Origin: a virus
Lineage: Duplodnaviria > Caudoviricetes
Direction: 5' to 3' (one strand)
IMG/VR virus record: IMGVR_UViG_3300001598_000034
Span: 1 to 64,000 of that record
Length of the DNA: 64,000 nucleotides
In this document: one piece after another, positions 1-64,000 of the stretch
Position numbering within the stretch: the stretch's first letter is position 1
Layout of the letters: each line of letters starts with the position of its first letter
Translations under genes and position numbers: made by a program
Notes under the pieces: generated by a model
Seen by the model: only the letters and a program-made list of their open reading frames with translations
Told to the model about the DNA's origin: nothing
The model's database searches: none

Positions 1-214
1 CAACATCTCCCCATTCAACTCCACCTGTTGTATTGGTTGATTTAAGGACTTTGCCACTTGCAGAAGCATTGGGAAGGGTATCTTGCTTGGCGTCCAATGC
101 CTGTTTTAATGTTTGGCTGACGTTGTCAGCATCCTTAATTGCCCTAGTATCAACATAATAGTCAGTGCTAGTGGCTGTGTCTGTGTATTTAAGTTCTTTA
201 ATGTATTTTGCCAT
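1..214 (-). CDS. Tail fibre-like protein, N-terminal part (runs off the window edge)
   Basis: ATG at 214-212 with GGAG RBS; reads MAKYIKELKY...KQDTLPNASASGKVLKSTNTTGGVEWGD, a module shared with the neighbouring ORF 227-1126. Confidence 0.7.
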   Translation of the reverse strand, partial: MAKYIKELKYTDTATSTDYYVDTRAIKDADNVSQTLKQALDAKQDTLPNASASGKVLKSTNTTGGVEWGDV

Positions 215-226
215 TTATAATTCTCC

Positions 227-1126
227 TTATTCGTTTTCTAAAACGGCAGTAATAGCACCTACGTCGCTATAAGTAACGTTGTGTGGATTACCACTGGTTA
301 ATTGGCTATGGTCGTATGCTGTCTTGCCCCTATCGCCACGATACGCAGTGCTTGAAGTCTCACCTAATGCTAATGAAGCTGAAATCTCTACGTATTGAGT
401 ACCTGACCAACGATAAGTCTTGTTTGTTACCAAGTCTACATAAATTTTGCCAGTTTCACCAGTAATTTCTACTGTGTGTTCTGCATCGGCATAAAATTTA
501 TTATTGTAGTAATATCCTTCGATAACGTCGTCTACAAATGAAGGGAGTTGTGTTGTAGGAACTTTACCGGTTACATCAAGTTCTGCCAACCCGTTATTAG
601 CTCCTTTGAGACTAGCGTCTAGTTTAGCTGTTAATGCGGTATCTACTTCTGTTTTAGTATATGTGGTAGATTTATCTGCTTTGCCACTAATATCCTGATG
701 CTGAGTTAATGGTGTTATTGTATTATTTCCAAGTGTGATAACTCCATTATTGATATTTGCGTCTGTAATACCATAACCTGCTAAAGTAGCTGCTACATCT
801 GCTTTACTTGTTCTATACTCATCATATTGCTCGACTTTTATAGGAGAAATACCACTATCAACAGCTGTTTGTTGAGCTTGAGTAAGAGTAGCTTGTTTTC
901 CATTCAAAGCTGTCTGCAAGTCTGTCTGTGCTGACAAAGTTCCAGTAATATTACCCCATACTGCACTTGCTGGCATATCGCCCCATTCTAATCCACCAGT
1001 AGTATTAGTAGATTTGAGGATTTTTCCTGCAGCGGCTGCGTTAGGTAGTTTATCTTGTTTAAGTGCAACCGCATCAATTGCTGCGTCTAGTTCTTGACCG
1101 GTATGCGAGCTTTCATAATCTGCCAT
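227..1126 (-). CDS. Tail fibre/virion appendage protein
   Basis: Contains modules typical of phage fibres: WGNITGTLSAQTDLQTAL, TLAGYGITDA, GANNGLAELD..GKVP..QLP, GKIYVD...YRWSG. Confidence 0.7.
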   Translation of the reverse strand: MADYESSHTGQELDAAIDAVALKQDKLPNAAAAGKILKSTNTTGGLEWGDMPASAVWGNITGTLSAQTDLQTALNGKQATLTQAQQTAVDSGISPIKVEQYDEYRTSKADVAATLAGYGITDANINNGVITLGNNTITPLTQHQDISGKADKSTTYTKTEVDTALTAKLDASLKGANNGLAELDVTGKVPTTQLPSFVDDVIEGYYYNNKFYADAEHTVEITGETGKIYVDLVTNKTYRWSGTQYVEISASLALGETSSTAYRGDRGKTAYDHSQLTSGNPHNVTYSDVGAITAVLENE

Positions 1127-1245
1127 ATTTTATACCTCATAATTATAAATATTGTATATATTTGGTTTATCTACTATTATTATACCTAAAATTAGAGTAA
1201 AAAGAAAGAGCTCAGATATATAGTTATCCAAGCTCTAACAATAAA

Positions 1246-1731
1246 TTATTCTTTTTGCACATTATAATATTGCTTCATACTAGTTTTTAGCTTCATTCCA
1301 TCTGTTAATATTACTCTTTGTACCATATTATTTACAGACATATCAACATACTTATCATCACTAGTTTTAAAGGCAATATATCCACCACCAGCAGATACCA
1401 CTTTAAGATAGAATCCTGTGTAATGCCATCTATCATTGGTATCTAAAAGGTAAAAACTTACTCTATAAGTTCCTTCCCCCTCTACTAAATGATTTCTAGC
1501 AAATATTTTAAAGTTTAATTCTACTTCTGCTGGTCTATTTTCAAATTCTACGACTTCTAGACCAACATCTTTACCCCATGGAGCATCTCCATAAGTTATC
1601 ATACAGCGAAATCTACTATATGCCTGGTCACACGAGAATTTTACTAAGCATTCGTCATATGGTGGAGTTAAACTTAGTTTGTTGATACCAGAAGATGTCT
1701 CTACTGAATATGTTAATACTGGTGCTGCCAT
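1246..1731 (-). CDS. Hypothetical virion-associated protein
   Basis: 161-aa ORF with RBS inside the fibre gene cluster. Confidence 0.55.
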   Translation of the reverse strand: MAAPVLTYSVETSSGINKLSLTPPYDECLVKFSCDQAYSRFRCMITYGDAPWGKDVGLEVVEFENRPAEVELNFKIFARNHLVEGEGTYRVSFYLLDTNDRWHYTGFYLKVVSAGGGYIAFKTSDDKYVDMSVNNMVQRVILTDGMKLKTSMKQYYNVQKE

Positions 1732-1826
1732 GAATATCCTCTTAAAAAATTAATAGGAGAGGAGAGTTTTGTTTCTCCCCTCCCCTACATTAAATAGTTT
1801 TGCTATATCCTATGTTTAAGTTAATC

Positions 1827-4604
1827 TTAGAGCACGGGTACTGCACTCCAGTTGCCTGCAACGTCTTTTACGTATACAACTACGTAATAAGCACCATCAG
1901 TATCTGCTACTTTAGTAGTAGCTGCAAAGTCTTTGCCCATGATAGTACATGCTACATCAGTGCTTGCTGCTGTCTCAGTTGTACCAGACATGTTGATAGA
2001 ACCATTTGCTTCGCCGATTGCAACTGCACTAGCTGCTTCTTGGCCACTCTCAAATACAGCTACTTTCCATTGAACGATCTTTTCACCACAATTGAATTTG
2101 AATGTAATCTTATCTCCATATGCGCCTTCAATAATAGTAATTGTGCTACCAGAAATAGTACGACGAGGTTCGTGGGTCTTACTGATTACGTTGTAGTCTA
2201 CGTCTTTAACAGTTACTACAGGAATGGTTTGGTCCAAAGTTGTAGTTACAGAAACTGTAGTACTTACATTACCAGCTTTATCCTTAGTCTTCAAGTATAC
2301 TACCTTAGCACCGTCTCCAGTGGTGAATGCCAAGTCAGTAATAGTCATGATAGACTTACCAGTGTCTTTTACGAAAGATTTCCAATCTGTATCACCTACG
2401 GAAGCAGTGAAATCTCCCCACAAGCAATATTGATCGATATCGTCTACAGAACCAGTATCAGTTGTACCAACTTCTGCCTTGAATGCTACATCCTTAACAG
2501 TTGCAGGAATAACTGCACCAGCGCTATCTTTCAATACCAATTTAGCTTCAGGATTGGTGTTATCGTAGACAATGCTATCAGAAGCTACTTCAGAAACGTT
2601 ACCAGCGGTATCTTTTACTTTAACATAAATGTTCTTAGTAGTACCAGTAGGAGAGCTTGCAGAAGGTTCGGTCAATACTACAGATTTAGTAGTAGCAAAT
2701 GTTTCCCAAGTATCAGGTTCAGTACCTGCGCCTACCAAATCACCCCAAATTTTCATGTAATCTACAGTTGTAGTTGCGTCAGTACCAGAAATGGTTACAG
2801 TTTGATTAGCGGTGCTTGTATACTCTGATGCGAATGCTACAGTACAAGTAGGAGCTACGCTATCGAAAGTAAAGGAGCCACTAGTAGATTGAGAGGTGTT
2901 ACCTACTGTATCGGAGTAAATAGCATGAACATAGTTTGTTCCTTGAGCTACGCCAGTCCAGTCTACCAAAGACGTACCAGGATTTGCAGAGTAGTCATAC
3001 TCTTGAGCTGTAGAAGGAGGTGTAGTAATAGTAGAAATGTTATCTACCCATACTTTCATCTTGTTCATACCTGCAGGAGTATCGGAAGCGGTTACCATTA
3101 CGGTCTCTGCTGCTTTAATCGGGCTGGAAATGAAAGGATCACCCCAAGTTACTACAGGACCTGCAGTATCTACAGTAACAATCTTAGCGTCGGTAATATG
3201 CTCGCCAGATACTGTCTGACCACAAGTACCTACGTTACCACACATATCTTGTACGTATACTACCAAGTACTTAGCGCCATCACCAGCAACTGCTGCTACC
3301 AAGTTAGCTTCAGTCAAAGTGCCTTCAAACTTAGTTGTATCAGGAATACCGGAAGAATCAGAAGCGCTCAAACCGGTAATTGCAGTATCATTGATTGTAC
3401 CAGCCATAGCTGCTGCTTCACTAGCATAGCCAACTACTTTACGCAAGACGGTTTTGTTGAAACCAGTTACACTATCACCAGAAACTACAGTGAAGCCAAT
3501 AGCTGTGCTATTAAAACCAGTCTTATCAGAAATGATGTTAGGATTAATAGCATCCATGGTAATTGCAGGAACTGCAATACTGTAGTTAGTAGAAGTACTA
3601 GCTTCGTTAGCTACTTGTTGTCCACCTTCATCTACCAACAATTTAGCGTAGATGTTTTTCGCTGCAGTACCAGAAGTCAACTTCTTGCCAGTAATATCAA
3701 TGCACTTAGTGCCTGCAGGAAGAGTTACTTCTATCCAGCTTGCAGGTTCAGAAGATGCTTCAGGAGTTGCACCACCATCGGAGTTAAAATCACCCCAAAT
3801 CTTATAACCTCTTACCAATTCAGCGGAAACATCAGGCTCGAAGTCCAAGCAGATGGTCCAGGAGTTTTGATTGGTATAAGTACCACATTTCTTTGTGTGG
3901 TCATCAGGATCACGCAAATCAACTACGAATGTTACATCGCCAGTGAACAATACGATAGAATCGCTTCCAGCAGCTGATTCATTGCCTGCACGGTCTGTTA
4001 CGGTTGCAGAAACTGTACGAGTTTCAGATTCTACACCAGTACCCAATGCTTTCAACTTGGTAGCGCAGATCTTGTAACCATTTGTACGATCGGTGTCATC
4101 CCAAGTGAATTCTTTGGTAGCATCGTCTGCCAAGTCTGAACCACTAAGTGTTGTCTTAGCAATGCCAGAAGATACGTCTGCACCAGCTGCTGCTGCGTCT
4201 GCTGCTGTAACTTTTACGTTAACGTTAACAGTAGAAGTCATTGCAGCGCCATCATTGATGCTTACTGCAGAAATAGTAGGAGCTGTGGTATCATAGATAA
4301 ATGAAGAAGAGTGAACTACTGCTCCTTGGTTACCTACATCATCCATGAAAATTGCGTGGATGTAGTTAGTTCCTTGTACTGACAATGTTGGAGTCCAGCT
4401 TGTTGCTGCAACAAGCCATTCTGTTCCTGTTGGTGCTGCTGTGGGAGTTGCTGTTTGGTCTACCCAAACTTTCATGAACTTTGTATCAGCATCAGTAGGA
4501 AGGGTGATAGTAACGGCAGTGGCTTGTTTATAATACGCACTGACGGATATACTACCGCCTGAAGGGGCTGTCGTATCTAACGACAGGTTAAAATATTGAG
4601 CCAT
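1827..4604 (-). CDS. Ig-like repeat protein (virion surface or fibre)
   Basis: 925 aa, Thr/Ser/Ala rich; repeated DTTAP/DxxxP and D.AGN.S motifs typical of Ig-like (Big) domains. Confidence 0.75.
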   Translation of the reverse strand: MAQYFNLSLDTTAPSGGSISVSAYYKQATAVTITLPTDADTKFMKVWVDQTATPTAAPTGTEWLVAATSWTPTLSVQGTNYIHAIFMDDVGNQGAVVHSSSFIYDTTAPTISAVSINDGAAMTSTVNVNVKVTAADAAAAGADVSSGIAKTTLSGSDLADDATKEFTWDDTDRTNGYKICATKLKALGTGVESETRTVSATVTDRAGNESAAGSDSIVLFTGDVTFVVDLRDPDDHTKKCGTYTNQNSWTICLDFEPDVSAELVRGYKIWGDFNSDGGATPEASSEPASWIEVTLPAGTKCIDITGKKLTSGTAAKNIYAKLLVDEGGQQVANEASTSTNYSIAVPAITMDAINPNIISDKTGFNSTAIGFTVVSGDSVTGFNKTVLRKVVGYASEAAAMAGTINDTAITGLSASDSSGIPDTTKFEGTLTEANLVAAVAGDGAKYLVVYVQDMCGNVGTCGQTVSGEHITDAKIVTVDTAGPVVTWGDPFISSPIKAAETVMVTASDTPAGMNKMKVWVDNISTITTPPSTAQEYDYSANPGTSLVDWTGVAQGTNYVHAIYSDTVGNTSQSTSGSFTFDSVAPTCTVAFASEYTSTANQTVTISGTDATTTVDYMKIWGDLVGAGTEPDTWETFATTKSVVLTEPSASSPTGTTKNIYVKVKDTAGNVSEVASDSIVYDNTNPEAKLVLKDSAGAVIPATVKDVAFKAEVGTTDTGSVDDIDQYCLWGDFTASVGDTDWKSFVKDTGKSIMTITDLAFTTGDGAKVVYLKTKDKAGNVSTTVSVTTTLDQTIPVVTVKDVDYNVISKTHEPRRTISGSTITIIEGAYGDKITFKFNCGEKIVQWKVAVFESGQEAASAVAIGEANGSINMSGTTETAASTDVACTIMGKDFAATTKVADTDGAYYVVVYVKDVAGNWSAVPVL

Positions 4605-4672
4605 TTAAATACCTCATTTTTAAAAAATATATATATTTTAAATACTTTTCTGTTGAAAAGATATTTACTAAA

Positions 4673-4891
4673 TTAATCTGCGACTTCCATACGGGAGTCC
4701 TCAAATGCAACTAAAAAATAGCTGCATTTCCTTGGGGCATCTATTTTCCATAAATATTCCCCAGATGTGTTTTCTATTTTTTCTCCTGTGACAGGATTTG
4801 TTATTTTTTGTCTTCTGTCACCTAAGATTATTGCTTTACAATTAATAGGATCAGCTATTGAATTGTTTACTAACATTTTGCTATTTTCCAT
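4673..4891 (-). CDS. Hypothetical protein
   Basis: 72-aa ORF in the co-oriented cluster, RBS present. Confidence 0.5.
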   Translation of the reverse strand: MENSKMLVNNSIADPINCKAIILGDRRQKITNPVTGEKIENTSGEYLWKIDAPRKCSYFLVAFEDSRMEVAD

Positions 4892-4911
4892 AATAGCTTC
4901 TTCCCTTCCTA

Positions 4912-5541
4912 TTAAACTTCATTAACAATGAAATAAATACAATTAGGATTTATAGTTGTTAAAGCATTGTATTGCTCTTGAGTACCTTTCCAAACAACAT
5001 TTTTTGCTTCTTCTGCATATTCTGCTGCTTCTACGGCAGAGTTACCAGCTTGTGTTTTATAGTTACTAGCTGCTGTTGCACTTACAGACGCATTATTGGC
5101 ACTTGTACTAGCTTGGTTAGCACTTGTTTCTGCTGCCATCTTACTTGATAATGCAGCTGTTGCATAATTATGAGAAGATGTGGCACTTTCTGCTGACGCA
5201 GATGCGCTTATAGCTGACTCACTTGCACTTGTAGCTGACTCACTTGCACTAATCGCAGAATTGCTTGCACTGGTACCTGCTGCAGATGCATAATTTTTAG
5301 CTTCTTCGCTAGCTAAGTCTAAATGTACCCAAGCGTCTCCCATTCGTGCATATAAAGCACCATTTTCATCCTTTACCGCATAACAATCACCTGCTGATGC
5401 AGAAGAAGGAAGAGCAGACTTGGTTGCTACCTCGCCTTTCGGCTTGAAGCCAGTACCGATTGATGTTACTGTCTTATCTGTATATTGTTTTGCTAGACTT
5501 CTAGCTATAGCAACCGATACCATCTCTGGAACTGTTGACAT
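4912..5541 (-). CDS. Tail fibre-like protein with Ala/Ser coiled-coil repeats
   Basis: SASESA-type repeats; KG.V.T..ALP..A..GD.Y module; C-terminal W.GTQEQYNAL...N.IYFI module. Confidence 0.7.
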   Translation of the reverse strand: MSTVPEMVSVAIARSLAKQYTDKTVTSIGTGFKPKGEVATKSALPSSASAGDCYAVKDENGALYARMGDAWVHLDLASEEAKNYASAAGTSASNSAISASESATSASESAISASASAESATSSHNYATAALSSKMAAETSANQASTSANNASVSATAASNYKTQAGNSAVEAAEYAEEAKNVVWKGTQEQYNALTTINPNCIYFIVNEV

Positions 5542-5551
5542 TTATCTTACC

Positions 5552-6850
5552 TCACTCATCTTCTGACAATACTGCTTGAATACCTAATGGATTAGCTACT
5601 GAAATAGTACCCGTTGAATCTACTTTAATAGTAGAGTTATCAACTTTAACTACACCTACTGCAGATGCACTTGCTAAGTCAGTAAAACCTACTTTATTTG
5701 TAGCGTAGGCATCATATGTAGCTACCTTAGCACTTGTTATCCCAGATCCTAAAGCTGCTTTTTCAGCTGCTGTAAACGGCTTATCATTTACAGGATATTC
5801 TGGAATCCAATGGTTTTTGTCATAAGGTACTTTCGTTGTTACCTTTTGATCATATTTATATCTCCAACGACTTCCATCATGTCCATGTGAAGTATCATTG
5901 TTGACTACTAAATAGTTGTTTAATCCTGGTACATTGTATCCAAGATCAGAGAATTCAGATTCTATTACTGGAATATCATTCCATGTTTCCCAGTTACCAC
6001 AGAAATATGCTGTAGCTGTTTGTACAGAAGAGTTTACTAAATCTATAAGATCTGTTTGGTTATAGATACTTCCTGAGAGATCTCCCCAGTAAAGATCTAC
6101 TTTAGCATTTTCTCCAGTCGTATATACTGATCCAACTGGATGACGTTGAAATGTGGACCCATTATTTACTACTGTTTCTGTTCCGTTATATACTACAGTA
6201 TAAAAGGAGTCAAATTCTGGTAAGTAAATTGATGGAAATTTTTCTCCTATTTTTACAATGGAAAACAACTCTCCAGTATAATAACTCATTGGGTTAGTTG
6301 GATCTAATAATACTGGTTGTTCTTCCCAATAAGGAGTATTAGTTGATTTTTCTGAAACTAATTTAAGAAAACCTGTATGAGTTTTGTTTACTGGTATAAA
6401 GGCATAAGTAACTGTTTCATTTGGTATATATTTATCTACATATATAGAAGGTGCAACTTTAAATCCACCTACAGAAACTATTGACGCTATTTTTACTGTG
6501 CTAGCATCGACATACTCTTTTGTAGCATAAGTATTAGAAATCCTAGACTCCAGTGTAGTCAAATCAGAAGTACTTGCTGCTGTTGATAGCTTTGTATATA
6601 CGTCTAATACTTCTGTTCTTGATGGTGTTGAGCTTCCTGCTAGAGTATTTGATATATATAGATTTTTCCATGGATGAGATACAGAGCCTAATGTCCATGG
6701 TAAGTCTGTTCTTTCTGAGTTTATAGGAGGAATAAATGAATCATTAACAATCAGAGGTGTACTTTTATTTTTTAAATTGTTTAATATAGCCTGTTCTGCC
6801 ATGATATGACGTTCGTACTGGCTATGAATTGGATATTTAGTCTGTGCCAT
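5552..6850 (-). CDS. Tail fibre protein
   Basis: Shares the FIPP...W.LG...HPWKNL.IS module with 7422-9254; WGDLSGSI..QTDL and GVVKVD fibre motifs. Confidence 0.65.
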   Translation of the reverse strand: MAQTKYPIHSQYERHIMAEQAILNNLKNKSTPLIVNDSFIPPINSERTDLPWTLGSVSHPWKNLYISNTLAGSSTPSRTEVLDVYTKLSTAASTSDLTTLESRISNTYATKEYVDASTVKIASIVSVGGFKVAPSIYVDKYIPNETVTYAFIPVNKTHTGFLKLVSEKSTNTPYWEEQPVLLDPTNPMSYYTGELFSIVKIGEKFPSIYLPEFDSFYTVVYNGTETVVNNGSTFQRHPVGSVYTTGENAKVDLYWGDLSGSIYNQTDLIDLVNSSVQTATAYFCGNWETWNDIPVIESEFSDLGYNVPGLNNYLVVNNDTSHGHDGSRWRYKYDQKVTTKVPYDKNHWIPEYPVNDKPFTAAEKAALGSGITSAKVATYDAYATNKVGFTDLASASAVGVVKVDNSTIKVDSTGTISVANPLGIQAVLSEDE

Positions 6851-6864
6851 TTATATCCTCATGT

Positions 6865-7284
6865 TTAATCTGTAATTGTTACTGTACCTAGTCCGTCGAA
6901 TCCTGAGTCACAGGTTATTGAAGTCATAGTTGCTAATTCAGCTCTTGTAAGTGACTTATTCTGCAAATTAGGAGTAACTGATACAGTTACGTTTCTATAC
7001 CCGTCTTTTCCTTCTGCTGGAGTATAGAGTCCATTTGTTGTAAATGTTTTATCATCTAATTCTGCTGTATGACCTGCTTGAAGTATTGTTACCTTTTCAA
7101 ACCCTAAATAACCATTATCAGGATAATATGTACCTGCTGCCATAGAAGGTGTTTGAGAAAAGTTCTGAAGTTTAAACTTAGAACCCCAACCCTGGAAGAG
7201 GTATTCGGCTTCTTGTTCTTTAGTGCTGATAAGAGTTTCTGCTTCATCTCTAGTCATTAATTTTATATCTGAAAGAGTTGGCAT
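6865..7284 (-). CDS. Hypothetical virion protein with GY/F..VT repeats
   Basis: Internal repeats GYLGFEKVTI / GKDGYRNVTV / GFDGLGTVTI. Confidence 0.55.
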   Translation of the reverse strand: MPTLSDIKLMTRDEAETLISTKEQEAEYLFQGWGSKFKLQNFSQTPSMAAGTYYPDNGYLGFEKVTILQAGHTAELDDKTFTTNGLYTPAEGKDGYRNVTVSVTPNLQNKSLTRAELATMTSITCDSGFDGLGTVTITD

Positions 7285-7421
7285 GTTATTCTGCTCCTAT
7301 TCTTATTTAATAGTTGTTATCTTATAATAATATTATACCTGTTTACAGTATATATTATACCTAAAAAAAGAATAAAAAGATAAAAAAGAGATCTTAGTTG
7401 TTTCTAAGATCTCTATAATAG

Positions 7422-9254
7422 TTAGTATTTTATTCCTATGATATCAACTATAGATGAATTTTGAGTTTGTGTTTTCCAGTATGTTGCTGTTGATCCATAT
7501 AAGTAAGAATCTACTAACCAGTAAGAATACGCATATTTTATTAAGGAAAAATATGTTCCTTTATTAAAAAGCATTTTTAAAAACCATACATCCATAATTG
7601 TATAATGAGTTTGTGAACCATCATTACCGGTTATTATGGCTACTTTATCATAGTTTTCATATGATTCTGATAAATATATATCTCCTTGTCCATATCCATA
7701 ACGCCAATCATTACTTGTTCCTCTATCATATATTTCACTAGAAGAAACTTCTGCCATTTTAGTTTTATTTAGAATGCTTTTTACTGTTTTAGGCTGAGTG
7801 TTTCCTTGTAAAGACTTTACAAATGATTGAACAAAGGCTGTTGTGGCTACTCTTGTGCTATTATCAGTTGTTGCTGGGGTAGAAGATGTTGGACTCCCTA
7901 AATAATCAGATGCTTTTAATGGTGTATACCCGATTGCGTTTATTACATTTGAACCAGTTAAACTAATAGTTCCACTTGATACAGTAATATTACTACCAAC
8001 TTTTACTAATCCTAATTTAGAAGTATCTGAAGTATTTACACTAATAGTTCCACTAGATACGTTAATATTGCTTCCAACCTTTACCAAACCAAGATTAGAA
8101 GTTGATGCCGTATTTAAACTAATAGTTCCATCTGATGATACAGTGATATTACTACCAATCTTTACTGTACCTAAATTACTAGTGGTTGCTTTATCCATGT
8201 AAACAGAACCATTAGAAGCATTATAACCCAAACCATTGCCACCATTTACTTTTACTACACCAACTTTGCTAGATGTTGCTTTGTCTACATTTAATAGTCC
8301 ATTGCTTCCAATATTTAATCCATTTTCTGTAGATATTTTTACTATACCGGCTTTGGATGTTGTAGCATAGTCATATAAATGAATTGTATCAGCAGAAAGA
8401 GATGTAATGCGATTATTTGCAGCTGTTATATTACTAGTATTAGTAGCAATGTTAGTTGCGTTTGTAGTAATATTTGCTGCATTAGTAGCAATATTATTTT
8501 TATTATTGGTTATCTGAGTTTCATCTGCAGTTAACCTTGATTCTAAAGAAACATGTTTTTGCTGTACGTGGGTATTTATTCTGGCATTTATTTCTGTCTT
8601 TACCCATTCAGAATCTGGAATATATGGTTTATCGTCCAAATCATTATACGAGTTAGTAAAACAAACAGCACCTAAACATTGATCTGTTAATGCTGAAGAT
8701 GTTGAACTACCTGTACGGTGTATATAGTTATTATCTACATATTCTCTATTTACATATGTGTCTTCAAACTTATTTCCACTAGAATCTGCTATTGCGCGTT
8801 TTACAGCTACATTACCTAGTGTTGATTTTATATTATTTGCAGTAAATGAAGATAGTTTTAAATAGTTATTCTTTATATTTAAACCATCTTCGTCTGCTTC
8901 TGCTCTCTGTACTGGAGTTGAAGATATTTTATAAACTAATGCATTTGCAGTGGCGTGTGTGGAAACTACTTCGTCTATTGTTATCCATTTAAGAGTAGAA
9001 TTATTTTGGTCTACTGTAAGTACATTTCCATATTCTTTTCCTGTTTTTGGAATATCATCAACATATTTAAGCGTAGAGTAAACATCTATTACTTTAAGAG
9101 TTTCTCCTTCTTTCGTTTCATAGTCACTTATAAACAAATTCTTCCAAGGATGATCAGTTGTACCCAGAGACCATACTATAGGATATACTTCTGAATCTAC
9201 CTTTTCAGTTTCTGTAGGGGGTATAAAAGATCTATTTATTTTAGTATCAGCCAT
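7422..9254 (-). CDS. Tail fibre protein
   Basis: Tandem A.TS.LG.VKVGSNITVSSGTISL repeats, a coiled-coil NIATN stretch and a DNST.VATTAFV motif. Confidence 0.8.
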   Translation of the reverse strand: MADTKINRSFIPPTETEKVDSEVYPIVWSLGTTDHPWKNLFISDYETKEGETLKVIDVYSTLKYVDDIPKTGKEYGNVLTVDQNNSTLKWITIDEVVSTHATANALVYKISSTPVQRAEADEDGLNIKNNYLKLSSFTANNIKSTLGNVAVKRAIADSSGNKFEDTYVNREYVDNNYIHRTGSSTSSALTDQCLGAVCFTNSYNDLDDKPYIPDSEWVKTEINARINTHVQQKHVSLESRLTADETQITNNKNNIATNAANITTNATNIATNTSNITAANNRITSLSADTIHLYDYATTSKAGIVKISTENGLNIGSNGLLNVDKATSSKVGVVKVNGGNGLGYNASNGSVYMDKATTSNLGTVKIGSNITVSSDGTISLNTASTSNLGLVKVGSNINVSSGTISVNTSDTSKLGLVKVGSNITVSSGTISLTGSNVINAIGYTPLKASDYLGSPTSSTPATTDNSTRVATTAFVQSFVKSLQGNTQPKTVKSILNKTKMAEVSSSEIYDRGTSNDWRYGYGQGDIYLSESYENYDKVAIITGNDGSQTHYTIMDVWFLKMLFNKGTYFSLIKYAYSYWLVDSYLYGSTATYWKTQTQNSSIVDIIGIKY

Positions 9255-9344
9255 TTATGGACTCCTGTATAATAATATATAATGTATTACTTTATATTAA
9301 ATATTATACCTAAAAAAATATACCTAAAAAAATAAATGGCTAAA

Positions 9345-9380
9345 AAAAAGAGAGTGACGTCGTTAAGACGTCACTCTCCC
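9345..9380 (-). terminator. Intrinsic terminator
   Basis: GAGAGTGACGT-loop-ACGTCACTCTC hairpin followed by a poly-U run on the minus strand. Confidence 0.7.
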
Positions 9381-12300
9381 TGGTTTCCTACATTTTTTAG
9401 TAGGAACTTTATTTGATTTAGATTTTTTCTTAGAGTGTTTCTTGGCCTTTACTTCAGTAATAGAATTTTCTTGTGGATAGGCTATATCTATTAATGGATC
9501 TACCATTGTCTGTACTGCAACTAGCAATTCTCTTTGGTCTTCTGTCAAGTCTTCATAGTGTTGTACTTGTTTATCAATATAATCCAGCAAGAACTTAATG
9601 GCTATTTTTTTATCTTGTAAACTTTCAAAACGTTCTTCAGACATTTTAATCAACCTCCAAACAGAAATGAAATTACTAGTAATAGTATAAAATATATTAA
9701 TGTATAGAAAGCTATGACTATTGCTGTGTCATAATAATAGTCAACATAATACCAAAGTGTACTATTAAATGTCATTAGAAAAATAGCATAAAGAAATAAT
9801 ATTAAGCTAACTGTACTTCCAACATATATTGGTATTAAAATAATGTCAGTTATCATTTTATATCAAATCCTTTACCTGAGATAATATCAATGGCTTTGTC
9901 TACAAATGATTTCTTGAAAGTATGCTTTGTTTTTGGTATACGAGAAAGCTCTTCTTCTTTAAAAGATATTACTGCTCTGTTTTTAAACATTACGTATATA
10001 CTATTTTGATCTGTGTCTATTACTATTCCTTCTGTGTCCTTATACGCCACGTTAGCTGCATATGGGTTTTTGACACATACGTAATCTCCTTTGTAAAATA
10101 AGTCAAAGTTCATTGATATTTCCTCCTTTACAAAATGTCTAAGTCTGCTCTTTTTGCTATAAAGTTTTTAAATGTGCACGTTACTTTACCATCAGAGAAT
10201 GATAGCAAATCGTCTGCATATTCTTTTTTAGAATGTTCTACTTTGAATTTATGATCTTTGTGCCATTTAACTAATTTTTCTTTACAAGCATTAATCATAT
10301 AATATTTACGCTCTGATACTTTCTTAAAGTCATCATTACTGATTACTGCTGTAAATGTATTGTATTTAAATACGTCTGTATTTGGATTTCTTGGATTAAA
10401 TACTACGTCAAATGTAATCCAATATGTTTGTTTATCTGGTAGCATAATTATTTCCTATATGCTTCTTCCTTTTCAGGTAAATAAAATTTATAGTCGCAAA
10501 TATCCCAAGAGCAGAATATCTTCTTATAAATTGTGTTGTTTAAAAGGAATTTAACAAACTTTCTAACTTTCTTATTTGCTAAACGTTTAGCCCACTTTGT
10601 ATGTGGGCCGTTGTCTGTGACCCAAGGTTCTTTATATGATCTACTCATGTTATGGACTCCTTGTATACACTGCAACTCTTCCATCCTTTGTACTTAATGC
10701 TACTTCTGAGGGGAAATCGTCTCCGCATTTAAATCCAATATAGTTTGAAATAAGTCTGTTTTCTTTATGCATTACTAAGCAATACTCAGCTTCACTTTCT
10801 GATGAAAACATTTTGCCACAAAATGGACAAGAATAATATATATGCTTTACAGGCTTCTCATCCATTTTATTCCTCGTTAAGCTTGTCTAAATCTGCGTTC
10901 ATTTTTTGCATATCTTCTTCAAAATTTTCCACAATTTTATCTATTTTTGCAGAAGGCAAGTCTCCTTCTTTAAGAAAATATTTCATTGTGGTTACTACTT
11001 CCTCAGGTGTTTTATCCTTAACAAGATTTTCTAGCATTTCTTTAACTGTAACTATAACAATTTCTTTTTTATCAACAAAGTATCTATAAAGCATTTCCAT
11101 AAGTTGCGCCATTGCCATATTTTCCTGTACAAAATTATATGCTTCCATTTGCTCTTTTGTTGGTACACCAATGATTTTATTAACATCATCAAGAAATTTC
11201 TCGTCTACTAAGTTGTTGTTGAATTCCATAATTATTTCTCCTTATCTTCTACTAATTTTAATTGGCTATAAGGTATTACCAATATCTTATCTCTCTGTTC
11301 ATCTTTTACTAGTACTGGTACGTCTTTAGAAAAGTCTTCACAGTGCATTCCTAATACTGTACCTGTAATATTAGGGCAATTGTTCAGGTATACTTTGTCC
11401 TTCAGTTTGATTTCCATTTATTTCTTCTACCTCTTGTTGTTCTTCTTCTTTCTTGTACAACTCATTAACTTTCCAAATGATCTTTTTAAGAATTGTAGAA
11501 ATTACACGAGGAGAAGCAGGAATAAATATTTGTCCAAGTACTTCTCCTTCATCTGTATAGATATATTCCATTTTAGTTTTGTCTTTGAGGGACGTGCTAA
11601 ATTCTGGTATCGATACATCTCCATTGTAATACTCAATTTCCATTTCTTGTCCATCTTCAAGCCACTTAAAGTATAACTCTGATGGGAACTTTACAATGAA
11701 ACTAGTATTACCTTCAGCATCTACGTCTACAGATGTTTTATGTTTAATTGTATTAAGGATAAAGTTGAGAGAATTTTTAGACACAAGTTCTATTACTTTG
11801 TTTGTGTCTTCACAAATTGGATGTGCTGCATTAAGTAGCACTAATTGTTTATACTTTACCACTCGCTATTTCCTTTCGTGAAATATACTTCTTCGAAGTC
11901 TTCTTTATTTAAGAAAGTATCTTGAACTCCTTTAAGTTTTTCATTCCATACAATAATGTTACCAGGTTGTAAAGGCATATTATCAAGAATCAATATGTCA
12001 TCTTCAGCATACAGTCCTTCTATGTCTTCAAGCCAACTAGGAAATTCATTTGGTGCATAGAATTGGTGTCCAGAAATATAGTCAGATATATTTTCAGGAA
12101 CTTCCCATGCTTCGAAAATAAAGTCTAAGTTGCGATACTTATTTGTTTGCATTATTATTATTCTCCTTAATATTATTATCCGCGGTATTATTATTTTCAG
12201 GTTGCTCTTCGCTAGAGAGTACTTTACCACTTATCATATCAGTTAATACGTTTACAGCAAGTTGCAATCCATTATTAAAATGAGCTTGTTCTATTGGATT

Positions 12301-12411
12301 TAGTCTAGATGCAACTGTGAGTATTTCTTTTCTAGCCATAACTAATGTTGCTAGATCTAGTGTAACGTTGTAGTTCATTTTTTTTTACCTTACTGTGGGA
12401 GAGAAGAAGAA

Positions 12412-12843
12412 CTAATTCTTCTTCTCTCGCTTTTTTGTTTTAGATATAATATTGTTAATTATACTTGATTTTAACTCTTGAGATACTTGTGCTTTAGCTT
12501 CTGTGTATGCTGAATATATTTTATTCAACTGTAAAGCAAAGAAGTCTATGATTAGTTCATCTCTAAACGGTGAACTTGTGTCCATTCCACTCTCAAACGC
12601 AAATGAGTGAACCAACTCATGGCTGAGAATGTTCATCTGTACGAACTCTAAATCATCCATCACATCAGGATCTTCTTTTGCATCGGCTAGTACATTAAGT
12701 ATTACTATTTTTTTACTAGAGAAATCACAATACCCTGATATGTCTGGATTTGCTTTAAGTCTTTTGTCTTCTTCACGTTTACACAATTTAATCTCGTAGT
12801 CAGTACCTAATACATTAACTTTCATACAAAGTCTCTCTTTCAT
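12412..12843 (-). CDS. HExxH (zincin-like) phage protein
   Basis: GYCD...I.I followed by L.HELVH.F..E.G motif. Confidence 0.6.
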   Translation of the reverse strand: MKERLCMKVNVLGTDYEIKLCKREEDKRLKANPDISGYCDFSSKKIVILNVLADAKEDPDVMDDLEFVQMNILSHELVHSFAFESGMDTSSPFRDELIIDFFALQLNKIYSAYTEAKAQVSQELKSSIINNIISKTKKREKKN

Positions 12844-12894
12844 TTTTATTTGTAGTAGATCATCCTTTGTACGATATATAATATACCTAGTATA

Positions 12895-13266
12895 TTATTG
12901 TTTCTGTTGATAAGAAAGCAATAATTTTTCTGTAATTTGAGCAGCACGTTTGAGTTTAAAATCTTCTAATAAGACATGCGCTTTACGCCACTCTTCGTAT
13001 TCTTGCTCGTTCGCTGTACCTATTTCTGTAAGTACAGCATATCCATGTGGTTCACCACCTATACGAATATAACACAATCCACCATCTACGAAACAGCGTT
13101 TGCATGCACATTCAACAAAATCATGTTGATGTTTAGATTCTATTACATCTCCACAATATTTACAACGTAGTGCATTACGTTTTATGAATTGGTATTTTCC
13201 TTTACCTACTTTTGTAGGTATTGCATTTAGAGGAATGGTACCTCTGTAGTCTTTTGGTGTATACAT
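12895..13266 (-). CDS. Cys-rich putative zinc-binding phage protein
   Basis: CKYCGDVIES..HDFVECAC..CFVDGG. Confidence 0.6.
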   Translation of the reverse strand: MYTPKDYRGTIPLNAIPTKVGKGKYQFIKRNALRCKYCGDVIESKHQHDFVECACKRCFVDGGLCYIRIGGEPHGYAVLTEIGTANEQEYEEWRKAHVLLEDFKLKRAAQITEKLLLSYQQKQ

Positions 13267-13642
13267 GTATTTTCCTCCTCCTTATTTTTATTTTTACGAA
13301 GTGGAATTTTACGTGATTGCATTGGATGATCATATTCATAGTAAAGATAGTTATTCCCTTTACCAATCATAGATTCCATAAACTTATTAAATACTTCTTC
13401 GTCATATGTAATAATGAGGTCATTAATAGGTTCTAATATATCAGATCTTTTTTCATTTAATGCTGAAGATTTGTACATTAGGTGTACTTTACAATGTTCT
13501 AGTGAAGTTAGAGTAAGATCACCAAGAATGTCTTTATAAAGAATCCATTTTGGGGGTTTAACTGATATAAACTTTGAAAGAGGCGAAGAGGGAAATGCTT
13601 TATCCCTCTTCGATTTCAATGAATCCAGAAAATATGACATTC

Positions 13643-14677
13643 TTAGATCCTCCCAGGTTTCTTGCTACTACGTTTAGCAGCAATTTTTGATACAGGAGTA
13701 CTGCTGTTTGTTTTACTATTAGCTGTAAATGTAATTCCGTTAGCAGCTACATATTTCCAGAGACTTTCAAAGTTGGAAATACCTCCAGCCATAAATCCTT
13801 GAATTGGATTAATATCCAAGGATTTAAAGTAGTTACTAGCAGCTTTCTTAGTACAAATATCTTTCGGTTTTGCGCTTAAAACAGCTTTGATTGCAGATCT
13901 ATCACGATACTGCATATCACGAATAGTGATATAATTGTAATAGTCTGCTTTTGCCATTTCCAACATGGAAGCATCAATTAAAAGATCTTTACCCATTAAT
14001 TCATTTATTACAAATGCAAACATTTCTGTTAATGTAGACAGTCCAACTTTACAGTATTCTATTCCTGGTGAGGTTCTCTTTGCTGAATAACTAAAAGAAC
14101 TATCAGAGTAAGAAGTGCAATCAAATACTTTGGTAACGCCTGGAGTATCAAATAAAGAGATAATTTTATCCATAGGTACCACATTTCCTTTACCGTCCTT
14201 TACTCTTCTCCATTTAGCATCATGTAATACTACTATTACACCTCCAGTTATATTATACTGATCCATCAAATTTGATGTTACCTCATTGAATTTGTTTGCC
14301 TTGGCTTTTGTTTCAGACCAAGTAGAACCTACATGAAAAGCGCCATTAAATAGTACTAAATAGCTTTTTCCGTCCTTTCCAATAAAGTATATGTCTGATG
14401 TACCATTGGACAATGTGATATCTGTAAGACCGATATCTTTAGGATTAACATTACACCAATAAAGATCTTTAATTTTCTTTCTTCCTACTATCATCAGATA
14501 GTTAAAGGCATTCTCTACTGGGGAATCTAAATACCGTCCATCTGACTTATTTACTTCTCTAGTGCGGAAAGTGTAGCATTTTGTAGCAATCTTATTTGCA
14601 TGATTTTCAATATCTTTGAAAATCTTTACCAAATTAAAATCAATAATAACATTAGTATTTTTAGTGTTTTTACGCAT
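13643..14677 (-). CDS. Hypothetical protein, possibly a degenerate PD-(D/E)xK-like nuclease or DNA-binding protein
   Basis: 344 aa, basic; DS.VE...F / D.Y / NG.FH pattern is only weakly suggestive. Confidence 0.35.
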   Translation of the reverse strand: MRKNTKNTNVIIDFNLVKIFKDIENHANKIATKCYTFRTREVNKSDGRYLDSPVENAFNYLMIVGRKKIKDLYWCNVNPKDIGLTDITLSNGTSDIYFIGKDGKSYLVLFNGAFHVGSTWSETKAKANKFNEVTSNLMDQYNITGGVIVVLHDAKWRRVKDGKGNVVPMDKIISLFDTPGVTKVFDCTSYSDSSFSYSAKRTSPGIEYCKVGLSTLTEMFAFVINELMGKDLLIDASMLEMAKADYYNYITIRDMQYRDRSAIKAVLSAKPKDICTKKAASNYFKSLDINPIQGFMAGGISNFESLWKYVAANGITFTANSKTNSSTPVSKIAAKRSSKKPGRI

Positions 14678-14709
14678 AGTAGTTTAATTCCTTTCTAAAT
14701 TAAATATTT

Positions 14710-14913
14710 TTAAAACAGCGTCCATAATAAATCAGGGATGCACAGTATTACAACGCTTATAAGATAAGCGCATATGTTAAGGAACATAATGGAAAGAACT
14801 ATCTCCGTATAAATATACAAAGGATCAATGTAGTCTCTCCGATAAATTTTGTACAAATTGTGCCCGATAGTTATGTTTGCAGTGACTAACAATACGAGCA
14901 TAAAAATAGACAT
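14710..14913 (-). CDS. Small membrane protein
   Basis: Two hydrophobic segments; GAGGTG RBS. Confidence 0.5.
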   Translation of the reverse strand: MSIFMLVLLVTANITIGHNLYKIYRRDYIDPLYIYTEIVLSIMFLNICAYLISVVILCIPDLLWTLF

Positions 14914-14948
14914 TTTTCACCTCAAAATTCAAAAATAAAAATGGGATA

Positions 14949-15587
14949 TATATTATACCTGAATTTCAGAAAAAAAAAATTCAGTTTTTAGCCTGGATTT
15001 TCCTAGCTAAAAGTGTAACGCATTTTAAGGGGGGTATGCGAAAGTGTAACAAAAGTGTAACAGTTTGACTTCCGTTTTTATACTGATATTTACTGTATAT
15101 ATCTTACAGTGACTTCAAAAACCACGTAGGAATCGAGGTGTAACAGGGTTGGTGGAACTTATACCCAGTATTTATTAGGATATTTAGATCACTTAGATAT
15201 ATTTGTTACGCTGTTACACCATTTTTTTAGAAATAGGTATATATATTTTTGCAATTTTGGTATCTACGTTTGCAAAAAAGTGCAAAATATACGAGTACCT
15301 ATATTTATATTTTTGGTGTAACAGCGTAACAAATATATATTAATATAAGAAATGGCTAGTAAAATACTAATCAAAAACTTCACATACCCTGTTACACCTC
15401 GATTTCTACTAGATTTCTAAGACACCTGACGGATTCGTATAGAAAAACACTGGGTATTTCTTCCACCCAAAGTGTTACACTTTTGTTACACTTTCGGCTA
15501 CCCCCCTTAAAAAGCGTTACGCTTTTAGTAGGGATTTTCCTAGCTAAAAACTGAAAAAATTTTTTTTCAAAAAACAGGTATAATATT
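14949..15587. repeat. Large imperfect palindrome with iterated GTGTAAC/GTTACAC motifs (candidate origin or packaging/terminus site)
   Basis: Mirror arms, e.g. TTTGTTACGCTGTTACACCA / TGGTGTAACAGCGTAACAAA, AAGGGGGGTA / TACCCCCCTT, TCGAGGTGTAACAGGGT / ACCCTGTTACACCTCGA; non-coding. Confidence 0.85.
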
Positions 15588-15772
15588 AAGGTTAAGCACT
15601 TTGTGATTTTTTGTCCAAAAAATACCCATTTTTTCACTTTTTCAAAAAAGCACAAAAATATATATAAATTAATATAAATTTTATCCTTTTAAACAAAAAT
15701 ATTTTTATATTATTTTATATATTTTTGTGCTTAAAATTTTATTTCAGGTATAATATTAAGGTTATGTATCTA

Positions 15773-16171
15773 TTAGAAAGTGATAGCTACCTTTTTTAAT
15801 ACAACCTTATCAGTTTTCTTTGCCAAAGCATCATTGCGTGTATCAAACAACACAACTTTACCAGTTGCCTTATTCATCAATGCCCACTTAGATAAAGGAC
15901 TTGTAAGAGACACAACTTTAGTAGCTTTCTTCATAGTAGTTTTCTTTACAGCAGTTTTCTTTTCCATTTTCTTTTTACCTTTCTTTACATCATTATTAAT
16001 AATAGACTCAATTACGCTTGCAACGTCAATACCGATTTCTTTTTTAGAAATTTTACTTTTATTCATTTTATTTTCTCCTTTATAAAAATCTTCATAACAC
16101 GGGAGCTTTCCACCAGCACACAAAGCAGATATGATAGCCAATCGTTGTTTTCTAGTTAACTTTGGTGTCAT
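15773..16171 (-). CDS. Small basic Lys-rich protein
   Basis: KKT..KKT..KK repeats; the true start may be internal. Confidence 0.5.
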   Translation of the reverse strand: MTPKLTRKQRLAIISALCAGGKLPCYEDFYKGENKMNKSKISKKEIGIDVASVIESIINNDVKKGKKKMEKKTAVKKTTMKKATKVVSLTSPLSKWALMNKATGKVVLFDTRNDALAKKTDKVVLKKVAITF

Positions 16172-16586
16172 TGTTTTTATACTCCTTTTCTATAGAGATA
16201 TATCTCTCCTTCTCTTCCCTAATTTGTGTATTGACATAAGACAACTCATTATTAAGCATAGTCATCCTATCAATACACTCAGCCAAACATTTAGAAATGA
16301 ATTTACGCTTTGCTTTGTAAATCATCATATCCAATTTACTTCTAGCAACACGCAATCCAATTTCAGGATTCCAAGTGTCCCCATTAGCGCAGTGAGTAAC
16401 TGCTACAAATGGAGGTACAGTATAGCATTTGTTCTTACGATTTTTAAGCATCTTATCGAACATGTCAAAATACCAATCGTCCCAAATTTTACCAGCCTCG
16501 TGCTCTACATCTTCAAACTCCAGTACAGCAACAGTAGTTCGTTTATCCTCATTTTGCCGGAATTTAATCTTTTGGAAGTTCTTCAT
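16152..16586 (-). CDS. Conserved-type phage hypothetical protein
   Basis: A..HC..GD.WN.EIG..VA motif seen in many phage proteins. Confidence 0.55.
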   Translation of the reverse strand: MKNFQKIKFRQNEDKRTTVAVLEFEDVEHEAGKIWDDWYFDMFDKMLKNRKNKCYTVPPFVAVTHCANGDTWNPEIGLRVARSKLDMMIYKAKRKFISKCLAECIDRMTMLNNELSYVNTQIREEKERYISIEKEYKNNDTKVN

Positions 16587-16786
16587 AGTATTCTAGTACT
16601 CCTTTCTTATTTACTTATAAATACTACCATTATACATTCCTACAGTATAATTAGAGGTAGAGTTTTCAGTGATAGCTGTAATGTAATGTCCTTCGTAGTT
16701 AACAGCATAAACTCCACCAAAAGTAATATTGCTATTCATTGCAATATTCTGCAGAATGTTTTTACCATTAGTAAAGGGTGTAATCA

Positions 16787-17332
16787 TTAGTCTTCCTCCA
16801 ACTTTTTATAATTAACAATTCTCTTGAGTGTAGGACTCCACACATGGCAGTACCCGTCAGCGGTATGGAAATTTCCATTGGTAACCGTCACCAATACTTC
16901 GTTACATCCATTACACCCGTCAGGATCACAGCGAAATCCGTCAGGATCACAGCGCAATGTATGATGATCACAGCGAGTAACGTCATCACCAAAGTTATGC
17001 GTAGCTACATCATTGGGATCGAAGTCATCGTCATCGTCATCGAAGTCATCGTCATCGTCATCGAAGTCCTCGTCATCTTCATCTTCATCTTCCTCATCAT
17101 AGTCTTCGTCATATTCATCTTTGCATCCAGCTTTATATCCATCATCCCAGCCAACATCATATCCATATTTGCGTCCATCTTCATATCCTTTTTCATATCC
17201 ATTATTATAACATATACTATACAGTCCAATTCCATCTATGAGTTCTTGGTCTGTGGATTTTGTAACAGACCCACTTTTTACCATTTTAAACTTTCCCTTT
17301 TCATCTTTAATAGCTTTCCAATTTTCTCGCAT
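16787..17332 (-). CDS. Acidic low-complexity protein
   Basis: GY..G repeats, DFDDDDD tandem repeats, RCDPDG repeats. Confidence 0.6.
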   Translation of the reverse strand: MRENWKAIKDEKGKFKMVKSGSVTKSTDQELIDGIGLYSICYNNGYEKGYEDGRKYGYDVGWDDGYKAGCKDEYDEDYDEEDEDEDDEDFDDDDDDFDDDDDDFDPNDVATHNFGDDVTRCDHHTLRCDPDGFRCDPDGCNGCNEVLVTVTNGNFHTADGYCHVWSPTLKRIVNYKKLEED

Positions 17333-17350
17333 TTTTCAATTCCTTTCTGA

Positions 17351-17689
17351 TTACATTAATTCTTTAACTTTATTATATGACTCATTGAAGTCACCACTGA
17401 ATTTAACTGCTCTATCATCAACATATGCGACAGATGCAATTTTATAGCCAGTTATTCCATCATATGGAACGTCATACTTTTTACACCACTCCTCAATAGC
17501 AACTTTACCTAAAGGAGACAACGCTCTACTAGAGTGGATAAAAACCTGTAGATCTTCACTATGAAGTTTCTCAATGAACTCTTTCACCCCATCCATAGGC
17601 ACACCATCAATTACTCCAGGATTAAAAGGTTCTTTTCTTACATATGTAGCAATAACACCATCAAAATCAACACAAACTCTTCTTGCCAT
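17351..17689 (-). CDS. HAD-superfamily phosphatase-like protein
   Basis: DFDGV motif I, HSSR motif II, K...YVDDRA motifs III/IV. Confidence 0.8.
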   Translation of the reverse strand: MARRVCVDFDGVIATYVRKEPFNPGVIDGVPMDGVKEFIEKLHSEDLQVFIHSSRALSPLGKVAIEEWCKKYDVPYDGITGYKIASVAYVDDRAVKFSGDFNESYNKVKELM

Positions 17690-17692
17690 TTA

Positions 17693-18324
17693 CTATTCCT
17701 TTTCTGACTTATTGTCAAAATCTCTAAGCCGTTTATCAATATAAGGTAAATCTAAAAATATTTGCAATGTGGCAACGTCTTTCCTTGTTAACAACTTATG
17801 ATAACAAAGCATATATCGCGCCAAACGTTTAGACACAGAGTATCTACCTGTTTTATTAGAACGTTCAATTCCTAATAATTTAAAACGCTCCACAAGATCC
17901 TTAGGAAGTAAAAATGTGTATTCACATAACTCTATTTCACTAGGATACTGGATATTATCATACAACGAAAAATTATCCAAACACACTATCTCCTTTCACT
18001 TAAATATTTAGCATCCCTAGGTAAATTATCAAACAGTGTAGTTACAACTGTTATATGCTCACGTATATCCAATGAAGCTATATATTCATGACAATCTTTA
18101 TTCCAGAATTCTCGTTTCTCAATCTTCATATTAGGATTGTAAGGCGGATAGCATGCCATAAACATGGATGGTGGCAACATAATAGAGAAAAACTTCCCTC
18201 TGTTTTCCTCTGCATCTTCAACTTTTATATCAATAACTCCACCTACAGACGGAACATATTTACACAATTCGTACAATACCTTTGTTAATTCAGGTCTCAA
18301 AGGCTTTTTATTTCTTATTACCAT
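17693..18324 (-). other. Two hypothetical ORFs (17693-17986 and 17986-18324)
   Basis: Translationally coupled ORFs on the coding strand. Confidence 0.55.
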
Positions 18325-18667
18325 TTCCGTACAAATCCTTCAATATCATAAAAGGTTTAGTAGTAAGTTCAACAACAGCTCTCTTCTTATGCTCCTTCTT
18401 TACAGAGGTAGATTGTTTTGTGTCATTATTTACGTCCTTAGCGGAAGTAATTGGTTCCAATTTAGTCATTAGTTGCTTCCTCCTTTTCCTTAGTATTATT
18501 TACTACATTTTGATCTTCATCAGTACTAGTCTTTGTCAACTTCATCATTTGAGGTTTCTTAGAAGTAATATACTTCCACACATTTAACATTGTACCATGC
18601 CACCTTTTAAATTTAACTGTTTGCATAATTAAAATCTCCTTTTTATAAAATTGTAATATTCAAATAC

Positions 18668-18862
18668 ATAGCGATTGTAACAACTCTAGTAACAGAAAGT
18701 ATCCAGTCATCAATCCTGGTACAATGCATCAGAAGAGAGTCGCTACTGACGGCGTATACGCAGTTACGCCGTCGCGGAGACTCTCTTCTGATAAAATAAA
18801 AGGTAAAAGAAATCTTTTACATTAATTTAATAAATTCTTACTAGAGTTGTTACAATCGCTAT
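18668..18862 (-). ncRNA. Retron msr-msd-like ncRNA A
   Basis: 25-bp terminal IR (18668-18692 / 18838-18862); unpaired G next to each arm; GUAAAAG-AUUU-CUUUUAC hairpin; U tract; long GC-rich hairpin. Confidence 0.65.
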
Positions 18863-18866
18863 ATTT

Positions 18867-19005
18867 AATATTAGTAACATAAAATTTTATAACTTATGAA
18901 GACTAAGTTCGTTAGCTGTCAGTAGACACGTTAACGAGCGGTGTCTTCATTACTCAGTAAAGTAAAAGAAGTCTTTTACATCTATAATAGAATCTTACTA
19001 ATATT
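18867..19005 (-). ncRNA. Retron msr-msd-like ncRNA B
   Basis: 11-bp terminal IR; G opposite G; GUAAAAG-ACUU-CUUUUAC hairpin; long hairpin. Confidence 0.6.
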
Positions 19006-19069
19006 TTTTTTACTAAAAAGTGCAAATAAACAGGAGAGATGTTTACTTAGTAAATATCTCTCTCTCATA

Positions 19070-19080
19070 TACTTATACCA
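19070..19080 (-). promoter_or_regulatory. Putative promoter TGGTATAAGTA (second promoter class)
   Basis: Identical 11-mer at 38076-38086 and 38188-38198, each upstream of the ncRNA elements. Confidence 0.55.
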
Positions 19081-19119
19081 AATTTTGAGATATATTATCG
19101 AGAACTTTGTTAACAAACA

Positions 19120-19354
19120 TACCCATGGAAGTAACACAGAGCAAACACGACCGGATTGTAATACTATCGTGTATGTTGCATGTGCGCGTTCGCGGTGCGG
19201 AGTGTGTGAGCGAAGAGAAACGCACCCGCCTGCGAAGCGCTATTGCAACATACACGATAGCAGAAAAATAAAAGTTAAGGAAATCCTCAACACATGGGAA
19301 TATTATTAGTTAAATATCACGCTAATTCTTTGCTCTGTGTTACTTCCATGGGTA
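19120..19354 (-). ncRNA. Retron msr-msd-like ncRNA C
   Basis: 26-bp terminal IR; G opposite G; GUUGAGG-AUUU-CCUUAAC hairpin (the G-U pair favours the minus strand); U tract; long hairpin. Confidence 0.65.
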
Positions 19355-19377
19355 AAGTGTAGAAACAAAATACTCTT

Positions 19378-19638
19378 TTATTTCTCGTAGATTAATATAT
19401 TAGAAGCATGCGTAACGTATTTTCTTCCATTCACAATTACCTCTATGCATTCAGATGCACCAATAAATCTCCAAGCATCAACTGGAGAGTCTACAAATGT
19501 TACACCATTAGCTAACTTAATACGTGCATAAAGAGGTCTATTACTACCCCACGCGTATACAGGTGAAATATACATCATATGACATACTAATGCCAGTACG
19601 CATACACACCAGATCAAAAATTTATTTTTCAGTTTCAT
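19378..19638 (-). CDS. Small exported or membrane protein
   Basis: N-terminal signal-like hydrophobic segment ending in VYA. Confidence 0.55.
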   Translation of the reverse strand: MKLKNKFLIWCVCVLALVCHMMYISPVYAWGSNRPLYARIKLANGVTFVDSPVDAWRFIGASECIEVIVNGRKYVTHASNILIYEK

Positions 19639-19665
19639 ATTTACTATTACCTCATGTTTATTTTA

Positions 19666-19908
19666 TTATTTCTTTTTATTATAAATTGGTATAGTTACTA
19701 TATGCAGCATAGTAATATTTTTAAATCTATCCTTGTCAATATAATCAAGAGCTTCCTTTTCATCCAAAAAAACACATTTAGGAATATTAGTAGCACCTTC
19801 AATTGCAAGGTAGCATACCTCACATTCATTTTCATGCTCTTCACAAATTTGTTTATTATCAAAAAGTTTACCACATTTTTCACATGTGTAAGTTGTTTTT
19901 TCTTTCAT
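19666..19908 (-). CDS. Small zinc-finger protein
   Basis: YTCEKCGKLF...C..HE..C. Confidence 0.6.
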   Translation of the reverse strand: MKEKTTYTCEKCGKLFDNKQICEEHENECEVCYLAIEGATNIPKCVFLDEKEALDYIDKDRFKNITMLHIVTIPIYNKKK

Positions 19909-19987
19909 GTTTTAACCTCCAGTTAAAAATATCTTTACGGTGTCAAAATGGTGATCAAACGATGCCAAAAATTATTTAAGTTCCTCA

Positions 19988-22225
19988 TTATTTTCTCTCC
20001 ATATAATACAATTTTCTTAACTCTGGAACAGATATATTTTTTAACTTATCCTCATCTAATGTTTTCATAAACCCAACAACAGTAGCATCTTGAGGATAAA
20101 TATAAGAAATTGGTTTATGACTCAATACTTTAGGAATCAAGCCACGTATATATTTCCAATATAAATAAAAGTTGCCTTTAATTTTAATACGAAATTGCTT
20201 TGCATCCTCTAAAACTACACCCTCGATTTCTTTTTCCATAGATGGAAGAAAGTTCTGTGTTAAGTTATTAAAGTCAAAATCATTATTAATAGTGCATAGC
20301 TGCTCTTTTACTTTAAAACCAAAACTATTAGCAACATTAACTAAATCAGTATATGGTATGGTTTCACCATTAACGTCATTATGAACTATATCTAACAATA
20401 TAATAGTATTTTCCTCAATATCCATAATGTGTGGATCACGTTCGTCTATTACTTCGAATAATAAAGTAACATTATTATCCTTAATAAATTCACGCAAACG
20501 TCCTTGAGTTTCAATATTAGGAATTATACTCTCAAAGTTTTCTTTAAAGATCTTTGCGTGATCGCTACTAGTGCTAGACTTAGTTGAGAAGAATAAGGAG
20601 TTATATACCGAGTCATAAGACAACAACCCCAAGAAACCATTGTATTTTTTGTATACATTAACAGGATATGTGAACTTAAGTTTATCAATAGATGAGTCTT
20701 TGTTCTCACCTAGATTAAAGAACTTATTATAACCTCTAGCTATAATTTTATTATCTCTAACGAATAAACCTCGAGCAAGACATGTTTGCATATCCCATTT
20801 AGCCTTATAGAATGCATCACGGGTAAAGTTAAATGATTCTATATTATCAGGCAACGTCTTAACAGAGATATATCTATGTTGGCGCATTGCATCAAATAAG
20901 GATTCATTAGACATTGAGTTTATTGACTCTTTATTAATAACATGGTCAATGTGTAATAACTCAGCTTTATTTTCTGCATTGAGAATCTCAATAACATTAA
21001 TATCTTTTGACACTACATCAATAACTCCTATACGCATATTAGATCCGTATTCAACATGCGTACATAAATTAAAGACATGATTATCGCAAAATGCAGGACC
21101 AGCTTCGTCATTATTACGATGACCATGAAACTGGAAATAGTCACACATTGGAGCTTTAGCAGAACTGCTATAAGCTTTTTTCCAGCCCTCATACGTCTGC
21201 TCAATATCAGAATATCCACCAGTACCTTTAATAAGCTGACGTGTATGAACCTTTAAATCTGGAGTAAGCAATGGTACACCGCCATGTGTAAACAAATAGA
21301 TATTATGGTCTATCTTTAAATATCCACATTGAACAAACTTTTGCATAAAAGGTTTAAGATATTTTTTGGTTAACTTATTATCTTCCAAAAATTTATCAAA
21401 CTGTTTCATAGTTTGGTTCTTAAAGCTGTTACTTTTTATTTGATCAATATCGTTATTCACATAATGCCTAAACCATTCCTCATGATTTCCCTCTATAAGC
21501 ATAACATTAGGCTTATCCTTAATCTCGTTTAACTTCTTAAATACGTCAACAGAATCAGGACCACGATCAAAATAGTCACCTAAGAATACATAGAAGAAGT
21601 CATCTCTAATACCACCAGAAGAATCAAACACTTTTAATAGTGTATTATAACAACCATGAATATCAGGTATAACAATTACTTTCTTATACTTATCAGATGC
21701 AATATTAATTGGGTTATAGCCATAGTTTATTAAATGATAAGCATTATTCGGTAACATAACTTCGAATGAGCTATTGATTTCCTTCAAATCATTCTCATTT
21801 CTAAATACGCTATACATCTTGTGTATAACTTCTTCAGGTACAACTTTAAACTCAGGACGCTGCTTATTTCTTTCTATGCATTCTTCCTCAGTAACGCGTG
21901 TAAAGTCTACTACTATTTGACGGTAACGGTATTTCTTTGTAAGTCCCTTATAATTATTAAGTAATGCTTTACGGTAATGCGTTGCATCAATAATTACCAT
22001 TTCCCCATTCTTCATGCGCTCTTCTAAGAACTTCAATACTAAATCCCATACAATACCATCTTTACGTTGTGATATACTAAATTTACCAGAACAATCAATC
22101 TCTGGGCCAGTTACCAACGTCCGTACTACATCCGAAGATATAGTGTATGGTTCAAAACCATTCTTAGCAATCCATGTAGATTTACCACTACCAGGAGCAC
22201 CTCTAAGAAGAAACAATGTTCTCAT
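19988..22225 (-). CDS. Polynucleotide kinase-phosphatase-RNA ligase fusion (Pnkp-like RNA repair enzyme)
   Basis: P-loop GAPGSGKS and DAT; metallophosphoesterase DIHG / GDYFDRG / GNHE / HG / HGH; ligase motifs KYNG, EGVV, RIKIK. Confidence 0.9.
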   Translation of the reverse strand: MRTLFLLRGAPGSGKSTWIAKNGFEPYTISSDVVRTLVTGPEIDCSGKFSISQRKDGIVWDLVLKFLEERMKNGEMVIIDATHYRKALLNNYKGLTKKYRYRQIVVDFTRVTEEECIERNKQRPEFKVVPEEVIHKMYSVFRNENDLKEINSSFEVMLPNNAYHLINYGYNPINIASDKYKKVIVIPDIHGCYNTLLKVFDSSGGIRDDFFYVFLGDYFDRGPDSVDVFKKLNEIKDKPNVMLIEGNHEEWFRHYVNNDIDQIKSNSFKNQTMKQFDKFLEDNKLTKKYLKPFMQKFVQCGYLKIDHNIYLFTHGGVPLLTPDLKVHTRQLIKGTGGYSDIEQTYEGWKKAYSSSAKAPMCDYFQFHGHRNNDEAGPAFCDNHVFNLCTHVEYGSNMRIGVIDVVSKDINVIEILNAENKAELLHIDHVINKESINSMSNESLFDAMRQHRYISVKTLPDNIESFNFTRDAFYKAKWDMQTCLARGLFVRDNKIIARGYNKFFNLGENKDSSIDKLKFTYPVNVYKKYNGFLGLLSYDSVYNSLFFSTKSSTSSDHAKIFKENFESIIPNIETQGRLREFIKDNNVTLLFEVIDERDPHIMDIEENTIILLDIVHNDVNGETIPYTDLVNVANSFGFKVKEQLCTINNDFDFNNLTQNFLPSMEKEIEGVVLEDAKQFRIKIKGNFYLYWKYIRGLIPKVLSHKPISYIYPQDATVVGFMKTLDEDKLKNISVPELRKLYYMERK

Positions 22226-22227
22226 TA

Positions 22228-22614
22228 TTATTCCTCATTTTCTTTATTACAAGCAGACAATAATTTCTCAACTTTATTTTGTGTTCTAAGTAACCAATCT
22301 TTATATGTATGTAAATCTTCATTTAAAAATTTAATATCTATACCAATAGGGTTATCATGATCATCCGTATATACAGCCTCCCAAAGATTATCCACTTGAA
22401 TTGGAGGAGCAAAATCATCATCACTCCAATCTTTCTCTAATATTGTAATAATATCATTATCAAGAAAAGTGTGCCGCTTAATACAATTTTCAATAGTTGC
22501 TTTGGATGAACTACCATGTCCACATACAGGGCACTCGTAATAAATTTCTGTCTTTTCAATAGGTACTAAGGGACTCGCATACTGCTCGTCAGTGTGCCAC
22601 TTATCATTTTTCAT
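22228..22614 (-). CDS. Zinc-finger-containing hypothetical protein
   Basis: YECPVCG...C..RH. Confidence 0.55.
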   Translation of the reverse strand: MKNDKWHTDEQYASPLVPIEKTEIYYECPVCGHGSSSKATIENCIKRHTFLDNDIITILEKDWSDDDFAPPIQVDNLWEAVYTDDHDNPIGIDIKFLNEDLHTYKDWLLRTQNKVEKLLSACNKENEE

Positions 22615-23230
22615 CAGTTATTCCTCCTCGCTCATCTTCACCATATACATCAATAGAGATATTAATATCTCCATCTGCGTTGCCACGGAACTTGTATTGA
22701 TAGTTCTCGTGATAAACTATTGGCTCACTATTTCGCAATTCTTCGTTTCTCAATTCTTCAATGTACTGATTTTCACGGAATTTATTTCCGAGCTCTCCAA
22801 AATAATTTATGAAGTTATCAATACAATAAAATCGTCCGTCAATGCACTTAATAAGATTCCAGCAAATGAATGCTGCAAACTCATGTATTACTGCTAATGC
22901 GTCGCTATCATCACTAAAGTATTCCATTGGAATTTCTACACGATACTCAGGCAACTCATAGTAACCATTGCCACCAGTAGGGTTTTCTTCTTCATCATAT
23001 GGATCTAAGTCAACAAATCCATGAAATGGTGGAATAGGATCCAACAACGGAATAAGTGGTGCCTTTTTATTATCTGAATATTTATCTCTACGGTATCCTT
23101 CAATTTTAAGATGGTGGTAGTGAAAATCATGGTCGAAAATCACAGGCATTGACTTAAAGATAAAATCATTATCAGTTCTGATAACATCGGACCAAATTTT
23201 AAAAACTATTTTCTTTTTAGTATTTTCCAT
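22604..23230 (-). CDS. Hypothetical protein
   Basis: 208-aa ORF with strong GGAGG RBS. Confidence 0.6.
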   Translation of the reverse strand: MENTKKKIVFKIWSDVIRTDNDFIFKSMPVIFDHDFHYHHLKIEGYRRDKYSDNKKAPLIPLLDPIPPFHGFVDLDPYDEEENPTGGNGYYELPEYRVEIPMEYFSDDSDALAVIHEFAAFICWNLIKCIDGRFYCIDNFINYFGELGNKFRENQYIEELRNEELRNSEPIVYHENYQYKFRGNADGDINISIDVYGEDERGGITDEK

Positions 23231-23266
23231 GTTTTAACCTCCAGTTAAAAATATCTTTCATGTTAT

Positions 23267-23533
23267 TTATCCTCCTAATATTTCCTTTTCTTCAAACAAA
23301 TCACAGGTTGTAAACATATGTATCTTATACCCAAACGAACTTACTTTCTTACATCTGGAAACTGCTGATGCATGCTTACAATACATACATGTGTTTACTC
23401 TTTTAAAATGGAACTCTTTTTTCTGTTCTTCGAATCTCTTCTCAGGACATTTACGCTCATGGGCTGTCGCCTCTTCTTCAGTCTTAAATATCTCTGTGCA
23501 GTATTCGCAGCGATAAATAGTTTCTTCTTTCAT
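23267..23533 (-). CDS. Small zinc-finger protein
   Basis: YRCEYC...F...A..HE..C plus a second CxxC; N-terminus paralogous to 19666-19908. Confidence 0.6.
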   Translation of the reverse strand: MKEETIYRCEYCTEIFKTEEEATAHERKCPEKRFEEQKKEFHFKRVNTCMYCKHASAVSRCKKVSSFGYKIHMFTTCDLFEEKEILGG

Positions 23534-23577
23534 GTTTTACCTCCTAAATATTTTAAGCAGAATATAATTTTCTTCAA

Positions 23578-23805
23578 TCACTCTTTTACCATCACTCTAT
23601 TTCTACTAAACAATACCTTCTGTACATTAAGTTTAACATTGTAACCTTCATGTGCACGTACCAAATCGAGAGCATCTTCTGCACAGCTATCCTCCCATAA
23701 CGATGCGTCTTTTGAAGATACAGTCCACTTGTACTTATGTGGTACATTAAGATCGCTTTTCATGAACATCCCATTATCCATGTTCTGGATTTTATACATC
23801 GACAT
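23578..23805 (-). CDS. Hypothetical protein
   Basis: ORF with GGAGGTG RBS. Confidence 0.55.
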   Translation of the reverse strand: MSMYKIQNMDNGMFMKSDLNVPHKYKWTVSSKDASLWEDSCAEDALDLVRAHEGYNVKLNVQKVLFSRNRVMVKE

Positions 23806-24062
23806 TTAAATATCACCTCCTATGAATTAACGTCGATTAAACGATGCCGATTTATACTAATTCATATAGTATTAGGCAAAAATAAAAGACGTGCTTTATA
23901 TTTTACATCCGAAGCACGGCTAAGAAAGGATGTTGTAATTCGTACTGTTTGCGGAAAGCTGTCCACATTAACAATAACTTTTACATAAGGAAATTGGGAC
24001 AGCTACTTATTACACGCCGCTGTCGGGGCGAGTTTTGAATCAGATAAACATTATCAATGTTA

Positions 24063-25343
24063 TTAGAAGCTAAATGTTACGTCAGTCCAATAGGTACGAA
24101 CTCTGGTTTGATCACCAGAACGACCTTTAAGATCAAAGTAACGAGCAGTAGCAACTACATTCTTAGCTACAGCCCAGTTTGCTCCGAGTTCCCAGCCACG
24201 ATAACCGTCTTGCATCCACCATGCTTTAGTAGACTTATAGGTGTCTTTACCAAGATTGTTATAAGCGTATGTACCCAAAGCAGTTGGTTTAATAAATGTA
24301 GAACCAGGACGGTCCATGTAATTTACCCAGAAACCACATGTGCCAGGGTTGTTAGCTTTAGCACCATATGCTTTGGCTCCCAATTCCCAACCGTTACGTC
24401 CGTAGCTTTCTGCGTCTTTAGTTGTACCACGATAGTAATTACCAGTAAGAGTCAATCCTTTATCTAACTCTACAGAAGTACCTACTTGCCAAATATTGGT
24501 ATGTACTGCATCATTGCCAGCAGTTGCGTCTACTACCCAGTATTGTACTGCAGGAGTCCATACGCCAACTTTGGTATCAACTTTAGCCATGTAAATACGA
24601 TCGCGATCCAACATAGCTTTGCTTCCTGTTACATATGGTGCATTTACGTTACGCATAGCCCAACCAGTAGCATTGATTACACCGAACTTGTATTTAGCTT
24701 CAACACCATCAGCTTCTGCGTCAATCATATCAGGTTGTGCAAAGTATTTGCGACCAGCACTCAAGCGTACACCACCAACACGTCCATCCAAGTATGCACG
24801 TTTAAATGTTACTTTGTCGTTATCAATTGTAGCGTTGTTTGCGTCACGGTTTGCCAATTGACGATCGTTTTCCAGCATACCAGTATATGCCCACTCGTCA
24901 TTGATGTGTCCGTTTACAAACAAACGAGTACGGAGACGACCATATCCATTGCCTACACCAGACCCTTGATAATCACCAGAAAATCCACGATAGCTGTAAC
25001 GTACTTGACCTGTAATCTTTACGTTATCTACTTTCTTTTCTACAGCTGCTACACGAACTCCGAGAGAGTCCAACTCATCTGCAAACTCTGCTGCCAACTT
25101 CTCTACATTTGCTCCTTTAGCCATTGCCTTAGCTACGATCTGTGCCATCTCATAACGAGTAGCGAGCTTATCGCCGCCGAAGGTGGCTCCATAACCTTCA
25201 ACTACACCTGCTGCTTGCAACTGAGCTACTGCATCGTAAGCCCAATGTCCTGCAGGAACGTCACTGAAGGGATTAGCATTTGCGAATGCTGTAGCAGTAA
25301 CGCCAAGAGACATTGCAATACCGAGAATTAAATTTTTCTTCAT
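24063..25343 (-). CDS. OmpM-like major outer-membrane protein (SLH domain plus porin beta-barrel)
   Basis: Signal peptide; NPFSDVPAGHWAYDAV..L...G.V.GY...F.GDK..TRYEMAQIVAKA SLH domain; KLAAEFADEL..LGVRV stalk; beta-strand body; C-terminal Phe. Confidence 0.9.
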   Translation of the reverse strand: MKKNLILGIAMSLGVTATAFANANPFSDVPAGHWAYDAVAQLQAAGVVEGYGATFGGDKLATRYEMAQIVAKAMAKGANVEKLAAEFADELDSLGVRVAAVEKKVDNVKITGQVRYSYRGFSGDYQGSGVGNGYGRLRTRLFVNGHINDEWAYTGMLENDRQLANRDANNATIDNDKVTFKRAYLDGRVGGVRLSAGRKYFAQPDMIDAEADGVEAKYKFGVINATGWAMRNVNAPYVTGSKAMLDRDRIYMAKVDTKVGVWTPAVQYWVVDATAGNDAVHTNIWQVGTSVELDKGLTLTGNYYRGTTKDAESYGRNGWELGAKAYGAKANNPGTCGFWVNYMDRPGSTFIKPTALGTYAYNNLGKDTYKSTKAWWMQDGYRGWELGANWAVAKNVVATARYFDLKGRSGDQTRVRTYWTDVTFSF

Positions 25344-25638
25344 AAATTTTTTATTACCTTTCTTTTAATATATATTAACTATACTAAAGGTATAAATTGT
25401 TACCGAGTTGCCAACTTATTTTTAGTATAGAACATATCACATGACGCGGATTAGTGGAAAGCCTTTTGTTCAACGTGCTCAGGTTGTAACACTGGTACTC
25501 TATATGTATACTTATAGAGTATTCATGTCCGCTGTGCCCAGCGCTAATGTCCTGTTATAGAGTATCATCCGCGTAGAAATACTCACAGGGGAAGATTACG
25601 TCTTCCGATACAGTTTAATGTCGTGTCCAGGACAGATA

Positions 25639-26850
25639 TTATTTTTTAAATTTACTTACATATTCTGGATGTAGTTTTTGATAATCTTCGAGGTACATCC
25701 ATTTAAATTTATGTAGTGTTTTGCTATGGGGTCTATTGGGGTTAACCACATCAGAAATACATTTTCCACTTATGTTATTAGCTTTACCGGCTTCAGATAT
25801 AGACACATACTCATCTATAAAAGTGTTATCTAAATTTAGTTTTACAACGGATTTCTTTTTTCCACCTGATCCAATAGAGTTTATAGAAACATCTATTTTA
25901 TTATAATTTTTCCCTACTTCATCTTCTGGTCTATAAATATATCCTTTTATTTGATTTCTTCTATTTTTATTTTTAGAATATGTTCTCGCTATATAACCAG
26001 TAGCTATTCTATGATCAACATTATATTTTAATGCAAATTCATTAGCGGCATCTGTTAACGATTCAAATCTTTTTATAAAATTTCCATTTAAATCGAATTG
26101 CAATATTGGACGTTTATACTTAGATAAATCAGAAGAATTTTTGTAAGTATATAAATAGGGTGATTCTATATACAAGGAGTCATCACACAACTCTATAGAT
26201 TTCCATTTGTGCCCGTATATAACTCTATTATAGTTTTTTATTACATAACAAATATTTCCCCTAATAGTATGAAGTTTAGTATTAGTTTTAACTATTGTAG
26301 ATATATATGTAGCAGCAGCACCACTTGAATTAAAAACTCTTAACAGTATATCGTCATAAGAAAACATTCCAATTAGAGATAATTTTGGTATATTTTCTAC
26401 TGTATTTTTATATAAATGGAAGGCATCTCTTTTAAAATCTAAAATATTGAAAAGAATATTAGATATACATGCATTAGAAACGTTCATAGAGCTAGCTATC
26501 TTAGATATACTTAAACCACTATCAGCAAGAGAATATATTTTTTGTAGTTCGTCTTTAGACCTTAATATAGATCCATCTCCACCCGGTGTTAAATTATAAC
26601 CATTATTATATGAATCAAATTTAGAAATGTAATACACTTCTCTCTCATTTAGTTTATCGTTTGCACACTTTTCTATTTCCTCTATTTTAAAATGCTCAAC
26701 TCCATGTTTTCGTATTGATTTGTATAAATATCTATCACTATTTATTGCAGAATATAAATGATCTTGCCATCTTTTTTCTACGGTTTGTATTGTTTGTCCT
26801 ATATATACCTTATCATTAAAATCATTACTTATTTTATAAATGTACCCCAT
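25639..26850 (-). CDS. GIY-YIG homing endonuclease with NUMOD1-like DNA-binding repeats
   Basis: GYIYKI.N...YIGQT, R...H, E.YYI....S...GYN...GG; repeated F.S...AA....I..........W modules. Confidence 0.9.
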   Translation of the reverse strand: MGYIYKISNDFNDKVYIGQTIQTVEKRWQDHLYSAINSDRYLYKSIRKHGVEHFKIEEIEKCANDKLNEREVYYISKFDSYNNGYNLTPGGDGSILRSKDELQKIYSLADSGLSISKIASSMNVSNACISNILFNILDFKRDAFHLYKNTVENIPKLSLIGMFSYDDILLRVFNSSGAAATYISTIVKTNTKLHTIRGNICYVIKNYNRVIYGHKWKSIELCDDSLYIESPYLYTYKNSSDLSKYKRPILQFDLNGNFIKRFESLTDAANEFALKYNVDHRIATGYIARTYSKNKNRRNQIKGYIYRPEDEVGKNYNKIDVSINSIGSGGKKKSVVKLNLDNTFIDEYVSISEAGKANNISGKCISDVVNPNRPHSKTLHKFKWMYLEDYQKLHPEYVSKFKK

Positions 26851-27046
26851 TGTTTGTGCGTTAGTTACTCCTTATAATATTTAATTAAAAAACCGTGAAC
26901 ACAGCTAGCGCTCTGTATCCACGGTTTGATTATATAAACAGATAGTAATAATACTATCCATATATATCATATTAAACAAGCGCTAGCTTTTAGTATATAT
27001 TATACCTAAAACTAGCAAATATGTTTAACAAATAATTTTTTAAAGT

Positions 27047-27125
27047 TGGTACACGGATTCGGACTCGAACCGAAAACACCCGCGTTCTAAGCGCGGTACC
27101 TAACTGCCAATTGGGTTATCCGTGC
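27047..27125 (-). tRNA. tRNA-Leu(UAG), short variable loop
   Basis: Cloverleaf; CCGCG-CTTAGAA-CGCGG anticodon arm; GTTCGAG T-loop; encoded CCA. Confidence 0.85.
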
Positions 27126-27128
27126 ACA

Positions 27129-27401
27129 TGGTAGGCCGCGAGGAATTCGAATCCTCACTGGAAGGTTTTTCTTGCCACTATAGTTTTCACTACCTACAAA
27201 ATAGTTTGTGGTCTGGACTATGTCTTCTTCTCAAAGAGAAGGCTGGTGTATAGTCTCTACGCATTTACGAATAACTATATTCGATTTAGTACGGCGTTGT
27301 CATTTTAAAGAGTTCGCCGTTTAGCCAACATTCTAATATACATCACTGCATAATAGCTCAAAAAATAAGACCTTTGTCTCTACCTATTGGACTAGCGGCC
27401 C
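27129..27401 (-). tRNA. tRNA-Leu(UAA) interrupted by a group I intron
   Basis: Exons 27401-27367 and 27170-27129 join to AAGGT-CTTAAAA-ACCTT; T-arm and CCA present. Confidence 0.85.
27171..27366 (-). ncRNA. Group I self-splicing intron (196 nt, no ORF)
   Basis: 5' exon ends in U and the intron ends in G; IGS UUUUUUGAG; core R/S elements GTAGAGACTA and AAGACATAGTCC. Confidence 0.88.
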
Positions 27402-27423
27402 ATTATTTAATTTCTCTACTAAG

Positions 27424-27495
27424 TCCTCTGGGGAATATTCGAAATTCCGTGTCACAATTATAAGTTGTGCATCCTAACCGCTGGATGACCAGAGG
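27424..27495 (-). tRNA. tRNA-Ile(UAU)-like, embedded in an extended hairpin, no encoded CCA
   Basis: CACAA-CTTATAA-TTGTG anticodon arm, D and T arms present; acceptor stem continues as a perfect duplex spanning 27410-27510. Confidence 0.7.
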
Positions 27496-27519
27496 ACTTA
27501 GTAGAGAAATATTTTCAAT

Positions 27520-27595
27520 TGGAGCGGGATACGAGAAGTTGCACTCGTTACTACAGCTTGGAAGGCTGTTATTTTTCTACTTAAACTAATCCCGC
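27520..27595 (-). tRNA. tRNA-Gly(UCC)
   Basis: ACAGC-CTTCCAA-GCTGT; CCA; atypical T-loop. Confidence 0.85.
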
Positions 27596-27598
27596 AGT

Positions 27599-27672
27599 TG
27601 GAGCTCCCAGGTCGTTACGATCGGCCGTCTAAAGTTTACAAAACTCTTGTAATACCATTATACTATGGGAGC
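27599..27672 (-). tRNA. tRNA-Thr(UGU)
   Basis: AGAGT-TTTGTAA-ACTTT; CCA. Confidence 0.85.
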
Positions 27673-27674
27673 AT

Positions 27675-27764
27675 CGGATATCCGAGGACTTGCACCCCGA
27701 CACGGCTGTTAACCGCTACTGGTAGTTTTCAAGACTACTCCCTTGCTATTAGGGTTAGATATCC
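27675..27764 (-). tRNA. tRNA-Ser(UGA)
   Basis: GTAGT-CTTGAAA-ACTAC; long variable arm; G discriminator; no encoded CCA. Confidence 0.85.
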
Positions 27765-27767
27765 ATA

Positions 27768-27841
27768 TGGTCCGAGCAGCATTAATCGAAAATGCGATCC
27801 GTGATCCCAAATCACGAGTTATACCACTTAACTATGCCCGG
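27768..27841 (-). tRNA. tRNA-Pro(UGG)
   Basis: CGTGA-TTTGGGA-TCACG; CCA. Confidence 0.85.
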
Positions 27842-27847
27842 ATAAAT

Positions 27848-27924
27848 TGGTGCAGCGCCGAAGATTTAAACTTCGATAATCTCGATTAAAAGTCGAGTGC
27901 ACTAATCAGTTATGCTAGCGCTGC
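27848..27924 (-). tRNA. tRNA-Lys(UUU)
   Basis: CTCGA-CTTTTAA-TCGAG; CCA. Confidence 0.88.
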
Positions 27925-27925
27925 G

Positions 27926-27997
27926 TTTCTGGGGCTGGATTCGGACCAGCGCATCGTGGAGTCAAAGTCCACTGTCTTACCGCTTGACTACCCAGAA
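27926..27997 (-). tRNA. tRNA-Gln(UUG)
   Basis: GTGGA-CTTTGAC-TCCAC; no encoded CCA. Confidence 0.85.
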
Positions 27998-28002
27998 ATA
28001 AA

Positions 28003-28078
28003 TGGCGGCGACGACTTGGATTCGAACCAAGAAAAGCGGTTTTGGAGACCGCCGGTTTACCATTAAGCCTATCGTCCC
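28003..28078 (-). tRNA. tRNA-Trp(CCA)
   Basis: GCGGT-CTCCAAA-ACCGC; GTTCGAATC; CCA; irregular acceptor stem. Confidence 0.8.
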
Positions 28079-28081
28079 ATA

Positions 28082-28159
28082 TGGTTGCGGGTTCAGGTAC
28101 TGCCCCTGACTTTCACTTTGGTTATGAGCCAAAGAAGAACACTATGCCTCCCACCCGCG
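28082..28159 (-). tRNA. tRNA-Met(CAU) with an initiator-like acceptor stem
   Basis: TTTGG-CTCATAA-CCAAA; C1:A72 mismatch, CGCGGG...CCCGCAACCA. Confidence 0.75.
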
Positions 28160-28160
28160 A

Positions 28161-28634
28161 TGTTGCCTGTTAATTTATATTCCGCGTTTACAGGCAAGCG
28201 GCCGAAACGTCTTACATGTGTTTTTCCTGGTTAGCTACTCCAGCACAATGCATTCGGGATGTAAGGTGCGACCACGTGCCACACCAGTCACATGAATGCC
28301 GGGGCACCAAACCGGCGAGTCATCGTTTTTAGGGTTGCCTAAACTAATTCAGCGGTGACACATTGAAGAAATCGCGGTACTATTTCTAATACCCCTTACA
28401 AGAAGTCGAGATTTTGACTTACTTAATGCATGGGATACTATTTCTAATATCCCCTATAATAATGTACATTGAACAAATATAGCCCAACTTTGAACACTGC
28501 TATGTTTTTGATTCTTTACGAATTCCAACATAGTCCTATCAATGTACGTGTAGAGTGCAGAATGTGTAACCATTCCACCCTACGTGTTCATGAAGTCTTT
28601 ACGTATGATATAGTTACTTCACATACGAAGGAAT
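28161..28634 (-). ncRNA. Large structured ncRNA, copy 1 (ROOL/GOLLD-class candidate)
   Basis: Non-coding, many helices and GAAA-capped hairpins, next to tRNAs; long blocks identical to copy 2. Confidence 0.65.
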
Positions 28635-28638
28635 ATAA

Positions 28639-29199
28639 TGTTGCCTGTTAATTTATATTCCGCGTTTACAGGCAAGCGGCCGTATGTGAAGTAGATTTCT
28701 CTACAAGGGTTAATTACCCCCTGTCGCACATCGGTGAGTAAGGTGGACCAAAGACATACATAGTATATGCCAGCCCAAATATAATCACATGAATGTAGGT
28801 GCACCAAACCTACGACTGCCATAAAGCTATTTTTAGGGTTGCCTAAACTAATTCAGAGGTGACACATTGAAGAAATCGCGGTACTATTTCTAGTACCACT
28901 TACAAGAAGCCGAGATTTTGACTTACTTAATGCACGTGATATTATTTCTAATACCACCAACAATAACGCTCATCTCTTTATTGGTAGTTAACCAAAAGGT
29001 TAATGGAGACCTTCTCAATATAGTTGTACATTAAGTAATATAGCCTTGCTTTGAAACCTGCTATGGTCAGAGAGCGCTTAAATACTCTTACATAGATCTT
29101 ATTAATGTACATGTAGAATTGCAAGCATTGTAACATGTGCGTCTCTACGGTTTCATTCAGTCTTTACGTATGATATAGTTACTTCACATACGAAGGAAT
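28639..29199 (-). ncRNA. Large structured ncRNA, copy 2
   Basis: Identical terminal and central blocks to copy 1, with divergent or inserted helices between them. Confidence 0.65.
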
Positions 29200-29200
29200 T

Positions 29201-29463
29201 GGGCCAGAATATAGCCTCTGGCGGAGCTATACGAGACACCGCATAAATGTGGAGTACGTTTGTCTAGGTGTGGACGGTATACACAGTCGTTCCTAGATCA
29301 TTTTCAAGATGCTAACTTGTATACCGCTGCAGCATCACGCGGTAGGCACAACGTCTCTTTCCTATAATACACAATAACTATCTGCTAATATTTATTTTAC
29401 CGACGTTGTATACAGAAAATTTTAATGCATTATATACAGCAGTTTAACGTCATACTGAGGACA
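29201..29463 (-). ncRNA. Pseudoknot-rich structured RNA at the head of the ncRNA/tRNA operon
   Basis: At least three H-type pseudoknot patterns, e.g. TACCGC/GCGGTA with GATGCT/AGCATC, and TATAGC/GCTATA with GCCAGA/TCTGGC. Confidence 0.5.
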
Positions 29464-29540
29464 AATGTTTTAGTATTATATATCTTATATTATACCTAAA
29501 TAACATAAGATATAGAATACTTTACTTTATATTATACCTA

Positions 29541-32018
29541 TTATTGCCTATGACCAGCATCAGCATTCATATACACTGGTACATAAGGAGCTGCATGAAC
29601 ACTAGCGGAAGTTGTACTACTATATACTTCCTTAATAGAGCCTCTCTTACGTGCTAAGTATAATTCTTTCGGATCTTCTAATTCATATACAACTTTCAAA
29701 TCATCCAAAGTTTCATCAGCTTCATATTTATCTGACTTCAGATAATCAGTAGTGATATATGTAGGAGAGTATAAATTCTCGCGCGTATCGAAATACACAG
29801 ATGCAATAGGCATAATAGATCCACCATTAGTTAACCCATCAAGAATCTGTACCATAAAGTTTACAACTAAGTTTGCAGCAGTTTTATTAGCTTGCATAGA
29901 TTGCACATTTTGAACCGCACGCTCAGCACAACTCATTTGTTCTTCTTTAAGATCCTCTTCAATATCAATTAATTCTGGGAATATAGAATAAGGAATAGGT
30001 ACAGACAAATATTGGCCCATCCAATCATCAAAATTCTTAAATTCCCAGGGTAGTGGTTTACCATTAAGAGCATTCAAATAAGTACTAAAAGTTCGCGTTT
30101 CTTTTGAAGCTACACCCATAAATGCTTTATTAACATTAGTATCAGGAACATTTCTAGTAATAAAGTCAGTATAGTTATGATCTACGTTACGAATATGATT
30201 AACCCTAGCATTATATCCATAGTTAGATACCATGTTAGCTTTATTAAGAATGTCAAGTATACCAACTTTACCAGCGTAATCTACATAAGCAGAATAAAAA
30301 CTATTGTTATTTTCTGATGTAAGAGAAGTATTTAATTCGCGCTCATTTACGTACTTATTTTTAAATATTCTTTGAATAGTAGTATAGGGAAGCTTATAGT
30401 TAGCTTTTAATTTAAAACCTTCAGCTATTTTAACAGTAGGAACAGAACATTCCACACTAGGATCAGAAGTTTCAACTGAAAACTTATCTATAATACTAGT
30501 TCTATCAGCAGCTATTTCCGTGCACTGATCTTTAGAAAAAGTACTCCCTACCCTATCTTCTTCTCCAAAAATATCTTTGTAGCATACAGGACTAGATGCA
30601 TTTTCTTGTTGGCATACACGACCCCAAGCAACTTGCCCAGTATACTCACCATTACCAGAAGAAATTAGATACATCTCTCTAACACAGCAACACCTACTCT
30701 CATTAATATAGCTAAAAGCATTATCAACTAATCCACAATAGCTAGTATCATAACTAATCTTTTTGGCAATATTAGAAAAGACATCAGTGCCGTTGACTTC
30801 TTTCGTAATAGACAATCTGTCGACATCAGTCAATACTAAATTATACTTAGTATCGCAATTATCAGCCATAAGATCATGGAATTCATTTAAAAATCCATCA
30901 TCAATAGTAAAGAAATCACTTGTTTCATGCACACAAGAAAACTCAGTAACAAGTGACTCATAATAAACATCATCAATACTAGGAAGCCTATTCCAACTTT
31001 TGAAAAATGCATTAATAATATTACGTACAGTAGTTTTATCAACACAATCTATCAAAATAGGAATAATAATACGCCTTCTACCATACATTCTATTAATATC
31101 ACAATACTTGTCTTCCAAAAACTTAAACTTAGAAGTATCGTTAAACGCTTCATCTAATTCATGATTGCTAAAATACGTATTAACGCGATATTTACCACAT
31201 ACCAAAGAACTAATTCTACCAAGAGAAGCATCAGAATATGGATCAGCATTACCTGAAATATCATAAGCACTCATTGAAGTAGCTGTTTCATTTTCTGGAT
31301 TGATATTAACTGTTTTAGTTATGTCACTAAGACTATATCCACGAAGTGCAAGAGGATTATCATTATCCATAGCCAATTTATCAGCTCTAAAGAATTTATT
31401 TTTAGCATAGGAAAACTCTTCCACTAAATCCTTATGTAGTGCAATTTTACGTTTAACACTTTCTCTATATTCCTGCCGTACATTATTCTCAATACGGGAA
31501 AGTCTCCTCGTAGTCTCCTCTTCACGTGGCCTATGTAACTCTGAAGATCTACAATTATATACAAAAGGAATACCAAAAGACAAGTCCTGTAATTGACGGA
31601 TATTTTTTATATAGTATGGATATGCTTGTACATATAAGGAATTAATACCGTATGTCTCTACACAGTTTTCAACTAAACTCTCTGCTTTATTTCTACCAAC
31701 GTCTTCTTCAGAACATAATTGGCGTTTAATATTTTTAGATTCAAACTTATCTCCATCACAAAGAGTATAATGAATACGATGTTTAATGTGCTCAGGTAAA
31801 TTAGATATGTATCGCATCATCTCTGCAAATACATATCCTCCAGTACCACCAGCGCCTACTTGCACAATATTAATCATATAGTCGTCAAATACAGAAAAGA
31901 TCTTATTAAATCCGCGTATATCCTGAAAAGCTTTATGTACATTTTTGAGACAAGATAGTCCTTTTACTCTGATAGGAAACCTATCAGAACCAGGAAGTTT
32001 TTTACTATCTATAATCAC
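29541..32018 (-). CDS. ThiF/E1-like activating enzyme (PRTRC-type) with large insertions
   Basis: VGAGGTGG; CDGD.FE.KNIKRQ; G.NKA; IDCVD...R; SGNG...GQV; SCAE catalytic-Cys motif; Q...AN. Confidence 0.85.
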   Translation of the reverse strand: MIIDSKKLPGSDRFPIRVKGLSCLKNVHKAFQDIRGFNKIFSVFDDYMINIVQVGAGGTGGYVFAEMMRYISNLPEHIKHRIHYTLCDGDKFESKNIKRQLCSEEDVGRNKAESLVENCVETYGINSLYVQAYPYYIKNIRQLQDLSFGIPFVYNCRSSELHRPREEETTRRLSRIENNVRQEYRESVKRKIALHKDLVEEFSYAKNKFFRADKLAMDNDNPLALRGYSLSDITKTVNINPENETATSMSAYDISGNADPYSDASLGRISSLVCGKYRVNTYFSNHELDEAFNDTSKFKFLEDKYCDINRMYGRRRIIIPILIDCVDKTTVRNIINAFFKSWNRLPSIDDVYYESLVTEFSCVHETSDFFTIDDGFLNEFHDLMADNCDTKYNLVLTDVDRLSITKEVNGTDVFSNIAKKISYDTSYCGLVDNAFSYINESRCCCVREMYLISSGNGEYTGQVAWGRVCQQENASSPVCYKDIFGEEDRVGSTFSKDQCTEIAADRTSIIDKFSVETSDPSVECSVPTVKIAEGFKLKANYKLPYTTIQRIFKNKYVNERELNTSLTSENNNSFYSAYVDYAGKVGILDILNKANMVSNYGYNARVNHIRNVDHNYTDFITRNVPDTNVNKAFMGVASKETRTFSTYLNALNGKPLPWEFKNFDDWMGQYLSVPIPYSIFPELIDIEEDLKEEQMSCAERAVQNVQSMQANKTAANLVVNFMVQILDGLTNGGSIMPIASVYFDTRENLYSPTYITTDYLKSDKYEADETLDDLKVVYELEDPKELYLARKRGSIKEVYSSTTSASVHAAPYVPVYMNADAGHRQ

Positions 32019-32032
32019 TACTATCCCTCCTT

Positions 32033-33919
32033 TTATTTAAACAAAGCAGTTTGTTCTTCTGTGGCAGGATGTAACTCAATAACCTTAGTATCGTCTGTAT
32101 CATTGCAAACACTTGAGAACTCATTTACAAGTGCAGCTTCAGATCTGCTATTGAAAATTAATTCATCAATACTAATAACTCCACCGTTCGCCAAGTGTTC
32201 ATCTAAGCACACCTCAAAATATTTTTCAAGCATAGACAAAGACTCATATTCAGAATCACCTTCATCAGCATCATCAACAAGAGATGCAAAGTTAGTAATC
32301 ACATCCTCAATAAACTCAATATACTCTCTCCTCAATTTCTCTGGTGCATGAATAATATGAGCTAAGAAATCAATAAAGTAGTAATTAGTTTCAGAGTGGT
32401 CATGAATAAACTGACTAATAAATAAAACATTCTGATCAAAAACATTAGAAATTAACGCTTTTTGATATTTAGACAAACCTTCCCAGAATGCAATCAAATT
32501 CCAATTATTATTTACAACATCCGTAGAGTTGAGAGTAAGTGCCGCGATCTTAAACCCGTCAGCAGTGTATAGAGAATTAAACAAATCACTGTCTTCTGCT
32601 AAATCATAGCTGCTAGCTGAAATATAGGTTTTAAGCAAGTAAGCATGCGCTCTGGCATCCATGTTTTTGATAAGAGACTCAGTATTATAGGTATTAATAA
32701 GATTATACCCATTAGTATAGTCAATTGCATCCGGAATACCAATGTCGTCTCTAACCTCTACCATATCACGCGCATCGAAGAATCTAATAATGTCACTATT
32801 ATTAACATTAGCAGCATTATAATCAAAAGACATGCTTTCAAGATAATTCATGGTACCGATTTCAATGTCTTCCAATAACTCTGCAGGTGCTGGAGTTACT
32901 TGTGCTACTCTTAATGCTTGAGGTGCTTGTGTTTCTTTTTCTTCTTTTTTGCTTTCTGTTGAGCGATTACTGACAGAGTATTTATTAACATAAGTACCTG
33001 TTTCATAGTATCTACCATAGTAAGGATTTGTAAGATATTCTGAACAATAGTAGCCTTTAGCCACAGCATAAGAAGAAGCATTCTTAGTAACCTTAGTTTT
33101 AATTTCCGGATTACCAGGACCAATATTTTCCTTTTTCAGCATAGCTTTCTCTTCTTCCTCTGTAAGAGCAAAGATATCACTAAGTTTTAGATCTTTTTGG
33201 AAACTGTTGCATTTAACACGTGCTTTATATGTAACGTCCTTATCAAAAGTACCAAGTACTACATAGAAACATACTTCATTTTCATTTGCATCATCAATAC
33301 CACTCCAAAAAGCAGACATAGAATTATGTGAATGAAGTTCACACACAAGCTCATTCTCAGTGCGCAACGTTTGAATCTTAGGATCATCTGGATAACTTAC
33401 ACTAGCCTTAGAAATCTTTTGTTCAGGATAATAAATAAAGTATTCATCTGTGCCACGTTTCTTATAAATCTGTGCAGCAGCTTCATCACCAGAATCTTTA
33501 TAAATAATATTAAAAGACCCAATAATTTCTTTGATAAGATCAGCAGGAATTTTATTATTAATTGTAAGTTCTTTAATTCCCTCATTTGCATCTTCAAGTA
33601 ATGCACACTCTTTTACTTTTTCTACAACCTGTATATTATTTCCTCCAACGTGCATACTTGTTTTCACATAAAGACCACCTTTAGCAGGGAAATAAATATT
33701 CTGTTCAGTATCAGCTTCAGCTTCAGCAGCATAAACAGAATCCACAAATTTATTTCGTGCAAACAACATAGTCTTTTTAATTCTTTCAAGAGCAGCTTCT
33801 TGTTCCTTAGTACGTTTAGGAGTAGTTGTTACTTGTTCTACAGTAGTGCCACTACCTCCACTGTACTTTTTCCATAAATTTTTATAATCTTCATAATATT
33901 TAGAATAATTATACGTCAT
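32033..33919 (-). CDS. JAB/MPN+ metalloprotease (PRTRC protein A-like) with a long acidic C-terminal extension
   Basis: E(AAAQI)...PEQ.....V.Y...ELHSHNSMSAFWSGIDDANE. Confidence 0.88.
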   Translation of the reverse strand: MTYNYSKYYEDYKNLWKKYSGGSGTTVEQVTTTPKRTKEQEAALERIKKTMLFARNKFVDSVYAAEAEADTEQNIYFPAKGGLYVKTSMHVGGNNIQVVEKVKECALLEDANEGIKELTINNKIPADLIKEIIGSFNIIYKDSGDEAAAQIYKKRGTDEYFIYYPEQKISKASVSYPDDPKIQTLRTENELVCELHSHNSMSAFWSGIDDANENEVCFYVVLGTFDKDVTYKARVKCNSFQKDLKLSDIFALTEEEEKAMLKKENIGPGNPEIKTKVTKNASSYAVAKGYYCSEYLTNPYYGRYYETGTYVNKYSVSNRSTESKKEEKETQAPQALRVAQVTPAPAELLEDIEIGTMNYLESMSFDYNAANVNNSDIIRFFDARDMVEVRDDIGIPDAIDYTNGYNLINTYNTESLIKNMDARAHAYLLKTYISASSYDLAEDSDLFNSLYTADGFKIAALTLNSTDVVNNNWNLIAFWEGLSKYQKALISNVFDQNVLFISQFIHDHSETNYYFIDFLAHIIHAPEKLRREYIEFIEDVITNFASLVDDADEGDSEYESLSMLEKYFEVCLDEHLANGGVISIDELIFNSRSEAALVNEFSSVCNDTDDTKVIELHPATEEQTALFK

Positions 33920-33938
33920 GCAAATATCATCCCTTTCA

Positions 33939-34739
33939 TTAATTACCTCCTATTATATTCTCAAACAAGTTAGTTACATTTGTGCCTATTCTTTTCAAAT
34001 ATTGACATGGGAATTCCTTAATCTCTGGTCTAGTTCCTAATTTAGAAATAAGTTCATACTGAGTTGTAATCTCATTTCCAAGAATACCGCCTGGAACTGG
34101 CATCCAATGAGACCCATCACAGACATCTAAATCATGGTTACCGATGGAAGTATAAAGCATAGTTGGGAAATAGTCTACATTAGATTCCGGTACAATTCCA
34201 AGAATATCGTGTCCCATACAACAATTATGCCCAGAATTAAATACATTAGTAAATGGGTAACGATAATAAGTAGTCATCTCCAGAGGCATATTAGTTGTAC
34301 TTAATGCATATGCGTATTGACCATTAAAATTAAACTCACGCTTTCCACAGTCTTCGACTAAAGTTCCTAAAGTAATAATACATAATGGAGGAAACGGTAT
34401 TCTAAACATTCGTAAATTATTTACATTATAGCCTTTGAAACGTTGGTCATGAGAATCTGGAATATATTCATCTAAAGACCCAAACTTAGAAATATCTCTT
34501 GGCGTCCATGATAATACAATATCATTTATGCATCCGTCATAAATAAACAAATACCCACGTCTTCTACCACGATCTATAATATGTCTGCAATTCTTAGGAA
34601 TCTTCATATTAACTTCAATAGTATCAGATGCCAAAGCCTTACATATAGAAGCGGTATCTACTATTTTAGTAGATACCGTTCCATCGCAAAGATCTATTAT
34701 TACTTTTGCAGTTCCATCATTTTTAAAATCTACAAGCAT
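33939..34739 (-). CDS. Prokaryotic E2 family D-like protein (PRTRC protein B-like)
   Basis: IPFPPL...YAYAL...YRYPFTNVFNSGHNCCMG resembles the P..NV...G..C.G E2-D motif; lies between the JAB gene and upstream genes. Confidence 0.75.
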   Translation of the reverse strand: MLVDFKNDGTAKVIIDLCDGTVSTKIVDTASICKALASDTIEVNMKIPKNCRHIIDRGRRRGYLFIYDGCINDIVLSWTPRDISKFGSLDEYIPDSHDQRFKGYNVNNLRMFRIPFPPLCIITLGTLVEDCGKREFNFNGQYAYALSTTNMPLEMTTYYRYPFTNVFNSGHNCCMGHDILGIVPESNVDYFPTMLYTSIGNHDLDVCDGSHWMPVPGGILGNEITTQYELISKLGTRPEIKEFPCQYLKRIGTNVTNLFENIIGGN

Positions 34740-34741
34740 TA

Positions 34742-35419
34742 TTATGCCTTTCTAAATACAAATCTACCCGTTTCAGGATCCAATACAAACCTCCCAGATT
34801 TAGGGGCTGACTCTTCTTTTACTGCCACTACCTCTTCTCTAGCATTCTCTTCCTCAATGGCGTCAAGCTCATTAAGTTCGCTAGCAGTAGGTTCCTCATC
34901 GTCTTTTTCTTTATCATCGGCATCTAGAAAGTGCTCGCCTTCAAGTAAAGAATTAATACGCTCTTCAAAATCCGCATCATCAAACTTTACTCTATCAGTA
35001 GTTTTTTTAGGGGCTTCAATTTCTTTTTTAGCATGCACCGCCAAATATTCACGAGCAGCATCGATTTCTCCATCTGGACAATTCATCCACATAATATTAC
35101 CATTATAAATAGGCACACCCTTTTGATATTGAGTATTACCATTAACAGTAATCTCGCGGTATGCTTGAACATTACCATTATTATTAGTAACTTTCATAAC
35201 AGATTCTGCACGTTCAACACGGTCCTCAGGAACCTCTTTTTCAACAGCTTCATCAATGCTCTTCTTCAATTGAGCAAAGTCTTTACGCATTTGCTCTCTA
35301 GCATCCGCTATCTTAATATTGATCTCATCCTGTACACTTTGGAATTCTTTAAACATATGATCCAAAGCTAATACAATATTCCCGGGGTTAGACTCAAACT
35401 TTTCAAAATTAGGTAACAT
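34742..35419 (-). CDS. Hypothetical acidic coiled-coil protein of the Ubl operon
   Basis: Likely start at MLPNF with AGGAG RBS. Confidence 0.6.
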   Translation of the reverse strand: MLPNFEKFESNPGNIVLALDHMFKEFQSVQDEINIKIADAREQMRKDFAQLKKSIDEAVEKEVPEDRVERAESVMKVTNNNGNVQAYREITVNGNTQYQKGVPIYNGNIMWMNCPDGEIDAAREYLAVHAKKEIEAPKKTTDRVKFDDADFEERINSLLEGEHFLDADDKEKDDEEPTASELNELDAIEEENAREEVVAVKEESAPKSGRFVLDPETGRFVFRKA

Positions 35420-35420
35420 C

Positions 35421-36272
35421 TTATTTCTCCTTTTCATTAAATACTTCAATAATTTTCTGGGTAGGCAATTTCTTAAATTTTTCTACAAACTTAATACATC
35501 CATCCTTAGCTACTGTTGCAAATGCCCCAGTATCATGTACACTTTCAGAACATTTCTGTATTACATATTCTTTTTGAAAATTTTCAAGAAGCTGTATTCT
35601 ACAAACACGGCAAGTGTCAGTAGTAGCTACAGGATTTTTACCAAAAGAAATATCTGGTACATAACCAATGCCTAACCCTCTGTTTAACGATTCATAAACG
35701 TCAGGAAGATAATGTTCCAAGAAACAACCTAGCTTAACACAATATTTTAACTGTGCTAATTCTACTTTAAATCTACTAGCAGTATAATTATTATCAAAAT
35801 AATTATAAGGAACATTATATACTAGCGTATTTTTATTTTTTAAATAATCAATATACTCATTTGACTTTGCCAAATTATAAACAGAGATAATCCATGCCCA
35901 TTTAGTAAAATCAAAAATAGCTGGTGGTAAGGTAATAATTGTCTTACTTAATTCACAATGTGTATCTATCATCAAATTACTATTATGTATATATTTCATA
36001 ACTAATTTATTACAGTCTTCTTTATACATAGTAGTAAAGTTATATAATGGAGTGTCATATATTTCCCAAAAGCAATTTTCATGAACATCAGTCAATGGGA
36101 TATATTTCTTAATTTCTCTTAAATAATTCCAAATACCCTCTAAACATCTTAATTTAGGAGATGCATTTAATAATGTCTCTTTAGTAATGTTTTCAGGATG
36201 GTTTACACCATTCATATAAGAGTAACTAAACAAACTTTCGATAAACATTGTTGCATTAGGTATCATACTCAT
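35421..36272 (-). CDS. Hypothetical protein of the Ubl operon
   Basis: 283-aa ORF coupled to its neighbours. Confidence 0.6.
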   Translation of the reverse strand: MSMIPNATMFIESLFSYSYMNGVNHPENITKETLLNASPKLRCLEGIWNYLREIKKYIPLTDVHENCFWEIYDTPLYNFTTMYKEDCNKLVMKYIHNSNLMIDTHCELSKTIITLPPAIFDFTKWAWIISVYNLAKSNEYIDYLKNKNTLVYNVPYNYFDNNYTASRFKVELAQLKYCVKLGCFLEHYLPDVYESLNRGLGIGYVPDISFGKNPVATTDTCRVCRIQLLENFQKEYVIQKCSESVHDTGAFATVAKDGCIKFVEKFKKLPTQKIIEVFNEKEK

Positions 36273-36565
36273 ATAAGAATTCTCCTCTTTCTAGATTTCT
36301 TTGATTCAGGAATTTTATTCATCAAGATTAATTGTAATGCTTCAAGGGATTCAACATTATTTCTCCTAATGTTTTCATTAACAGTATGTAAATAGTACAT
36401 TCCATAATCGAGGAGGTCATCCTTTGGAAAGTCCTTATCTAATAGTTCTTCTAAGGTATTAGCCTCAAATAAAGATTTAATATTATTATCGTTCTTATCT
36501 AAATACACATTAGGTAAAGACTTGACACCAGCAAGTAAGTCTAATTCAGTATTATCGTTTTGCAT
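36269..36565 (-). CDS. Hypothetical protein
   Basis: 98-aa ORF with AGGAG RBS. Confidence 0.55.
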   Translation of the reverse strand: MQNDNTELDLLAGVKSLPNVYLDKNDNNIKSLFEANTLEELLDKDFPKDDLLDYGMYYLHTVNENIRRNNVESLEALQLILMNKIPESKKSRKRRILI

Positions 36566-36612
36566 CTACATAATGTTCTCCTTTTTACTAAAAACGAAAA
36601 TTTTAAAAACCT

Positions 36613-36792
36613 TCGCCCTATGAATATTAAAATATACTATTCTTGCCGAAGACGCAATGATCTCCTCAAAGGCAGTAATAATATATTTTAATATTCATAG
36701 GGCGATTAAATAACTTGATCAGCTGTTTTTGTTTTACGTTTTTTATTTATATGTTAAATATCTCTTAGCTGACCTATTTAAGTCGCCCTATG
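36613..36792 (-). promoter_or_regulatory. Alternative-hairpin attenuator-like element
   Basis: 24-bp IR 36613-36636 / 36682-36705 followed by a U tract; TCGCCCTATG repeated at 36783-36792 gives a competing pairing. Confidence 0.55.
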
Positions 36793-36854
36793 TAGTGACT
36801 AAGGGAGCTGATTAGCAGCCATTAGTCTGTGTACGTACAGACTAACGGGTCAGA

Positions 36855-37100
36855 TTAGCAGCCCTTAGTCTGTGCACGTACAGACAAGTTTGCACTGTAT
36901 ACATGCATACCATTTGCATCCACGCCATCATCACTCCAAGAGGAAATGCGTGCGTTAGTGGGGAGGTTAGGAACTTGAGCACGAACTGCCTCAATGCAGT
37001 CTTCATCACTGAGAACTTCATCAGCAGTCATGAAGGGGAACTCAAAATCTCCATATCCAGCCACACGAATAATCTTCTTAATCATTTCATTTTGTTGCAT
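36855..37100 (-). CDS. Ubiquitin-like modifier (PRTRC protein C / Prok-Ub-like)
   Basis: 81 aa; P.L.NA.I motif and C-terminal AQTKGC (GTKG-like) upstream of the E2, JAB and E1 genes. Confidence 0.75.
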   Translation of the reverse strand: MQQNEMIKKIIRVAGYGDFEFPFMTADEVLSDEDCIEAVRAQVPNLPTNARISSWSDDGVDANGMHVYSANLSVRAQTKGC

Positions 37101-37310
37101 AGTAGTAATCTCCTTAAAATTTTAAATAGTTTTTGGTTGTACTTTAACTGCCAGCTTGCATACTATTCGTGATTAATATAACTCGATAACGATCTCTTAA
37201 TCTCCGAATCTCACTTTCAGGCGTAATTATCGCCGATACTTTCACGACAGTTTCGTATATACTATATTTCGGCTCCACTCAAAATATAGTTCTATAGATG
37301 AACCATTATC

Positions 37311-37517
37311 TATAGATATAATATTCTTTGTAACCGCGATCATCTCCCGAGATGTACTGGACGGTTCCTGGCAATGATCATTCGAGGCGCTGCCGGTACC
37401 GGCGGGCGACACTCTTCATACGGGCGTATGCTCTAAGCATACGCCATGAAATAGAAAGAAAGAGAATTCCCTTTCATTTTTTAAATTAAAGGTCTTACAA
37501 AGAATATTATATCTATA
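37311..37517 (-). ncRNA. Retron msr-msd-like ncRNA D
   Basis: 23-bp terminal IR; G opposite G; GAAAGGG-AAUU-CUCUUUC hairpin; U tract; GC-rich hairpins. Confidence 0.65.
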
Positions 37518-37558
37518 TACAATGTATATATTTATTTACAATGGATATGCATAAATAT

Positions 37559-37685
37559 AATAACAAGTATAGGTAGTGCTTTTAGGAGGATTTTAAGTTA
37601 TTTATCGAAAGGAGGTGTTATTTTATATGCATCAAAGGAGGTGTGATGTTTTAAAAGAGACAAGCACCAACCTATACTTGTTATT
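37559..37685 (-). ncRNA. Stem-enclosed RNA carrying three anti-Shine-Dalgarno motifs
   Basis: ~22-bp closing stem; the loop has CACCUCCUUU twice and AUCCUCCU once on the minus strand. Confidence 0.55.
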
Positions 37686-37691
37686 CGAGCT

Positions 37692-37993
37692 AATAGATAT
37701 TTAAATATGCTAACTAACAAAAATTTTGTGAAGTCTATTTGAACAAAAATCATAAAATGTCGGTAGCCTCTCTGTGGATTATTGGAATTCGTCTATGTGC
37801 AGGATCGGATAACGGTCAAGATACAAGTATAACAGGATCTTGCCGATTATCAGATCCTTGCATCTATGAGACGTTTCCAATACTCCACAGGAGGGCGTAC
37901 GAATTTTGTGATGTTTGTGCAAATTAAAAGTTGGAAGAGGAAGAACTCTTCCTCCATATGATAACTCTTAGTTAGCATATTTAAATATCTATT
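37692..37993 (-). ncRNA. Retron msr-msd-like ncRNA E
   Basis: 26-bp terminal IR; G opposite G; GAGGAAG-AGUU-CUUCCUC hairpin; pyrimidine tract; ~200-nt imperfect hairpin. Confidence 0.65.
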
Positions 37994-38075
37994 GTAAAAA
38001 AGGAGGGACTTCTATACCGAGCTTTTCAGCACGGTATAGAAGGTAGGAAGAAAAAATCTAAAGCATCCTACATAA

Positions 38076-38198
38076 TACTTATACCATTTTTTACTCAATT
38101 TTTTCGACTACAAAATTGGTATTAAATAGCATAAGTATTCAGCTCCCGTAAACCACTCATTGGAACATACTAAATATCTCCGCATAATACTTATACCA
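38076..38198 (-). promoter_or_regulatory. Tandem leftward promoters (ATGGTATAAGTATTATG twice)
   Basis: Repeated extended -10-like motif at the point where transcription diverges. Confidence 0.6.
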
Positions 38199-38229
38199 TT
38201 TTATACTATATTTTTTTGATCTAAAAAAC

Positions 38230-38240
38230 AGGTATAATAT
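38230..38240 (+). promoter_or_regulatory. AGGTATAATAT promoter motif (putative late/phage RNAP promoter)
   Basis: Same motif at 41022, 48857, 48906, 51928, 59414, 63404 (+) and at ~1180, 7331, 7353, 9302, 14951, 26998, 29488 (-). Confidence 0.75.
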
Positions 38241-38275
38241 CAACTAGAAAATACTATATTAGGAAGGAGTCTTTT

Positions 38276-39031
38276 ATGACTACAGATAAAAACGATAAAG
38301 TATCTATTGGAGAAAAAGTTAAAACAAAGCATTCTATTCTAACTTATAATCCAGATACAAATTCTAATACCTTTCTAGACTATACCGAAAAGACCTTACA
38401 TACAAACTATGATAAGCTATATGAAATCAAAACAAAGAGAGGCTATAGCATAAAGGTAACAAATGACCATAGCTTAATAACTAATGGTTCTGAAGACTTT
38501 TTTGAAAAGGTGTCTCCAGATAAAGCTCTTGGTAAGTTTGTTCCAGTTCTGTATAGTTTAAAATGTGGATTTAAAAAGTACAAAACAGCAAAAGACTTAA
38601 TCAATGATAAGCATACAATAGAATTAACTGCAGAATTATTAAAGTATGATGATATGACTATATGCGCAATAATATCCTTATTGTCTGTACCAGATAAAGA
38701 TGATGAAAAGTTAATGCATATTAGATACTTTAATAAACTAGAAAAATACATTATTCTTTTACTACTTGCAAGGTTATCTTATTTTGTAGAGAAAATAACA
38801 GATGAAGAAATCTTAGCAACACTTTATAAAGGAAAACAAATACCAGAAAATAATAAACTAGTAGATGCAGAAGAAGTAGTTAACGACAATCCTGCTAATC
38901 CATACTTATCACTTCCTTACTCCTGGGATGAAATAATAGAAGTGAATGAAGTAGAGAGAGAAGAGATTACCTATGATTTCTCAGTGCCGCGATATCCATT
39001 ATTTATGGCGAATGGAATCATAGTATTTGAT
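38276..39031 (+). mobile_element. Intein C-terminal fragment (252 aa), lacking block A and ending in Asp
   Basis: Block B IKVTNDHSL; blocks F/G TYDFSVP..P.FMANGIIVFD followed by Thr+1. Confidence 0.75.
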
Positions 39032-40984
39032 ACAGTAATGGTTCATACACCTGTATCAGCAGAAGCCAGACAAGAAGCATTAGACAAGATGCTTCCTAGC
39101 AAAAACTTATTCCATCCACGCACAATGGCGCCTATACTAATGCCACGTCAGGAACATATCTTCGGTTTTTATCAAGCATCAAAAGATATTCCAGAGTTAA
39201 GAAAGAGCAATGTTAAAGCAGAATCCGTTATGGATTTGGATAAACTTCTTCAAGATATTAAAATGGGAAAAGTAAAACCAGATATGCCTGTAAGATATCA
39301 AGGGCAATTAACAACAGCAGGAATTGCAATAGCTATAGGTAATTTGCCACCGATGCTTAGAGACTACAATATGGTATGGGATAAAAAGAATATTACAAGA
39401 GTTATGGGAATGTTGGCAAAGCAAGAACCAACTAAATACCAATTTGTAGTAGATCTTTTTAAAGAGCTAGGTGGTTTATATGCTTATAAATTAGGATCAA
39501 CTTTCAAACTATCAGATTTTGATTTACAAAAGTTGAAAAAAATGCGCGATGCGTATTTCTCTAAAACAGACAAAGCTTTAGCAAAGATTGATAATAGCAA
39601 TTTATCTAAACAAGAGAAAGAACAGCGCATTGGTGAAGAACTACGTAAAGCACAAGCATTTGCCTCCAATTTAATGGAACAGCAAACAAATAATACTTTC
39701 AATAGACTTTATGTATCCGGAGCAAAAGGAAGTGGAGGACAGATAACACAGATTTTATCTAGTCCTACAGTAGTAGCAGACCCTAAAAACAGATTGATCC
39801 CTTCTCTTATTCACCATTCATATTTAGAAGGACTAAGCCCTGCAGACTATTTTACATCAAGTTACGGTACACGTAAAGGTAGTATTGCAGCTAAATTATT
39901 TGTAGCACCTGCAGGAGCTCTTTCCAAAGAAATAATGGGAAATACTCTAGAAGTAGTAGTATCATGTAAAGAATGTGGTACTGGTAGAGGGTTAAAGAGA
40001 GACATAGATGATAAAGAAAATGTTCTCTATAGACTAGAGGCAGGAACAAATAAATTCATAGATCCAAATTATTATGAACAGTTAAAAAGAAAAGGAATCA
40101 GAGAAGTAACCGTTCGTAGCCCTGCAACATGTGAAGCAAGAGAAGGTGTTTGCCAACATTGTTTCGGTTTTGATGAAAAGATGCAATTCCCAGAAATAGG
40201 CGAAAATGTCGGAGTAATGGCGTCCCAAGCAGTATCCGAAGTAATTTCTCAGAATACCATTTCTTCTAAGCATACAGCAGGAACTGCAGCAGAAGATAAC
40301 TATGGATTTAATGAAGTTAAAGCTTTCTATAATATGTCTTCTAAGTTCTCTGGAGCAGCTGTTATTTCTGAGGTATCTGGTAAAGTATCTAAGATTGAGC
40401 AGTCAGCAACTGGAGGTATGAATGTATTTATAGACAAAAAGAAATACTTCGTACCCCCTGGAAGAAGGGTTACAGTTGTCTTGGGTCAGGATATTAAAGC
40501 TGGAGATCCTATTTCAAATGGAATTATGCCATTTAGCAAAATAGTTCCTCACAAAGGTATAGAACAAGGTAGGCAACTCTTTATTGAAGCAGCTAACGAT
40601 ATTTATAATAAAGCTGGTGCACATACAATAAAGAAGAACCTAGAAACAATTTCTCGTGGACTTATTAACTATGTAGAGATAACAGACCCAGGAGATTTTG
40701 ATGAGTATGCAGAAGGAGATATTGTGGATTACAATAAGCTCATGGGAGATCTGCGTATGCACCCTGGTAAAAAGAAACCAGTATATCACCCAATCCAAAG
40801 TGGCACAAATAAATCCCCAACATTTAAAAACGACTGGTTAGATAACTTTGGCTTTAAGTTCTTAAAACAAAAACTTATTGACAACGCAGCAACGTTCTCT
40901 AAATCTCCGAAGAAACAATATAATCCAATCGCACCCTATGCACGCGGAGTTGGATTCGGAAAAGGTGAAAACGGAAAATACTAA
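38276..40984 (+). CDS. rpoC: Multisubunit RNA polymerase beta' subunit, C-terminal half, preceded by a split-intein C fragment
   Basis: VHTPVS.EA..EA; SGAKGS; bridge helix YF.SSYGTRKG; CGT; VRSP.TC...GVC..CFG zinc site; trigger loop GENVGV.A.Q...E...Q.T...H..G. Confidence 0.92.
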   Translation: MTTDKNDKVSIGEKVKTKHSILTYNPDTNSNTFLDYTEKTLHTNYDKLYEIKTKRGYSIKVTNDHSLITNGSEDFFEKVSPDKALGKFVPVLYSLKCGFKKYKTAKDLINDKHTIELTAELLKYDDMTICAIISLLSVPDKDDEKLMHIRYFNKLEKYIILLLLARLSYFVEKITDEEILATLYKGKQIPENNKLVDAEEVVNDNPANPYLSLPYSWDEIIEVNEVEREEITYDFSVPRYPLFMANGIIVFDTVMVHTPVSAEARQEALDKMLPSKNLFHPRTMAPILMPRQEHIFGFYQASKDIPELRKSNVKAESVMDLDKLLQDIKMGKVKPDMPVRYQGQLTTAGIAIAIGNLPPMLRDYNMVWDKKNITRVMGMLAKQEPTKYQFVVDLFKELGGLYAYKLGSTFKLSDFDLQKLKKMRDAYFSKTDKALAKIDNSNLSKQEKEQRIGEELRKAQAFASNLMEQQTNNTFNRLYVSGAKGSGGQITQILSSPTVVADPKNRLIPSLIHHSYLEGLSPADYFTSSYGTRKGSIAAKLFVAPAGALSKEIMGNTLEVVVSCKECGTGRGLKRDIDDKENVLYRLEAGTNKFIDPNYYEQLKRKGIREVTVRSPATCEAREGVCQHCFGFDEKMQFPEIGENVGVMASQAVSEVISQNTISSKHTAGTAAEDNYGFNEVKAFYNMSSKFSGAAVISEVSGKVSKIEQSATGGMNVFIDKKKYFVPPGRRVTVVLGQDIKAGDPISNGIMPFSKIVPHKGIEQGRQLFIEAANDIYNKAGAHTIKKNLETISRGLINYVEITDPGDFDEYAEGDIVDYNKLMGDLRMHPGKKKPVYHPIQSGTNKSPTFKNDWLDNFGFKFLKQKLIDNAATFSKSPKKQYNPIAPYARGVGFGKGENGKY

Positions 40985-40991
40985 TATTAAT

Positions 40992-41020
40992 CGAGAGCTT
41001 TTAATTAAGCTCTCTTTTTT
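40992..41020 (+). terminator. Intrinsic terminator
   Basis: GAGAGCTT-TTAATT-AAGCTCTC followed by a T run. Confidence 0.75.
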
Positions 41021-41101
41021 TAGGTATAATATTAAGTAGAATTAAAAAATAAATATGAATATAACAGATCAATATTATTTTTAGAATATGGAGACTAATA
41101 T

Positions 41102-43204
41102 ATGACAACTGATAACTGGTATCCTTTGCCACCTGATATGTCTCAGTGGAATAATGTAATTTTAGAGAACTTGGCACAGCATGTACCTTCTGCTACTAAT
41201 TATATTTCTGGATTGGAATGGTCAAACTTAAATCCTGCCACTGGAGAAGGTGACGGCGTAATTCAAATGATGAATGGAATGTGCGCCATTCCTATCACAA
41301 TTAAAGAAAACAAGCTCGCACCAATAGATACTATAGCTTCCAACTATGGATCAGAGCCAAAATTTTATCCACTAACTGAAACGTTCTTGCAAAAGATTTA
41401 CGCGGATAACGTTATTGGTCAGCCTGTAACAAAAGGCGCAAAAGAGGATGAAGACTATTTAGGTCCATCTGTAAAAATTAAACACATACGTACTGTAGAT
41501 AATATTAAACATGCAAGTAGAGCCGCGGCACAACGTACATTAGATATGATCGTAAAAAGTGCATCTGTATCTAATTGGATGATAGAAAACATGCCAGAGG
41601 TATTAACCGCATTGAATGATAGGGTTAATACAGTAGAGAAGGAAGCGTCTACAGAAGACGTAGAATTACCTGATCTAATGATGGTATGGAAAGATGGTAA
41701 CAATTTCTATGCTAACGGGAATCTTATAGACGCTGACGCTGTTAGCACCGTAACAAAAATGGCCGGAGCTTCTACAGAAGAAGTAACAAATTTAATGAAT
41801 GGTATTCCATTCGTTAGAGATTTCAGAGAAAAAGTAGCAGCAATCCACATTCCTAGCGAGCAAGAAGTTGTAGCTATGGATATAGAAGATAATAGAATTT
41901 TTGATATTGGTGGAAATAGAACACGCGCTAGAGAAGAACGTTATCCCGATATTTGTGTAACAACAGCGTACATGAAAGATGGCACTTCTAAACGAGGTGT
42001 AATCTTTACAGGAGCATCGGTAAAACAAGTTCAACCTAAAACAACTGTAGAAAATCCAAATCCACAAGATCAAGACCCAAGTATAGTTCCAGAAAACTTC
42101 TATGAAACGCATTTCTTAGAGTTGTTTGTCTGCGACGAAGGATATTCTCTAAACTATAATATCAAGACAGATGCCCGTATTGCACTTCCCGGTAAAACAG
42201 TTATGGATGTATCAACTCCAAGCAATCCCTCTATTGGAATGATTGGTGCTTTGATAGAAAGTGATGATCCAGAATTTGTATTCGTTAAATCCTTCGGTAG
42301 AGTAGAGGATATCACTTCTGCTGGTAAATATAAATTCTATCGTATGTATGATATGATTAATCATAATATGATATCAGTAAAGGTAACTCCAGAAACGTTT
42401 TTCTATGAAGTTCCAGACAATAGATTAGCTACAGTAACAGCCCCAGAAAGAACTTCTTTCGTATCGGCAACTGGAATCAATGGTATTCTGCGTAAAACTC
42501 AAGAAGGAAAGTTTGTTTTAGATGGTGAAAGCTATGATACGGTAAACGTTCCTTTTGCGCTGATGAACAAGTACGCAGCTGCGTATGAAGATGCAGTAAG
42601 TATTTGTAGAGTCGCAGAAAAGATTGGTCAATGTGAGTTTGAGGTACTTACAAACGTAGATAAAACAGCAGCTATTTTGCTAGAAGAAGTAGATACTACC
42701 AAGAAGAAAGATAACAAAAATACCAAAACCGGTACTGATGATGAGACTAAAGGTCAGCAAGCAGCTCAGCCACAATTAGCACAAGTTACACCTGAGCAAA
42801 TATTTTCCATAGATTTTGGTGGAACAGCAGCAGGTCAAGCACCTAACGCAGGAGACGCTCCCGGAGCAGGTCAAGCAGGAAAATCTGGTCAAGGAGTACA
42901 AGCAGGATATATTGACCCTGTGTCTGCTAACGACCTTGAAAATGTTGTAAACGTTAATAGTCCTAAAACAATGGATGCCTATCTGATGGCAAGCTTAAAT
43001 GGCGATGTAGATGCATCTCAAGAAAACTTAGCTCGTACAAGTGATAGTATTGTTGACGCATTAGAACATTTAAGCAAGATGTTATTCCTGGTACGTAATG
43101 GAAGTTTTGATTTTGTGTCTGAGACAGACATTCAAGCAGCAATGCAAAAGTTAAATGATATCCTATCTACTATAGGAATTCAACCAACAAAAGTAGGACA
43201 ATAA
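41102..43204 (+). CDS. Putative virion head/core protein
   Basis: 700 aa after a late promoter motif; several K-x-A motifs. Confidence 0.55.
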   Translation: MTTDNWYPLPPDMSQWNNVILENLAQHVPSATNYISGLEWSNLNPATGEGDGVIQMMNGMCAIPITIKENKLAPIDTIASNYGSEPKFYPLTETFLQKIYADNVIGQPVTKGAKEDEDYLGPSVKIKHIRTVDNIKHASRAAAQRTLDMIVKSASVSNWMIENMPEVLTALNDRVNTVEKEASTEDVELPDLMMVWKDGNNFYANGNLIDADAVSTVTKMAGASTEEVTNLMNGIPFVRDFREKVAAIHIPSEQEVVAMDIEDNRIFDIGGNRTRAREERYPDICVTTAYMKDGTSKRGVIFTGASVKQVQPKTTVENPNPQDQDPSIVPENFYETHFLELFVCDEGYSLNYNIKTDARIALPGKTVMDVSTPSNPSIGMIGALIESDDPEFVFVKSFGRVEDITSAGKYKFYRMYDMINHNMISVKVTPETFFYEVPDNRLATVTAPERTSFVSATGINGILRKTQEGKFVLDGESYDTVNVPFALMNKYAAAYEDAVSICRVAEKIGQCEFEVLTNVDKTAAILLEEVDTTKKKDNKNTKTGTDDETKGQQAAQPQLAQVTPEQIFSIDFGGTAAGQAPNAGDAPGAGQAGKSGQGVQAGYIDPVSANDLENVVNVNSPKTMDAYLMASLNGDVDASQENLARTSDSIVDALEHLSKMLFLVRNGSFDFVSETDIQAAMQKLNDILSTIGIQPTKVGQ

Positions 43205-43235
43205 ATGTAAGTTATTCAAGGAGGAGTGAGTACTA

Positions 43236-44063
43236 ATGGAAAGCTTATTAGCTAAATATAGAAACTCTTTAGTACGTCACCCGTCCTGGAGAGTTTATAA
43301 AGCACTTAAAGATATTTCTCAAGAACTTGAGAATATTAAAAGTAAAAATATTTTTGACCCAGAAGAATTAGAAAATTTATCTCCAACAACATTTGGATTA
43401 AAAGACGGTATAGAAGTATACTTGCCTTATGCAGATAATGATGACCTAACAAACGAAATCATTGCCGCTATAATAGATCCGGACTATACAGATCATGGAA
43501 AATTTGGTATAGTTGAATGTATGGCAATATTTTGTGATATAGAGAATAGGCAGCTTCTAGAAGGCATGCTTATGGAAGGTATCCTTCCTACAGATGTAGC
43601 CTTAGAGTTAAACCTCTCTCAATCCGTTGTTCAAACCTATTCTGCAGCATTTTTTGACACTACTGTTTGGAGAAGTGACTCTGATAAAATAGCATATCTT
43701 AAAGTAGGTACAATTGGTAAAGATGCAGAAATTAAAGCAATGATTGCTAAAAGCGGCATTGACTATGTAGCTTCTCTTGTTTATCATAAGCCTCAAAAGG
43801 TACGTATGGAAAAAGCTCTTGCTGATATGTTTGGAAGAGAATATAACTACGTAATTCAAAATATTGGTACGTATACTGAAGAAGGGCAACAAGATCCACA
43901 GAAATGGGCTAAAAATATGATAGAAATATTTAGGGAACTCAAGAACGCTTCTAGAGGTGATGGTGGCATAAGAGAATTGAGCATTGCTCTTTCAACCCAA
44001 CCACCACCAGCTATAGGGATAAGTGACCTAAATAAAATTGATAAAAATAAAGAGGTAAAATAA
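43236..44063 (+). CDS. Hypothetical protein, possible HTH
   Basis: PTDVALELNLSQSVVQTY resembles a helix-turn-helix. Confidence 0.5.
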   Translation: MESLLAKYRNSLVRHPSWRVYKALKDISQELENIKSKNIFDPEELENLSPTTFGLKDGIEVYLPYADNDDLTNEIIAAIIDPDYTDHGKFGIVECMAIFCDIENRQLLEGMLMEGILPTDVALELNLSQSVVQTYSAAFFDTTVWRSDSDKIAYLKVGTIGKDAEIKAMIAKSGIDYVASLVYHKPQKVRMEKALADMFGREYNYVIQNIGTYTEEGQQDPQKWAKNMIEIFRELKNASRGDGGIRELSIALSTQPPPAIGISDLNKIDKNKEVK

Positions 44064-44902
44064 TGGCAACAGTTAGTGATAGTTCCATTATGATGGCTGC
44101 TCAAGAGATTACTTCAGATTTCATAGACGGTAAAGTTACTCTTAATGAAGGAGTAGCTAAAAAAGCAAGTGATCTCGGGTATAACGTTGAACAAACGAAG
44201 CGCCTTATAGAAAGAACAAATACTGAAGCATTCATGAAGAAGTTTGCTACTGGAGAATCAGAATTTACATTAGCAGATCCAGACGTAATTCTGGGTGATA
44301 AAAATGTAAAAACAGCTTCCACCTATACTCTGTCTAATACAGAAGATAGTAATTCAGAAGGTATGTTTAAAGCAGCTTCTGAAGAAAAGAAAGAGTATAT
44401 ACCAAGCAATCATGGTTTTAATCTTGGAGCATCTAAAGAGTATCAAGAAAAATTAGCAAGTGTAGATCTTAGAGATATCTTTGGTCTTAATGATGATGAT
44501 ATGAAAGTAGATGCACTTCCTTCTGCAATTGATCCTGATATTGCAAATTGGAATAGAATGATTTGTGAAAGCACTAAGACCGCATCAGAAAGACAAGTGG
44601 AATATGATGCTAAAGCATTTGCATTCTATGATAAAGTAGACGAATTGGCAGAGTTCATTAAACAAGCAAGTCTTTCTGGAGACCAAAGTATTAGAGACTC
44701 TGAATTAGAGCTCTTAAATATGTTCCCAGAAAACGTAGATACAGTACGCAATTTGTATGATAATATTGTAGAAAAGATGGCAAGCGAGGGTGTAAATCCA
44801 AGTACACTAGAGCGCAGCGTAGAAGTACCTGTTTCTAAGTTGGCACATGAAAGCAAACTTACTCGTCTTTTTGAAGACTTGATCGATATCGCAAATAAAT
44901 AA
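44063..44902 (+). CDS. Putative head protein
   Basis: At least seven K-x-A-S motifs; lies in the head gene cluster. Confidence 0.55.
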   Translation: MATVSDSSIMMAAQEITSDFIDGKVTLNEGVAKKASDLGYNVEQTKRLIERTNTEAFMKKFATGESEFTLADPDVILGDKNVKTASTYTLSNTEDSNSEGMFKAASEEKKEYIPSNHGFNLGASKEYQEKLASVDLRDIFGLNDDDMKVDALPSAIDPDIANWNRMICESTKTASERQVEYDAKAFAFYDKVDELAEFIKQASLSGDQSIRDSELELLNMFPENVDTVRNLYDNIVEKMASEGVNPSTLERSVEVPVSKLAHESKLTRLFEDLIDIANK

Positions 44903-44904
44903 TT

Positions 44905-45603
44905 ATGAGAAATCTTAGTGATTTAGTTTATACACCATTTAGAGTAGTTAAAGATGCAGGAAAATTAAATCTTCCTGCACGTACGGATTTCAAAAGATTA
45001 TTAAAAAAAGTAAGTAGTGAGGAAAGTAATAATATGGATGAAGTAGTTTCTACAAGACCTGTAGAATATATGGAAGCAGAAGATACAGAAAAAGTAGCTT
45101 TTTCTTTCGGAGGATATTACGTCGGTAAAGCACCCCAAGTAGCAGCGAAAGCAGATAGCATGGGAAAAGTTTTTCAACGTGGATTAGTGGGTAGTTTAGC
45201 TTTAGGCCTAGGTGGCGCTTTATTGGGAGGAGCTAACGCTCTTATAAGTAATGCTATTGATAAAAGAAAATATGAAAATAATTTAAAGATAGCAGTGCAA
45301 ATGACACCAACATTGCAAAGATATCCAATGCAGATGCTACTATCATATTTGCCAATGATAGTAAAAGCATCACCAACAGTAGCATCAGATCCAAGACTTT
45401 TAGCAAATTATATGGAATCTATGTTAGACGCAGAAGGGCATTTGAATTTAGCTACTTTTAGAGAGTTGTCTTCTCTAGAAGGAAACGTTCTCCAAAATAG
45501 TGCGTTAGCAAATCCTATAAAAACAGAGTTAATTAAAGGAATTTCTAAAGGAATAGGACAAAACATGGGCACAGTAGTTGACAAAGGCTTTAAGGCACTA
45601 TAA
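44905..45603 (+). CDS. Putative virion (ejected/internal) protein with a Gly-rich hydrophobic segment
   Basis: GLVGSLALGLGGALLGG segment; EKVA motif. Confidence 0.5.
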   Translation: MRNLSDLVYTPFRVVKDAGKLNLPARTDFKRLLKKVSSEESNNMDEVVSTRPVEYMEAEDTEKVAFSFGGYYVGKAPQVAAKADSMGKVFQRGLVGSLALGLGGALLGGANALISNAIDKRKYENNLKIAVQMTPTLQRYPMQMLLSYLPMIVKASPTVASDPRLLANYMESMLDAEGHLNLATFRELSSLEGNVLQNSALANPIKTELIKGISKGIGQNMGTVVDKGFKAL

Positions 45604-45621
45604 TATAGAGGGAGAAATATT

Positions 45622-45870
45622 ATGAACGAAAATAACATTTTTGTAGATTTTGAACCTCTCGGTTTTCTAGTTAACGAATTAGGTTCAGAAAAAACTGCTG
45701 CAGATAAAGCAGGGGAAACTCTTGGAATTGATAGCTACTTGAGTGGGTTAGAAGTTGGCATGGGTGTACCTGACGGAATGCTTGCACACGAAAAAGTAGC
45801 TTGTCAAGAATTAGGAAGAGAAATCATGATGGATTTCATTCCTAGCATTTTTCTCAGCCATAAGGCTTAG
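45622..45870 (+). CDS. Small head-cluster protein
   Basis: EKTAA and EKVA motifs. Confidence 0.5.
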   Translation: MNENNIFVDFEPLGFLVNELGSEKTAADKAGETLGIDSYLSGLEVGMGVPDGMLAHEKVACQELGREIMMDFIPSIFLSHKA

Positions 45871-45886
45871 CATTGGAGGTTAGAGA

Positions 45887-48844
45887 ATGTTAGGTAAAAG
45901 ATATTCTCTTGGAAGTGTATTTGAACCAACAGGCGAACCTCTTGTTAAAGTAGCTAACTTTAAAGAACTTGCACAACAAAGCGAAGATATTAAATCTTTT
46001 TTAGCTACCTTTAAACCAGATCCTGGATATATGTATTTGCACGTAATAGCTGTAGGAGCCGGAGAATACTGGGGTAAAAATATCAATAGCGATTATTTCT
46101 TGGAAGATGATTTACTTAATAGGTATAAAACTTTTGAGACAGACGCAAAGGTATTTCGTGAACATGATAATAAACCATATTCCCAGTCATATGGTTATGT
46201 ACCATTTGCTTGGTATAATATGCCAATGCATAGAGTAGAACTTATTTTAGCTATAGACAAGATCAAAGGTAAAGAGTTTGTAGATAGACAAAATGCTGGT
46301 GAGCAGTTATGCGTAAGCATGGGATGTTTCCCAGCAGGAACAGACGTACTACTTGCAGATAATACCTTTAAACATATTGAAGACATAAATCCCGGAGATA
46401 AAGTAATTACGCACACAGGGGAAGAGCATGAAGTAACAACTAAAATGCTTCATGAACATACCGGGAATATGTGCAGAATTAAGGCTAGTGGTCAAACGCA
46501 AGAGCTTATATGCACCGACAATCACCCAATCCTGGTAAGAAGATATACTGGATTATTAGAGGATAGTTATGGAGAATGCCCTGTATGTAATAAAAAGTTT
46601 AATCAGGTTTTAACGCATATAATACGGTCTACAAATAAAGAGCACATTGTTTATAGAAATAATATGTTAGATCATAAGTATTTGTATAAACAATATTGGA
46701 CAGATGCAAAAAATATATTACCAGGTGACTTTATATTAACGCCAATTACAAAAGCAACTTCAGACCATGTAAAAAATATAGACTTAGCAAAAATAATAGG
46801 ATATTTTTTGGCAGAGGGATCTTTTGTAAAAAATAAGAAAAAAGAATATAGAGCTATACAATTTAATTTTCATAAAAATGAGATAAATTTACATCAAGAT
46901 GTTCTTGGAGCACTAACTAATCTATCTCAAAAAATAGCTTCATATCAAATAAGAGAAGAAAAGCATTTAGGTGTTATATCTCTCTATGATGAGCATTTAG
47001 CAACTACTATTAAACGATTTTGTGGAGAATATAGTAAATATAAAGTATTAAACCCAGATGTATACACTTGGACATTAGAAGAAAAGCTATATATTATAGG
47101 TAAATACTTTGATGGAGATGGAACCTTTAATAAAAAGCATAAATCTCTATCAGCAACAACAATATCTAAAAATTTAGCGTATTCAATAGCCAGTTTAGCA
47201 AATACATGTGGAATTTCGACCCGTATTTCATCATATAATGGAAAACATAATATAGAATATACTATAGATATAGATAAAGAAGATACAAAAAAATTAAAGT
47301 GTTTTTGCTCTAAAATACCAGAAAACTATTCATATACTAGAAAATATAAAACAATTAAAAAATCATTTGTAGATGATGGTTTTTTGTGTAAAAGAGTTTA
47401 CTCCATAGAAACTTACTACGTGAATAACTTACCAGTGTATAATCTATCCGTAGAGGGAGACGAGTCATACACAGCAAACAGCATAGCAGTACATAATTGC
47501 AGAGTTAAATTCGACGTATGTTCCCTATGTGGTAACCATGCATCTAAACCACATGAATACTGCGAACATATAAAATACCATAAAGGAGAAATTTTTCCTG
47601 ATGGTAAGCAAGCCTATATGATTAATCCAAATCCTACGTTTTTTGATATTTCAATCGTTCGTAGGCCAGCATGGAAGCCAGCTTTCTGTTTAGCAAAAGT
47701 AGCTTCTACAGATACAGATGTAAATACTATGAGTATCCAGGAAAAGAATGCACTAGCATTTGAGGAACTGGATTCATTGATACCAATGGAAAAGACAGCT
47801 GAAGTCTGGGAAATACCAGAAGATGATGAGCTGTTAGGCGCCAAGGTATTAGCTAAACATTCGTCAGTTCAAAAGGTAGCTCTAGATAAACAAATGCCAG
47901 CTATTTCAGTCCAGGATATAGATGCTGAAATAAGAGATATGCTTCCAGCAATTAATAAACTGGAGCCAGATCTTCCAGCCCCTCTACTTGATGACTTAGC
48001 TAGAAAGTATGAGATAAAAGATATTCTGCATTCCTTTGCTTCAGCAGCTATACCAATGAAACCACAAGAGTTTACACGTATAGTAATTGTTAAGAACAAT
48101 CTTCCATTAGAAGCATTTGGAACAGTAATGACCGGAATATTAGGGTCATTCCATGGTAATGGTAAATCCGGATCTGGCAATACAGAAGTAGCAACGCCAA
48201 ACATCCTTCCAGGAATTTCACGACCAGAAATAATGGAAAAACTAGCACCATTTATCCATGCTCGTTCAGCAATCTTGAAAGATGTGTTATCAAGACTAAA
48301 TAGAATATTTGACACAAAAGAACTACAAAAGCTAGGTCTTAATAAAACAGCAGCGGTGTTATATCAACCAAATCCAGTACTGGATTCTTTAGATTTATCA
48401 CCACGTATGAACTTTGGCTATGTACGTAGAGTTCCAGAATTTCAAGATTCAAATAGAGGTCTTTCTAAAGATACTGTTTTAGTACAAGATCCAATGAATT
48501 TGTCTACTATGCCAGTAGCACTTTCCAGAGAATCATTGGTACAGGAAATTCGTAACCCGTCTATTAGCGACTATTCACGTAATCAACTTTTGGCATTAGG
48601 TGCATTACAAGGAAAAGATTTCTCTGCATTTAAAGATCCTAGAATTATAAATTCTGTAATACATGAACCAGGGTTCTTATCTTATTTAGCACTATTAATA
48701 AACTCTTTCAAAAGTAAAGGAACTAAAGCAGCTTCGCCTTTGGATACTAAGAGCATTCTAAGTAATGTTTCCTTAGAGCACTTAACAAATGCTTACAATC
48801 CTGTACCACGTATAATTTCACAAGAATATTATACAAGATACTAA
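45887..48844 (+). CDS. Prohead (capsid maturation) protease with an intein
   Basis: N.N.DYF, VFREH, VSMG|C...VCSLCG..CEH, FFDISIV..PA after removing the intein; upstream of the capsid genes. Confidence 0.75.
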   Translation: MLGKRYSLGSVFEPTGEPLVKVANFKELAQQSEDIKSFLATFKPDPGYMYLHVIAVGAGEYWGKNINSDYFLEDDLLNRYKTFETDAKVFREHDNKPYSQSYGYVPFAWYNMPMHRVELILAIDKIKGKEFVDRQNAGEQLCVSMGCFPAGTDVLLADNTFKHIEDINPGDKVITHTGEEHEVTTKMLHEHTGNMCRIKASGQTQELICTDNHPILVRRYTGLLEDSYGECPVCNKKFNQVLTHIIRSTNKEHIVYRNNMLDHKYLYKQYWTDAKNILPGDFILTPITKATSDHVKNIDLAKIIGYFLAEGSFVKNKKKEYRAIQFNFHKNEINLHQDVLGALTNLSQKIASYQIREEKHLGVISLYDEHLATTIKRFCGEYSKYKVLNPDVYTWTLEEKLYIIGKYFDGDGTFNKKHKSLSATTISKNLAYSIASLANTCGISTRISSYNGKHNIEYTIDIDKEDTKKLKCFCSKIPENYSYTRKYKTIKKSFVDDGFLCKRVYSIETYYVNNLPVYNLSVEGDESYTANSIAVHNCRVKFDVCSLCGNHASKPHEYCEHIKYHKGEIFPDGKQAYMINPNPTFFDISIVRRPAWKPAFCLAKVASTDTDVNTMSIQEKNALAFEELDSLIPMEKTAEVWEIPEDDELLGAKVLAKHSSVQKVALDKQMPAISVQDIDAEIRDMLPAINKLEPDLPAPLLDDLARKYEIKDILHSFASAAIPMKPQEFTRIVIVKNNLPLEAFGTVMTGILGSFHGNGKSGSGNTEVATPNILPGISRPEIMEKLAPFIHARSAILKDVLSRLNRIFDTKELQKLGLNKTAAVLYQPNPVLDSLDLSPRMNFGYVRRVPEFQDSNRGLSKDTVLVQDPMNLSTMPVALSRESLVQEIRNPSISDYSRNQLLALGALQGKDFSAFKDPRIINSVIHEPGFLSYLALLINSFKSKGTKAASPLDTKSILSNVSLEHLTNAYNPVPRIISQEYYTRY
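46325..47497 (+). mobile_element. Intein (391 aa) with a LAGLIDADG homing endonuclease
   Basis: CFPAGT start; CTDNHP block B; IGYFLAEG and GKYFDGDG; VYNLSV...SY.AN..AVHN followed by Cys+1. Confidence 0.93.
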
Positions 48845-48989
48845 TAAATAAAATTTAGGTATAATATAAAGTAGAAAATATTACATTTTATATATAGTAA
48901 AATCCAGGTATAATATGTAGTAGAAAAAGAAAATACTTTTTATTTTAATAAAAACTTATTATTACAGTAAAGGAGTAATAACAAATAAC

Positions 48990-49685
48990 ATGGCTAATAA
49001 GCTTACTATTAATGAATTGGTAAAACAAGCATCTAATAGCGTTCAAGAAAAGCAAGAGTCTATTGTTAAGACTGCAGCTGAACAAGGTATTGAAGATGCT
49101 GATCGCGTTGTAAAAGTAGCTAGCTACACTGGAAGTATTATGGGTTCCACTGCTTTTGACGCATTTCATGATTGTGTAGCAGCATCTCTTGATTTTAATC
49201 CGGAGGATGCTGTAGTAAAACAAGCTAGCATTGCCGATATGTTAGACGCAACAATTGAAAATATTCTAATGGAAAAGATTGCAGAAGCATATTCTTCTCA
49301 AACTGGCGGCGAAAATTTGGTAACAACCCAAATGGCAGCAGCTGATCAAGTAGTAGAACAAGGTAAAGCAAATGCAGTTCTCGCTGCACAAAGCGCACAA
49401 GATGCTTTGAGCTCCGTAGACATGGGTGATGCTAACACCGCAGCTCAATCTATGGCAACTGCTGGCCAAAACATCACTTTGGCGCAACAAGCATTGGCAG
49501 TAGCTCCAGATCCAGAATTGGAAGCCCAAGTAGCAGAAGCTAGTGATGTTGTAGCTCAAGCAGCACAAGCAATTCAAGGCGTGATGGGCGCTCCTGCATC
49601 TGCAGAGAATCCTGTATTGCAGCCAGATGTATCTCCTGCAGTAGCAGCAGAAATGGCTGATGCTGAAGCAGCAGTAGCACAGTAA
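48990..49685 (+). CDS. Putative scaffold/core protein
   Basis: Ala/Gln-rich, acidic, multiple VK-x-A-S motifs; lies between protease and capsid genes. Confidence 0.55.
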   Translation: MANKLTINELVKQASNSVQEKQESIVKTAAEQGIEDADRVVKVASYTGSIMGSTAFDAFHDCVAASLDFNPEDAVVKQASIADMLDATIENILMEKIAEAYSSQTGGENLVTTQMAAADQVVEQGKANAVLAAQSAQDALSSVDMGDANTAAQSMATAGQNITLAQQALAVAPDPELEAQVAEASDVVAQAAQAIQGVMGAPASAENPVLQPDVSPAVAAEMADAEAAVAQ

Positions 49686-49712
49686 TTTTTTTTTAGAAAG
49701 TCAGGGGTAAAA

Positions 49713-49883
49713 ATGAACGACAAGCTTATTAATGAACTCCGTGACTGTGCTGAAGAACTTACTAAGATTGCGAACACTGAGGTAGAGTCTGAAAAGACTG
49801 CCTCAGTAAGCAATATCAAAGTTGCAACAGAACGCTCTGAATACATGAAGAGCATTATGGTTGCTCTCGGTTTGGAAGAGTAA
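49713..49883 (+). CDS. Small head-cluster protein (56 aa, not in the ORF track)
   Basis: MNDKLINELRDCAEELTKIANTEVESEKTASV...; GGGG RBS. Confidence 0.6.
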   Translation: MNDKLINELRDCAEELTKIANTEVESEKTASVSNIKVATERSEYMKSIMVALGLEE

Positions 49884-49904
49884 CAGCAAAGGAGAGTTAA
49901 AGTA

Positions 49905-50225
49905 ATGAACGTACAAGAAAAAGAACTTCTTCTTAAAGCTGCTGATCTTTTAACCAAAGCAGCAAGTCAACTGGAATATGGCCGCAATCTTGAGAAAGAA
50001 GCAGCTGCAACAGCAGATGAAGTAATTTCTCGTGGTATGGCAACTACTGATCAAAGAGAGTTCTATAAAGACTATCTGGCACAGCATCCGGATAAAATCG
50101 CGTCTATTAAAAATGCATTTAGCAACCTTCCCCTTCCTGCTAACACAGGCTTAGGTGAAGCAGCTAACATTGGTACAAATGAAAAAGGTTTAGATGCCTT
50201 TGATTTAGCACTTTTAGGGCAATAA
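49905..50225 (+). CDS. Putative scaffold-like protein
   Basis: K-x-A motifs; directly upstream of the decoration and capsid genes. Confidence 0.5.
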   Translation: MNVQEKELLLKAADLLTKAASQLEYGRNLEKEAAATADEVISRGMATTDQREFYKDYLAQHPDKIASIKNAFSNLPLPANTGLGEAANIGTNEKGLDAFDLALLGQ

Positions 50226-50283
50226 CGCATAAGTTATCCTAAAATATAAACATAATTAAAATTTCTAAGGAGAGATAATAAAC

Positions 50284-50697
50284 ATGCTTAATATTTTGAG
50301 CGGTTACCAAACAGCTAACATTAAGTCTTTCCCAGCTGGTGAAGCACTTAACGAAGGCGAGTGGGTAGAATTTGGAAATGACGGTAAAGTAAAGAAAGTT
50401 ACTGGAGTATACACCGGAGCAAAAGGCGTTTTCCCTGTGTATGCAGGTAATGTTAAATTCTATGATACCAAGTCATTGAATGAAGTAGACGTTGTTACTG
50501 CTAAAAGTGGTATTTTGGAATGTGATAACGTAGAAGATGTTACTATTAAAGCAGGCGATGCAGTTTATGTAAAAGATGGTAAGTTGACCAACGCTGCTAA
50601 CGCTTCTGGTGGTAAAGTTATTGGTTATGCTATTGAGGATGCTAATCCCAATGACATTCATAGCCAATTTACTGTAGTTAAGTTTGCTTTAGCATAA
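50284..50697 (+). CDS. Capsid decoration/cement protein
   Basis: 137-aa beta-rich protein (GEWV; AGDAVYV..GKL; VIGYA) immediately upstream of the major capsid gene. Confidence 0.6.
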   Translation: MLNILSGYQTANIKSFPAGEALNEGEWVEFGNDGKVKKVTGVYTGAKGVFPVYAGNVKFYDTKSLNEVDVVTAKSGILECDNVEDVTIKAGDAVYVKDGKLTNAANASGGKVIGYAIEDANPNDIHSQFTVVKFALA

Positions 50698-50717
50698 TAA
50701 GGATGGTGAATATATAA

Positions 50718-51902
50718 ATGGCAATTATTGAAGATTCCGCAAAGGCTAGCATGCTTAATTCAGCTTTTGTTCAACAAGTAAGTACCGACGCTGGTTGTGA
50801 AAAGATGGCTGGTGTTGCCACCGATTTCTGCCGTGTTAAGATTCGTGAAGGCTCTTTCTGCCGTAAAATTCTTCCTCCGAAGCAAATCACTTTTGCTGAG
50901 TTGGATCAAGCTATAGACAGTGATAGCCCAATGCGTATTATCCATAAGGATAAAGTTTCTGAAGCTTACCCCGTAACTTTCCGTGAGCAAGCTCAACAGA
51001 GATATTACATCGGTAATAAGTTCCAAGTATTCTACGAGAACATTCAATCTGAAGAGTTCACAAAGGTTACCGAGGAATTGCAAACCTACCGTGTGCCCAT
51101 TAAACAAATCATCGAAGAGAATTACCTCAAGGATATCCAAAAGGCAGAGGACGTTAAGTTCTTGAATACCATGAATGCTATTTTGGTTAAGAAAGAGGCA
51201 GAGAAAGTAGGCAGCTCTATTTTCAAGAGCAATGATAATAAATTCAGTCCTGCAATTTTGGCAGAAGGATTGAAGCTTCTCGTTCGTAAGGAATTACCCT
51301 TGGGAACCATTCTTATTAACGAAGAAGATTGGATGAGCTTGCTTGAATTGCAACAGGGTGCAGCTGGTTCTGCTGTTATGGAAGATATCATTCATAATGG
51401 TTACAGCTATACCAAGTTGTTGGGTTGCAACTTCGTTCGTACAATCAAAGGCGACGTAGTTAAACCTGGTCGTATCTATATTTTCAGTACTCCTGAGTAC
51501 TTGGGTGTATTTGATGTATTGGAAGACGTAAAAGCTTACATGAAGACTGAAGCTAATAAGTTCTCCTTCCATTTGTGGGAGACCATTGGTATCGCTATCG
51601 GCAACGATAATGGCGTAGCAATGATTCAGTTAGCTTCTAATGATCCTTTGGTTCCTGAAGGTGTTGTAGTTGAAAAGACCAAGATGACTACTTCTGTTGA
51701 TGGGGTATACACTGTTACCTTGGGTACCAAAGTAGCTGTAAAAGCTTATACAGTTGATAACGGAGTAGATGTAGCTGTTAGTCCTGCAGTTGATGCAGGT
51801 GGCGACGTTACCGTAGCTAAATTGGCAGCTGGCGAGCACACTATTGTGTTCAAGGGAGCTAATGGAGATACCGTAGCAACTACTGTAACTGTTGGCGCAT
51901 AA
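50718..51902 (+). CDS. Major capsid protein with a C-terminal beta-rich extension
   Basis: Position, size and HK97-like pattern (IREGSF.RKILPP; I...ED..F; WE.IG.AIGN..GVA); followed by a terminator. Confidence 0.8.
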   Translation: MAIIEDSAKASMLNSAFVQQVSTDAGCEKMAGVATDFCRVKIREGSFCRKILPPKQITFAELDQAIDSDSPMRIIHKDKVSEAYPVTFREQAQQRYYIGNKFQVFYENIQSEEFTKVTEELQTYRVPIKQIIEENYLKDIQKAEDVKFLNTMNAILVKKEAEKVGSSIFKSNDNKFSPAILAEGLKLLVRKELPLGTILINEEDWMSLLELQQGAAGSAVMEDIIHNGYSYTKLLGCNFVRTIKGDVVKPGRIYIFSTPEYLGVFDVLEDVKAYMKTEANKFSFHLWETIGIAIGNDNGVAMIQLASNDPLVPEGVVVEKTKMTTSVDGVYTVTLGTKVAVKAYTVDNGVDVAVSPAVDAGGDVTVAKLAAGEHTIVFKGANGDTVATTVTVGA

Positions 51903-52003
51903 ACTATTTACACAATTAGCAGAATTTAGGTATAATATATAAATAGAAGAGGCGGGGCCTAAAACGCTTCGCCTCTTTTAAAATTATAGAAGGGAATATA
52001 AAT

Positions 52004-52432
52004 ATGTTTGTTTCTAATCTAACAAATCGCAGTCTTGGACTTGCAAGCCCTGTAGTATTACGTCCTAATGAAATAAATCGTTTCATTGATGATGAAAATA
52101 TTACCCTTGTAGAAAGCGTTTGGCGCGCAAAAGCAGCTAATCTCGTTTCTGTTAGTGAGACAAAAGGCATGGTTAAAACCATTGCAGCAACAGCAGTGAA
52201 AACACTTACTTTCGATGCTGGAGCATTGGGGAAAGAACCAAGATCTTCTGGTAAACATGTAGAAGAAGTTAAAGAGGTTCTTAAAGAGCGCTTGTCTGAC
52301 AAAGAAGAAAAAGTAGAAGAAGCTAAAGAGGAAATTGTATTTGAGAATTTAGTAGAGTCTTCAAAACAAAAGAAGTCCAAAAAACAAGAAAAACAAGATA
52401 AGCAAGAAAAGCAAGACACACAAGACAAATAA
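52004..52432 (+). CDS. Hypothetical protein with a charged tail
   Basis: ORF after a late promoter motif; KQEKQD repeats. Confidence 0.55.
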   Translation: MFVSNLTNRSLGLASPVVLRPNEINRFIDDENITLVESVWRAKAANLVSVSETKGMVKTIAATAVKTLTFDAGALGKEPRSSGKHVEEVKEVLKERLSDKEEKVEEAKEEIVFENLVESSKQKKSKKQEKQDKQEKQDTQDK

Positions 52433-52458
52433 CCTGAATAATTTAAGGAGATAACACA

Positions 52459-52734
52459 ATGTATAATAATGATTATAATGCGTTGAATGATGCATGTGAA
52501 TTTGCAAAGATAGCAGCTGATATGAGTTTGCCTTTGGATCAAAAACCTGCTCCTGAAGCTGGCAGTCAAATCGTTCAAGGTATGGTAAATGCGGGTACAG
52601 CTTCTCCCACTTCCGTAGGGCAACAAGTATATGCAGATCCTGTTGATGCTGAAGCGTTAGCCGAAGCAAAAGAAGAGGCTGCAGCAGTATTGGCAAAGCA
52701 AGCATCTGTAATTCGTGCTATTTACGGTTTGTAA
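52459..52734 (+). CDS. Small head-associated protein
   Basis: AKIAA and AKQAS motifs; AGGAG RBS. Confidence 0.5.
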   Translation: MYNNDYNALNDACEFAKIAADMSLPLDQKPAPEAGSQIVQGMVNAGTASPTSVGQQVYADPVDAEALAEAKEEAAAVLAKQASVIRAIYGL

Positions 52735-52765
52735 TAGCCACCCCTGAAAGGGAGGTATAATAACC

Positions 52766-55009
52766 GTGTACACGAATATAGAAAATTTAAAAAAAGAAGC
52801 AGGAGTTATTGGCACAGCCAAAGCATTAGCATATGGAACTGTTGGATATCATCTTGGAAAACATGTAAAAGAACAGGAATATAAAGATGAAATTATAGAA
52901 AATATGCGAAGACAAGCTGAGGCACACAATAAATATGCTTCTTTAGAACGCAGAGTATTAGAAAAAAAAGCGGCAAGTATACTAAGTAAAGCTATAGGAA
53001 GGGGTTTATCTTCGGGGTTTAATAGAGTAAAGAACTTTTTCAGAAAACCAGTAAAATTTAATCCAGGTGCTGTCAATAAAAGTACAACTAATATAGCAGC
53101 AGGAACACAAGGAGTTTGGACACCATCAATAAAATCAACGTCTAACACAATAAATAGTATTTCTGATATCACTAAAGGAAATTCTTTCTATAGAAATGGT
53201 TTTTATTCTGCTCCAAAATCTATTGTCGAAAAAAGCAAAGATCTAGTAAAGAAAAACTTGCCAAAACTTCCTTCAATTGAAGGAGCAAAAGTAAAGGCTA
53301 AGGAAAGCATTCAAAAAGCCAATGAAAGTATTAAAAAGTTTCCAAAAGCAAGAGAAGAAACAAAAGCTTTACAATCTCAAACCAATCCTGGTGCATTTGG
53401 ACCCGTTGTTGACGGAACAAAGCCTTCTCAAAGTACATATGCTGTTAGTGGAAATTTATTTGGATCCAAAGGAAAACGTGGAAGATACTTAGGAAATGAA
53501 GTATCTACGGAATTTTCCTCAGAAGGATTATCAAAAATAGCACCTACAAATCAATTTGATGGAATATTGCAGAATCCAATAAACGGTGAAGCAACTGGAA
53601 AAGCTATAGAAACACAAAATATAGAAAAACTACGAAAAGCAAAACCAGTAAAAGTTGACCCCAAAACACAGTATACAATTCCAGCTACTAATAAGACAAC
53701 TAATCCAAAAATTGATAAACATACTATCAGTACTAAAGGAACAGTTACTGGACAAATAGCCAGTGGACAAAATAAGGCTGTAGAATATCTTAAACCCCTT
53801 GAACTAAAAAAGGATATTACAGGAACTCCTATAAAAAATTCCAACCCAGAACTGAATTTATCCATAGAGCCACAAACTAAAGCAGTTATTAGAAACGCAG
53901 AAGCAGGTGCATATGATAATCTAATAGGGAAAGGAAAAGTTTGGAAACCTGGTAAAGATCCTATTTCTGTACGTAGAGCAGCAGAAGAGGCAGCAAAAAA
54001 TCCTAAAAAGTCTTGGTGGGATAAAGCAAAAGAACGCTTCTCTGAAGCTCCCAAAACAAAAGAACAGCGTTTTGCAGAAAATAGATTTGGGGCAGGGGAA
54101 CCTATTCAACCAGATACAAATTGGTCTGAAGTATACAATAGTACTAAGAACTGGGTAAAAAATAACCCGGGAAAAACAATGGCCGGAGCCGGAGCACTAG
54201 GCGGTATCGGTTTATATTCAATGTCATCTAGTGGCAATAAAAATTTAGATAATTACTATTATGGAGGATATAATCCAATGTATAATCAATATAACGCAAT
54301 GAATAAAACTGCAGCAAGTTATGGTAAAAATTTATTTTCTGATTTAGCTACTTTTGCAAAAAAGAACAAAGGGTATTTTGGGAGAACAGGTGGCGCATTT
54401 GGCGACGCAGTACAAGCATATAACCCTTTCGCTAAGGAAAACATTAAAACTTTTGGAAACTTGATCGCTCCTAACAATCCATCCACCGCATTCCTTGGCA
54501 AGACCCGTAGAGTATTAGGCAATGCTATCGCAAGTAATCCTAATGCCGTACGTGCGGCAGTAGCTGGTGTAGGAACCGGAACAGCTGGGTATGGCGCCTA
54601 TAAAATGGTTACTTCTTCTGTAAATGAAGATGATATGGCCCTTGAATACGATGCAGCAGCTAACCAAGCAGCTTTTGCAGAAAATATGTACAATGAAGCA
54701 GTAGAAAAAATGGCTTCTATCGAAGACTACATGGAGAAAGAAGCAGCAAATCCTGTTGCACGTGCAGTATATAATACAGCTGGAAAAGCCGTACGTTACG
54801 GAAACAAGCTCCAAGATAGTGCTAATTATTTCGGATTAGGCTCAGCTTTCCGTAAAAAAGGCGTGGGTAATGCAATAAAAGCACGTACCGGAGCAAGCAT
54901 TGCAACATTGGCCAGCTTGGCTCAAAAGAATCCTAACGTAGCAGCAGCTCTCGCAGCAGGTGCAGTAGGCGCAGGCGGCGTAGCTGGAGCTCGCGCAGTA
55001 ATGTACTAA
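52766..55009 (+). CDS. Putative internal head/ejection polyprotein
   Basis: Basic segments ending in Gly/Ala-rich hydrophobic helices, separated by K-x-A motifs. Confidence 0.55.
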   Translation: MYTNIENLKKEAGVIGTAKALAYGTVGYHLGKHVKEQEYKDEIIENMRRQAEAHNKYASLERRVLEKKAASILSKAIGRGLSSGFNRVKNFFRKPVKFNPGAVNKSTTNIAAGTQGVWTPSIKSTSNTINSISDITKGNSFYRNGFYSAPKSIVEKSKDLVKKNLPKLPSIEGAKVKAKESIQKANESIKKFPKAREETKALQSQTNPGAFGPVVDGTKPSQSTYAVSGNLFGSKGKRGRYLGNEVSTEFSSEGLSKIAPTNQFDGILQNPINGEATGKAIETQNIEKLRKAKPVKVDPKTQYTIPATNKTTNPKIDKHTISTKGTVTGQIASGQNKAVEYLKPLELKKDITGTPIKNSNPELNLSIEPQTKAVIRNAEAGAYDNLIGKGKVWKPGKDPISVRRAAEEAAKNPKKSWWDKAKERFSEAPKTKEQRFAENRFGAGEPIQPDTNWSEVYNSTKNWVKNNPGKTMAGAGALGGIGLYSMSSSGNKNLDNYYYGGYNPMYNQYNAMNKTAASYGKNLFSDLATFAKKNKGYFGRTGGAFGDAVQAYNPFAKENIKTFGNLIAPNNPSTAFLGKTRRVLGNAIASNPNAVRAAVAGVGTGTAGYGAYKMVTSSVNEDDMALEYDAAANQAAFAENMYNEAVEKMASIEDYMEKEAANPVARAVYNTAGKAVRYGNKLQDSANYFGLGSAFRKKGVGNAIKARTGASIATLASLAQKNPNVAAALAAGAVGAGGVAGARAVMY

Positions 55010-55036
55010 TAGCTTATATTAATGATATAATATAAC

Positions 55037-55078
55037 AAAATAAGGCTAGGCTTGTTAAGTGAGCCTTAGCCTTATTTT
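55037..55078 (+). terminator. Intrinsic terminator (possibly bidirectional)
   Basis: AAAATAAGGCTA...TAGCCTTATTTT. Confidence 0.7.
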
Positions 55079-55095
55079 ACTATAAAGGAAACTAT

Positions 55096-55974
55096 ATGCA
55101 AGAAAAAAACTCAGGATTAGGGGGAAAGATTTGGCATGGAGGAATGGCTTATCTAGGCGTATCTAACCTACCTAATTCTATTTCTGAAAGCAATAAGATA
55201 AAACCCGTATATACCAAGCAAGATCTGCATGACCTTAAAAAAGTAGCTTTTTTAAAAACTATTTCCAATATAGGAAATAGTGACCTAGTAAGTAGATTAG
55301 GATCTTTAAAGGCATGGGGAGGGGCAACTATTGCCTCTAGTCTATCAGGTAAATTTAAAGAATCTAGGGATAATAATTTTTTGCAGTATAAGGCAATGCG
55401 TCAAGCCCAAAACAGACAAAATAGTATTCAACAAATGCACAAAGTAGCTTCTGCTATTCCCAATGTATGGAAATATTATATTAATGACGCAAGAAATTCA
55501 ATTTTAAGTAGTCAATATGAGACCTTTAACCAAATGCAAAAACAAGGAGTATTTGATTATAGTCTAAAAGAAGCCTCGGTATTAACCCCTGTCATAAATG
55601 GTGCTTCACGAGCATTAACACCAGTAAAGAATACCATAGCATCAGGAATAAGTAAGGTTAAATCATTTACTGATAATTTGGGAGAAAAGGCCTTTGATAT
55701 CAAAAAGAAAATACGCTCAAAAGTTGGCCCAGACGCAAAAACAGGTTATTATAGAGATAACCCCTTAAAAAAAGGGGATATACCAAAACCATATTATGAT
55801 AAAAAAATCTACACCACACCTAAAAAAGAAGATTCCTTTATTAGAGCAGCTAAAGGAATCGCAGGATTAACATTTGCAGCTGATACACTAATTGAAGCAA
55901 ATAATACAAGAAAAAATTTCCAATATGCAGCGCCAAAAGTTAAAATGCCCCCAATAAAATATCAACAACAATAA
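55096..55974 (+). CDS. Putative internal head protein
   Basis: Basic; KKVA, HKVAS, LKEAS motifs. Confidence 0.5.
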   Translation: MQEKNSGLGGKIWHGGMAYLGVSNLPNSISESNKIKPVYTKQDLHDLKKVAFLKTISNIGNSDLVSRLGSLKAWGGATIASSLSGKFKESRDNNFLQYKAMRQAQNRQNSIQQMHKVASAIPNVWKYYINDARNSILSSQYETFNQMQKQGVFDYSLKEASVLTPVINGASRALTPVKNTIASGISKVKSFTDNLGEKAFDIKKKIRSKVGPDAKTGYYRDNPLKKGDIPKPYYDKKIYTTPKKEDSFIRAAKGIAGLTFAADTLIEANNTRKNFQYAAPKVKMPPIKYQQQ

Positions 55975-55985
55975 AGGTAACACAC

Positions 55986-56450
55986 ATGCCAGCTAAAATA
56001 AAAGTTTATTATGATAGAAACTGCACACAGGAATTAGCAAGAGACCAAAAAACTAATGCATTTTTATATACTTTTTTTAAACAAAAAGAAGATGGAACTA
56101 TACAAGAAGCTGTAGATGGAATACGTGGCGAAGCTGGTAGATGCATATTATATTTAAAAAATGTGGGAACAAGAGCAGCTTTACATCCTCAAATAACCTT
56201 TATATCAACAAACAATCAAGAAATTATCAATAAAAAAGTATACACATGTAAAGATATACCTGTAGATCAAGTAGAAGAACTACAGGTAGACTTTACTATA
56301 AAGGCATGGACAGCAGCACAAATAAGCGAGAATTATTTTTCTTTAGAATATTATTCGCTTCCAGACACTGTATCATATACAAATCCGTATAATTATTATG
56401 CAGAAATAGGTGAAGAAACAAATACCTATGTTACAATAGACGGAGTTTAA
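55986..56450 (+). CDS. Ig-like virion protein
   Basis: LYLKNVG..A pattern; paralogous to the N-terminus of the next ORF. Confidence 0.5.
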   Translation: MPAKIKVYYDRNCTQELARDQKTNAFLYTFFKQKEDGTIQEAVDGIRGEAGRCILYLKNVGTRAALHPQITFISTNNQEIINKKVYTCKDIPVDQVEELQVDFTIKAWTAAQISENYFSLEYYSLPDTVSYTNPYNYYAEIGEETNTYVTIDGV

Positions 56451-56452
56451 AA

Positions 56453-57769
56453 ATGAGTAGTAGCATATCTAACTTAAAACCAGCAATACTAAAGTGTTAT
56501 AGTGATGCTTCTTGCAGTAAAGAGCTAGACAAAGATGGCGCAATATATAGAATTGTCTTAGGCACAAAAGAAGGTTTTAATGGTACAGATGGAGATCAAG
56601 TATCACAATACATCTATATTAAAAATTGTGGAGATACAAATGCTACCGATACGTATATAAAAGAAGTAGGGGACAATGCAAATTGTTTCAAAATATCAGT
56701 AAGGAACATCATTCTTGCTGACATAGTTGCAAATATAGGGACAATTGTACCAAATGAAGTTGTACCCGTAAAAATATCGTCATATATACCAAAAGAATCA
56801 GAAGCAATAGAATCGTTTCTTAACTATACTATATTATACGAATCTGTACCACCTTTTGATACAAACTATTATAAAGACACTGTTACACCAGATAAAATTC
56901 AGTTAAAGTTCTCAAAAAAGTCTTCAACAGGTAAAATAGAAGAAGAATATACTATTAAAAACATAGATAAATTATTTAATGATAGAGACTTTATTTCCAA
57001 GTTAAATATAACACCAGAAATGAGAACTCCTGTAAAAATTTATCATGGAACAACAGACGAAATATACTGGGATAATACATTAAAAAAGTATAAAGTACGC
57101 TTAAAATGTCCAAACTGCGAATCTTGGACTAATTGGGAGAATTTAAATACTTTTGATTACTCAGCAGAGATTATATGTACAAAATGTGCACATAGTATAA
57201 AAGTCGCAAATACTATAAACTTAGCAGAAGAACCAGAATATATAGATATTTTGACAAAATGTAAACTACCTATAAAGGAAGATACCTGGACAAAAAAAGA
57301 TAATTCTGACACCTACTTTATAAGAATAGAAAATGTAAAATCTGCAGTGAGTATCAATGCGTATAAAAAAGCAAACAATAAATTTGAAAAAGTTCTAGTA
57401 AATATATTAGTAAAAGATGGCTGTATAATACTAGAGTCTCTAGCGCCTTTTACAGGATATATATTACTTTTAGAAGAAGAAGCAGTAGACATAGACAACA
57501 TCAAGCCAAAATTCGGCATGGCCTATGGAAAAGGCATCTACGGACATCCTCTATATGGGCAGGAATCTTTTATACATATATCAGATTCAATAGAGATAGA
57601 CATTCCAATAAAGGGACAAGATTCAGTAATGATAGGTGCAGATTTCAAAATTCTTACTAAATATACTGGTCTGGAAGCAAATATAGAAGATATACAAAGC
57701 TATTATACCGATAGATACATGAGACTAGGATGCTATGATGGCCCAGCATTACCATTAAAGCTTAACTAA
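56453..57769 (+). CDS. Virion protein with an Ig-like N-terminus and a zinc ribbon
   Basis: IYIKNCGD..A; CPNC...CTKC. Confidence 0.5.
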   Translation: MSSSISNLKPAILKCYSDASCSKELDKDGAIYRIVLGTKEGFNGTDGDQVSQYIYIKNCGDTNATDTYIKEVGDNANCFKISVRNIILADIVANIGTIVPNEVVPVKISSYIPKESEAIESFLNYTILYESVPPFDTNYYKDTVTPDKIQLKFSKKSSTGKIEEEYTIKNIDKLFNDRDFISKLNITPEMRTPVKIYHGTTDEIYWDNTLKKYKVRLKCPNCESWTNWENLNTFDYSAEIICTKCAHSIKVANTINLAEEPEYIDILTKCKLPIKEDTWTKKDNSDTYFIRIENVKSAVSINAYKKANNKFEKVLVNILVKDGCIILESLAPFTGYILLLEEEAVDIDNIKPKFGMAYGKGIYGHPLYGQESFIHISDSIEIDIPIKGQDSVMIGADFKILTKYTGLEANIEDIQSYYTDRYMRLGCYDGPALPLKLN

Positions 57770-57780
57770 CTATAAAAATT

Positions 57781-58638
57781 ATGAAAAATAACCCATTTCT
57801 AGAGACACAAAAACAAAAAATAGATGAAAGTGTAACTATAAAAGCAAAGAGAATAACAATACGTATGTCAGAAATTACATGGGAAAACCTAGCTAAAGAC
57901 CTATGGTTTAAAGATGAAACAACAAAAGTATTTCTAGAAAAGTCAGATTCTCCCAAGAGTCATTTTAAACCCATTTGTACTATATCAAAAAATAGTTTCA
58001 ATTCTTACATAGATAATTGTGATTCTTTTTCTTTGTATAGAACAAATTTATTCTATTATAGACTAGTAAGAGATGATAAGTCGCTAGCATCTAAAGTTTT
58101 TTCCTGTGAAAAAGAACACAATTTATTTGGGTCAGAAATGGTATATAGACATAGTATTCAGTTAAAAGAAGGACACTCAGGTAGCCCAATGTACCTATTT
58201 ATAAAAAATAGAACATCCCAAAGATGCCCAGAGTGTTGGGATGATATTCGATCTGTAAGAACTAAATCAAATTGTAAAGTATGTCTAAATACTGGTTATA
58301 TTACTAGTTATTGTGATCCAATATGTATTTATATGTCTGTTTCACCAGAACAAATAACAGTACAGCAGGAACAACTTGGAACATCTGTAGAGGGAAAGAT
58401 ACAAGCATGGACTGTAGCATACCCGCGCATTAATCTAGGAGATGTCATTGTAGATCCAGCAACGCAAGATATTTGGTGTGTAAGCAATGTAAATATAACT
58501 ACGCATAAAAGAACGCCAACAAAACAAGAACTAACTTTAGATAGACATTCAGAAGATACTGCAATAAATAAGTTATTATCTTTAATTCCAGATAATATGA
58601 ATAAAGAAGACATCCGTCATGGAGAATTTTTATATTAA
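57781..58638 (+). CDS. Neck/head-closure protein
   Basis: RCP.CWD......CKVC.NTGY zinc module; P.I..GDVIV; upstream of the sheath gene. Confidence 0.6.
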   Translation: MKNNPFLETQKQKIDESVTIKAKRITIRMSEITWENLAKDLWFKDETTKVFLEKSDSPKSHFKPICTISKNSFNSYIDNCDSFSLYRTNLFYYRLVRDDKSLASKVFSCEKEHNLFGSEMVYRHSIQLKEGHSGSPMYLFIKNRTSQRCPECWDDIRSVRTKSNCKVCLNTGYITSYCDPICIYMSVSPEQITVQQEQLGTSVEGKIQAWTVAYPRINLGDVIVDPATQDIWCVSNVNITTHKRTPTKQELTLDRHSEDTAINKLLSLIPDNMNKEDIRHGEFLY

Positions 58639-58641
58639 ATT

Positions 58642-59394
58642 ATGGGAACAGTTATAATAGATAAAAGAAAAAGTAAAAGTTATTCTGGAACTAAACCAGA
58701 ATATACACCTGGAATAAAAAAATCTCCAAGCAATTTAACACCTCGTATAGTAAGTTCATTGTTTATTTTAGCATTACAACATTATTTTATTTCTCATCCA
58801 GAATATAGATGGGATCCAGACGGTAATAAAACAGAAATAGATATTCATGCGGAGTGGGAAGAAGACGATAATTTGGAAAAAGGCCTTCCAATACTAATAG
58901 TACAAAATGGTCCGATATCAATATCACCCGCAGGAATAGGCACTGGATTAGCTTCCTTGGAACCTAGAATAATAAAAAGGGGAAAAGAAACAATGGAAAA
59001 ATCAGCTATATTAGACTCTCAATTACAAGCTACAATTGAGAGTAGTATTAATATAGCCGTAACAGGAATGAGTAGTGATGATGTTAGTGAATTAGCTTTT
59101 ACTATTGGCATGTTTTTATTAACATTAAAGTATGACATTGCATCAGTACTGCAACTACAAAGTATAGGAAATATACAAATATCACCAGCACAAGTATTAA
59201 GTAAAACAGGATGGACAAATAGATATATAGCTCAAATATCTATAGGCTATACTTTTACTTTAGCAAAAATATGGGAACCATTGGATGTTGGGACTCTAAT
59301 AAAAGAAATTATAACTGATGTATCTACAAAAACATCTCGTCCAACAACCCCAACAACCTATACACACAATACATTAAAGCAAGTACGCAATTAA
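58642..59394 (+). CDS. Tail completion/terminator-like protein
   Basis: Directly before the sheath gene; LP.LIV..G motif. Confidence 0.5.
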   Translation: MGTVIIDKRKSKSYSGTKPEYTPGIKKSPSNLTPRIVSSLFILALQHYFISHPEYRWDPDGNKTEIDIHAEWEEDDNLEKGLPILIVQNGPISISPAGIGTGLASLEPRIIKRGKETMEKSAILDSQLQATIESSINIAVTGMSSDDVSELAFTIGMFLLTLKYDIASVLQLQSIGNIQISPAQVLSKTGWTNRYIAQISIGYTFTLAKIWEPLDVGTLIKEIITDVSTKTSRPTTPTTYTHNTLKQVRN

Positions 59395-59488
59395 TGCAAA
59401 AATTTTAAAATATAGGTATAATATATATTAGAGAATAGACTTAACTAATACAGATAAACAAATTATTTTAAAGCGAGGTAATCTCAAT

Positions 59489-61864
59489 ATGAGTTTTAGA
59501 CTTCCGTCAGTCATTGTATATCAACAATTACTCTCAACAACCATTTCACCTTCAACACCATTTATGGACTTGTGTGTAGTTGGTCCTGTATATCAATGTC
59601 AGACAAACGCTTCTATGGATGACTACGAAATCCATACAATTGACGAATATATAAAAAACTTTCCTGAGTTAAAAACAGGCGCCGTTATTGACGCAAAAAG
59701 CGTATATCTAAAATTAGCTAACATTAATGTAAAAGTTTGGCCAACAAATACCGCTAAACGTAATAATGTAGTTTTAGATAACTCTGGTCCAACAAGTGTA
59801 ATCTATGATGTACAAGGAGCTGTTACTACAGAGTCTTTAGACACAGCAGCTATTATTGAAGGAGACCAAGTAGATATACGTTTTACAGATACAGACGGAA
59901 AAATAAAAGTTAAAACAGCTAAAATTTATTCCATTACACAGGATGAAGTATCTGGAAAAAAGACGTATATTTTACAGAAAAATTTATTAACAGGATTGTA
60001 CCCAACAACCGCTACAGTATCAGCAACAGTAAAGCGCTCTGTTAGTGGCACAAGAGATGTATATCCAGGAGCCACTGGAACGCTTGAACCAAAAGGATTT
60101 GATCTTATTTATAACATAGATGGATCAGTAAAAGCAATGCGTATTTCAGTAGGAAATTTAGAAGTTCCCGTTGACGAAGAAGCTACAAGCACCACAACGG
60201 TAGTAGATTGTAACGTTGCTGTAACATATCGTGCTTTGCGCACAGATGTTGCAAATGATTTCATTACAATTAACTCTTATTCCGAAGCTTTAGCTCAATT
60301 CGGAAACCCAAATATTGATAACCCAATGTCTGTAGCTGCACAAGTAATAAATAGTGCAGTTGGTGTAGTAAGATATAAAGTATTACCAATAGCAACAGAT
60401 GATTTTAATGGTTATAATCAAGCTTTGGACGTATTATCTAATTCAGATGCGGTATACGCTATTCAACCATTAAGCCATGATAAACAAGTTATTTCAGCTT
60501 ATGTAACACATTGTAAAGCAATGTCCGAAGCAGAAAAGAGCAAATGGCGTATTATTTATGGAAATATGCCTATGCCAGCAACAAAAATTGTAGTAGAACT
60601 TAATAACGGAACTCTTATGACAATGGGTTCTGACACGGAATTAACTTTAGATTATAGCTTTACTACAAATGATACTGCTACAGCTACAGATACCGGATGG
60701 GTAGATGCTGGTTCAAGCAGCTTCACCCGCGAAATAACACTCACAAATAAATTCTTGTCCTTGTATAATGGCACAGAAAGAGTGCCAAAAACAGGTGGTA
60801 CGATTTCATACAGTTATAACGAAGCTACTAAAGTACTAAGTATCATTGCTCCATCTAAATTTGCAGGAAAGGTATGCATGGATAATCCCAATTTTGATTA
60901 TGCAAACGCTACTTGTTATTTGAAAGATTTAGACACTAATGTTGGCGGATTTATATCTAATATAGCGCGCCCAACAGACTACGTAGACTTATATACAGTT
61001 GCATCAAATGGAGAAACTACCTATAAGTATTCTTTACAGATAGCAAAAGTATTAACTGATTCAGCATGCATTTGCTACACTCAAAAATGGTTAAAAAAGA
61101 CTGATGGCTATTATATGATTGATGGTGAGTATCAGCATTTTATTCCTGAATATAAAGATTCTGGTGCAGTAGAAGACTTGACAGCTTGCGCTTATGAAGT
61201 GGTACGAGTACTTGACACACAAGGAATGGCAGAAGCAATTGCAGGCGTAGCAGAATCCTTTAAGACTAAAAGATTTCGTTATGTTCAACCAGATCAGATT
61301 ATAATTACTGTAAACTCTGTAGATTATCTTGTTGGTGGAGAATATCTTTGTGTAGCTTTGGGAGCTATGCGTGCAGCATTACCTCCACATCAAGGATTTA
61401 GTACTATGGGAATTAGTGGTATTAACAGAATCACTCGTTCTAATAAGATGTTCACAGAAGACCAGCTAACATATATGGCATCCAAAGGCGTTTTCTGGGT
61501 AGCACAAGATGCAGTAGATGAATTACCATACGTATTATATCAAACTACAACCGATAATGGACAATTGGAAGTACAAGAAGATAGTATTGTAGCAGTTGCA
61601 GATTATGCATCTAAATTCTACAAAGAAAACCTTAAAAATGTATTAGGTCGTTATAATGTAAATACAATTTCTATGAACTATGTAAAGACAGTTATTAACG
61701 CATGTTCAAATGAAATGACAAGTACAAGTTACGAATACATTGGGCCGATGTTAACTAGTGCTAATTTACTCTCGTTAGTAGCAGATGGTGATAAGATAAA
61801 ACCAACAATTAAAATTGGTGTACCCTACCCTGTAAATGGTGTAGATATTACCTTGCAAGTATAA
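59489..61864 (+). CDS. Contractile tail sheath protein
   Basis: N-terminal PSV.VYQ; C-terminal YQTTTD....QE.SIV..DY and VPYPVN.VDITLQV. Confidence 0.85.
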   Translation: MSFRLPSVIVYQQLLSTTISPSTPFMDLCVVGPVYQCQTNASMDDYEIHTIDEYIKNFPELKTGAVIDAKSVYLKLANINVKVWPTNTAKRNNVVLDNSGPTSVIYDVQGAVTTESLDTAAIIEGDQVDIRFTDTDGKIKVKTAKIYSITQDEVSGKKTYILQKNLLTGLYPTTATVSATVKRSVSGTRDVYPGATGTLEPKGFDLIYNIDGSVKAMRISVGNLEVPVDEEATSTTTVVDCNVAVTYRALRTDVANDFITINSYSEALAQFGNPNIDNPMSVAAQVINSAVGVVRYKVLPIATDDFNGYNQALDVLSNSDAVYAIQPLSHDKQVISAYVTHCKAMSEAEKSKWRIIYGNMPMPATKIVVELNNGTLMTMGSDTELTLDYSFTTNDTATATDTGWVDAGSSSFTREITLTNKFLSLYNGTERVPKTGGTISYSYNEATKVLSIIAPSKFAGKVCMDNPNFDYANATCYLKDLDTNVGGFISNIARPTDYVDLYTVASNGETTYKYSLQIAKVLTDSACICYTQKWLKKTDGYYMIDGEYQHFIPEYKDSGAVEDLTACAYEVVRVLDTQGMAEAIAGVAESFKTKRFRYVQPDQIIITVNSVDYLVGGEYLCVALGAMRAALPPHQGFSTMGISGINRITRSNKMFTEDQLTYMASKGVFWVAQDAVDELPYVLYQTTTDNGQLEVQEDSIVAVADYASKFYKENLKNVLGRYNVNTISMNYVKTVINACSNEMTSTSYEYIGPMLTSANLLSLVADGDKIKPTIKIGVPYPVNGVDITLQV

Positions 61865-61884
61865 TATAGGAGATATTAATTAAT

Positions 61885-62556
61885 ATGGCATATGATATTT
61901 CAGATACAAAAAAAGCCATGGGCGAGCTTCTTGTTGAAACTGATTTAAACGAGGCCATTTCTGCAGAAGGAGCGCCTCACTATAATTGGGTCGAACAATT
62001 AAGACTTGCTACAGATTTGATAACTCCAGACAACTCCTTAATTTGCGTCGCTGACCATTGGCTCAGCGACCAAGTTACAAAAGTTACTCCAATAGGTCTT
62101 ACACAATCTTTTGGCTTTACAGAATCTTTACCCGTTCAATTAGCTCCAGAAATAGGCAGCCGCAGGAAAAGGGCTATGGTTGGGTCTTCTCAGGGCGGAA
62201 GTATTCAAATCTCAAAAATGGTTGTACAAGGCAATAGTCCCTTAGCCGTATTGTCTAAATATGGGAAAACATTTGGCATCAATTCTAACTATTGGACAGA
62301 AAAAGAATGGGGAGCAGCAATAGGTTTAAACCTAGATAAATTACGCACACCACAAGGTATAATTGTTATAGAAGGAGATCCTGTTGGGCGTAAATACTTA
62401 GCAATGATGTTTGAACAATGCCTGTGTCAAGGAACATCTAGAGCATATCAAGCAGGATCCTTCTTAGTAGTTGACAACTTCAATTTAGTATATGAGCAAG
62501 TAGTTCCTCTTTGGGAAAATGAAGAGGCTAAAGACGGTCATATTACATCATATTAA
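61885..62556 (+). CDS. Tail tube protein 1
   Basis: After the sheath gene; PIGL.QSF...E...Q..PEIGS.R; FEQC. Confidence 0.75.
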   Translation: MAYDISDTKKAMGELLVETDLNEAISAEGAPHYNWVEQLRLATDLITPDNSLICVADHWLSDQVTKVTPIGLTQSFGFTESLPVQLAPEIGSRRKRAMVGSSQGGSIQISKMVVQGNSPLAVLSKYGKTFGINSNYWTEKEWGAAIGLNLDKLRTPQGIIVIEGDPVGRKYLAMMFEQCLCQGTSRAYQAGSFLVVDNFNLVYEQVVPLWENEEAKDGHITSY

Positions 62557-62578
62557 TAAAGGTAGGAGGAATATATAA

Positions 62579-63346
62579 ATGGCACAACCAACAGGGCGAA
62601 TTTTAACGCCAGAACAAATAGCAAATACCGACTACCGCAACCAATATGTAGAGCATATTACAGATGCAACAGACTTTGCTACAGCTGACTCATCTCTTGT
62701 ACTGTCAACGGTACCCTTTCTCCCTATAGGAGATTCTTTTGATGACGTCCCTTTATATCCAGTAGGAGTATGCCAAAACTTTCAGTACAATGAAGGTTTG
62801 CAAGGACAGTTTTTACCAGAAATTGGCTCAAGTAGGAAAATAGGTGCGTCTGGAACGGCAATGGGATCAGGTAGCATCCAAAAATTAGCAATACACGGAA
62901 ATTCATTAGTAGCAGCCTTATATAGGCCAGCTCTTTTATGGATAAAGAATTCACCGAGTTTATCTAGTGTATTGGATAAAATTTCGGGAGAAGATGCAAA
63001 ATGGATTTCTGGCCTCAAAACACAAGATATCAATATCTTTGATATAGAATTAGATCAATACTTTCAAAAAGTAATAGCAACTGGTGGACTTAATTCTCCC
63101 TTGTTTAAAATACCTTTCGGATTAGTAGAAGTTAGGCGTGATCCAAGACAGCGGGTAACTATGATAACCTACTTAGAACAATGTTCTATTAGAGGTGATC
63201 AATCAGGACTTAGTGCAGGTCAATTCCAAATTGCGGAATCATTAAGCTTTGATTATGAGCGCCGTAGACCAATGAAATGTCTGGGACCATTTGCTTTAAG
63301 TAGCGATGATTTAATTGGTATTACCGAAAATTCAGCTAAAAAATAA
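62579..63346 (+). CDS. Tail tube protein 2 (paralog)
   Basis: PVGV.QNF..E..Q...PEIGS.R; YLEQC.I. Confidence 0.75.
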   Translation: MAQPTGRILTPEQIANTDYRNQYVEHITDATDFATADSSLVLSTVPFLPIGDSFDDVPLYPVGVCQNFQYNEGLQGQFLPEIGSSRKIGASGTAMGSGSIQKLAIHGNSLVAALYRPALLWIKNSPSLSSVLDKISGEDAKWISGLKTQDINIFDIELDQYFQKVIATGGLNSPLFKIPFGLVEVRRDPRQRVTMITYLEQCSIRGDQSGLSAGQFQIAESLSFDYERRRPMKCLGPFALSSDDLIGITENSAKK

Positions 63347-63357
63347 TAAACGTATAA

Positions 63358-63392
63358 AATAGAAGGCTACTTGTTTAGCCTTCTATTTTTTT
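63358..63392 (+). terminator. Intrinsic terminator
   Basis: ATAGAAGGCTA-loop-TAGCCTTCTAT followed by a T run. Confidence 0.75.
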
Positions 63393-63445
63393 ATAGTAAA
63401 TATAGGTATAATATTATATATAAGAACTTATGAGGTATATTATAT

Positions 63446-64000
63446 ATGTCAGAACCTATATCATTAGGGCAAACAAATATTCAAGCTAATGAGATAACGC
63501 TAAGAAAATCTACAATTAAATATGATAGTTTACCCGCATCAAATGCAAATAACAGCATTTCGTTACCAGAATCTTCTGATACTACAGGAGTGACAAAAAA
63601 TGGTAATAAACAAAACGCAGGACAAGTAGTATCTGGAATAGTAGAAAGCGCTAATTCATTAGTTGGAGCATATGGCAATCTAACAAGTACTGTAAAGAAT
63701 TTAACAGGATTATCCCTTCCAGATGTTAACTCCGTCCCAATCATAGGAAATGTTTTATCAGGACTAAATGCTATTACGGATATAGGCTCCACATTATCAT
63801 CAGGTCAATATGGAGCAAGAGTTCAGGCAGATAGCACGAATCCTCAACCAGGGGCATTTAAATGGGTCGAACGAGAAACAGAACCAGGAGACTTCATAAG
63901 CTATGACTCCGTACTTTTATTTGTAGGCGAACCAATTTATGCTGATAATCCAAAAGGTTCAGTTTTTACCCCTTTAGGATTATGTGAACAATTTACTATA
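63446..64000 (+). CDS. Third tail tube-like paralog (partial, runs off the window edge)
   Basis: Open frame MSEPISLGQ...KWVE...DFISYDSVLL...TPLGLCEQF matches the N-termini of the other two tube proteins. Confidence 0.65.
   Translation, partial: MSEPISLGQTNIQANEITLRKSTIKYDSLPASNANNSISLPESSDTTGVTKNGNKQNAGQVVSGIVESANSLVGAYGNLTSTVKNLTGLSLPDVNSVPIIGNVLSGLNAITDIGSTLSSGQYGARVQADSTNPQPGAFKWVERETEPGDFISYDSVLLFVGEPIYADNPKGSVFTPLGLCEQFTI

Follow-up and report, generated by a model that had tools for sequence, protein, structure and literature searches.

The presence in one large phage of adjacent genes resembling those for a ubiquitin-like protein (Ubl), an E2 carrier, a JAB peptidase and an E1 enzyme raises the question of whether they constitute a working conjugation cascade and, if so, for what purpose a phage would tag proteins. 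The window considered here is a stretch of 64,000 nucleotides (positions 1 to 64,000) from the IMG/VR virus record IMGVR_UViG_3300001598_000034. The complete record, of 146,590 bp and estimated to be 92% complete, belongs to a lytic-looking phage and encodes a major head protein, a phage RNA polymerase subunit and a phage RNA ligase. An earlier sequence-only reading had assigned the gene set at 29541-37100 to the PRTRC type (ParB-Related, ThiF-Related Cassette), which corresponds to operon type 6d of Iyer, Burroughs and Aravind 2006 (PMC1779556), and both profile comparisons and gene order agree with this assignment. We consider it likely that the operon encodes a functional Ubl conjugation cascade of the PRTRC/6d lineage and is a conserved module of one large-phage lineage. 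The homology of E1, E2 and JAB, their intact catalytic residues, the beta-grasp model of the tag, its Gly end and the synteny argue for such a cascade, and from them we infer its chemical steps, the trimming of the tag and its role.

Organisation of the operon

Seven genes, all on the minus strand and with open reading frames throughout, were found exactly where the sequence-only reading had placed them. In the order of their reading, the features of the operon are the following:

36855..37100, minus strand: Ubl precursor, 81 aa (translation ending in Q-T-K-G-C; family conservation; AF2 model)
36566..36854, minus strand: structured spacer that separates the Ubl gene from the remainder of the operon (RNA folding and repeat analysis)
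36269..36565, minus strand: accessory protein, 98 aa (position kept in relatives; weak profile match)
35421..36272, minus strand: accessory protein, 283 aa (weak N-terminal alignment with a 494-585-aa protein of relatives)
34742..35419, minus strand: acidic accessory protein, 225 aa (weak C-terminal alignment with the same 494-585-aa protein)
33939..34739, minus strand: E2-like carrier protein, 266 aa (hhalign to PRTRC_B; Prok-E2_D in the family; AF2 model)
32033..33919, minus strand: putative JAB/JAMM metallopeptidase, 628 aa (hhalign to PRTRC_A; invariant JAMM residues)
29541..32018, minus strand: putative E1, ThiF-type adenylating enzyme, 825 aa (hhalign to short PRTRC-type E1s; invariant residues)

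The spacer contains a 12-bp hairpin directly past the Ubl stop codon (36819-36848), as well as an inverted repeat whose arms are 35 nt long (36613-36705), and its predicted RNA fold has a z-score of -7.0 with respect to shuffled sequences. A spacer of about 250-290 nt is kept in the relatives, with hairpins in two of the three examined, and these structures could serve as an attenuator or a stabiliser. The sequence-only reading had placed the operon behind the leftward promoters of retron-like units and its action early in infection, for which no evidence was found: a scan for sigma-70-type promoters was uninformative (62 sites against 49 expected), and the phage encodes its own RNA polymerase. 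A tRNA array is located 1.5 kb downstream of the operon.

The three accessory proteins gave no family match in Pfam, PHROGs, NCBIfam or PADLOC. The 98-aa protein matches weakly (15.7 bits, E 6e-6 among 7 proteins) the profile of the 94-103-aa proteins that occupy the same position in the relatives. The N-terminus of the 283-aa protein shows a colinear but weak alignment with the N-terminus of a 494-585-aa protein of the relatives, and the acidic run and C-terminal S-G-R-F-V of the 225-aa protein align, also with weak homology, with the C-terminal end of that long protein. Thus, these two proteins probably represent its N-terminal and C-terminal halves, respectively. The third accessory gene has an ATG at 35419, spaced 7 nt from a preceding AAGGAG and overlapping with the stop codon before it (TAAGATG); translation most likely starts at this ATG, giving 225 aa instead of the 235 aa of the listed frame (34742-35449). 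A single frameshifted gene covering the 283- and 235-aa frames was considered and rejected in favour of two coupled genes, the second with a strong ribosome-binding site. A candidate zinc finger (C-x-x-C...C...H) in the 283-aa protein was likewise discarded, the motif not being kept in relatives. For this protein, as well as for the C-terminal region of JAB, the ESM Atlas returned no usable match, only structure rows of low TM.

The putative enzymes and their tag

The homology of E1, JAB and E2 to the PRTRC proteins is firm because it rests on profile-profile comparison, the matches of the single proteins being real but weak. The best NCBIfam matches of all three are PRTRC models, in every case far below the curated cut-offs. 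The motifs quoted in the sequence-only reading (TKGC at the Ubl end, HSH..S..D in JAB, GxGGxG and SCAE in E1) can all be read in the translations, and the great enlargement it had described for E1 and JAB was confirmed, these having 825 and 628 aa where their counterparts in the plasmid cassette have about 267 and about 213 aa, respectively.

When E1 was compared by hhalign with eight short PRTRC-type E1s, the alignment covered the whole short protein (probability 99.9%, E 2.7e-32), with three inserts (about 150-315, 340-445 and 480-670, some 480 aa in total) interrupting the PRTRC-type core of the phage E1, and a C-terminal tail past this core. Its Gly-rich loop reads GAGGTGG, and Cys697, within S-C-A-E, is the predicted thioester cysteine, the S-C motif being common to phage E1 and plasmid PRTRC ThiF. 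Residues invariant in 17 sequences include G55-G61, R99, Q100, K111, D324, D327, S453-N456, G461-V463, S696, C697 and A698. As a single sequence, E1 is the sole operon protein above a curated cut-off (Pfam ThiF, 29.1 bits, cut-off 28.1), and its best NCBIfam match is TIGR03736 (PRTRC_ThiF; 6e-17, 61.8 bits against a curated cut-off of 144.75).

In JAB, residues about 40-250 correspond to the whole of PRTRC_A (JAB-N plus JAB), and residues about 260-628 form an extra, mostly helical region of about 370 aa. Comparison with four PRTRC_A proteins gave a probability of 98.6% and an E-value of 1.1e-15, with coverage of 8-201 of 208, and the single protein reaches 24.4 bits with Pfam Prok-JAB (cut-off 25) and 5e-11 with NCBIfam PRTRC_A (42.5 bits against 101.8). 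The JAB motif consists of H-S-H, seven residues and S-x-x-D, plus an upstream Glu; E146, H196, H198, S206 and D209 are invariant in eight sequences, that of Salmonella phage Arash among them. The closing Trp of the PRTRC_A 'V-V-W' is a Tyr in the phage JAB clade, as judged with one aligned plasmid sequence.

The family of the E2-like protein (27 sequences) aligns over its full length with four plasmid PRTRC_B proteins (hhalign probability 96.3%, E 1.6e-9). The single protein scores 16.8 bits with Pfam Prok-E2_D (PF14460; cut-off 25), a domain recognised in 5 of 23 family members, and 8e-5 with NCBIfam PRTRC_B (22.2 bits against 131.45). Its AF2 model (pLDDT 81) finds, across residues 46-250, structural matches that are without exception UBC E2s, at Z 4.7 or less, and Foldseek against the PDB gave none at E <= 0.001. 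The predicted catalytic Cys174 lies in the loop P162-x-x-N165...C174-x-G176, and P162, C174, G176 and D203 are invariant. An absolutely conserved downstream His has been described in the E2 of type 6d operons (Iyer 2006, PMC1779556). In the phage family, a candidate for this position, His202 of N201-x-D203, occurs in the window and in one relative (L009) and is replaced in other members.

The sequence-only reading had made a beta-grasp fold of the 81-aa protein a check on its assignment, and the AF2 model (pLDDT 84.4), with two strands, a helix, two strands and a flexible tail, is a beta-grasp. Nearly all of its top 50 VIA-align matches are ubiquitin-like beta-grasp domains, including SUMO, ubiquitin, Fubi, ISG15, UBX, MoaD and bacterial BilA. 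The structural scores are modest (Z up to 5.6), no match at E <= 0.001 was obtained with Foldseek against the PDB, and the assignment of the fold is that of the model. The word-based homologue search returned only the Ubl itself, and its relatives came from a full profile search. Among the 19 family members, G15, W55, Q77, K79 and G80 are invariant, and past the family end, Q-x-K-G, there are 0, 1 (Cys) or 2 further residues. None of the 19 matches any Pfam or NCBIfam family, TIGR03738 (PRTRC_C) included, and the direct profile comparison of Ubl and PRTRC_C was not significant (E 0.011). The proposed tie between the two is made through a tandem di-Ubl, present in five phage loci, which is recognised by the profile of the phage Ubl (E 2.8e-4) as well as by that of PRTRC_C (E 1.2e-6). 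Moreover, phage Ubl and PRTRC_C have in common an A-x-x-K-G end, which in the plasmid proteins reads R-A-x-x-K-G and precedes 0 to about 55 residues.

Taking into account that the family ends in KG, KGC or KG plus two residues, and that the di-Ubl must be cut after Gly, the comparative data favour the earlier suggestion that JAB trims the terminal Cys to expose Gly80 as the predicted mature C-terminus. A complex prediction for the 825-aa E1 with Ubl scored 0.13 against a mark of 0.32, without controls, and speaks neither for nor against binding.

Relatives in plasmids and phages

The reference for the plasmid cassette was provided by NCBIfam models TIGR03735-03738 and related ones, together with four plasmid loci, such as that of Cupriavidus metallidurans plasmid NZ_CP046330.1. 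E1, JAB (its JAB-N part included) and E2 are homologous in both; the phage order Ubl - three accessory genes - E2 - JAB - E1 parallels the order C - F - B - A - ThiF of the four plasmid loci; and the tag is small in both cases (about 70-80 aa), with an R/x-A-x-x-K-G end and variable extensions. In contrast, the phage E1 and JAB carry the three inserts and the additional length described above, and PRTRC_E and PRTRC_F are not detectable, three unrelated proteins being found instead (hhalign E 0.019-0.93; no match in NCBIfam). The ParB partner, already reported as not visible, is absent from the whole 146,590-bp record in a PF02195 search in which control genomes score. Furthermore, the carrier is a lytic-looking 147-kb phage, not a plasmid or an ICE.

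The operon order is kept in eight other phage contigs of 66-162 kb (L002-L009), where it adjoins the same RNA polymerase gene; in every related contig the operon sits at a single site, in back-to-back arrangement with the genes for the RNA polymerase and the head. This fixed location makes it look like a core module of the lineage and not a swappable accessory island. The enlarged forms of E1 and JAB are kept in several phages at just 30-50% identity, and the catalytic residues of E1, E2 and JAB, as well as the Ubl end, are invariant across 8-27 diverged sequences. The recurrence of the gene order in eight contigs and the invariance of these residues place the operon beyond chance. A 409-aa gene past E1 in L004 was examined as a possible counterpart of the window's 426-aa protein and discarded.

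It had been held that such gene sets are usually found on plasmids and ICEs and would be unusual in a phage. Their presence in a large phage stands, but their rarity was overstated, since E1 accompanies the related JAB in 71 of 75 IMG/VR loci and distant versions exist in cultured Salmonella, Vibrio and Bacillus phages; E2 is also present in 55 of the 75. In these distant versions (Salmonella phage Arash gp246c-gp248c; Vibrio phages D69/D181/D148; Bacillus phages KLEB27-3, Edson and WH1), a PRTRC_A-like JAB (1.8e-21 in Arash), with the same JAMM residues as the window JAB, adjoins a PRTRC-type E1 (7e-15). Their enzymes are shorter (E1 of 346 aa and JAB of 412 aa in Arash), with partial matches of 26-40% identity over 8-25% of the window protein. 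They are annotated as 'hypothetical' or 'structural protein'. A megablast of the operon region against GenBank phages gave no match, and PHROGs had no family for any operon protein, save one chance-level match. In the literature, no paper was found on phage PRTRC-type operons or substantively joining PRTRC to ubiquitin, the name PRTRC appearing as an annotation or in passing only, and a survey of jumbo phages (PMC7824862) makes no mention of E1, JAB or ThiF.

Proposed cascade and possible roles

In the proposed cascade, JAB would trim the 81-aa precursor after Gly80, removing Cys81. E1 would then adenylate Gly80 with ATP and hold the tag as a thioester on Cys697, from which it would pass to Cys174 of E2, to be finally joined to lysines of target proteins. 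The same JAB may also take the tag off its targets. The three accessory proteins, the JAB tail of about 370 aa and the E1 inserts most likely provide scaffolding or target specificity; no E3 and no target could be identified. The role of the tagging could be host take-over or counter-defence, which appears the foremost candidate with a chance somewhat short of even, followed by action on virion, assembly or polymerase proteins of the phage itself, for which the chance would be around one third, with an appreciable share left for other roles.

Among bacterial relatives, those that combine E1, E2 and JAB and have been characterised are Bil and the Cap2/Cap3 of type II CBASS, both antiviral (PMC10557695, PMC10097602), and this has led us to consider that the cassette is a phage-carried exclusion or defence system that, like Bil, tags proteins of competing phages or mobile elements instead of acting in the infection cycle of the phage that carries it. 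BilABCD, of operon type 6c, is an antiviral system of bacteria based on ISG15-like ubiquitination (PMC10557695). It resembles the phage operon in having Ubl, E2, JAB-type peptidase and E1 as separate proteins and a predicted route from adenylation through E1 and E2 thioesters to lysine, and the phage tag has the BilA Ubl (8tyz_B) as one of its structural matches (Z 4.9). However, the Bil E1 consists of an inactive and an active adenylation domain in tandem, together with a CYS domain, its E2 is of the CEHH type, and Bil is a host-encoded defence, whereas the present operon is phage-encoded. Type II CBASS (types 6a and 6b) has ThiF-type E1 chemistry and an associated JAB peptidase, but its E1 and E2 are fused and its 'tag' is the C-terminus of a cGAS-like enzyme, without a free Ubl. 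The lambda/T1 proteins TAPI (Ubl) and TAPK (JAB plus NlpC) offer another phage beta-grasp with a conserved Gly and a JAB partner, although they are located in the tail module, without E1 or E2, and conjugation is not predicted for them (PMC1779556). The phage E1 weakly matches PADLOC 'E1-E2' models (best E 1.6e-5) and NCBIfam 6A-MBL cap2_3 (E 0.011); in contrast, E2, JAB, Ubl and the accessory proteins are without PADLOC matches, and the PADLOC and NCBIfam models of Bil (6c), Bub (6e) and CBASS Cap2/Cap3 recover only weak E1-domain matches and none for E2, JAB or Ubl. Together with the fixed position of the operon beside the RNA polymerase and head genes, this makes an exclusion or defence role improbable.

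Still less probable is a sulfur carrier, in which E1 would turn the tag into a thiocarboxylate donor for a small molecule, tRNA or DNA, and JAB would only trim the precursor. QbsC/QbsD/QbsE and CysO/Mec are sulfur-carrier systems with a JAB-trimmed precursor. Known systems of this kind do consist of an E1, a JAB and a small beta-grasp protein whose Gly end carries a short extension, as discussed by Iyer 2006 (PMC1779556), and the nearby tRNA array could be read in the same way. Nevertheless, the operon conserves a protein of E2 fold whose Cys is invariant, Pfam and NCBIfam detected no rhodanese, desulfurase or sulfurtransferase domain among its proteins, and the tandem di-Ubl of related cassettes resembles polyubiquitin. 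It is very unlikely that the operon is what is left of a captured plasmid cassette, now degenerating or without activity, whose loss of function would show in the large inserts: the scores far under the PRTRC cut-offs, the missing ParB, E and F and the apparent splitting of the middle gene would fit such decay, but the frames are open, no catalytic residue varies, a proper ribosome-binding site and a coupled start are present at the split, and the enlarged forms persist in diverged phages.

Returning to conjugation by the phage itself, it may be tentatively proposed that large phages, during infection, tag host proteins that are targets of counter-defence or take-over, or else polymerase or virion proteins of their own, with the E1 inserts acting as the catalytic-Cys and E2-recruiting domains of eukaryotic E1s, a possibility that we regard as rather doubtful in its full form. 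CBASS Cap2/Cap3, Bil and Bub have recently been shown or proposed to be antiviral, PRTRC/6d being the type left without experiment. The existence of fixed, intact modules in large phages, the culturable Salmonella, Vibrio and Bacillus phages included, offers a tractable route to the function of PRTRC/6d, and from the enlarged E1 and JAB one could learn in what way a minimal E1 acquires accessory domains. These phage modules also raise the possibility that phages tag proteins against their hosts. If this were true, protein tagging in bacteria would be a viral offensive tool, and not a host defence alone.

Organisation of the operon and its conservation

The window covers the opening 64 kb of an IMG/VR virus record that is 146,590 bp long and has an estimated completeness of 92%. 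Its gene products include a major head protein, a head-protease-like protein, a subunit of a phage RNA polymerase and an RNA ligase/kinase, and there are eight tRNA genes. The seven co-oriented minus-strand ORFs described in the sequence-only reading at 29541-37100 were recovered with identical coordinates, together with the motifs quoted for them: T-K-G-C at the C-terminus of the 81-aa tag, a full JAMM motif in the 628-aa JAB protein, and both G-A-G-G-T-G-G and S-C-A-E in the 825-aa E1. One gene call is corrected: the third gene of unknown function most likely starts at an ATG at 35419, which has AAGGAG ahead and overlaps the preceding stop, giving a product of 225 aa.

Features inside and downstream of the operon
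19988-22225, minus strand: 745-aa protein, end-to-end match to phrog_8238 (annotated RNA ligase), E 2e-181
24063-25343, minus strand: 426-aa protein with an N-terminal S-layer-homology (SLH) domain, Pfam E 3e-9
25639-26850, minus strand: GIY-YIG homing endonuclease, downstream of E1
27047-28078, minus strand: array of eight tRNA genes, downstream of E1
36566-36854: intra-operon spacer, strongly structured (fold z -7)

Segments of the 745-aa protein hit polynucleotide kinase, phosphatase and RNA ligase families as well, and it is probably a tRNA-repair enzyme. The SLH protein hints at a host with an SLH-anchoring cell wall, such as a member of the Bacillota.

E1 has 16 metagenomic relatives (521-849 aa), and an IMG/VR scan with the E1-family alignment yielded L002-L009, eight contigs between 66 and 162 kb in size. 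Seven of them keep the tag first, followed by proteins of ~100 aa and ~500-585 aa and then E2, JAB and E1; in L008, with 4.2 kb covered, E2, JAB and E1 are visible. Another contig, L010, carries a smaller version. In the three contigs checked upstream (L004, L007 and L009), the operon's neighbour, arranged back to back with it, is the ~900-aa RNA polymerase gene that also adjoins it in the window. Immediately after E1, the relatives have an ORF of 329-434 aa in place of the GIY-YIG gene and tRNA array; for that of L004 (409 aa), the sole one compared, no counterpart was found in the window. In weak but colinear alignments, the 283-aa and the 225-aa protein each cover one half of the long protein that is a single chain in the relatives, with a stretch of acidic residues and a C-terminal S-G-R-x-V in common; this gene therefore seems to have been split in two in the window.

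Two structures lie in the spacer, a 12-bp hairpin directly past the tag stop codon and an inverted repeat whose arms measure 35 nt. Of three relatives, L002 and L004 have similar hairpins at this position and L009 does not. As a conjecture, the spacer could adjust how much tag is made relative to the enzymes.

The tag and its enzymes

The tag, matched by no Pfam or NCBIfam model, belongs to a novel family. In a profile search against 1.84 billion representatives, the query came back together with 16 other full-length proteins, 72-91 aa long. In a 19-sequence alignment, G15, W55, Q77, K79 and G80 are invariant, and the chains end in Gly, Gly plus Cys, or Gly plus two residues, which is the pattern of modifiers that need trimming to free the Gly. 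The AF2 model (pLDDT 84.4, pTM 0.68) runs strand-strand-helix-strand-strand and ends in a flexible tail. Foldseek returned nothing significant with it; when it was compared exhaustively with 48,161 chains, the 50 best matches were almost all ubiquitin-superfamily beta-grasp domains, including SUMO, Smt3, Fubi, ISG15, UBX, PB1, MoaD and bacterial BilA (Z 4.5-5.6, 57-71 residues aligned, mostly ~3 Å). These Z values are modest, in line with so small a domain. The list is one-sided, and so the predicted structure agrees with the beta-grasp fold on which the earlier assignment hinged.

In the enzyme families, the invariant residues are the catalytic ones expected: in E1, the Gly-rich loop, R99/Q100, K111, D324/D327, the S-S-G-N-G...G-Q-V strand and S696-C697; in E2, P162, C174, G176 and D203, with N165 nearly so; and in JAB, E146, H196, H198, S206 and D209, the same as in Salmonella phage Arash. 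Structural matches of the E2 model (AF2, pLDDT 81) score low (Z 4.7 or less), and all those spanning residues 46-250 are UBC-type E2s; its P-x-x-N...C loop is placed as it is in E2 enzymes, after the beta-meander and before the next helix.

Relation to PRTRC cassettes and spread among phages

Single enzymes match Pfam weakly (ThiF 29.1 bits, Prok-JAB 24.4, Prok-E2_D 16.8), and the top NCBIfam match of E1, E2 and JAB is in each case the corresponding PRTRC model, with scores far under the curated cut-offs. Four plasmid loci annotated PRTRC, three of whose stretches include the ParB gene, have the order (ParB)-E-C-F-B-A-ThiF, which from the tag onward is that of the phage operon.

Profile comparisons with PRTRC proteins
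E1 with eight short PRTRC-type E1s: probability 99.9%, E 2.7e-32, whole short protein covered
JAB with PRTRC_A: probability 98.6%, E 1.1e-15, 8-201 of 208 covered
E2 with PRTRC_B: probability 96.3%, E 1.6e-9, full length
Tag with PRTRC_C: E 0.011, not significant, full length and colinear

Both the phage-Ubl and the PRTRC_C profile pick up a tandem di-Ubl that five other phage loci carry, which links the tag to PRTRC_C transitively. The accessory proteins showed no similarity to PRTRC_E or PRTRC_F in profile comparison. Plasmid PRTRC_C follows the pattern of the tag's end, with R-A-x-x-K-G plus 0 to about 55 residues. The S-C motif is common to both kinds of E1, and the window's E1 has three inserts relative to the short ones (at about 150-315, 340-445 and 480-670). 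The operon appears to match type 6d, comprising a Ubl with C-terminal Gly, a helical protein, a Cys-bearing E2, a JAB with JAB-N, and E1 (Iyer et al. 2006, PMC1779556). It departs from the PRTRC definition in its 'ParB-related' part and in the curated thresholds; the absence of a ParB partner, already claimed, extends to the whole 146,590-bp record, with zero ParB_N domains. The operon and its PRTRC/6d-like Ubl-E2-JAB-E1 set stand by homology and order, while the interpretation given in the sequence-only reading is borne out in part. The PRTRC kind is already known, though functionally unstudied; this is a variant with new features: it is carried by a phage, lacks ParB, has an enlarged E1 and JAB, and uses a tag from a new family.

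An IMG/VR scan with the JAB alignment gave 75 loci, many on 100-280-kb contigs, with a PRTRC-type E1 within 4 kb of JAB in 71, E2 as well in 55, and a profile-detectable tag as well in 33. Distant versions occur in GenBank in Salmonella phage Arash, Vibrio phages D69, D181 and D148, and Bacillus phages KLEB27-3, Edson and WH1, all annotated as hypothetical or 'structural'. In the literature, no paper was found on a phage-encoded E1/E2/Ubl system, nor any PRTRC experiment.

The di-Ubl genes of other phage PRTRC-type cassettes (L049:1330-1752, L050:1330-1752, L055-L057:1326-1748) encode a pair of near-identical units that both end in T-G-T-K-G and follow one another head to tail, as in polyubiquitin. 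The smaller cassette encodes, at L010:2897-3613 (equal to L032:1175-1891), a 238-aa protein matching the PRTRC_C profile, which ends A-Q-N-K-S-K, with Ser at the place of the family's invariant Gly. On 190-240-kb viral contigs, proteins of 141-188 aa (L011:12226-12651, L016:9388-9954) ending G-A-K-K-G adjoin short PRTRC-type E1s (267-270 aa) and may be tags with N-terminal extensions.

In Arash (L019, OQ632216.1 176281-179301), the E1-like gp246c and the protein in the E2 position, gp248c, are annotated 'structural protein', labels that come from particle mass spectrometry (PMC10585845). Since that proteome comprises 116 proteins, ribonucleotide reductases among them (PMC10585845), this is evidence of expression, not packaging.

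A proposed tagging cascade

The operon probably encodes an active tagging cascade, whose chemical steps are all drawn from homology and conserved residues. JAB would first trim Cys81 off the tag; Gly80 would then be adenylated by E1 and form a thioester on its Cys697, after which the tag would be passed to Cys174 of E2 and finally joined to lysines of targets. As to the early timing and shared promoters put forward in the sequence-only reading, a promoter scan remained at background level, and the phage has its own RNA polymerase gene.

That the operon serves instead as an exclusion or defence module is unlikely, its fixed core position speaking against it. A sulfur-carrier pathway is less probable again, given that E2 is conserved and sulfurtransferase domains are absent, and a decaying remnant is very improbable with catalytic residues invariant. 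The biology of the operon can be tested in culturable relatives.

What the first reader, a model, noticed from the sequence alone, without database searches (positions are those of the whole stretch)
37559..37685. Stem-closed RNA displaying three anti-Shine-Dalgarno sequences
Seen: between retron-like units D and E, a ~22-bp stem encloses AGGAGG (37584), AAAGGAGGTG (37608) and AAAGGAGGTG (37634) on the plus strand, with no credible ORF behind them. In the inferred transcription direction (minus) these read CACCUCCUUU, matching the 16S rRNA 3' tail. One copy is presented in a CAUCA/UGAUG hairpin loop. Inference: an early sRNA that pairs with strong host RBSs (translational shut-off) or decoys a protein that binds the 16S tail. 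If transcribed from the plus strand it would instead be a ribosome or CsrA sponge.
Basis: partly seen in the sequence, partly recalled or inferred. Interest (0 to 1): 0.8.

Follow-up and report, generated by a model that had tools for sequence, protein, structure and literature searches.

The report
Phage small RNA, triple anti-Shine-Dalgarno
A 146-kb gut phage carries a roughly 127-base stem-closed, probably non-coding RNA module that holds out three copies of the ribosome's own mRNA-docking sequence, a design also found with its own promoter and stop signal in an unrelated group of giant gut phages; it probably blocks ribosome-binding sites, but no transcript or target has been shown.

Summary
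A 16-bp perfect inverted repeat, 23 bp on the minus-strand RNA, encloses three GGAGG motifs, including the only two AAAGGAGGTG in the 146.6-kb phage.

The minus strand is the likely RNA strand. Two copies of a directional, family-conserved promoter motif (GGTATAAGTAT plus hairpin) point into the module array. In relatives a protein gene of the same operon lies at that place.

On that strand the motifs read CACCUCCUUU. They are about 90-100% unpaired in the predicted ensemble, in a G-poor interior.

The same design occurs in a distant relative, L034. It also occurs in a family of 15 gut jumbo-phage contigs, G001, with a TTGACA-17-TGnTAATAT promoter and a U-run. There the three CCUCC motifs are kept while a spacer is rewritten.

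There is no Rfam match. A covariance model of the G001 family does not hit our unit, so the link is one of design, not shown homology.

Best reading: a phage version of the G-poor, multi-seed anti-SD sRNAs of Bacillota (LhrC, RsaE/RoxS). Host shut-off and a 16S-tail decoy remain conjecture.

No RNA data could be obtained. This scan has noted other phage anti-SD sRNA candidates on other DNA, but not this architecture.

The parts
37559..37685 (-). The whole stem-closed unit (127 nt): 5' arm, G-poor interior with three CCUCC motifs, 3' arm
37662..37685 (-). 5' arm of the closing helix on the minus-strand RNA (AAUAACAAGUAUAGGU, one bulged U, GGUGCUU)
   Evidence: 16 perfect pairs plus 7 pairs, one of them G.U
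37559..37582 (-). 3' arm of the closing helix, followed by the U/A-rich AUAUUUAU (37551-37558)
37634..37643 (-). Motif 1, CACCUCCUUU, in the 9-nt loop of the CAUCA/UGAUG hairpin (37630-37648)
   Evidence: mean P(unpaired) 1.0
37608..37617 (-). Motif 2, CACCUCCUUU(C), which by my recollection equals 11 nt of the bacterial 16S 3' tail; single-stranded
   Evidence: P(unpaired) 0.89
37584..37589 (-). Motif 3, UCCUCCU followed by AAAA, just before the 3' arm
   Evidence: P(unpaired) 0.92
38071..38085 (-). Class-B promoter motif GGTATAAGTATTATG pointing into the array, followed by a hairpin (38038-38066)
38183..38197 (-). Second class-B promoter motif on the minus strand
   Evidence: (D2)
38009..38042 (-). 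Leader hairpin followed by UCCCUCCUUUUUU (a fourth CCUCC); weakly terminator-like. A second leader hairpin is conserved in relatives
   Evidence: (I15)
37692..37993 (-). Neighbouring module E: 26-bp perfect closing stem around a ~300-nt rod-like hairpin; contains a fifth CCUCC (37889-37894)
37304..37524 (-). Neighbouring module D: 30-nt arms around a GC-rich multi-stem core
37627..37704 (+). The only plus-strand ORF behind one of the SD-like sites (25 codons, spacing 11 nt); the rival reading

Best explanation
The unit is one module of a minus-strand non-coding transcript. That transcript starts at the class-B promoters at 38085/38197 and runs through the module array towards the ubiquitin-like (Ubl) operon. 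The unit gives, on its own or after cleavage in its ~23-bp closing helix, a stable ~125-nt RNA. The helix protects both ends and holds open an A/U/C-only interior. In that interior three CCUCC seeds are single-stranded; two of them are CACCUCCUUU, which from memory matches the 16S 3' tail. The RNA most likely acts by base-pairing with GGAGG-type Shine-Dalgarno sites of phage or host mRNAs and so keeps 30S subunits off them, one RNA offering three redundant sites. Shown: the anatomy, its non-random nature, the orientation of the conserved promoter motif, the predicted exposure and G-depletion, and the recurrence of the design with conserved motifs in other phages. Inferred: transcription, processing, pairing with SD sites, and the identity of the targets.
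For: Structure and rarity. Polarity has several supports. The motif GGTATAAGTAT(W)(W)TG plus hairpin occurs 7 times in the genome, always on the minus strand, twice just upstream of the array. In all relatives examined here it lies back-to-back with the RNAP promoter and points into the Ubl operon. In 27 instances from related contigs, 22 have an SD-preceded ORF within 400 nt downstream against 3 upstream. Relatives carry a 115-162-aa minus-strand gene where the array lies here. Only one of five plus-strand AGGAGG in 37584-38001 has a start codon at a usable distance. Exposure: the mean P(unpaired) of CCUCC is 0.89-1.0 on the minus strand against 0.32-0.59 for GGAGG on the plus strand. The interior holds 4 G in 83 nt where 14.8 are expected (P = 4e-4). 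Recurrence: L034:1116-1345 is a stem-closed unit at the same place in a distant relative. It carries ACCUCCUUU, ACCUCCUUC and CACCCUUU on the operon-sense strand, and its arms have 3 G.U on that strand against 1 on the other. In the G001 family a TTGACA-17-TGnTAATAT promoter, a 16-bp closing stem, three CCUCC motifs and a U-run are kept in 15 contigs whose neighbouring protein is 69-100% identical. In L373/L374 the spacer between motifs 1 and 2 is rewritten while the motifs stay. The composite pattern ACCTCCTT..CACCTCCTTT..TCCTCC, in a non-coding and stem-closed setting, was found in all of IMG/VR plus 185,579 species genomes only here and in that family. Precedent: LhrC uses three redundant CU-rich sites on a G-poor sRNA to bind the SD region (PMC4132741).
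Against: No terminator or strong promoter of its own flanks our unit. Terminator-like hairpins inside module E (37952-37933) and the hairpin at 38009-38042 could stop class-B transcripts before they reach it. Most relatives lack any such unit, so it is not needed by the lineage. A covariance model of the G001 family does not detect our unit, so the parallel may be convergence. A duplex scan against 148 crude phage start regions gave only generic strong-SD genes and no specific target. Thirty-four phage genes themselves use GGAGG sites. Module E folds 12 kcal/mol better on the plus strand. The perfect arms would also fit a DNA-level element.
Confidence: 0.45

Rival explanations
1. A cis-acting leader element. 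The unit is part of the long 5' leader of the Ubl operon. In G001 it leads a small membrane-protein gene. Its anti-SD copies and closing helix would control read-through or translation of the genes downstream on the same transcript, not act in trans.
For: In every case the unit lies upstream of same-strand genes. Ours and L034 are in the operon leader, and L033:866-1097 lies between the Ubl gene and the next gene. In 14 G001-family contigs the U-run is followed within about 20 nt by AAAGGAG and the ATG of the next gene, with no promoter seen in between.
Against: Three redundant anti-SD sites for one SD is unusual. In our phage the next SD is about 450 nt away, beyond module D. In G001 a TnpB element sits between the unit and the gene, yet the unit is unchanged. 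The downstream SD region varies among contigs with identical units, so there is no co-variation.
Confidence: 0.2
2. A decoy of the 16S rRNA 3' tail. The exposed CACCUCCUUU copies would titrate or mislead a protein that recognises the anti-SD tail, for example a ribosome-inactivating endoribonuclease of a host defence or toxin-antitoxin system, or a 16S 3'-end maturation factor.
For: Two copies match, from my memory of the sequence, 10-11 contiguous nt of the 16S tail, more than the CCUCC core needed for SD pairing. The same extended form CACCUCCUUU is kept as motif 2 in most of the G001 family. From my own knowledge, not tested here: MazF-type toxins that cut the anti-SD (MazF-mt3, CUCCU) exist.
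Against: Motifs 1 and 3, and the L373 variant of motif 2 (CUCCUCCUUU), keep only the CCUCC(U) core. That fits SD pairing better than tail mimicry. The extended match is equally what a perfect SD complement looks like. No candidate partner was identified, and the host is unknown.
Confidence: 0.1
3. A DNA-level element with no RNA role: a replication origin or iteron cluster, a recombination or inversion site, or a relic of a small mobile element with terminal inverted repeats.
For: It lies in the divergent intergenic region where gene orientation and GC skew switch. It has three ~26-nt direct repeats flanked by perfect inverted repeats. The arms of three adjacent modules are perfect, which RNA stems do not need. 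The array replaced a gene, so the locus is plastic. A 17-nt inverted repeat, 36754-36770 with 37688-37704, brackets the region (I9).
Against: It is single-copy in the genome, with no target-site duplication. The TnpB link in G001 is coincidental, since 0 of 75 TnpB relatives carry the unit. In G001 the motif spacings are 36 and 32 nt and the unit has a promoter and a U-run. Only the 5-10-nt core is repeated, not full iterons. GC skew simply follows gene strand.
Confidence: 0.1
4. A plus-strand reading: the GGAGG sites are real ribosome-binding sites of micro-ORFs, or the plus-strand RNA is a ribosome or CsrA sponge.
For: Site 2 has an ATG 11 nt downstream opening 25 codons, and 3 of 34 real RBSs in this genome use that spacing. 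Relatives also have a 19-35-codon ORF behind one site. A 381-kb phage contig (L015) has three to four tandem AAAGGAGGTGAT repeats on the sense strand between two genes, so sense-strand SD arrays exist.
Against: No class-A or class-B promoter faces this way upstream of the unit. Four of five plus-strand AGGAGG have no usable start. The small ORFs are unrelated in sequence, with spacings of 3, 7, 11 and 12 nt. GGAGG is partly paired on the plus strand. The G001 promoter and U-run fix the opposite polarity. The phage has no CsrA gene.
Confidence: 0.08
5. A template for the phage's retron-type reverse transcriptase. The stem-closed RNA would be copied into single-stranded DNA carrying GGAGG sites, which could hybridise to the 16S tail.
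For: The genome encodes a retron-type RT (PADLOC RT_III-A, E = 6.6e-44) behind a class-B promoter.
Against: The interior has no msd-like hairpin and no msr stem-loops. The RT is 78 kb away and has its own flanking structured regions. The complete G001 genome has the analogous unit but no RT.
Confidence: 0.04

Closest known systems
LhrC1-5 of Listeria monocytogenes (PMC4132741)
   Same: A roughly 110-nt, guanosine-poor sRNA with three redundant C/U-rich sites, in a loop, in a single strand and near the 3' helix. Each site can bind the G-rich SD region of a target and block translation. Our unit likewise shows three exposed C-rich sites, one of them in a hairpin loop, in a G-poor RNA.
   Different: The LhrC motif is UCCC, not CACCUCCUUU. 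LhrC has two local hairpins and a classical terminator, not one long helix joining the 5' and 3' ends. It is chromosomal and stress-induced. There is no sequence similarity and no Rfam hit.
RsaE/RoxS, FsrA and S. aureus RNAIII/SprD-type C-rich-seed sRNAs of Bacillota (PMC6158497, PMC8216469, PMC5419742; the papers were listed by the search, and the properties stated here are from my own knowledge)
   Same: Several C-rich regions in unpaired positions that pair with SD sequences; they work without an obligatory Hfq.
   Different: Those are conserved host genes with defined regulons. No covariance-model match here. Ours is phage-borne and sits inside an array of stem-closed modules.
The stem-closed triple-CCUCC RNA of the G001 jumbo-phage family
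   Same: 120-127 nt. A 16-bp or longer helix joins the two ends. The order is the same: ACCUCCUU, then CACCUCCUUU, then UCCUCC plus an A-run just before the 3' arm. The interior is A/U-rich. G001-family contigs are from human-gut metagenomes; our phage's relatives also come from gut samples.
   Different: It has its own sigma-70-type promoter and U-run. The spacers are 27 and 23 nt against 17 and 17. The phage lineage is unrelated. The covariance model gives no hit on our unit, so homology is not shown.
Processing helices that enclose RNAs in polycistronic precursors (rRNA operons; RNase III sites in phage early transcripts; from my own knowledge)
   Same: Long helices formed by the sequences flanking each RNA, tiled along one transcript. 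Here they are 23, 26 and 30 bp in three adjacent modules.
   Different: Cleavage is untested. The phage has no RNase III gene of its own. The G001 helix (16 bp) is short for RNase III.

Membership tests
C-rich multi-seed anti-SD sRNAs of Bacillota (LhrC, RsaE/RoxS type) | Exposed C-rich motif(s) complementary to the SD, in loops or single strands | tested here: met
   Mean P(unpaired) is 0.89-1.0 for the three CCUCC on the minus strand; one lies in a 9-nt hairpin loop
C-rich multi-seed anti-SD sRNAs of Bacillota (LhrC, RsaE/RoxS type) | G-poor body that keeps the seeds unpaired | tested here: met
   4 G in the 83-nt interior against 14.8 expected, P = 4e-4; LhrC is described as poor in guanosine
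C-rich multi-seed anti-SD sRNAs of Bacillota (LhrC, RsaE/RoxS type) | Separate transcript with its own promoter and terminator | tested here: inconclusive
   Class-B promoters lie 400-510 nt upstream on the right strand. The only nearby promoter-like site is weak (TTCACA-17-CATATT, 37732-37704) and no canonical terminator follows. The G001 analogue does have a promoter and a U-run
C-rich multi-seed anti-SD sRNAs of Bacillota (LhrC, RsaE/RoxS type) | Shown pairing with target start regions and repression of translation | not testable with these tools
   The duplex scan against phage start regions gave only generic strong-SD genes; the host is unknown
C-rich multi-seed anti-SD sRNAs of Bacillota (LhrC, RsaE/RoxS type) | Match to a curated RNA family model | tested here: not met
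   No Rfam family at the gathering score or at E up to 5; none for the L034 or G001 units either
G001-type stem-closed triple-CCUCC phage RNA | Helix joining the 5' and 3' ends around ACCUCCUU, CACCUCCUUU, UCCUCC in this order | tested here: met
   Both match the composite pattern. They are the only non-coding, stem-closed matches in IMG/VR and 185,579 species genomes
G001-type stem-closed triple-CCUCC phage RNA | Detectable sequence-plus-structure homology (covariance model R1) | tested here: not met
   R1 scores the G001 unit at 164 bits and gives no hit on window 37559-37685 at E up to 10
Retron msr-msd RNA | Cognate retron RT | tested here: inconclusive
   A retron-type RT is in the genome at 115722-117299, but 78 kb away. 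G001 has the analogous unit and no RT
Retron msr-msd RNA | msr stem-loops and a stable msd hairpin between the a1/a2 repeats | tested here: not met
   The interior is essentially unstructured apart from one 5-bp hairpin
CsrB/RsmZ-type protein sponge (plus strand) | Many GGA motifs presented in hairpin loops on the transcribed strand | tested here: not met
   Only three sites, with P(unpaired) 0.32-0.59 on the plus strand. The promoter evidence favours the other strand. No CsrA gene in the phage
MITE or IS-derived element | Several copies, target-site duplication, or link to a transposase | tested here: not met
   Single copy, no duplication at the ends; 0 of 75 TnpB relatives carry the G001 unit
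Genuine RBS plus small gene (plus strand) | Start codon about 7-10 nt after GGAGG (the modal spacings; real sites here range 3-13 nt), opening a conserved ORF | tested here: not met
   One of three sites has a start (11 nt, 25 codons). The ORFs in relatives are unrelated

The most novel reading that the evidence does not exclude
Phages of at least two unrelated lineages make a stable, end-protected RNA that copies the 3' tail of 16S rRNA three times. It would serve either as a decoy that disarms a ribosome-targeting host defence nuclease, or as a stoichiometric blocker of strong Shine-Dalgarno sites that re-programmes translation during infection. That would be a new class of phage take-over or counter-defence RNA, not an ordinary target-specific sRNA.
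Probability: 0.12. Interest if true: 0.85.

Novelty: new variant of a known kind. Interest (0 to 1): 0.6.

Why it matters
Regulatory RNAs of large lytic phages are almost unexplored. Here the same unusual design appears in two unrelated gut-phage lineages: one helix tying both ends together and three exposed copies of the anti-Shine-Dalgarno sequence. In one lineage it is more conserved than the neighbouring protein. This gives a concrete candidate that is easy to clone, about 125 nt, for testing whether phages interfere with translation initiation through RNA. It also gives a second handle, the G001 family with its clear promoter and terminator, on which direction and motif requirement can be tested cleanly. 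If the RNA proved to be a 16S-tail decoy or a general SD blocker, it would add a new mode of host take-over or counter-defence.

Tried and rejected
2. GenBank phages: blastn of 36200-38400 found no match.
3. Rfam at the gathering score and at a permissive E-value found nothing but sub-threshold hairpin look-alikes.
4. The 115-162-aa gene that relatives carry at this place has left no trace in our region or genome, so the array is not a decayed copy of it.
5. The array as a DNA query against 31 related phage records gave no match.
6. Downstream regions of 54 class-B promoters in relatives mostly hold short leaders and genes, with no enrichment of CCUCC: 6 CCUCC against 4 GGAGG in 8.9 kb. The unit is therefore not a general feature of that promoter class.
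7. Pattern scans of IMG/VR for tandem AAAGGAGGTG or ACCTCCTT gave mostly coding KGG-type repeats or adjacent real RBSs.
8. The idea that the G001 unit is the left end of the adjoining TnpB element is rejected: 0 of 75 relatives carry it.
9. A hit in G015 lies inside a 636-codon ORF.
10. The covariance model of the G001 family gave no hit on our unit.
11. The duplex-energy target scan on phage start regions was uninformative.
12. An ATAGTAT-type promoter motif has no genome-wide support.
13. The phage has no genes for RNase III, bS21 or CsrA.

Full report
**Setting.** The window is the first 64 kb of a 146,590-bp IMG/VR phage record (34.8% GC, about 92% complete).

- Genes run leftwards up to 37100 and rightwards from 38276.
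- The rightward gene is the C-terminal part of an RNA polymerase beta' with an intein.
- The leftward genes form a ubiquitin-like (Ubl), E2, JAB and E1 operon.
- Between them lie 1,175 nt without a credible gene. This stretch is tiled by stem-closed modules: D (37304-37524), the unit in question (37559-37685), E (37692-37993) and a hairpin at 38009-38042.

- A perfect 16-bp inverted repeat is extended across a bulge. On the minus-strand RNA this gives 23 pairs, one of them G.U.
- The interior carries AGGAGG at 37584 and AAAGGAGGTG at 37608 and 37634. The latter two are the only copies of that 10-mer in the genome.
- Five of the fifteen plus-strand AGGAGG of the genome lie within 420 nt here.
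- Three CCTCC at 12-40-nt spacing occur only four times in 27 phage genomes. One of the other three is the analogous RNA described below, and one is inside a gene.
- The two 10-mers stem from a local ~26-nt duplication.
- Both strands fold far better than shuffled sequence, mainly through the closing helix.
- On the plus strand only site 2 has a start codon at a usable distance, opening 25 codons. Site 3 gives ATG-TTT-TAA and site 1 gives nothing.

**Which strand is RNA?** The phage has two conserved promoter-like motifs.

- Class A is a T-run followed by AGGTATAATAT. It occurs about 30 times, co-oriented with the downstream genes in the cases inspected, and one copy sits at 38231 in front of the polymerase gene.
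- Class B is an A-rich stretch, then GGTATAAGTAT(W)(W)TG, then a hairpin at once. It occurs seven times, always on the minus strand. Two copies, at 38085 and 38197, point into the array.
- In all relatives examined here the class-B motif lies back-to-back with the class-A polymerase promoter and points to the Ubl operon.
- In 27 evaluable instances from related IMG/VR contigs, 22 have an SD-preceded ORF within 400 nt downstream against 3 upstream.
- In relatives with 50-55% identical polymerase, the place of our array is taken by a 115-162-aa gene on that same strand. No trace of that gene is left in our genome.

The array is therefore operon-sense on the window's minus strand, and there the motifs read CACCUCCUUU, CACCUCCUUUC and UCCUCCU. 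Two caveats apply. A hairpin followed by UCCCUCCUUUUUU (38009-38042) and terminator-like hairpins inside modules E and D could stop transcripts. The only promoter-like site close to the unit is weak.

**Properties on that strand.**

- The three CCUCC are almost fully unpaired in the ensemble (0.89-1.0). GGAGG on the other strand is half paired through G.U.
- One copy sits in the loop of the CAUCA/UGAUG hairpin.
- The interior is A/U/C-rich with 4 G in 83 nt, where 14.8 are expected.

**Related sequences.**

- *L034*, a distant relative with the same promoter pair and operon order, has a stem-closed unit at the same place (L034:1116-1345, 48-nt arms). Its operon-sense interior reads ACCUCCUUU, ACCUCCUUC and CACCCUUU in a G-poor stretch. 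Its arms hold three G.U on that strand against one on the other.
- *Two other relatives* have single copies: L004 in the leader, and L033:866-1097 in a stem-closed unit inside the operon.
- *Small antisense ORFs* behind one site in each relative are unrelated in sequence, with spacings of 3, 7, 11 and 12 nt.
- *G001*, an unrelated complete 214-kb phage, has a 123-nt unit with TTGACA-17-TGnTAATAT, a 16-bp closing helix, UUUACCUCCUUAU, CACCUCCUUUUUCG, UUUCCUCCAAAAA, and a U-run after the 3' arm.
- *The G001 family*: the unit is kept, promoter and U-run included, in 15 contigs whose neighbouring protein is only 69-100% identical. In L373/L374 the spacer between motifs 1 and 2 is rewritten while the motifs stay.
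- *The TnpB gene* beside it in G001 is an insertion. Seventy-five relatives of that TnpB lack the unit, and 14 G001 relatives have a membrane-protein gene there instead.
- *Rarity*: a composite pattern matched by both our unit and G001 was scanned over all of IMG/VR and one genome for each of 185,579 species. Its only non-coding, stem-closed matches are these two.
- *Limit*: a covariance model of the G001 family does not find our unit. The two share a design, not demonstrable ancestry.

**Interpretation.** The anatomy is that of the G-poor, multi-seed anti-SD sRNAs of low-GC Gram-positive bacteria. LhrC has three redundant CU-rich sites that each bind the SD region of its target (PMC4132741). 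RsaE/RoxS work likewise, by my own knowledge (papers found). I therefore take the unit as a phage version of this kind. A terminal helix protects the ends, and in G001 it also serves with the U-run as a terminator. The three seeds would pair with GGAGG-type ribosome-binding sites. Transcription, processing and targets are inferred, not shown.

A global host shut-off is unlikely on stoichiometry, and 34 phage genes use GGAGG themselves. Regulation of a subset of strong sites, phage or host, is more plausible.

Rivals:

- a cis-acting leader of the downstream genes;
- a decoy of the 16S tail for a protein;
- a DNA-level element;
- the plus-strand reading;
- a template for the phage's retron-type RT.

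The RT reading is weakened because the interior has no msd-like hairpin and G001 has no RT.

**Comparison and verdict.** No curated family matches. The kind, an anti-SD C-rich sRNA, is known. The end-to-end helix, the three near-perfect 16S-tail copies and the phage setting make it a new variant. Earlier notes of this scan report other phage anti-SD RNA candidates on other genomes. None has this architecture, and I did not test them. Without RNA data the functional claim stays at moderate confidence.

Noticed in passing
G000:115722-117299 (minus strand; outside the window; L002:742-2319): A 525-aa retron-type reverse transcriptase (Pfam RVT_1; PADLOC RT_III-A, E = 6.6e-44) lies behind a class-B promoter at 118244. 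Stem-closed structured regions flank it on both sides (L002:2950-3215 and L002:560-735).
   Followed up: partly
whole genome; e.g. window 38231 (+), 41023 (+), 29496/29538 (-); class B at 19079, 38085, 38197 (-): There are two phage promoter-like motif classes. Class A is a T-run plus AGGTATAATAT, about 30 copies, co-oriented with genes. Class B is GGTATAAGTAT(W)(W)TG plus an immediate hairpin, 7 copies, all on the minus strand. Class B is conserved in at least 25 IMG/VR phage contigs.
   Followed up: partly
window 27410-27510: A 22-bp perfect stem (27410-27431 with 27489-27510) encloses the ARAGORN tRNA-Ile(tat) call at 27423-27495. The Rfam tRNA model did not report this one. It could be a tRNA-like module with an extended acceptor helix, or a false tRNA call.
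   Followed up: no
window 37100-38276 against L005-L010 (about 5430-5900): Relatives have a 115-162-aa gene as the first gene of the Ubl operon where this phage has the 1.17-kb module array. The contigs of the two closest relatives (L003, L004) break 82 and 275 nt upstream of the polymerase gene.
   Followed up: partly
window 36754-36770 and 37688-37704: A 17-nt inverted repeat (16 of 17 complementary) brackets the Ubl gene, module D and the unit. The same arm sequence recurs at 37981-37993. It may be a recombination or inversion site, or chance.
   Followed up: no
window 34742-35449 and 35421-36272 (minus strand): Two overlapping ORFs of 235 and 283 aa correspond in position and summed length to one 518-574-aa gene in relatives (for example L005:3074-4630). 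The gene looks split or frameshifted here.
   Followed up: no
window 82091 region of the genome (G000:81985-82091, minus strand; outside the window): A class-B promoter is followed by a ~100-nt stem-closed structure (GUAGUAGG...CCUACUAC) and a U-run. This is another candidate stand-alone ncRNA.
   Followed up: no
L015:505-600 (IMGVR_UViG_3300035703_002301, 381 kb): Three to four tandem 26-nt repeats each carry AAAGGAGGTGAT, by my recollection the full complement of the 16S tail. They lie on the sense strand, spanning the 3' end of the upstream gene (ends at 540) and the gap before the next gene. This is the opposite polarity to our unit and may be a ribosome standby array.
   Followed up: partly
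L286:216-288 (minus strand) and L286:335-1486 (minus strand): In G001 an IS605-type TnpB gene, with a RAGATH-18 RNA motif at its 3' end, is inserted directly after the triple-CCUCC RNA. The TnpB family has more than 70 copies at 62-80% identity across phage contigs of the same metagenome.
   Followed up: partly
window 37692-37993: Module E is a ~300-nt rod-like hairpin (z = -14). It folds 12 kcal/mol better on the plus strand (7 G.U) than on the minus strand (2 G.U). That sits oddly with minus-strand transcription of the array and is unexplained.
   Followed up: partly

Follow-up and report, generated by a model that had tools for sequence, protein, structure and literature searches.

The beta' subunit of a phage RNA polymerase is encoded by two distant genes cut at the catalytic site, each carrying half of a probable cysteine-independent split intein

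In this study we report a phage genome in which two distant genes specify the beta' subunit of the multisubunit RNA polymerase (RNAP). The cut falls exactly at the catalytic site, and each gene carries half of an intein at the cut end. A working cysteine-independent split intein, with a short N-terminal part (IntN) as in AceL-TerL and GOS-TerL, most likely rejoins the beta-beta'N and beta'C chains post-translationally. This is an extreme form of a gene in pieces: for the Mg-binding loop of this polymerase, two RNA interruptions must be removed and one protein trans-splicing event is probably needed. A diverged phage clade has nonetheless inherited the arrangement stably. The searchable literature yielded no earlier description of an RNA polymerase with a split intein. 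The gene with the C-terminal part of the intein (IntC) lies in the window, that is, the whole 64,000-nucleotide stretch analysed; the IntN gene lies outside it, ~84 kb from the IntC gene and on the opposite strand of the same 146.6-kb contig.

The IntC-beta'C gene is an open reading frame of 902 aa on the plus strand (38276..40984; all coordinates below refer to this strand). A Shine-Dalgarno sequence (AGGAAGGAG, 38261..38269) was read 6 nt 5' of its ATG, and the gene is closed by an intrinsic terminator composed of an 8-bp stem and a T-run (40993..41021). An earlier interpretation, hereafter the sequence-only reading, had credited the gene with its own promoter motif and ribosome-binding site; the latter is clear, and the former cannot be confirmed because sigma-70-like matches are no commoner than in shuffles. 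Residues 8-250 match the Pfam family Intein_splicing (PF14890, E 2e-12) over profile positions 9-153 of 155, so that the first ~8 positions, corresponding to block A, are absent from the reading frame. The same frame extends only 17 codons upstream of the ATG before it closes, and this stretch contains no block A. Blocks B (TNDH) and F/G without block A had indeed been recognised by the sequence-only reading.

The intein part comprises 252 residues, from Met1 to a terminal Asp252 (38276..39031), the boundary being set by alignment with intein-less relatives; its end had previously been placed too far downstream, at 39100. The end itself had been read correctly as IIVFD/T: the sequence runs GIIVFD252, closing block G with Phe251-Asp252, and continues T253VMVHTPVS. 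Thr253 (39032..39034) is the first residue of the C-extein and the putative +1 nucleophile. The C-extein (39032..40984, 650 aa and the stop codon) is the C-terminal half of RNAP beta'. TVMVHTPVS, directly after Asp252, is the sequence that succeeds the catalytic DFDGD in beta'; Pfam places Rpb1 domain 5 (E 7e-16) and domain 4 C-terminal to the intein part, and tblastn matches the C-extein to phage RNAP beta' genes. In the GenBank phage collection no relative spans the intein part, and the best beta'C matches have 29-30% identity.

The sequence-only reading had noted that the catalytic motif is absent from the window and had postulated a separate gene for the N-terminal half of beta' with an IntN. 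Both points hold. A six-frame scan revealed no D(F/Y)DGD in RNAP context within the 64 kb, and its sole occurrence in the genome is at ~122.95 kb, on the minus strand. There, a beta-beta'N fusion gene ends ...LDYDGD, directly followed by a 27-residue IntN (Ser1, 26 more residues and the stop) that starts with block A, SVSGDTVVVV, and ends ...EIRDVD; the stop codon sits within a terminator hairpin. At 27 aa the IntN, expected to be "very short", is comparable to those of AceL-TerL and GOS-TerL. The fusion gene is broken by two insertions (RNA interruptions), one being a recognisable group I intron. The second one (226-232 nt) matches no Rfam family, occurs once in the genome and folds better than its shuffled versions do (z -2.8). 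In the relatives P0075, P0076, P0088, P0089 and P0092, the beta'N reading frame stops just before DFDGD. A single multisubunit RNAP gene set is detectable in the genome, and the enzyme thus depends on the beta-beta'N and IntC-beta'C genes.

The same split is found in relatives. All 26 IntC-beta'C homologues (43-59% identity) begin inside the intein, and 30 beta'N proteins end with DFDGD and an IntN of 24-32 residues, both sets being cluster representatives. Both halves are present in G001, G003 and G004, of which two are complete with direct terminal repeats; in complete relatives, 50-105 kb separate the halves, which are on opposite strands. Ser1 and Gly4 are invariant in the IntN tails (30/30), to which an ...IKDV end is common. 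Among the 27 IntC-beta'C proteins (the 26 homologues and the phage sequence), block B Thr62 and His65 (VT62NDH65, 38459-38470), block F Asp234 (TYD234FSV, 38975-38977), Asp252 (39029-39031) and Thr253 are invariant, as is His42 (38399-38401); the penultimate intein residue is Phe or Tyr, so that all end F/Y-D. An exhaustive profile-free search with IntC returned its own family and weak matches to other inteins, and nothing else. Comparison of the IntN with the start of IntC showed no consistent pattern of charge complementarity.

Conservation is unevenly distributed along the protein. Mean pairwise identity among the 27 sequences is 63% in the N-lobe of the HINT splicing domain (residues 20-94, 38333..38557), which contains His42 and block B, and 70% in the C-lobe (residues 206-252, 38891..39031), which aligns to intein blocks F/G, for 62% in the extein. 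It falls to 29% in a variable leader that precedes the first conserved strand, ILTYNP (residues 1-19, 38276..38332; 2 to 21 residues long in the family), and to 27% in an inserted alpha/beta domain (residues 95-205, 38558..38890). Judged by these values, the splicing lobes match the polymerase in conservation and are under the same constraint.

Excision of the intein would restore the native beta' sequence exactly, because intein-less relatives run from D(F/Y)DGD directly into T/A-M-x-(V/L)-HVP or T/A-(L/M)-Q-(I/L)-HVP. Alternative boundaries, in which the intein would begin with the final Asp of DYDGD and end with Phe251, were rejected though the product is identical, because neither junction would carry a nucleophile. 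At the position equivalent to +1, the 58 intein-less relatives have A (20), T (16), Q (12), S (7), K (2) or E (1), thus T or S in 23/58 as compared to Thr in 27/27 split members; the invariance of Thr+1 could in part reflect common ancestry. Contiguous inteins occupy the same DFDGD/T site in the phage beta-beta' fusions P0132 (355 aa) and P0090 (466 aa), which makes this site of phage beta' an intein hot spot. They share with the split intein the insertion point, Ser1, Thr+1, alignable blocks B and F/G, and a His that aligns with His42. In contrast, they are single-chain, end HN/T and possess two intact LAGLIDADG motifs, and identity over the blocks is only ~30%.

The AF2 model of IntC alone, built from 5 sequences, is of moderate confidence (pLDDT 68.5, and below 50 in leader residues 1-19). 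Its matches reach E 1e-5 with Foldseek and Z 10-14 with VIA, and all 50 structural matches listed are HINT-fold autoprocessing domains (Z 8-14), nearly all inteins, with a few BIL and Hedgehog domains. The large endonuclease-bearing inteins 2cw7, 7qss, 7qst and 1dq3 align over 224-250 residues (Z 11-14), and mini-inteins over 103-143 residues (Z 9-10). In trimmed alignments the mini-intein chains are matched from ~residue 21-26 on, the part before being the one that the IntN would supply. The C-lobe aligns with blocks F/G of the Pho/Pab CDC21-1 and Ssp DnaB inteins. The ~110-residue insert, in which a Pfam search of the reading frame for LAGLIDADG gave no match, is probably the decayed remnant of a homing endonuclease, and because of this insert IntC is not part of a mini-intein.

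Taken with its partner, the protein displays the HINT profile and fold of a class 1 intein, a block A Ser1 (in the partner gene), block B, the block F Asp, a +1 Thr and a precise in-frame insertion; the canonical block G, with penultimate His and terminal Asn, is replaced by F/Y-D. As in naturally split inteins, the halves occupy separate genes with their own translation and termination signals, in an arrangement kept in relatives. Ser1 and Thr+1 are combined with no required conserved Cys, which defines the cysteine-independent Ser1 inteins (PMC10189870): at every intein column, Cys is present in at most 14 of the 27 sequences. Those inteins have an NX-motif His, preceded by Lys or Arg, upstream of block B (PMC10189870). 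In the present family, at least 90% of IntC members have His at position 45, often after Lys, where this phage has Tyr; the residue before the invariant His42 is Leu, Val or Ile.

From these features we infer association of the halves, splicing and cyclisation of the terminal Asp. After translation, the IntN would dock as the missing first strands of the IntC HINT fold; Ser1 would perform an N-O acyl shift and the ester would be handed on to Thr+1. Asp252 would then cyclise in place of the usual Asn, freeing the intein, and an O-N shift would yield the native loop ...DYDGD-TVMVHTPVS, with ...DYDGD-TVMVHTPVSAEAR as the predicted ligated junction peptide of a beta-beta' chain of ~2000 aa. Only after splicing would the Mg-binding loop be continuous and rid of its ~280-residue insert. 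Trans-splicing is established for natural split inteins whose IntN has 15-37 aa (PMC10189870, PMC11766414). An intein with a terminal Asp or Gln can cyclise this residue and so cleave its C-terminal junction, and some inteins can dispense with the penultimate His (PMC4031507, citing Amitai et al. 2004).

Several features count against splicing: block G lacks both canonical residues (F/Y-D versus H-N), Asp occupies the -1 position, which has been described as limiting earlier systems based on inteins (PMC11842431), and the beta-beta'N gene also needs two RNA interruptions removed. The first two also favour an alternative that we regard as unlikely, in which the intein halves only associate beta'N with beta'C, the intein being retained or cleaved off without ligation, and the enzyme works with a nicked catalytic loop. 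A split beta' is tolerated by many phage and cellular RNAPs, including those of the phiKZ/AR9 type and those of cyanobacteria and archaea. Here, however, the break lies inside the Mg-binding DFDGD/T loop and not in a surface linker, and a retained ~280-residue HINT domain would be expected to occupy the active centre. Moreover, every residue of the full pathway is invariant, including the +1 nucleophile that is needed for ligation alone (27/27, versus T or S in 23/58 intein-less relatives). It is hardly credible that the truncation is an artefact or a dead gene, arising by misassembly, by inversion in one defective genome or by decay to a pseudogene. The contig record is indeed metagenome-derived, linear and 92% complete, and two insertions further break the beta-beta'N gene, but 26 and 30 independent cluster representatives, with identities as low as 43%, have the same architecture, as do complete genomes that bear direct terminal repeats. 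The start or stop signals of each half are in order, each gene has a terminator, the splicing lobes are constrained like the polymerase, and the genes belong to the sole RNAP set of the genome. An assembly break, which the sequence-only reading had held out as a possible refutation, is excluded by the ribosome-binding site and start, or stop and terminator, proper to each half together with the same split in relatives.

The idea of a regulatory switch, raised earlier, found no support. Conditional splicing as a timing switch for polymerase assembly would fit with halves located in different, distant transcription units, and cyclisation of a non-Asn terminal residue can be slow in some inteins (PMC4031507). 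Ser/Thr nucleophiles, however, make redox control unlikely, and a neutral rearrangement, later fixed, explains the separated halves equally well; we consider such a switch highly improbable. It is likewise doubtful that the family is naturally optimised for cysteine-independent splicing with an Asp-driven last step making assembly of the sole RNAP conditional, on pH or expression order for example; if true, protein splicing would serve as a developmental checkpoint in a virus.

The reading we prefer, a split intein that ligates beta', can be set beside AceL-TerL (25 + 104 aa), GOS-TerL (37 + 115 aa) and PolB16 OarG (IntN of 15 aa) (PMC11766414, PMC10189870), which we compared by description, none of them being among the PDB sequence matches or the structural matches listed. 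Common to all are a phage or metagenomic origin and a short IntN (27 aa here, 24-32 in the family, within the ~40-aa limit) that comprises block A and the next strand, almost all of the HINT fold being left to IntC. GOS-TerL and PolB16 likewise use Ser1 as nucleophile, and the junctions (Ser1/Thr+1) are cysteine-independent as in PolB16. Unlike these systems, the RNAP intein interrupts the catalytic loop of RNAP beta' and not a terminase or DNA polymerase, ends in Asp and not Asn, without penultimate His, has a 252-aa IntC whose ~110-residue endonuclease-like insert sets it apart from mini-inteins, and has halves that are encoded on opposite strands at a distance of 50-105 kb. Naturally split inteins that lack a catalytic cysteine and have an IntN short enough to be synthesised are described as very rare and in great demand (PMC10189870). 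The family offers ~30 diverged natural pairs for protein engineering, and adds a terminal Asp, little studied in any split intein.

The sequence-only reading considered a split near the N-terminus and a terminal Asp without penultimate His to be rare, and the literature agrees, Asp and Gln ends being described as variants (PMC4031507). Such C-terminal residues are known from the Chy RIR1, CIV RNR and Pab PolII inteins (Amitai et al. 2004, as cited in PMC4031507), which likewise have a non-Asn terminal residue able to cyclise and thereby cleave the C-terminal junction. CIV RNR and Pab and Mma Pol II are single-chain inteins (PMC4031507), whereas the RNAP intein is split, and unlike them its Asp is invariant across a split family (27/27) and paired with a penultimate Phe or Tyr. 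The cyanobacterial DnaE and "fractured gene" split inteins (PMC2677866, PMC4760082) offer a parallel, in that two genes supply an essential nucleic-acid polymerase, rejoined by trans-splicing (in the phage, most likely), in an arrangement fixed throughout a lineage. In those inteins the split falls at the canonical endonuclease-insertion site, with an IntN of ~100 aa and an IntC of ~35-50 aa, and Cys is used; moreover, "fractured gene" halves are adjacent, around an endonuclease gene, whereas the halves of the RNAP intein are distant.

The source of the window is a single virus record of 146,590 bp (G+C 34.8%), of which the window forms the first 64 kb. Its plus-strand ORF 38276..40984 encodes a 902-aa product whose residues 8-250 match the Pfam intein splicing domain (E 2e-12, covering profile positions 9-153 of 155), with Rpb1 domains 4 and 5 of RNA polymerase downstream. 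Since the match begins at position 9, block A, which forms the profile start, is missing from the product; no block A-like sequence was found upstream of the ATG, the frame closing 17 codons before it. This confirms the sequence-only reading of an ORF that starts as an intein devoid of block A. The C-terminal end of this intein half (IntC) reads GIIVFD252, followed by T253-VMVHTPVS, so that the proposed terminal Asp and subsequent Thr are also correct. Concerning the expression signals attributed to the gene, the ribosome-binding site holds, with a strong Shine-Dalgarno sequence AGGAAGGAG at 38261-38269 (+), 6 nt 5' of the ATG, but the promoter motif is unconfirmed, as promoter-like hexamers do not exceed their frequency in shuffled sequence. 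An intrinsic terminator (40993-41014 plus a T-run, +) lies 3' of the stop codon. Two exact copies of a 19-nt sequence, ATAATACTTATACCATTTT, lie in the non-coding stretch directly 5' of the gene (38072-38090 and 38184-38202, +; chance expectation 0.15); the repeat may represent a phage promoter.

Only one RNAP-type catalytic motif emerged from a six-frame motif scan of the entire contig, at about 122.95 kb on the minus strand. The gene bearing it ends with ...KLDYDGD, then SVSGDTVVVVKDNETGKIEVKEIRDVD, then a stop codon, which is the partner that had been predicted to carry the catalytic motif and a short N-terminal intein half (IntN) elsewhere in the genome. The IntN tail, 27 residues with Ser at its start, is a textbook block A. 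Its stop codon is located inside a G+C-rich hairpin with a T-run behind, indicating a true gene end. An ORF of 1313 aa upstream of the IntN exon encodes a fusion, in which beta, recognised by Rpb2 domains 3 and 6, is joined to the N-terminal portion of beta' with Rpb1 domains 1 and 2. Pfam-based searches of the whole contig returned one beta, one beta'N and one beta'C, hence the phage's own multisubunit polymerase depends on these pieces.

The beta-beta'N gene is interrupted twice ahead of the DYDGD exon. The first interruption, 259 nt in length, is a group I intron (Rfam RF00028, 80.5 bits), whose junction ...NRAPSL|WKLNHQAF, deduced from the P1 U·G pair and the terminal G, agrees with the uninterrupted relative P0075 (NRAPSLWKYNH). 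The second, of 226-232 nt between the ...TGF and KLDYDGD codons (locus L001 4969-5200 = genome 122968-123199, minus strand), matches no Rfam family, folds better than shuffles (z -2.8) and is single-copy in the genome. The ORFs of several relatives (P0075, P0076, P0088, P0089, P0092) end at the same point, which suggests a homologous element there. Two further group I introns (78 bits each) were detected outside the window at L001 1429-1650 and 2090-2310 (genome ~119.4-120.3 kb, minus strand), in or beside a fragmented terminase large-subunit gene, one being 86% identical to the beta'N-gene intron. An HDV-like ribozyme match (RF02682, HDV-F-prausnitzii; L001 4200-4266, genome ~122.2 kb, minus strand) lies ~600 nt 3' of the IntN gene and is below the gathering score (41 bits versus 44, E 8e-5).

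Among 5.8 billion proteins searched, 26 IntC-beta'C homologues were found (43-59% identity, 865-905 aa); in all of them a variable leader of 2-21 residues precedes the same strand of the intein (consensus VLTYNP). Thr62 and His65 of block B, Asp234 (block F:4), the C-terminal Asp252 and Thr253 at +1 are invariant in all 27 proteins; the penultimate intein residue is Tyr in the family and Phe in this phage. Likewise, in 30 beta-beta'N proteins the DFDGD motif is followed by a C-terminal tail of 24-32 aa, in which Ser1 and Gly4 never vary and Asp5 and Thr6 hardly do, and which in every case ends in ...(I/L)(K/R)(D/N/E)V. In IMG/VR relatives with an uninterrupted N-half gene, the ORF continues directly to DFDGD|SV(A/S)GDT... 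and then stops. Both halves are present in three relatives 96-100% complete, two of which have direct terminal repeats; in the two with orientation reported, the halves are on opposite strands, 50-105 kb apart. This recurrence excludes an assembly break, one of the conditions named as refuting the sequence-only reading, or a single dead genome, and leaves an artefact or pseudogene extremely improbable.

Distant relatives with an unbroken beta-beta' read DYDGD|T(L/M)Q(I/L)HVP or DFDGD|AM.., and excision of Ser1...Asp252 would thus give back the native loop exactly. The halves are proposed to follow the class 1 splicing pathway in trans, using oxygen nucleophiles: IntN would complete the HINT fold, an N-O shift would take place at Ser1, the ester would be passed on to Thr253, Asp252 cyclisation would free the intein, and an O-N shift would make the DYDGD-T peptide bond. 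Functional inteins are documented with Asp or Gln replacing the terminal Asn, and without the penultimate His (PMC4031507, citing Amitai et al. 2004).

Mean pairwise identity among the 27 IntC-beta'C proteins is 63% (residues 20-94) and 70% (206-252) for the splicing lobes and 62% for the polymerase part, versus 29% for the leader and 27% for the middle insert (95-205), which argues that the splicing fold is constrained as the essential enzyme is while the insert decays. For an AlphaFold model of IntC (pLDDT 68.5, shallow alignment), the only matches are to inteins and related HINT domains: VIA-align superimposed 224-250 residues on the endonuclease-bearing inteins 2cw7, 7qss, 7qst and 1dq3 (Z 11-14), and 103-143 on mini-inteins (Z 9-10). 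After trimming, the alignments cover the mini-intein chains from about their residue 21-26 on, the preceding piece being what IntN would supply. His42 is invariant in the family and aligned with a His in two contiguous inteins at the same site (P0132 and P0090); His45 is near-invariant, and Tyr in this phage. An additional 'NX' histidine is important in Ser1 inteins (PMC10189870), and either of these two positions is at most a candidate for it.

It is unlikely that the halves merely associate, or are cleaved, without ligation: the break falls inside the Mg-binding loop, and Thr occupies +1 in 27/27 split-family members, whereas 58 intein-less relatives show A (20), T (16), Q (12), S (7), K (2) or E (1). 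A hydroxyl at +1 is required only when exteins are ligated, although shared ancestry may contribute to the invariance. Conditional splicing acting as a switch is less probable still, and pure speculation at present.

The P0132 (355 aa) and P0090 (466 aa) inteins, inserted at the same DYDGD/DFDGD site of phage beta-beta' fusions, have Ser at position 1, LAGLIDADG motifs and a canonical terminal His-Asn followed by Thr. The split family most likely descended from such a contiguous element, which would first have lost its endonuclease function and then undergone a genome rearrangement within the intein. Split inteins with a short IntN do occur naturally but are rare (AceL-TerL, 25 aa; GOS-TerL, 37 aa; PolB16 OarG, 15 aa; PMC11766414, PMC10189870), RNA polymerase subunit inteins are known from archaea, eukaryotes and their viruses (PMC4760082, PMC1635734), and AR9-like jumbo phages are reported to have genes with introns and inteins (bioRxiv 10.1101/2020.12.14.422802). 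None of the literature found in the searches describes an RNA polymerase with a split intein. Four features are new: the host site is the RNAP beta' catalytic loop, the split intein ends in an invariant Asp, its IntC is large and retains a probable endonuclease remnant, and the halves are widely separated in the genome.

Other insertions were observed in the relatives. Five phage beta-beta' fusions (P0101, P0102, P0103, P0134, P0141) carry a long insert after the catalytic D-x-D-G-D, with a Q-Q-L or F-Q-Q start, a common ...TARFKE... motif and no Cys/Ser/Thr at the first position, which is not how an ordinary intein begins; in many further relatives, other inserts at the catalytic site start with Ser. 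The ~1750-aa beta-beta'N forms (P0055-P0064 and similar) harbour an extra contiguous intein with a LAGLIDADG domain (PF14890 + PF14528) upstream of DFDGD, absent from the ~1370-aa forms and from the 1313-aa ORF of this genome. Within the window, a second, canonical intein of 391 aa with two LAGLIDADG motifs (46325-47497, +, inside ORF 45887..48844) starts at Cys1 (VSMG|CFPAGTDV) and ends with ...SIAVHN|C, the Pfam intein profile matching its C-terminal end. Eight tRNA genes (Leu, Ile, Gly, Thr, Pro, Lys, Gln, Trp) lie clustered at 27047-28078 on the minus strand.
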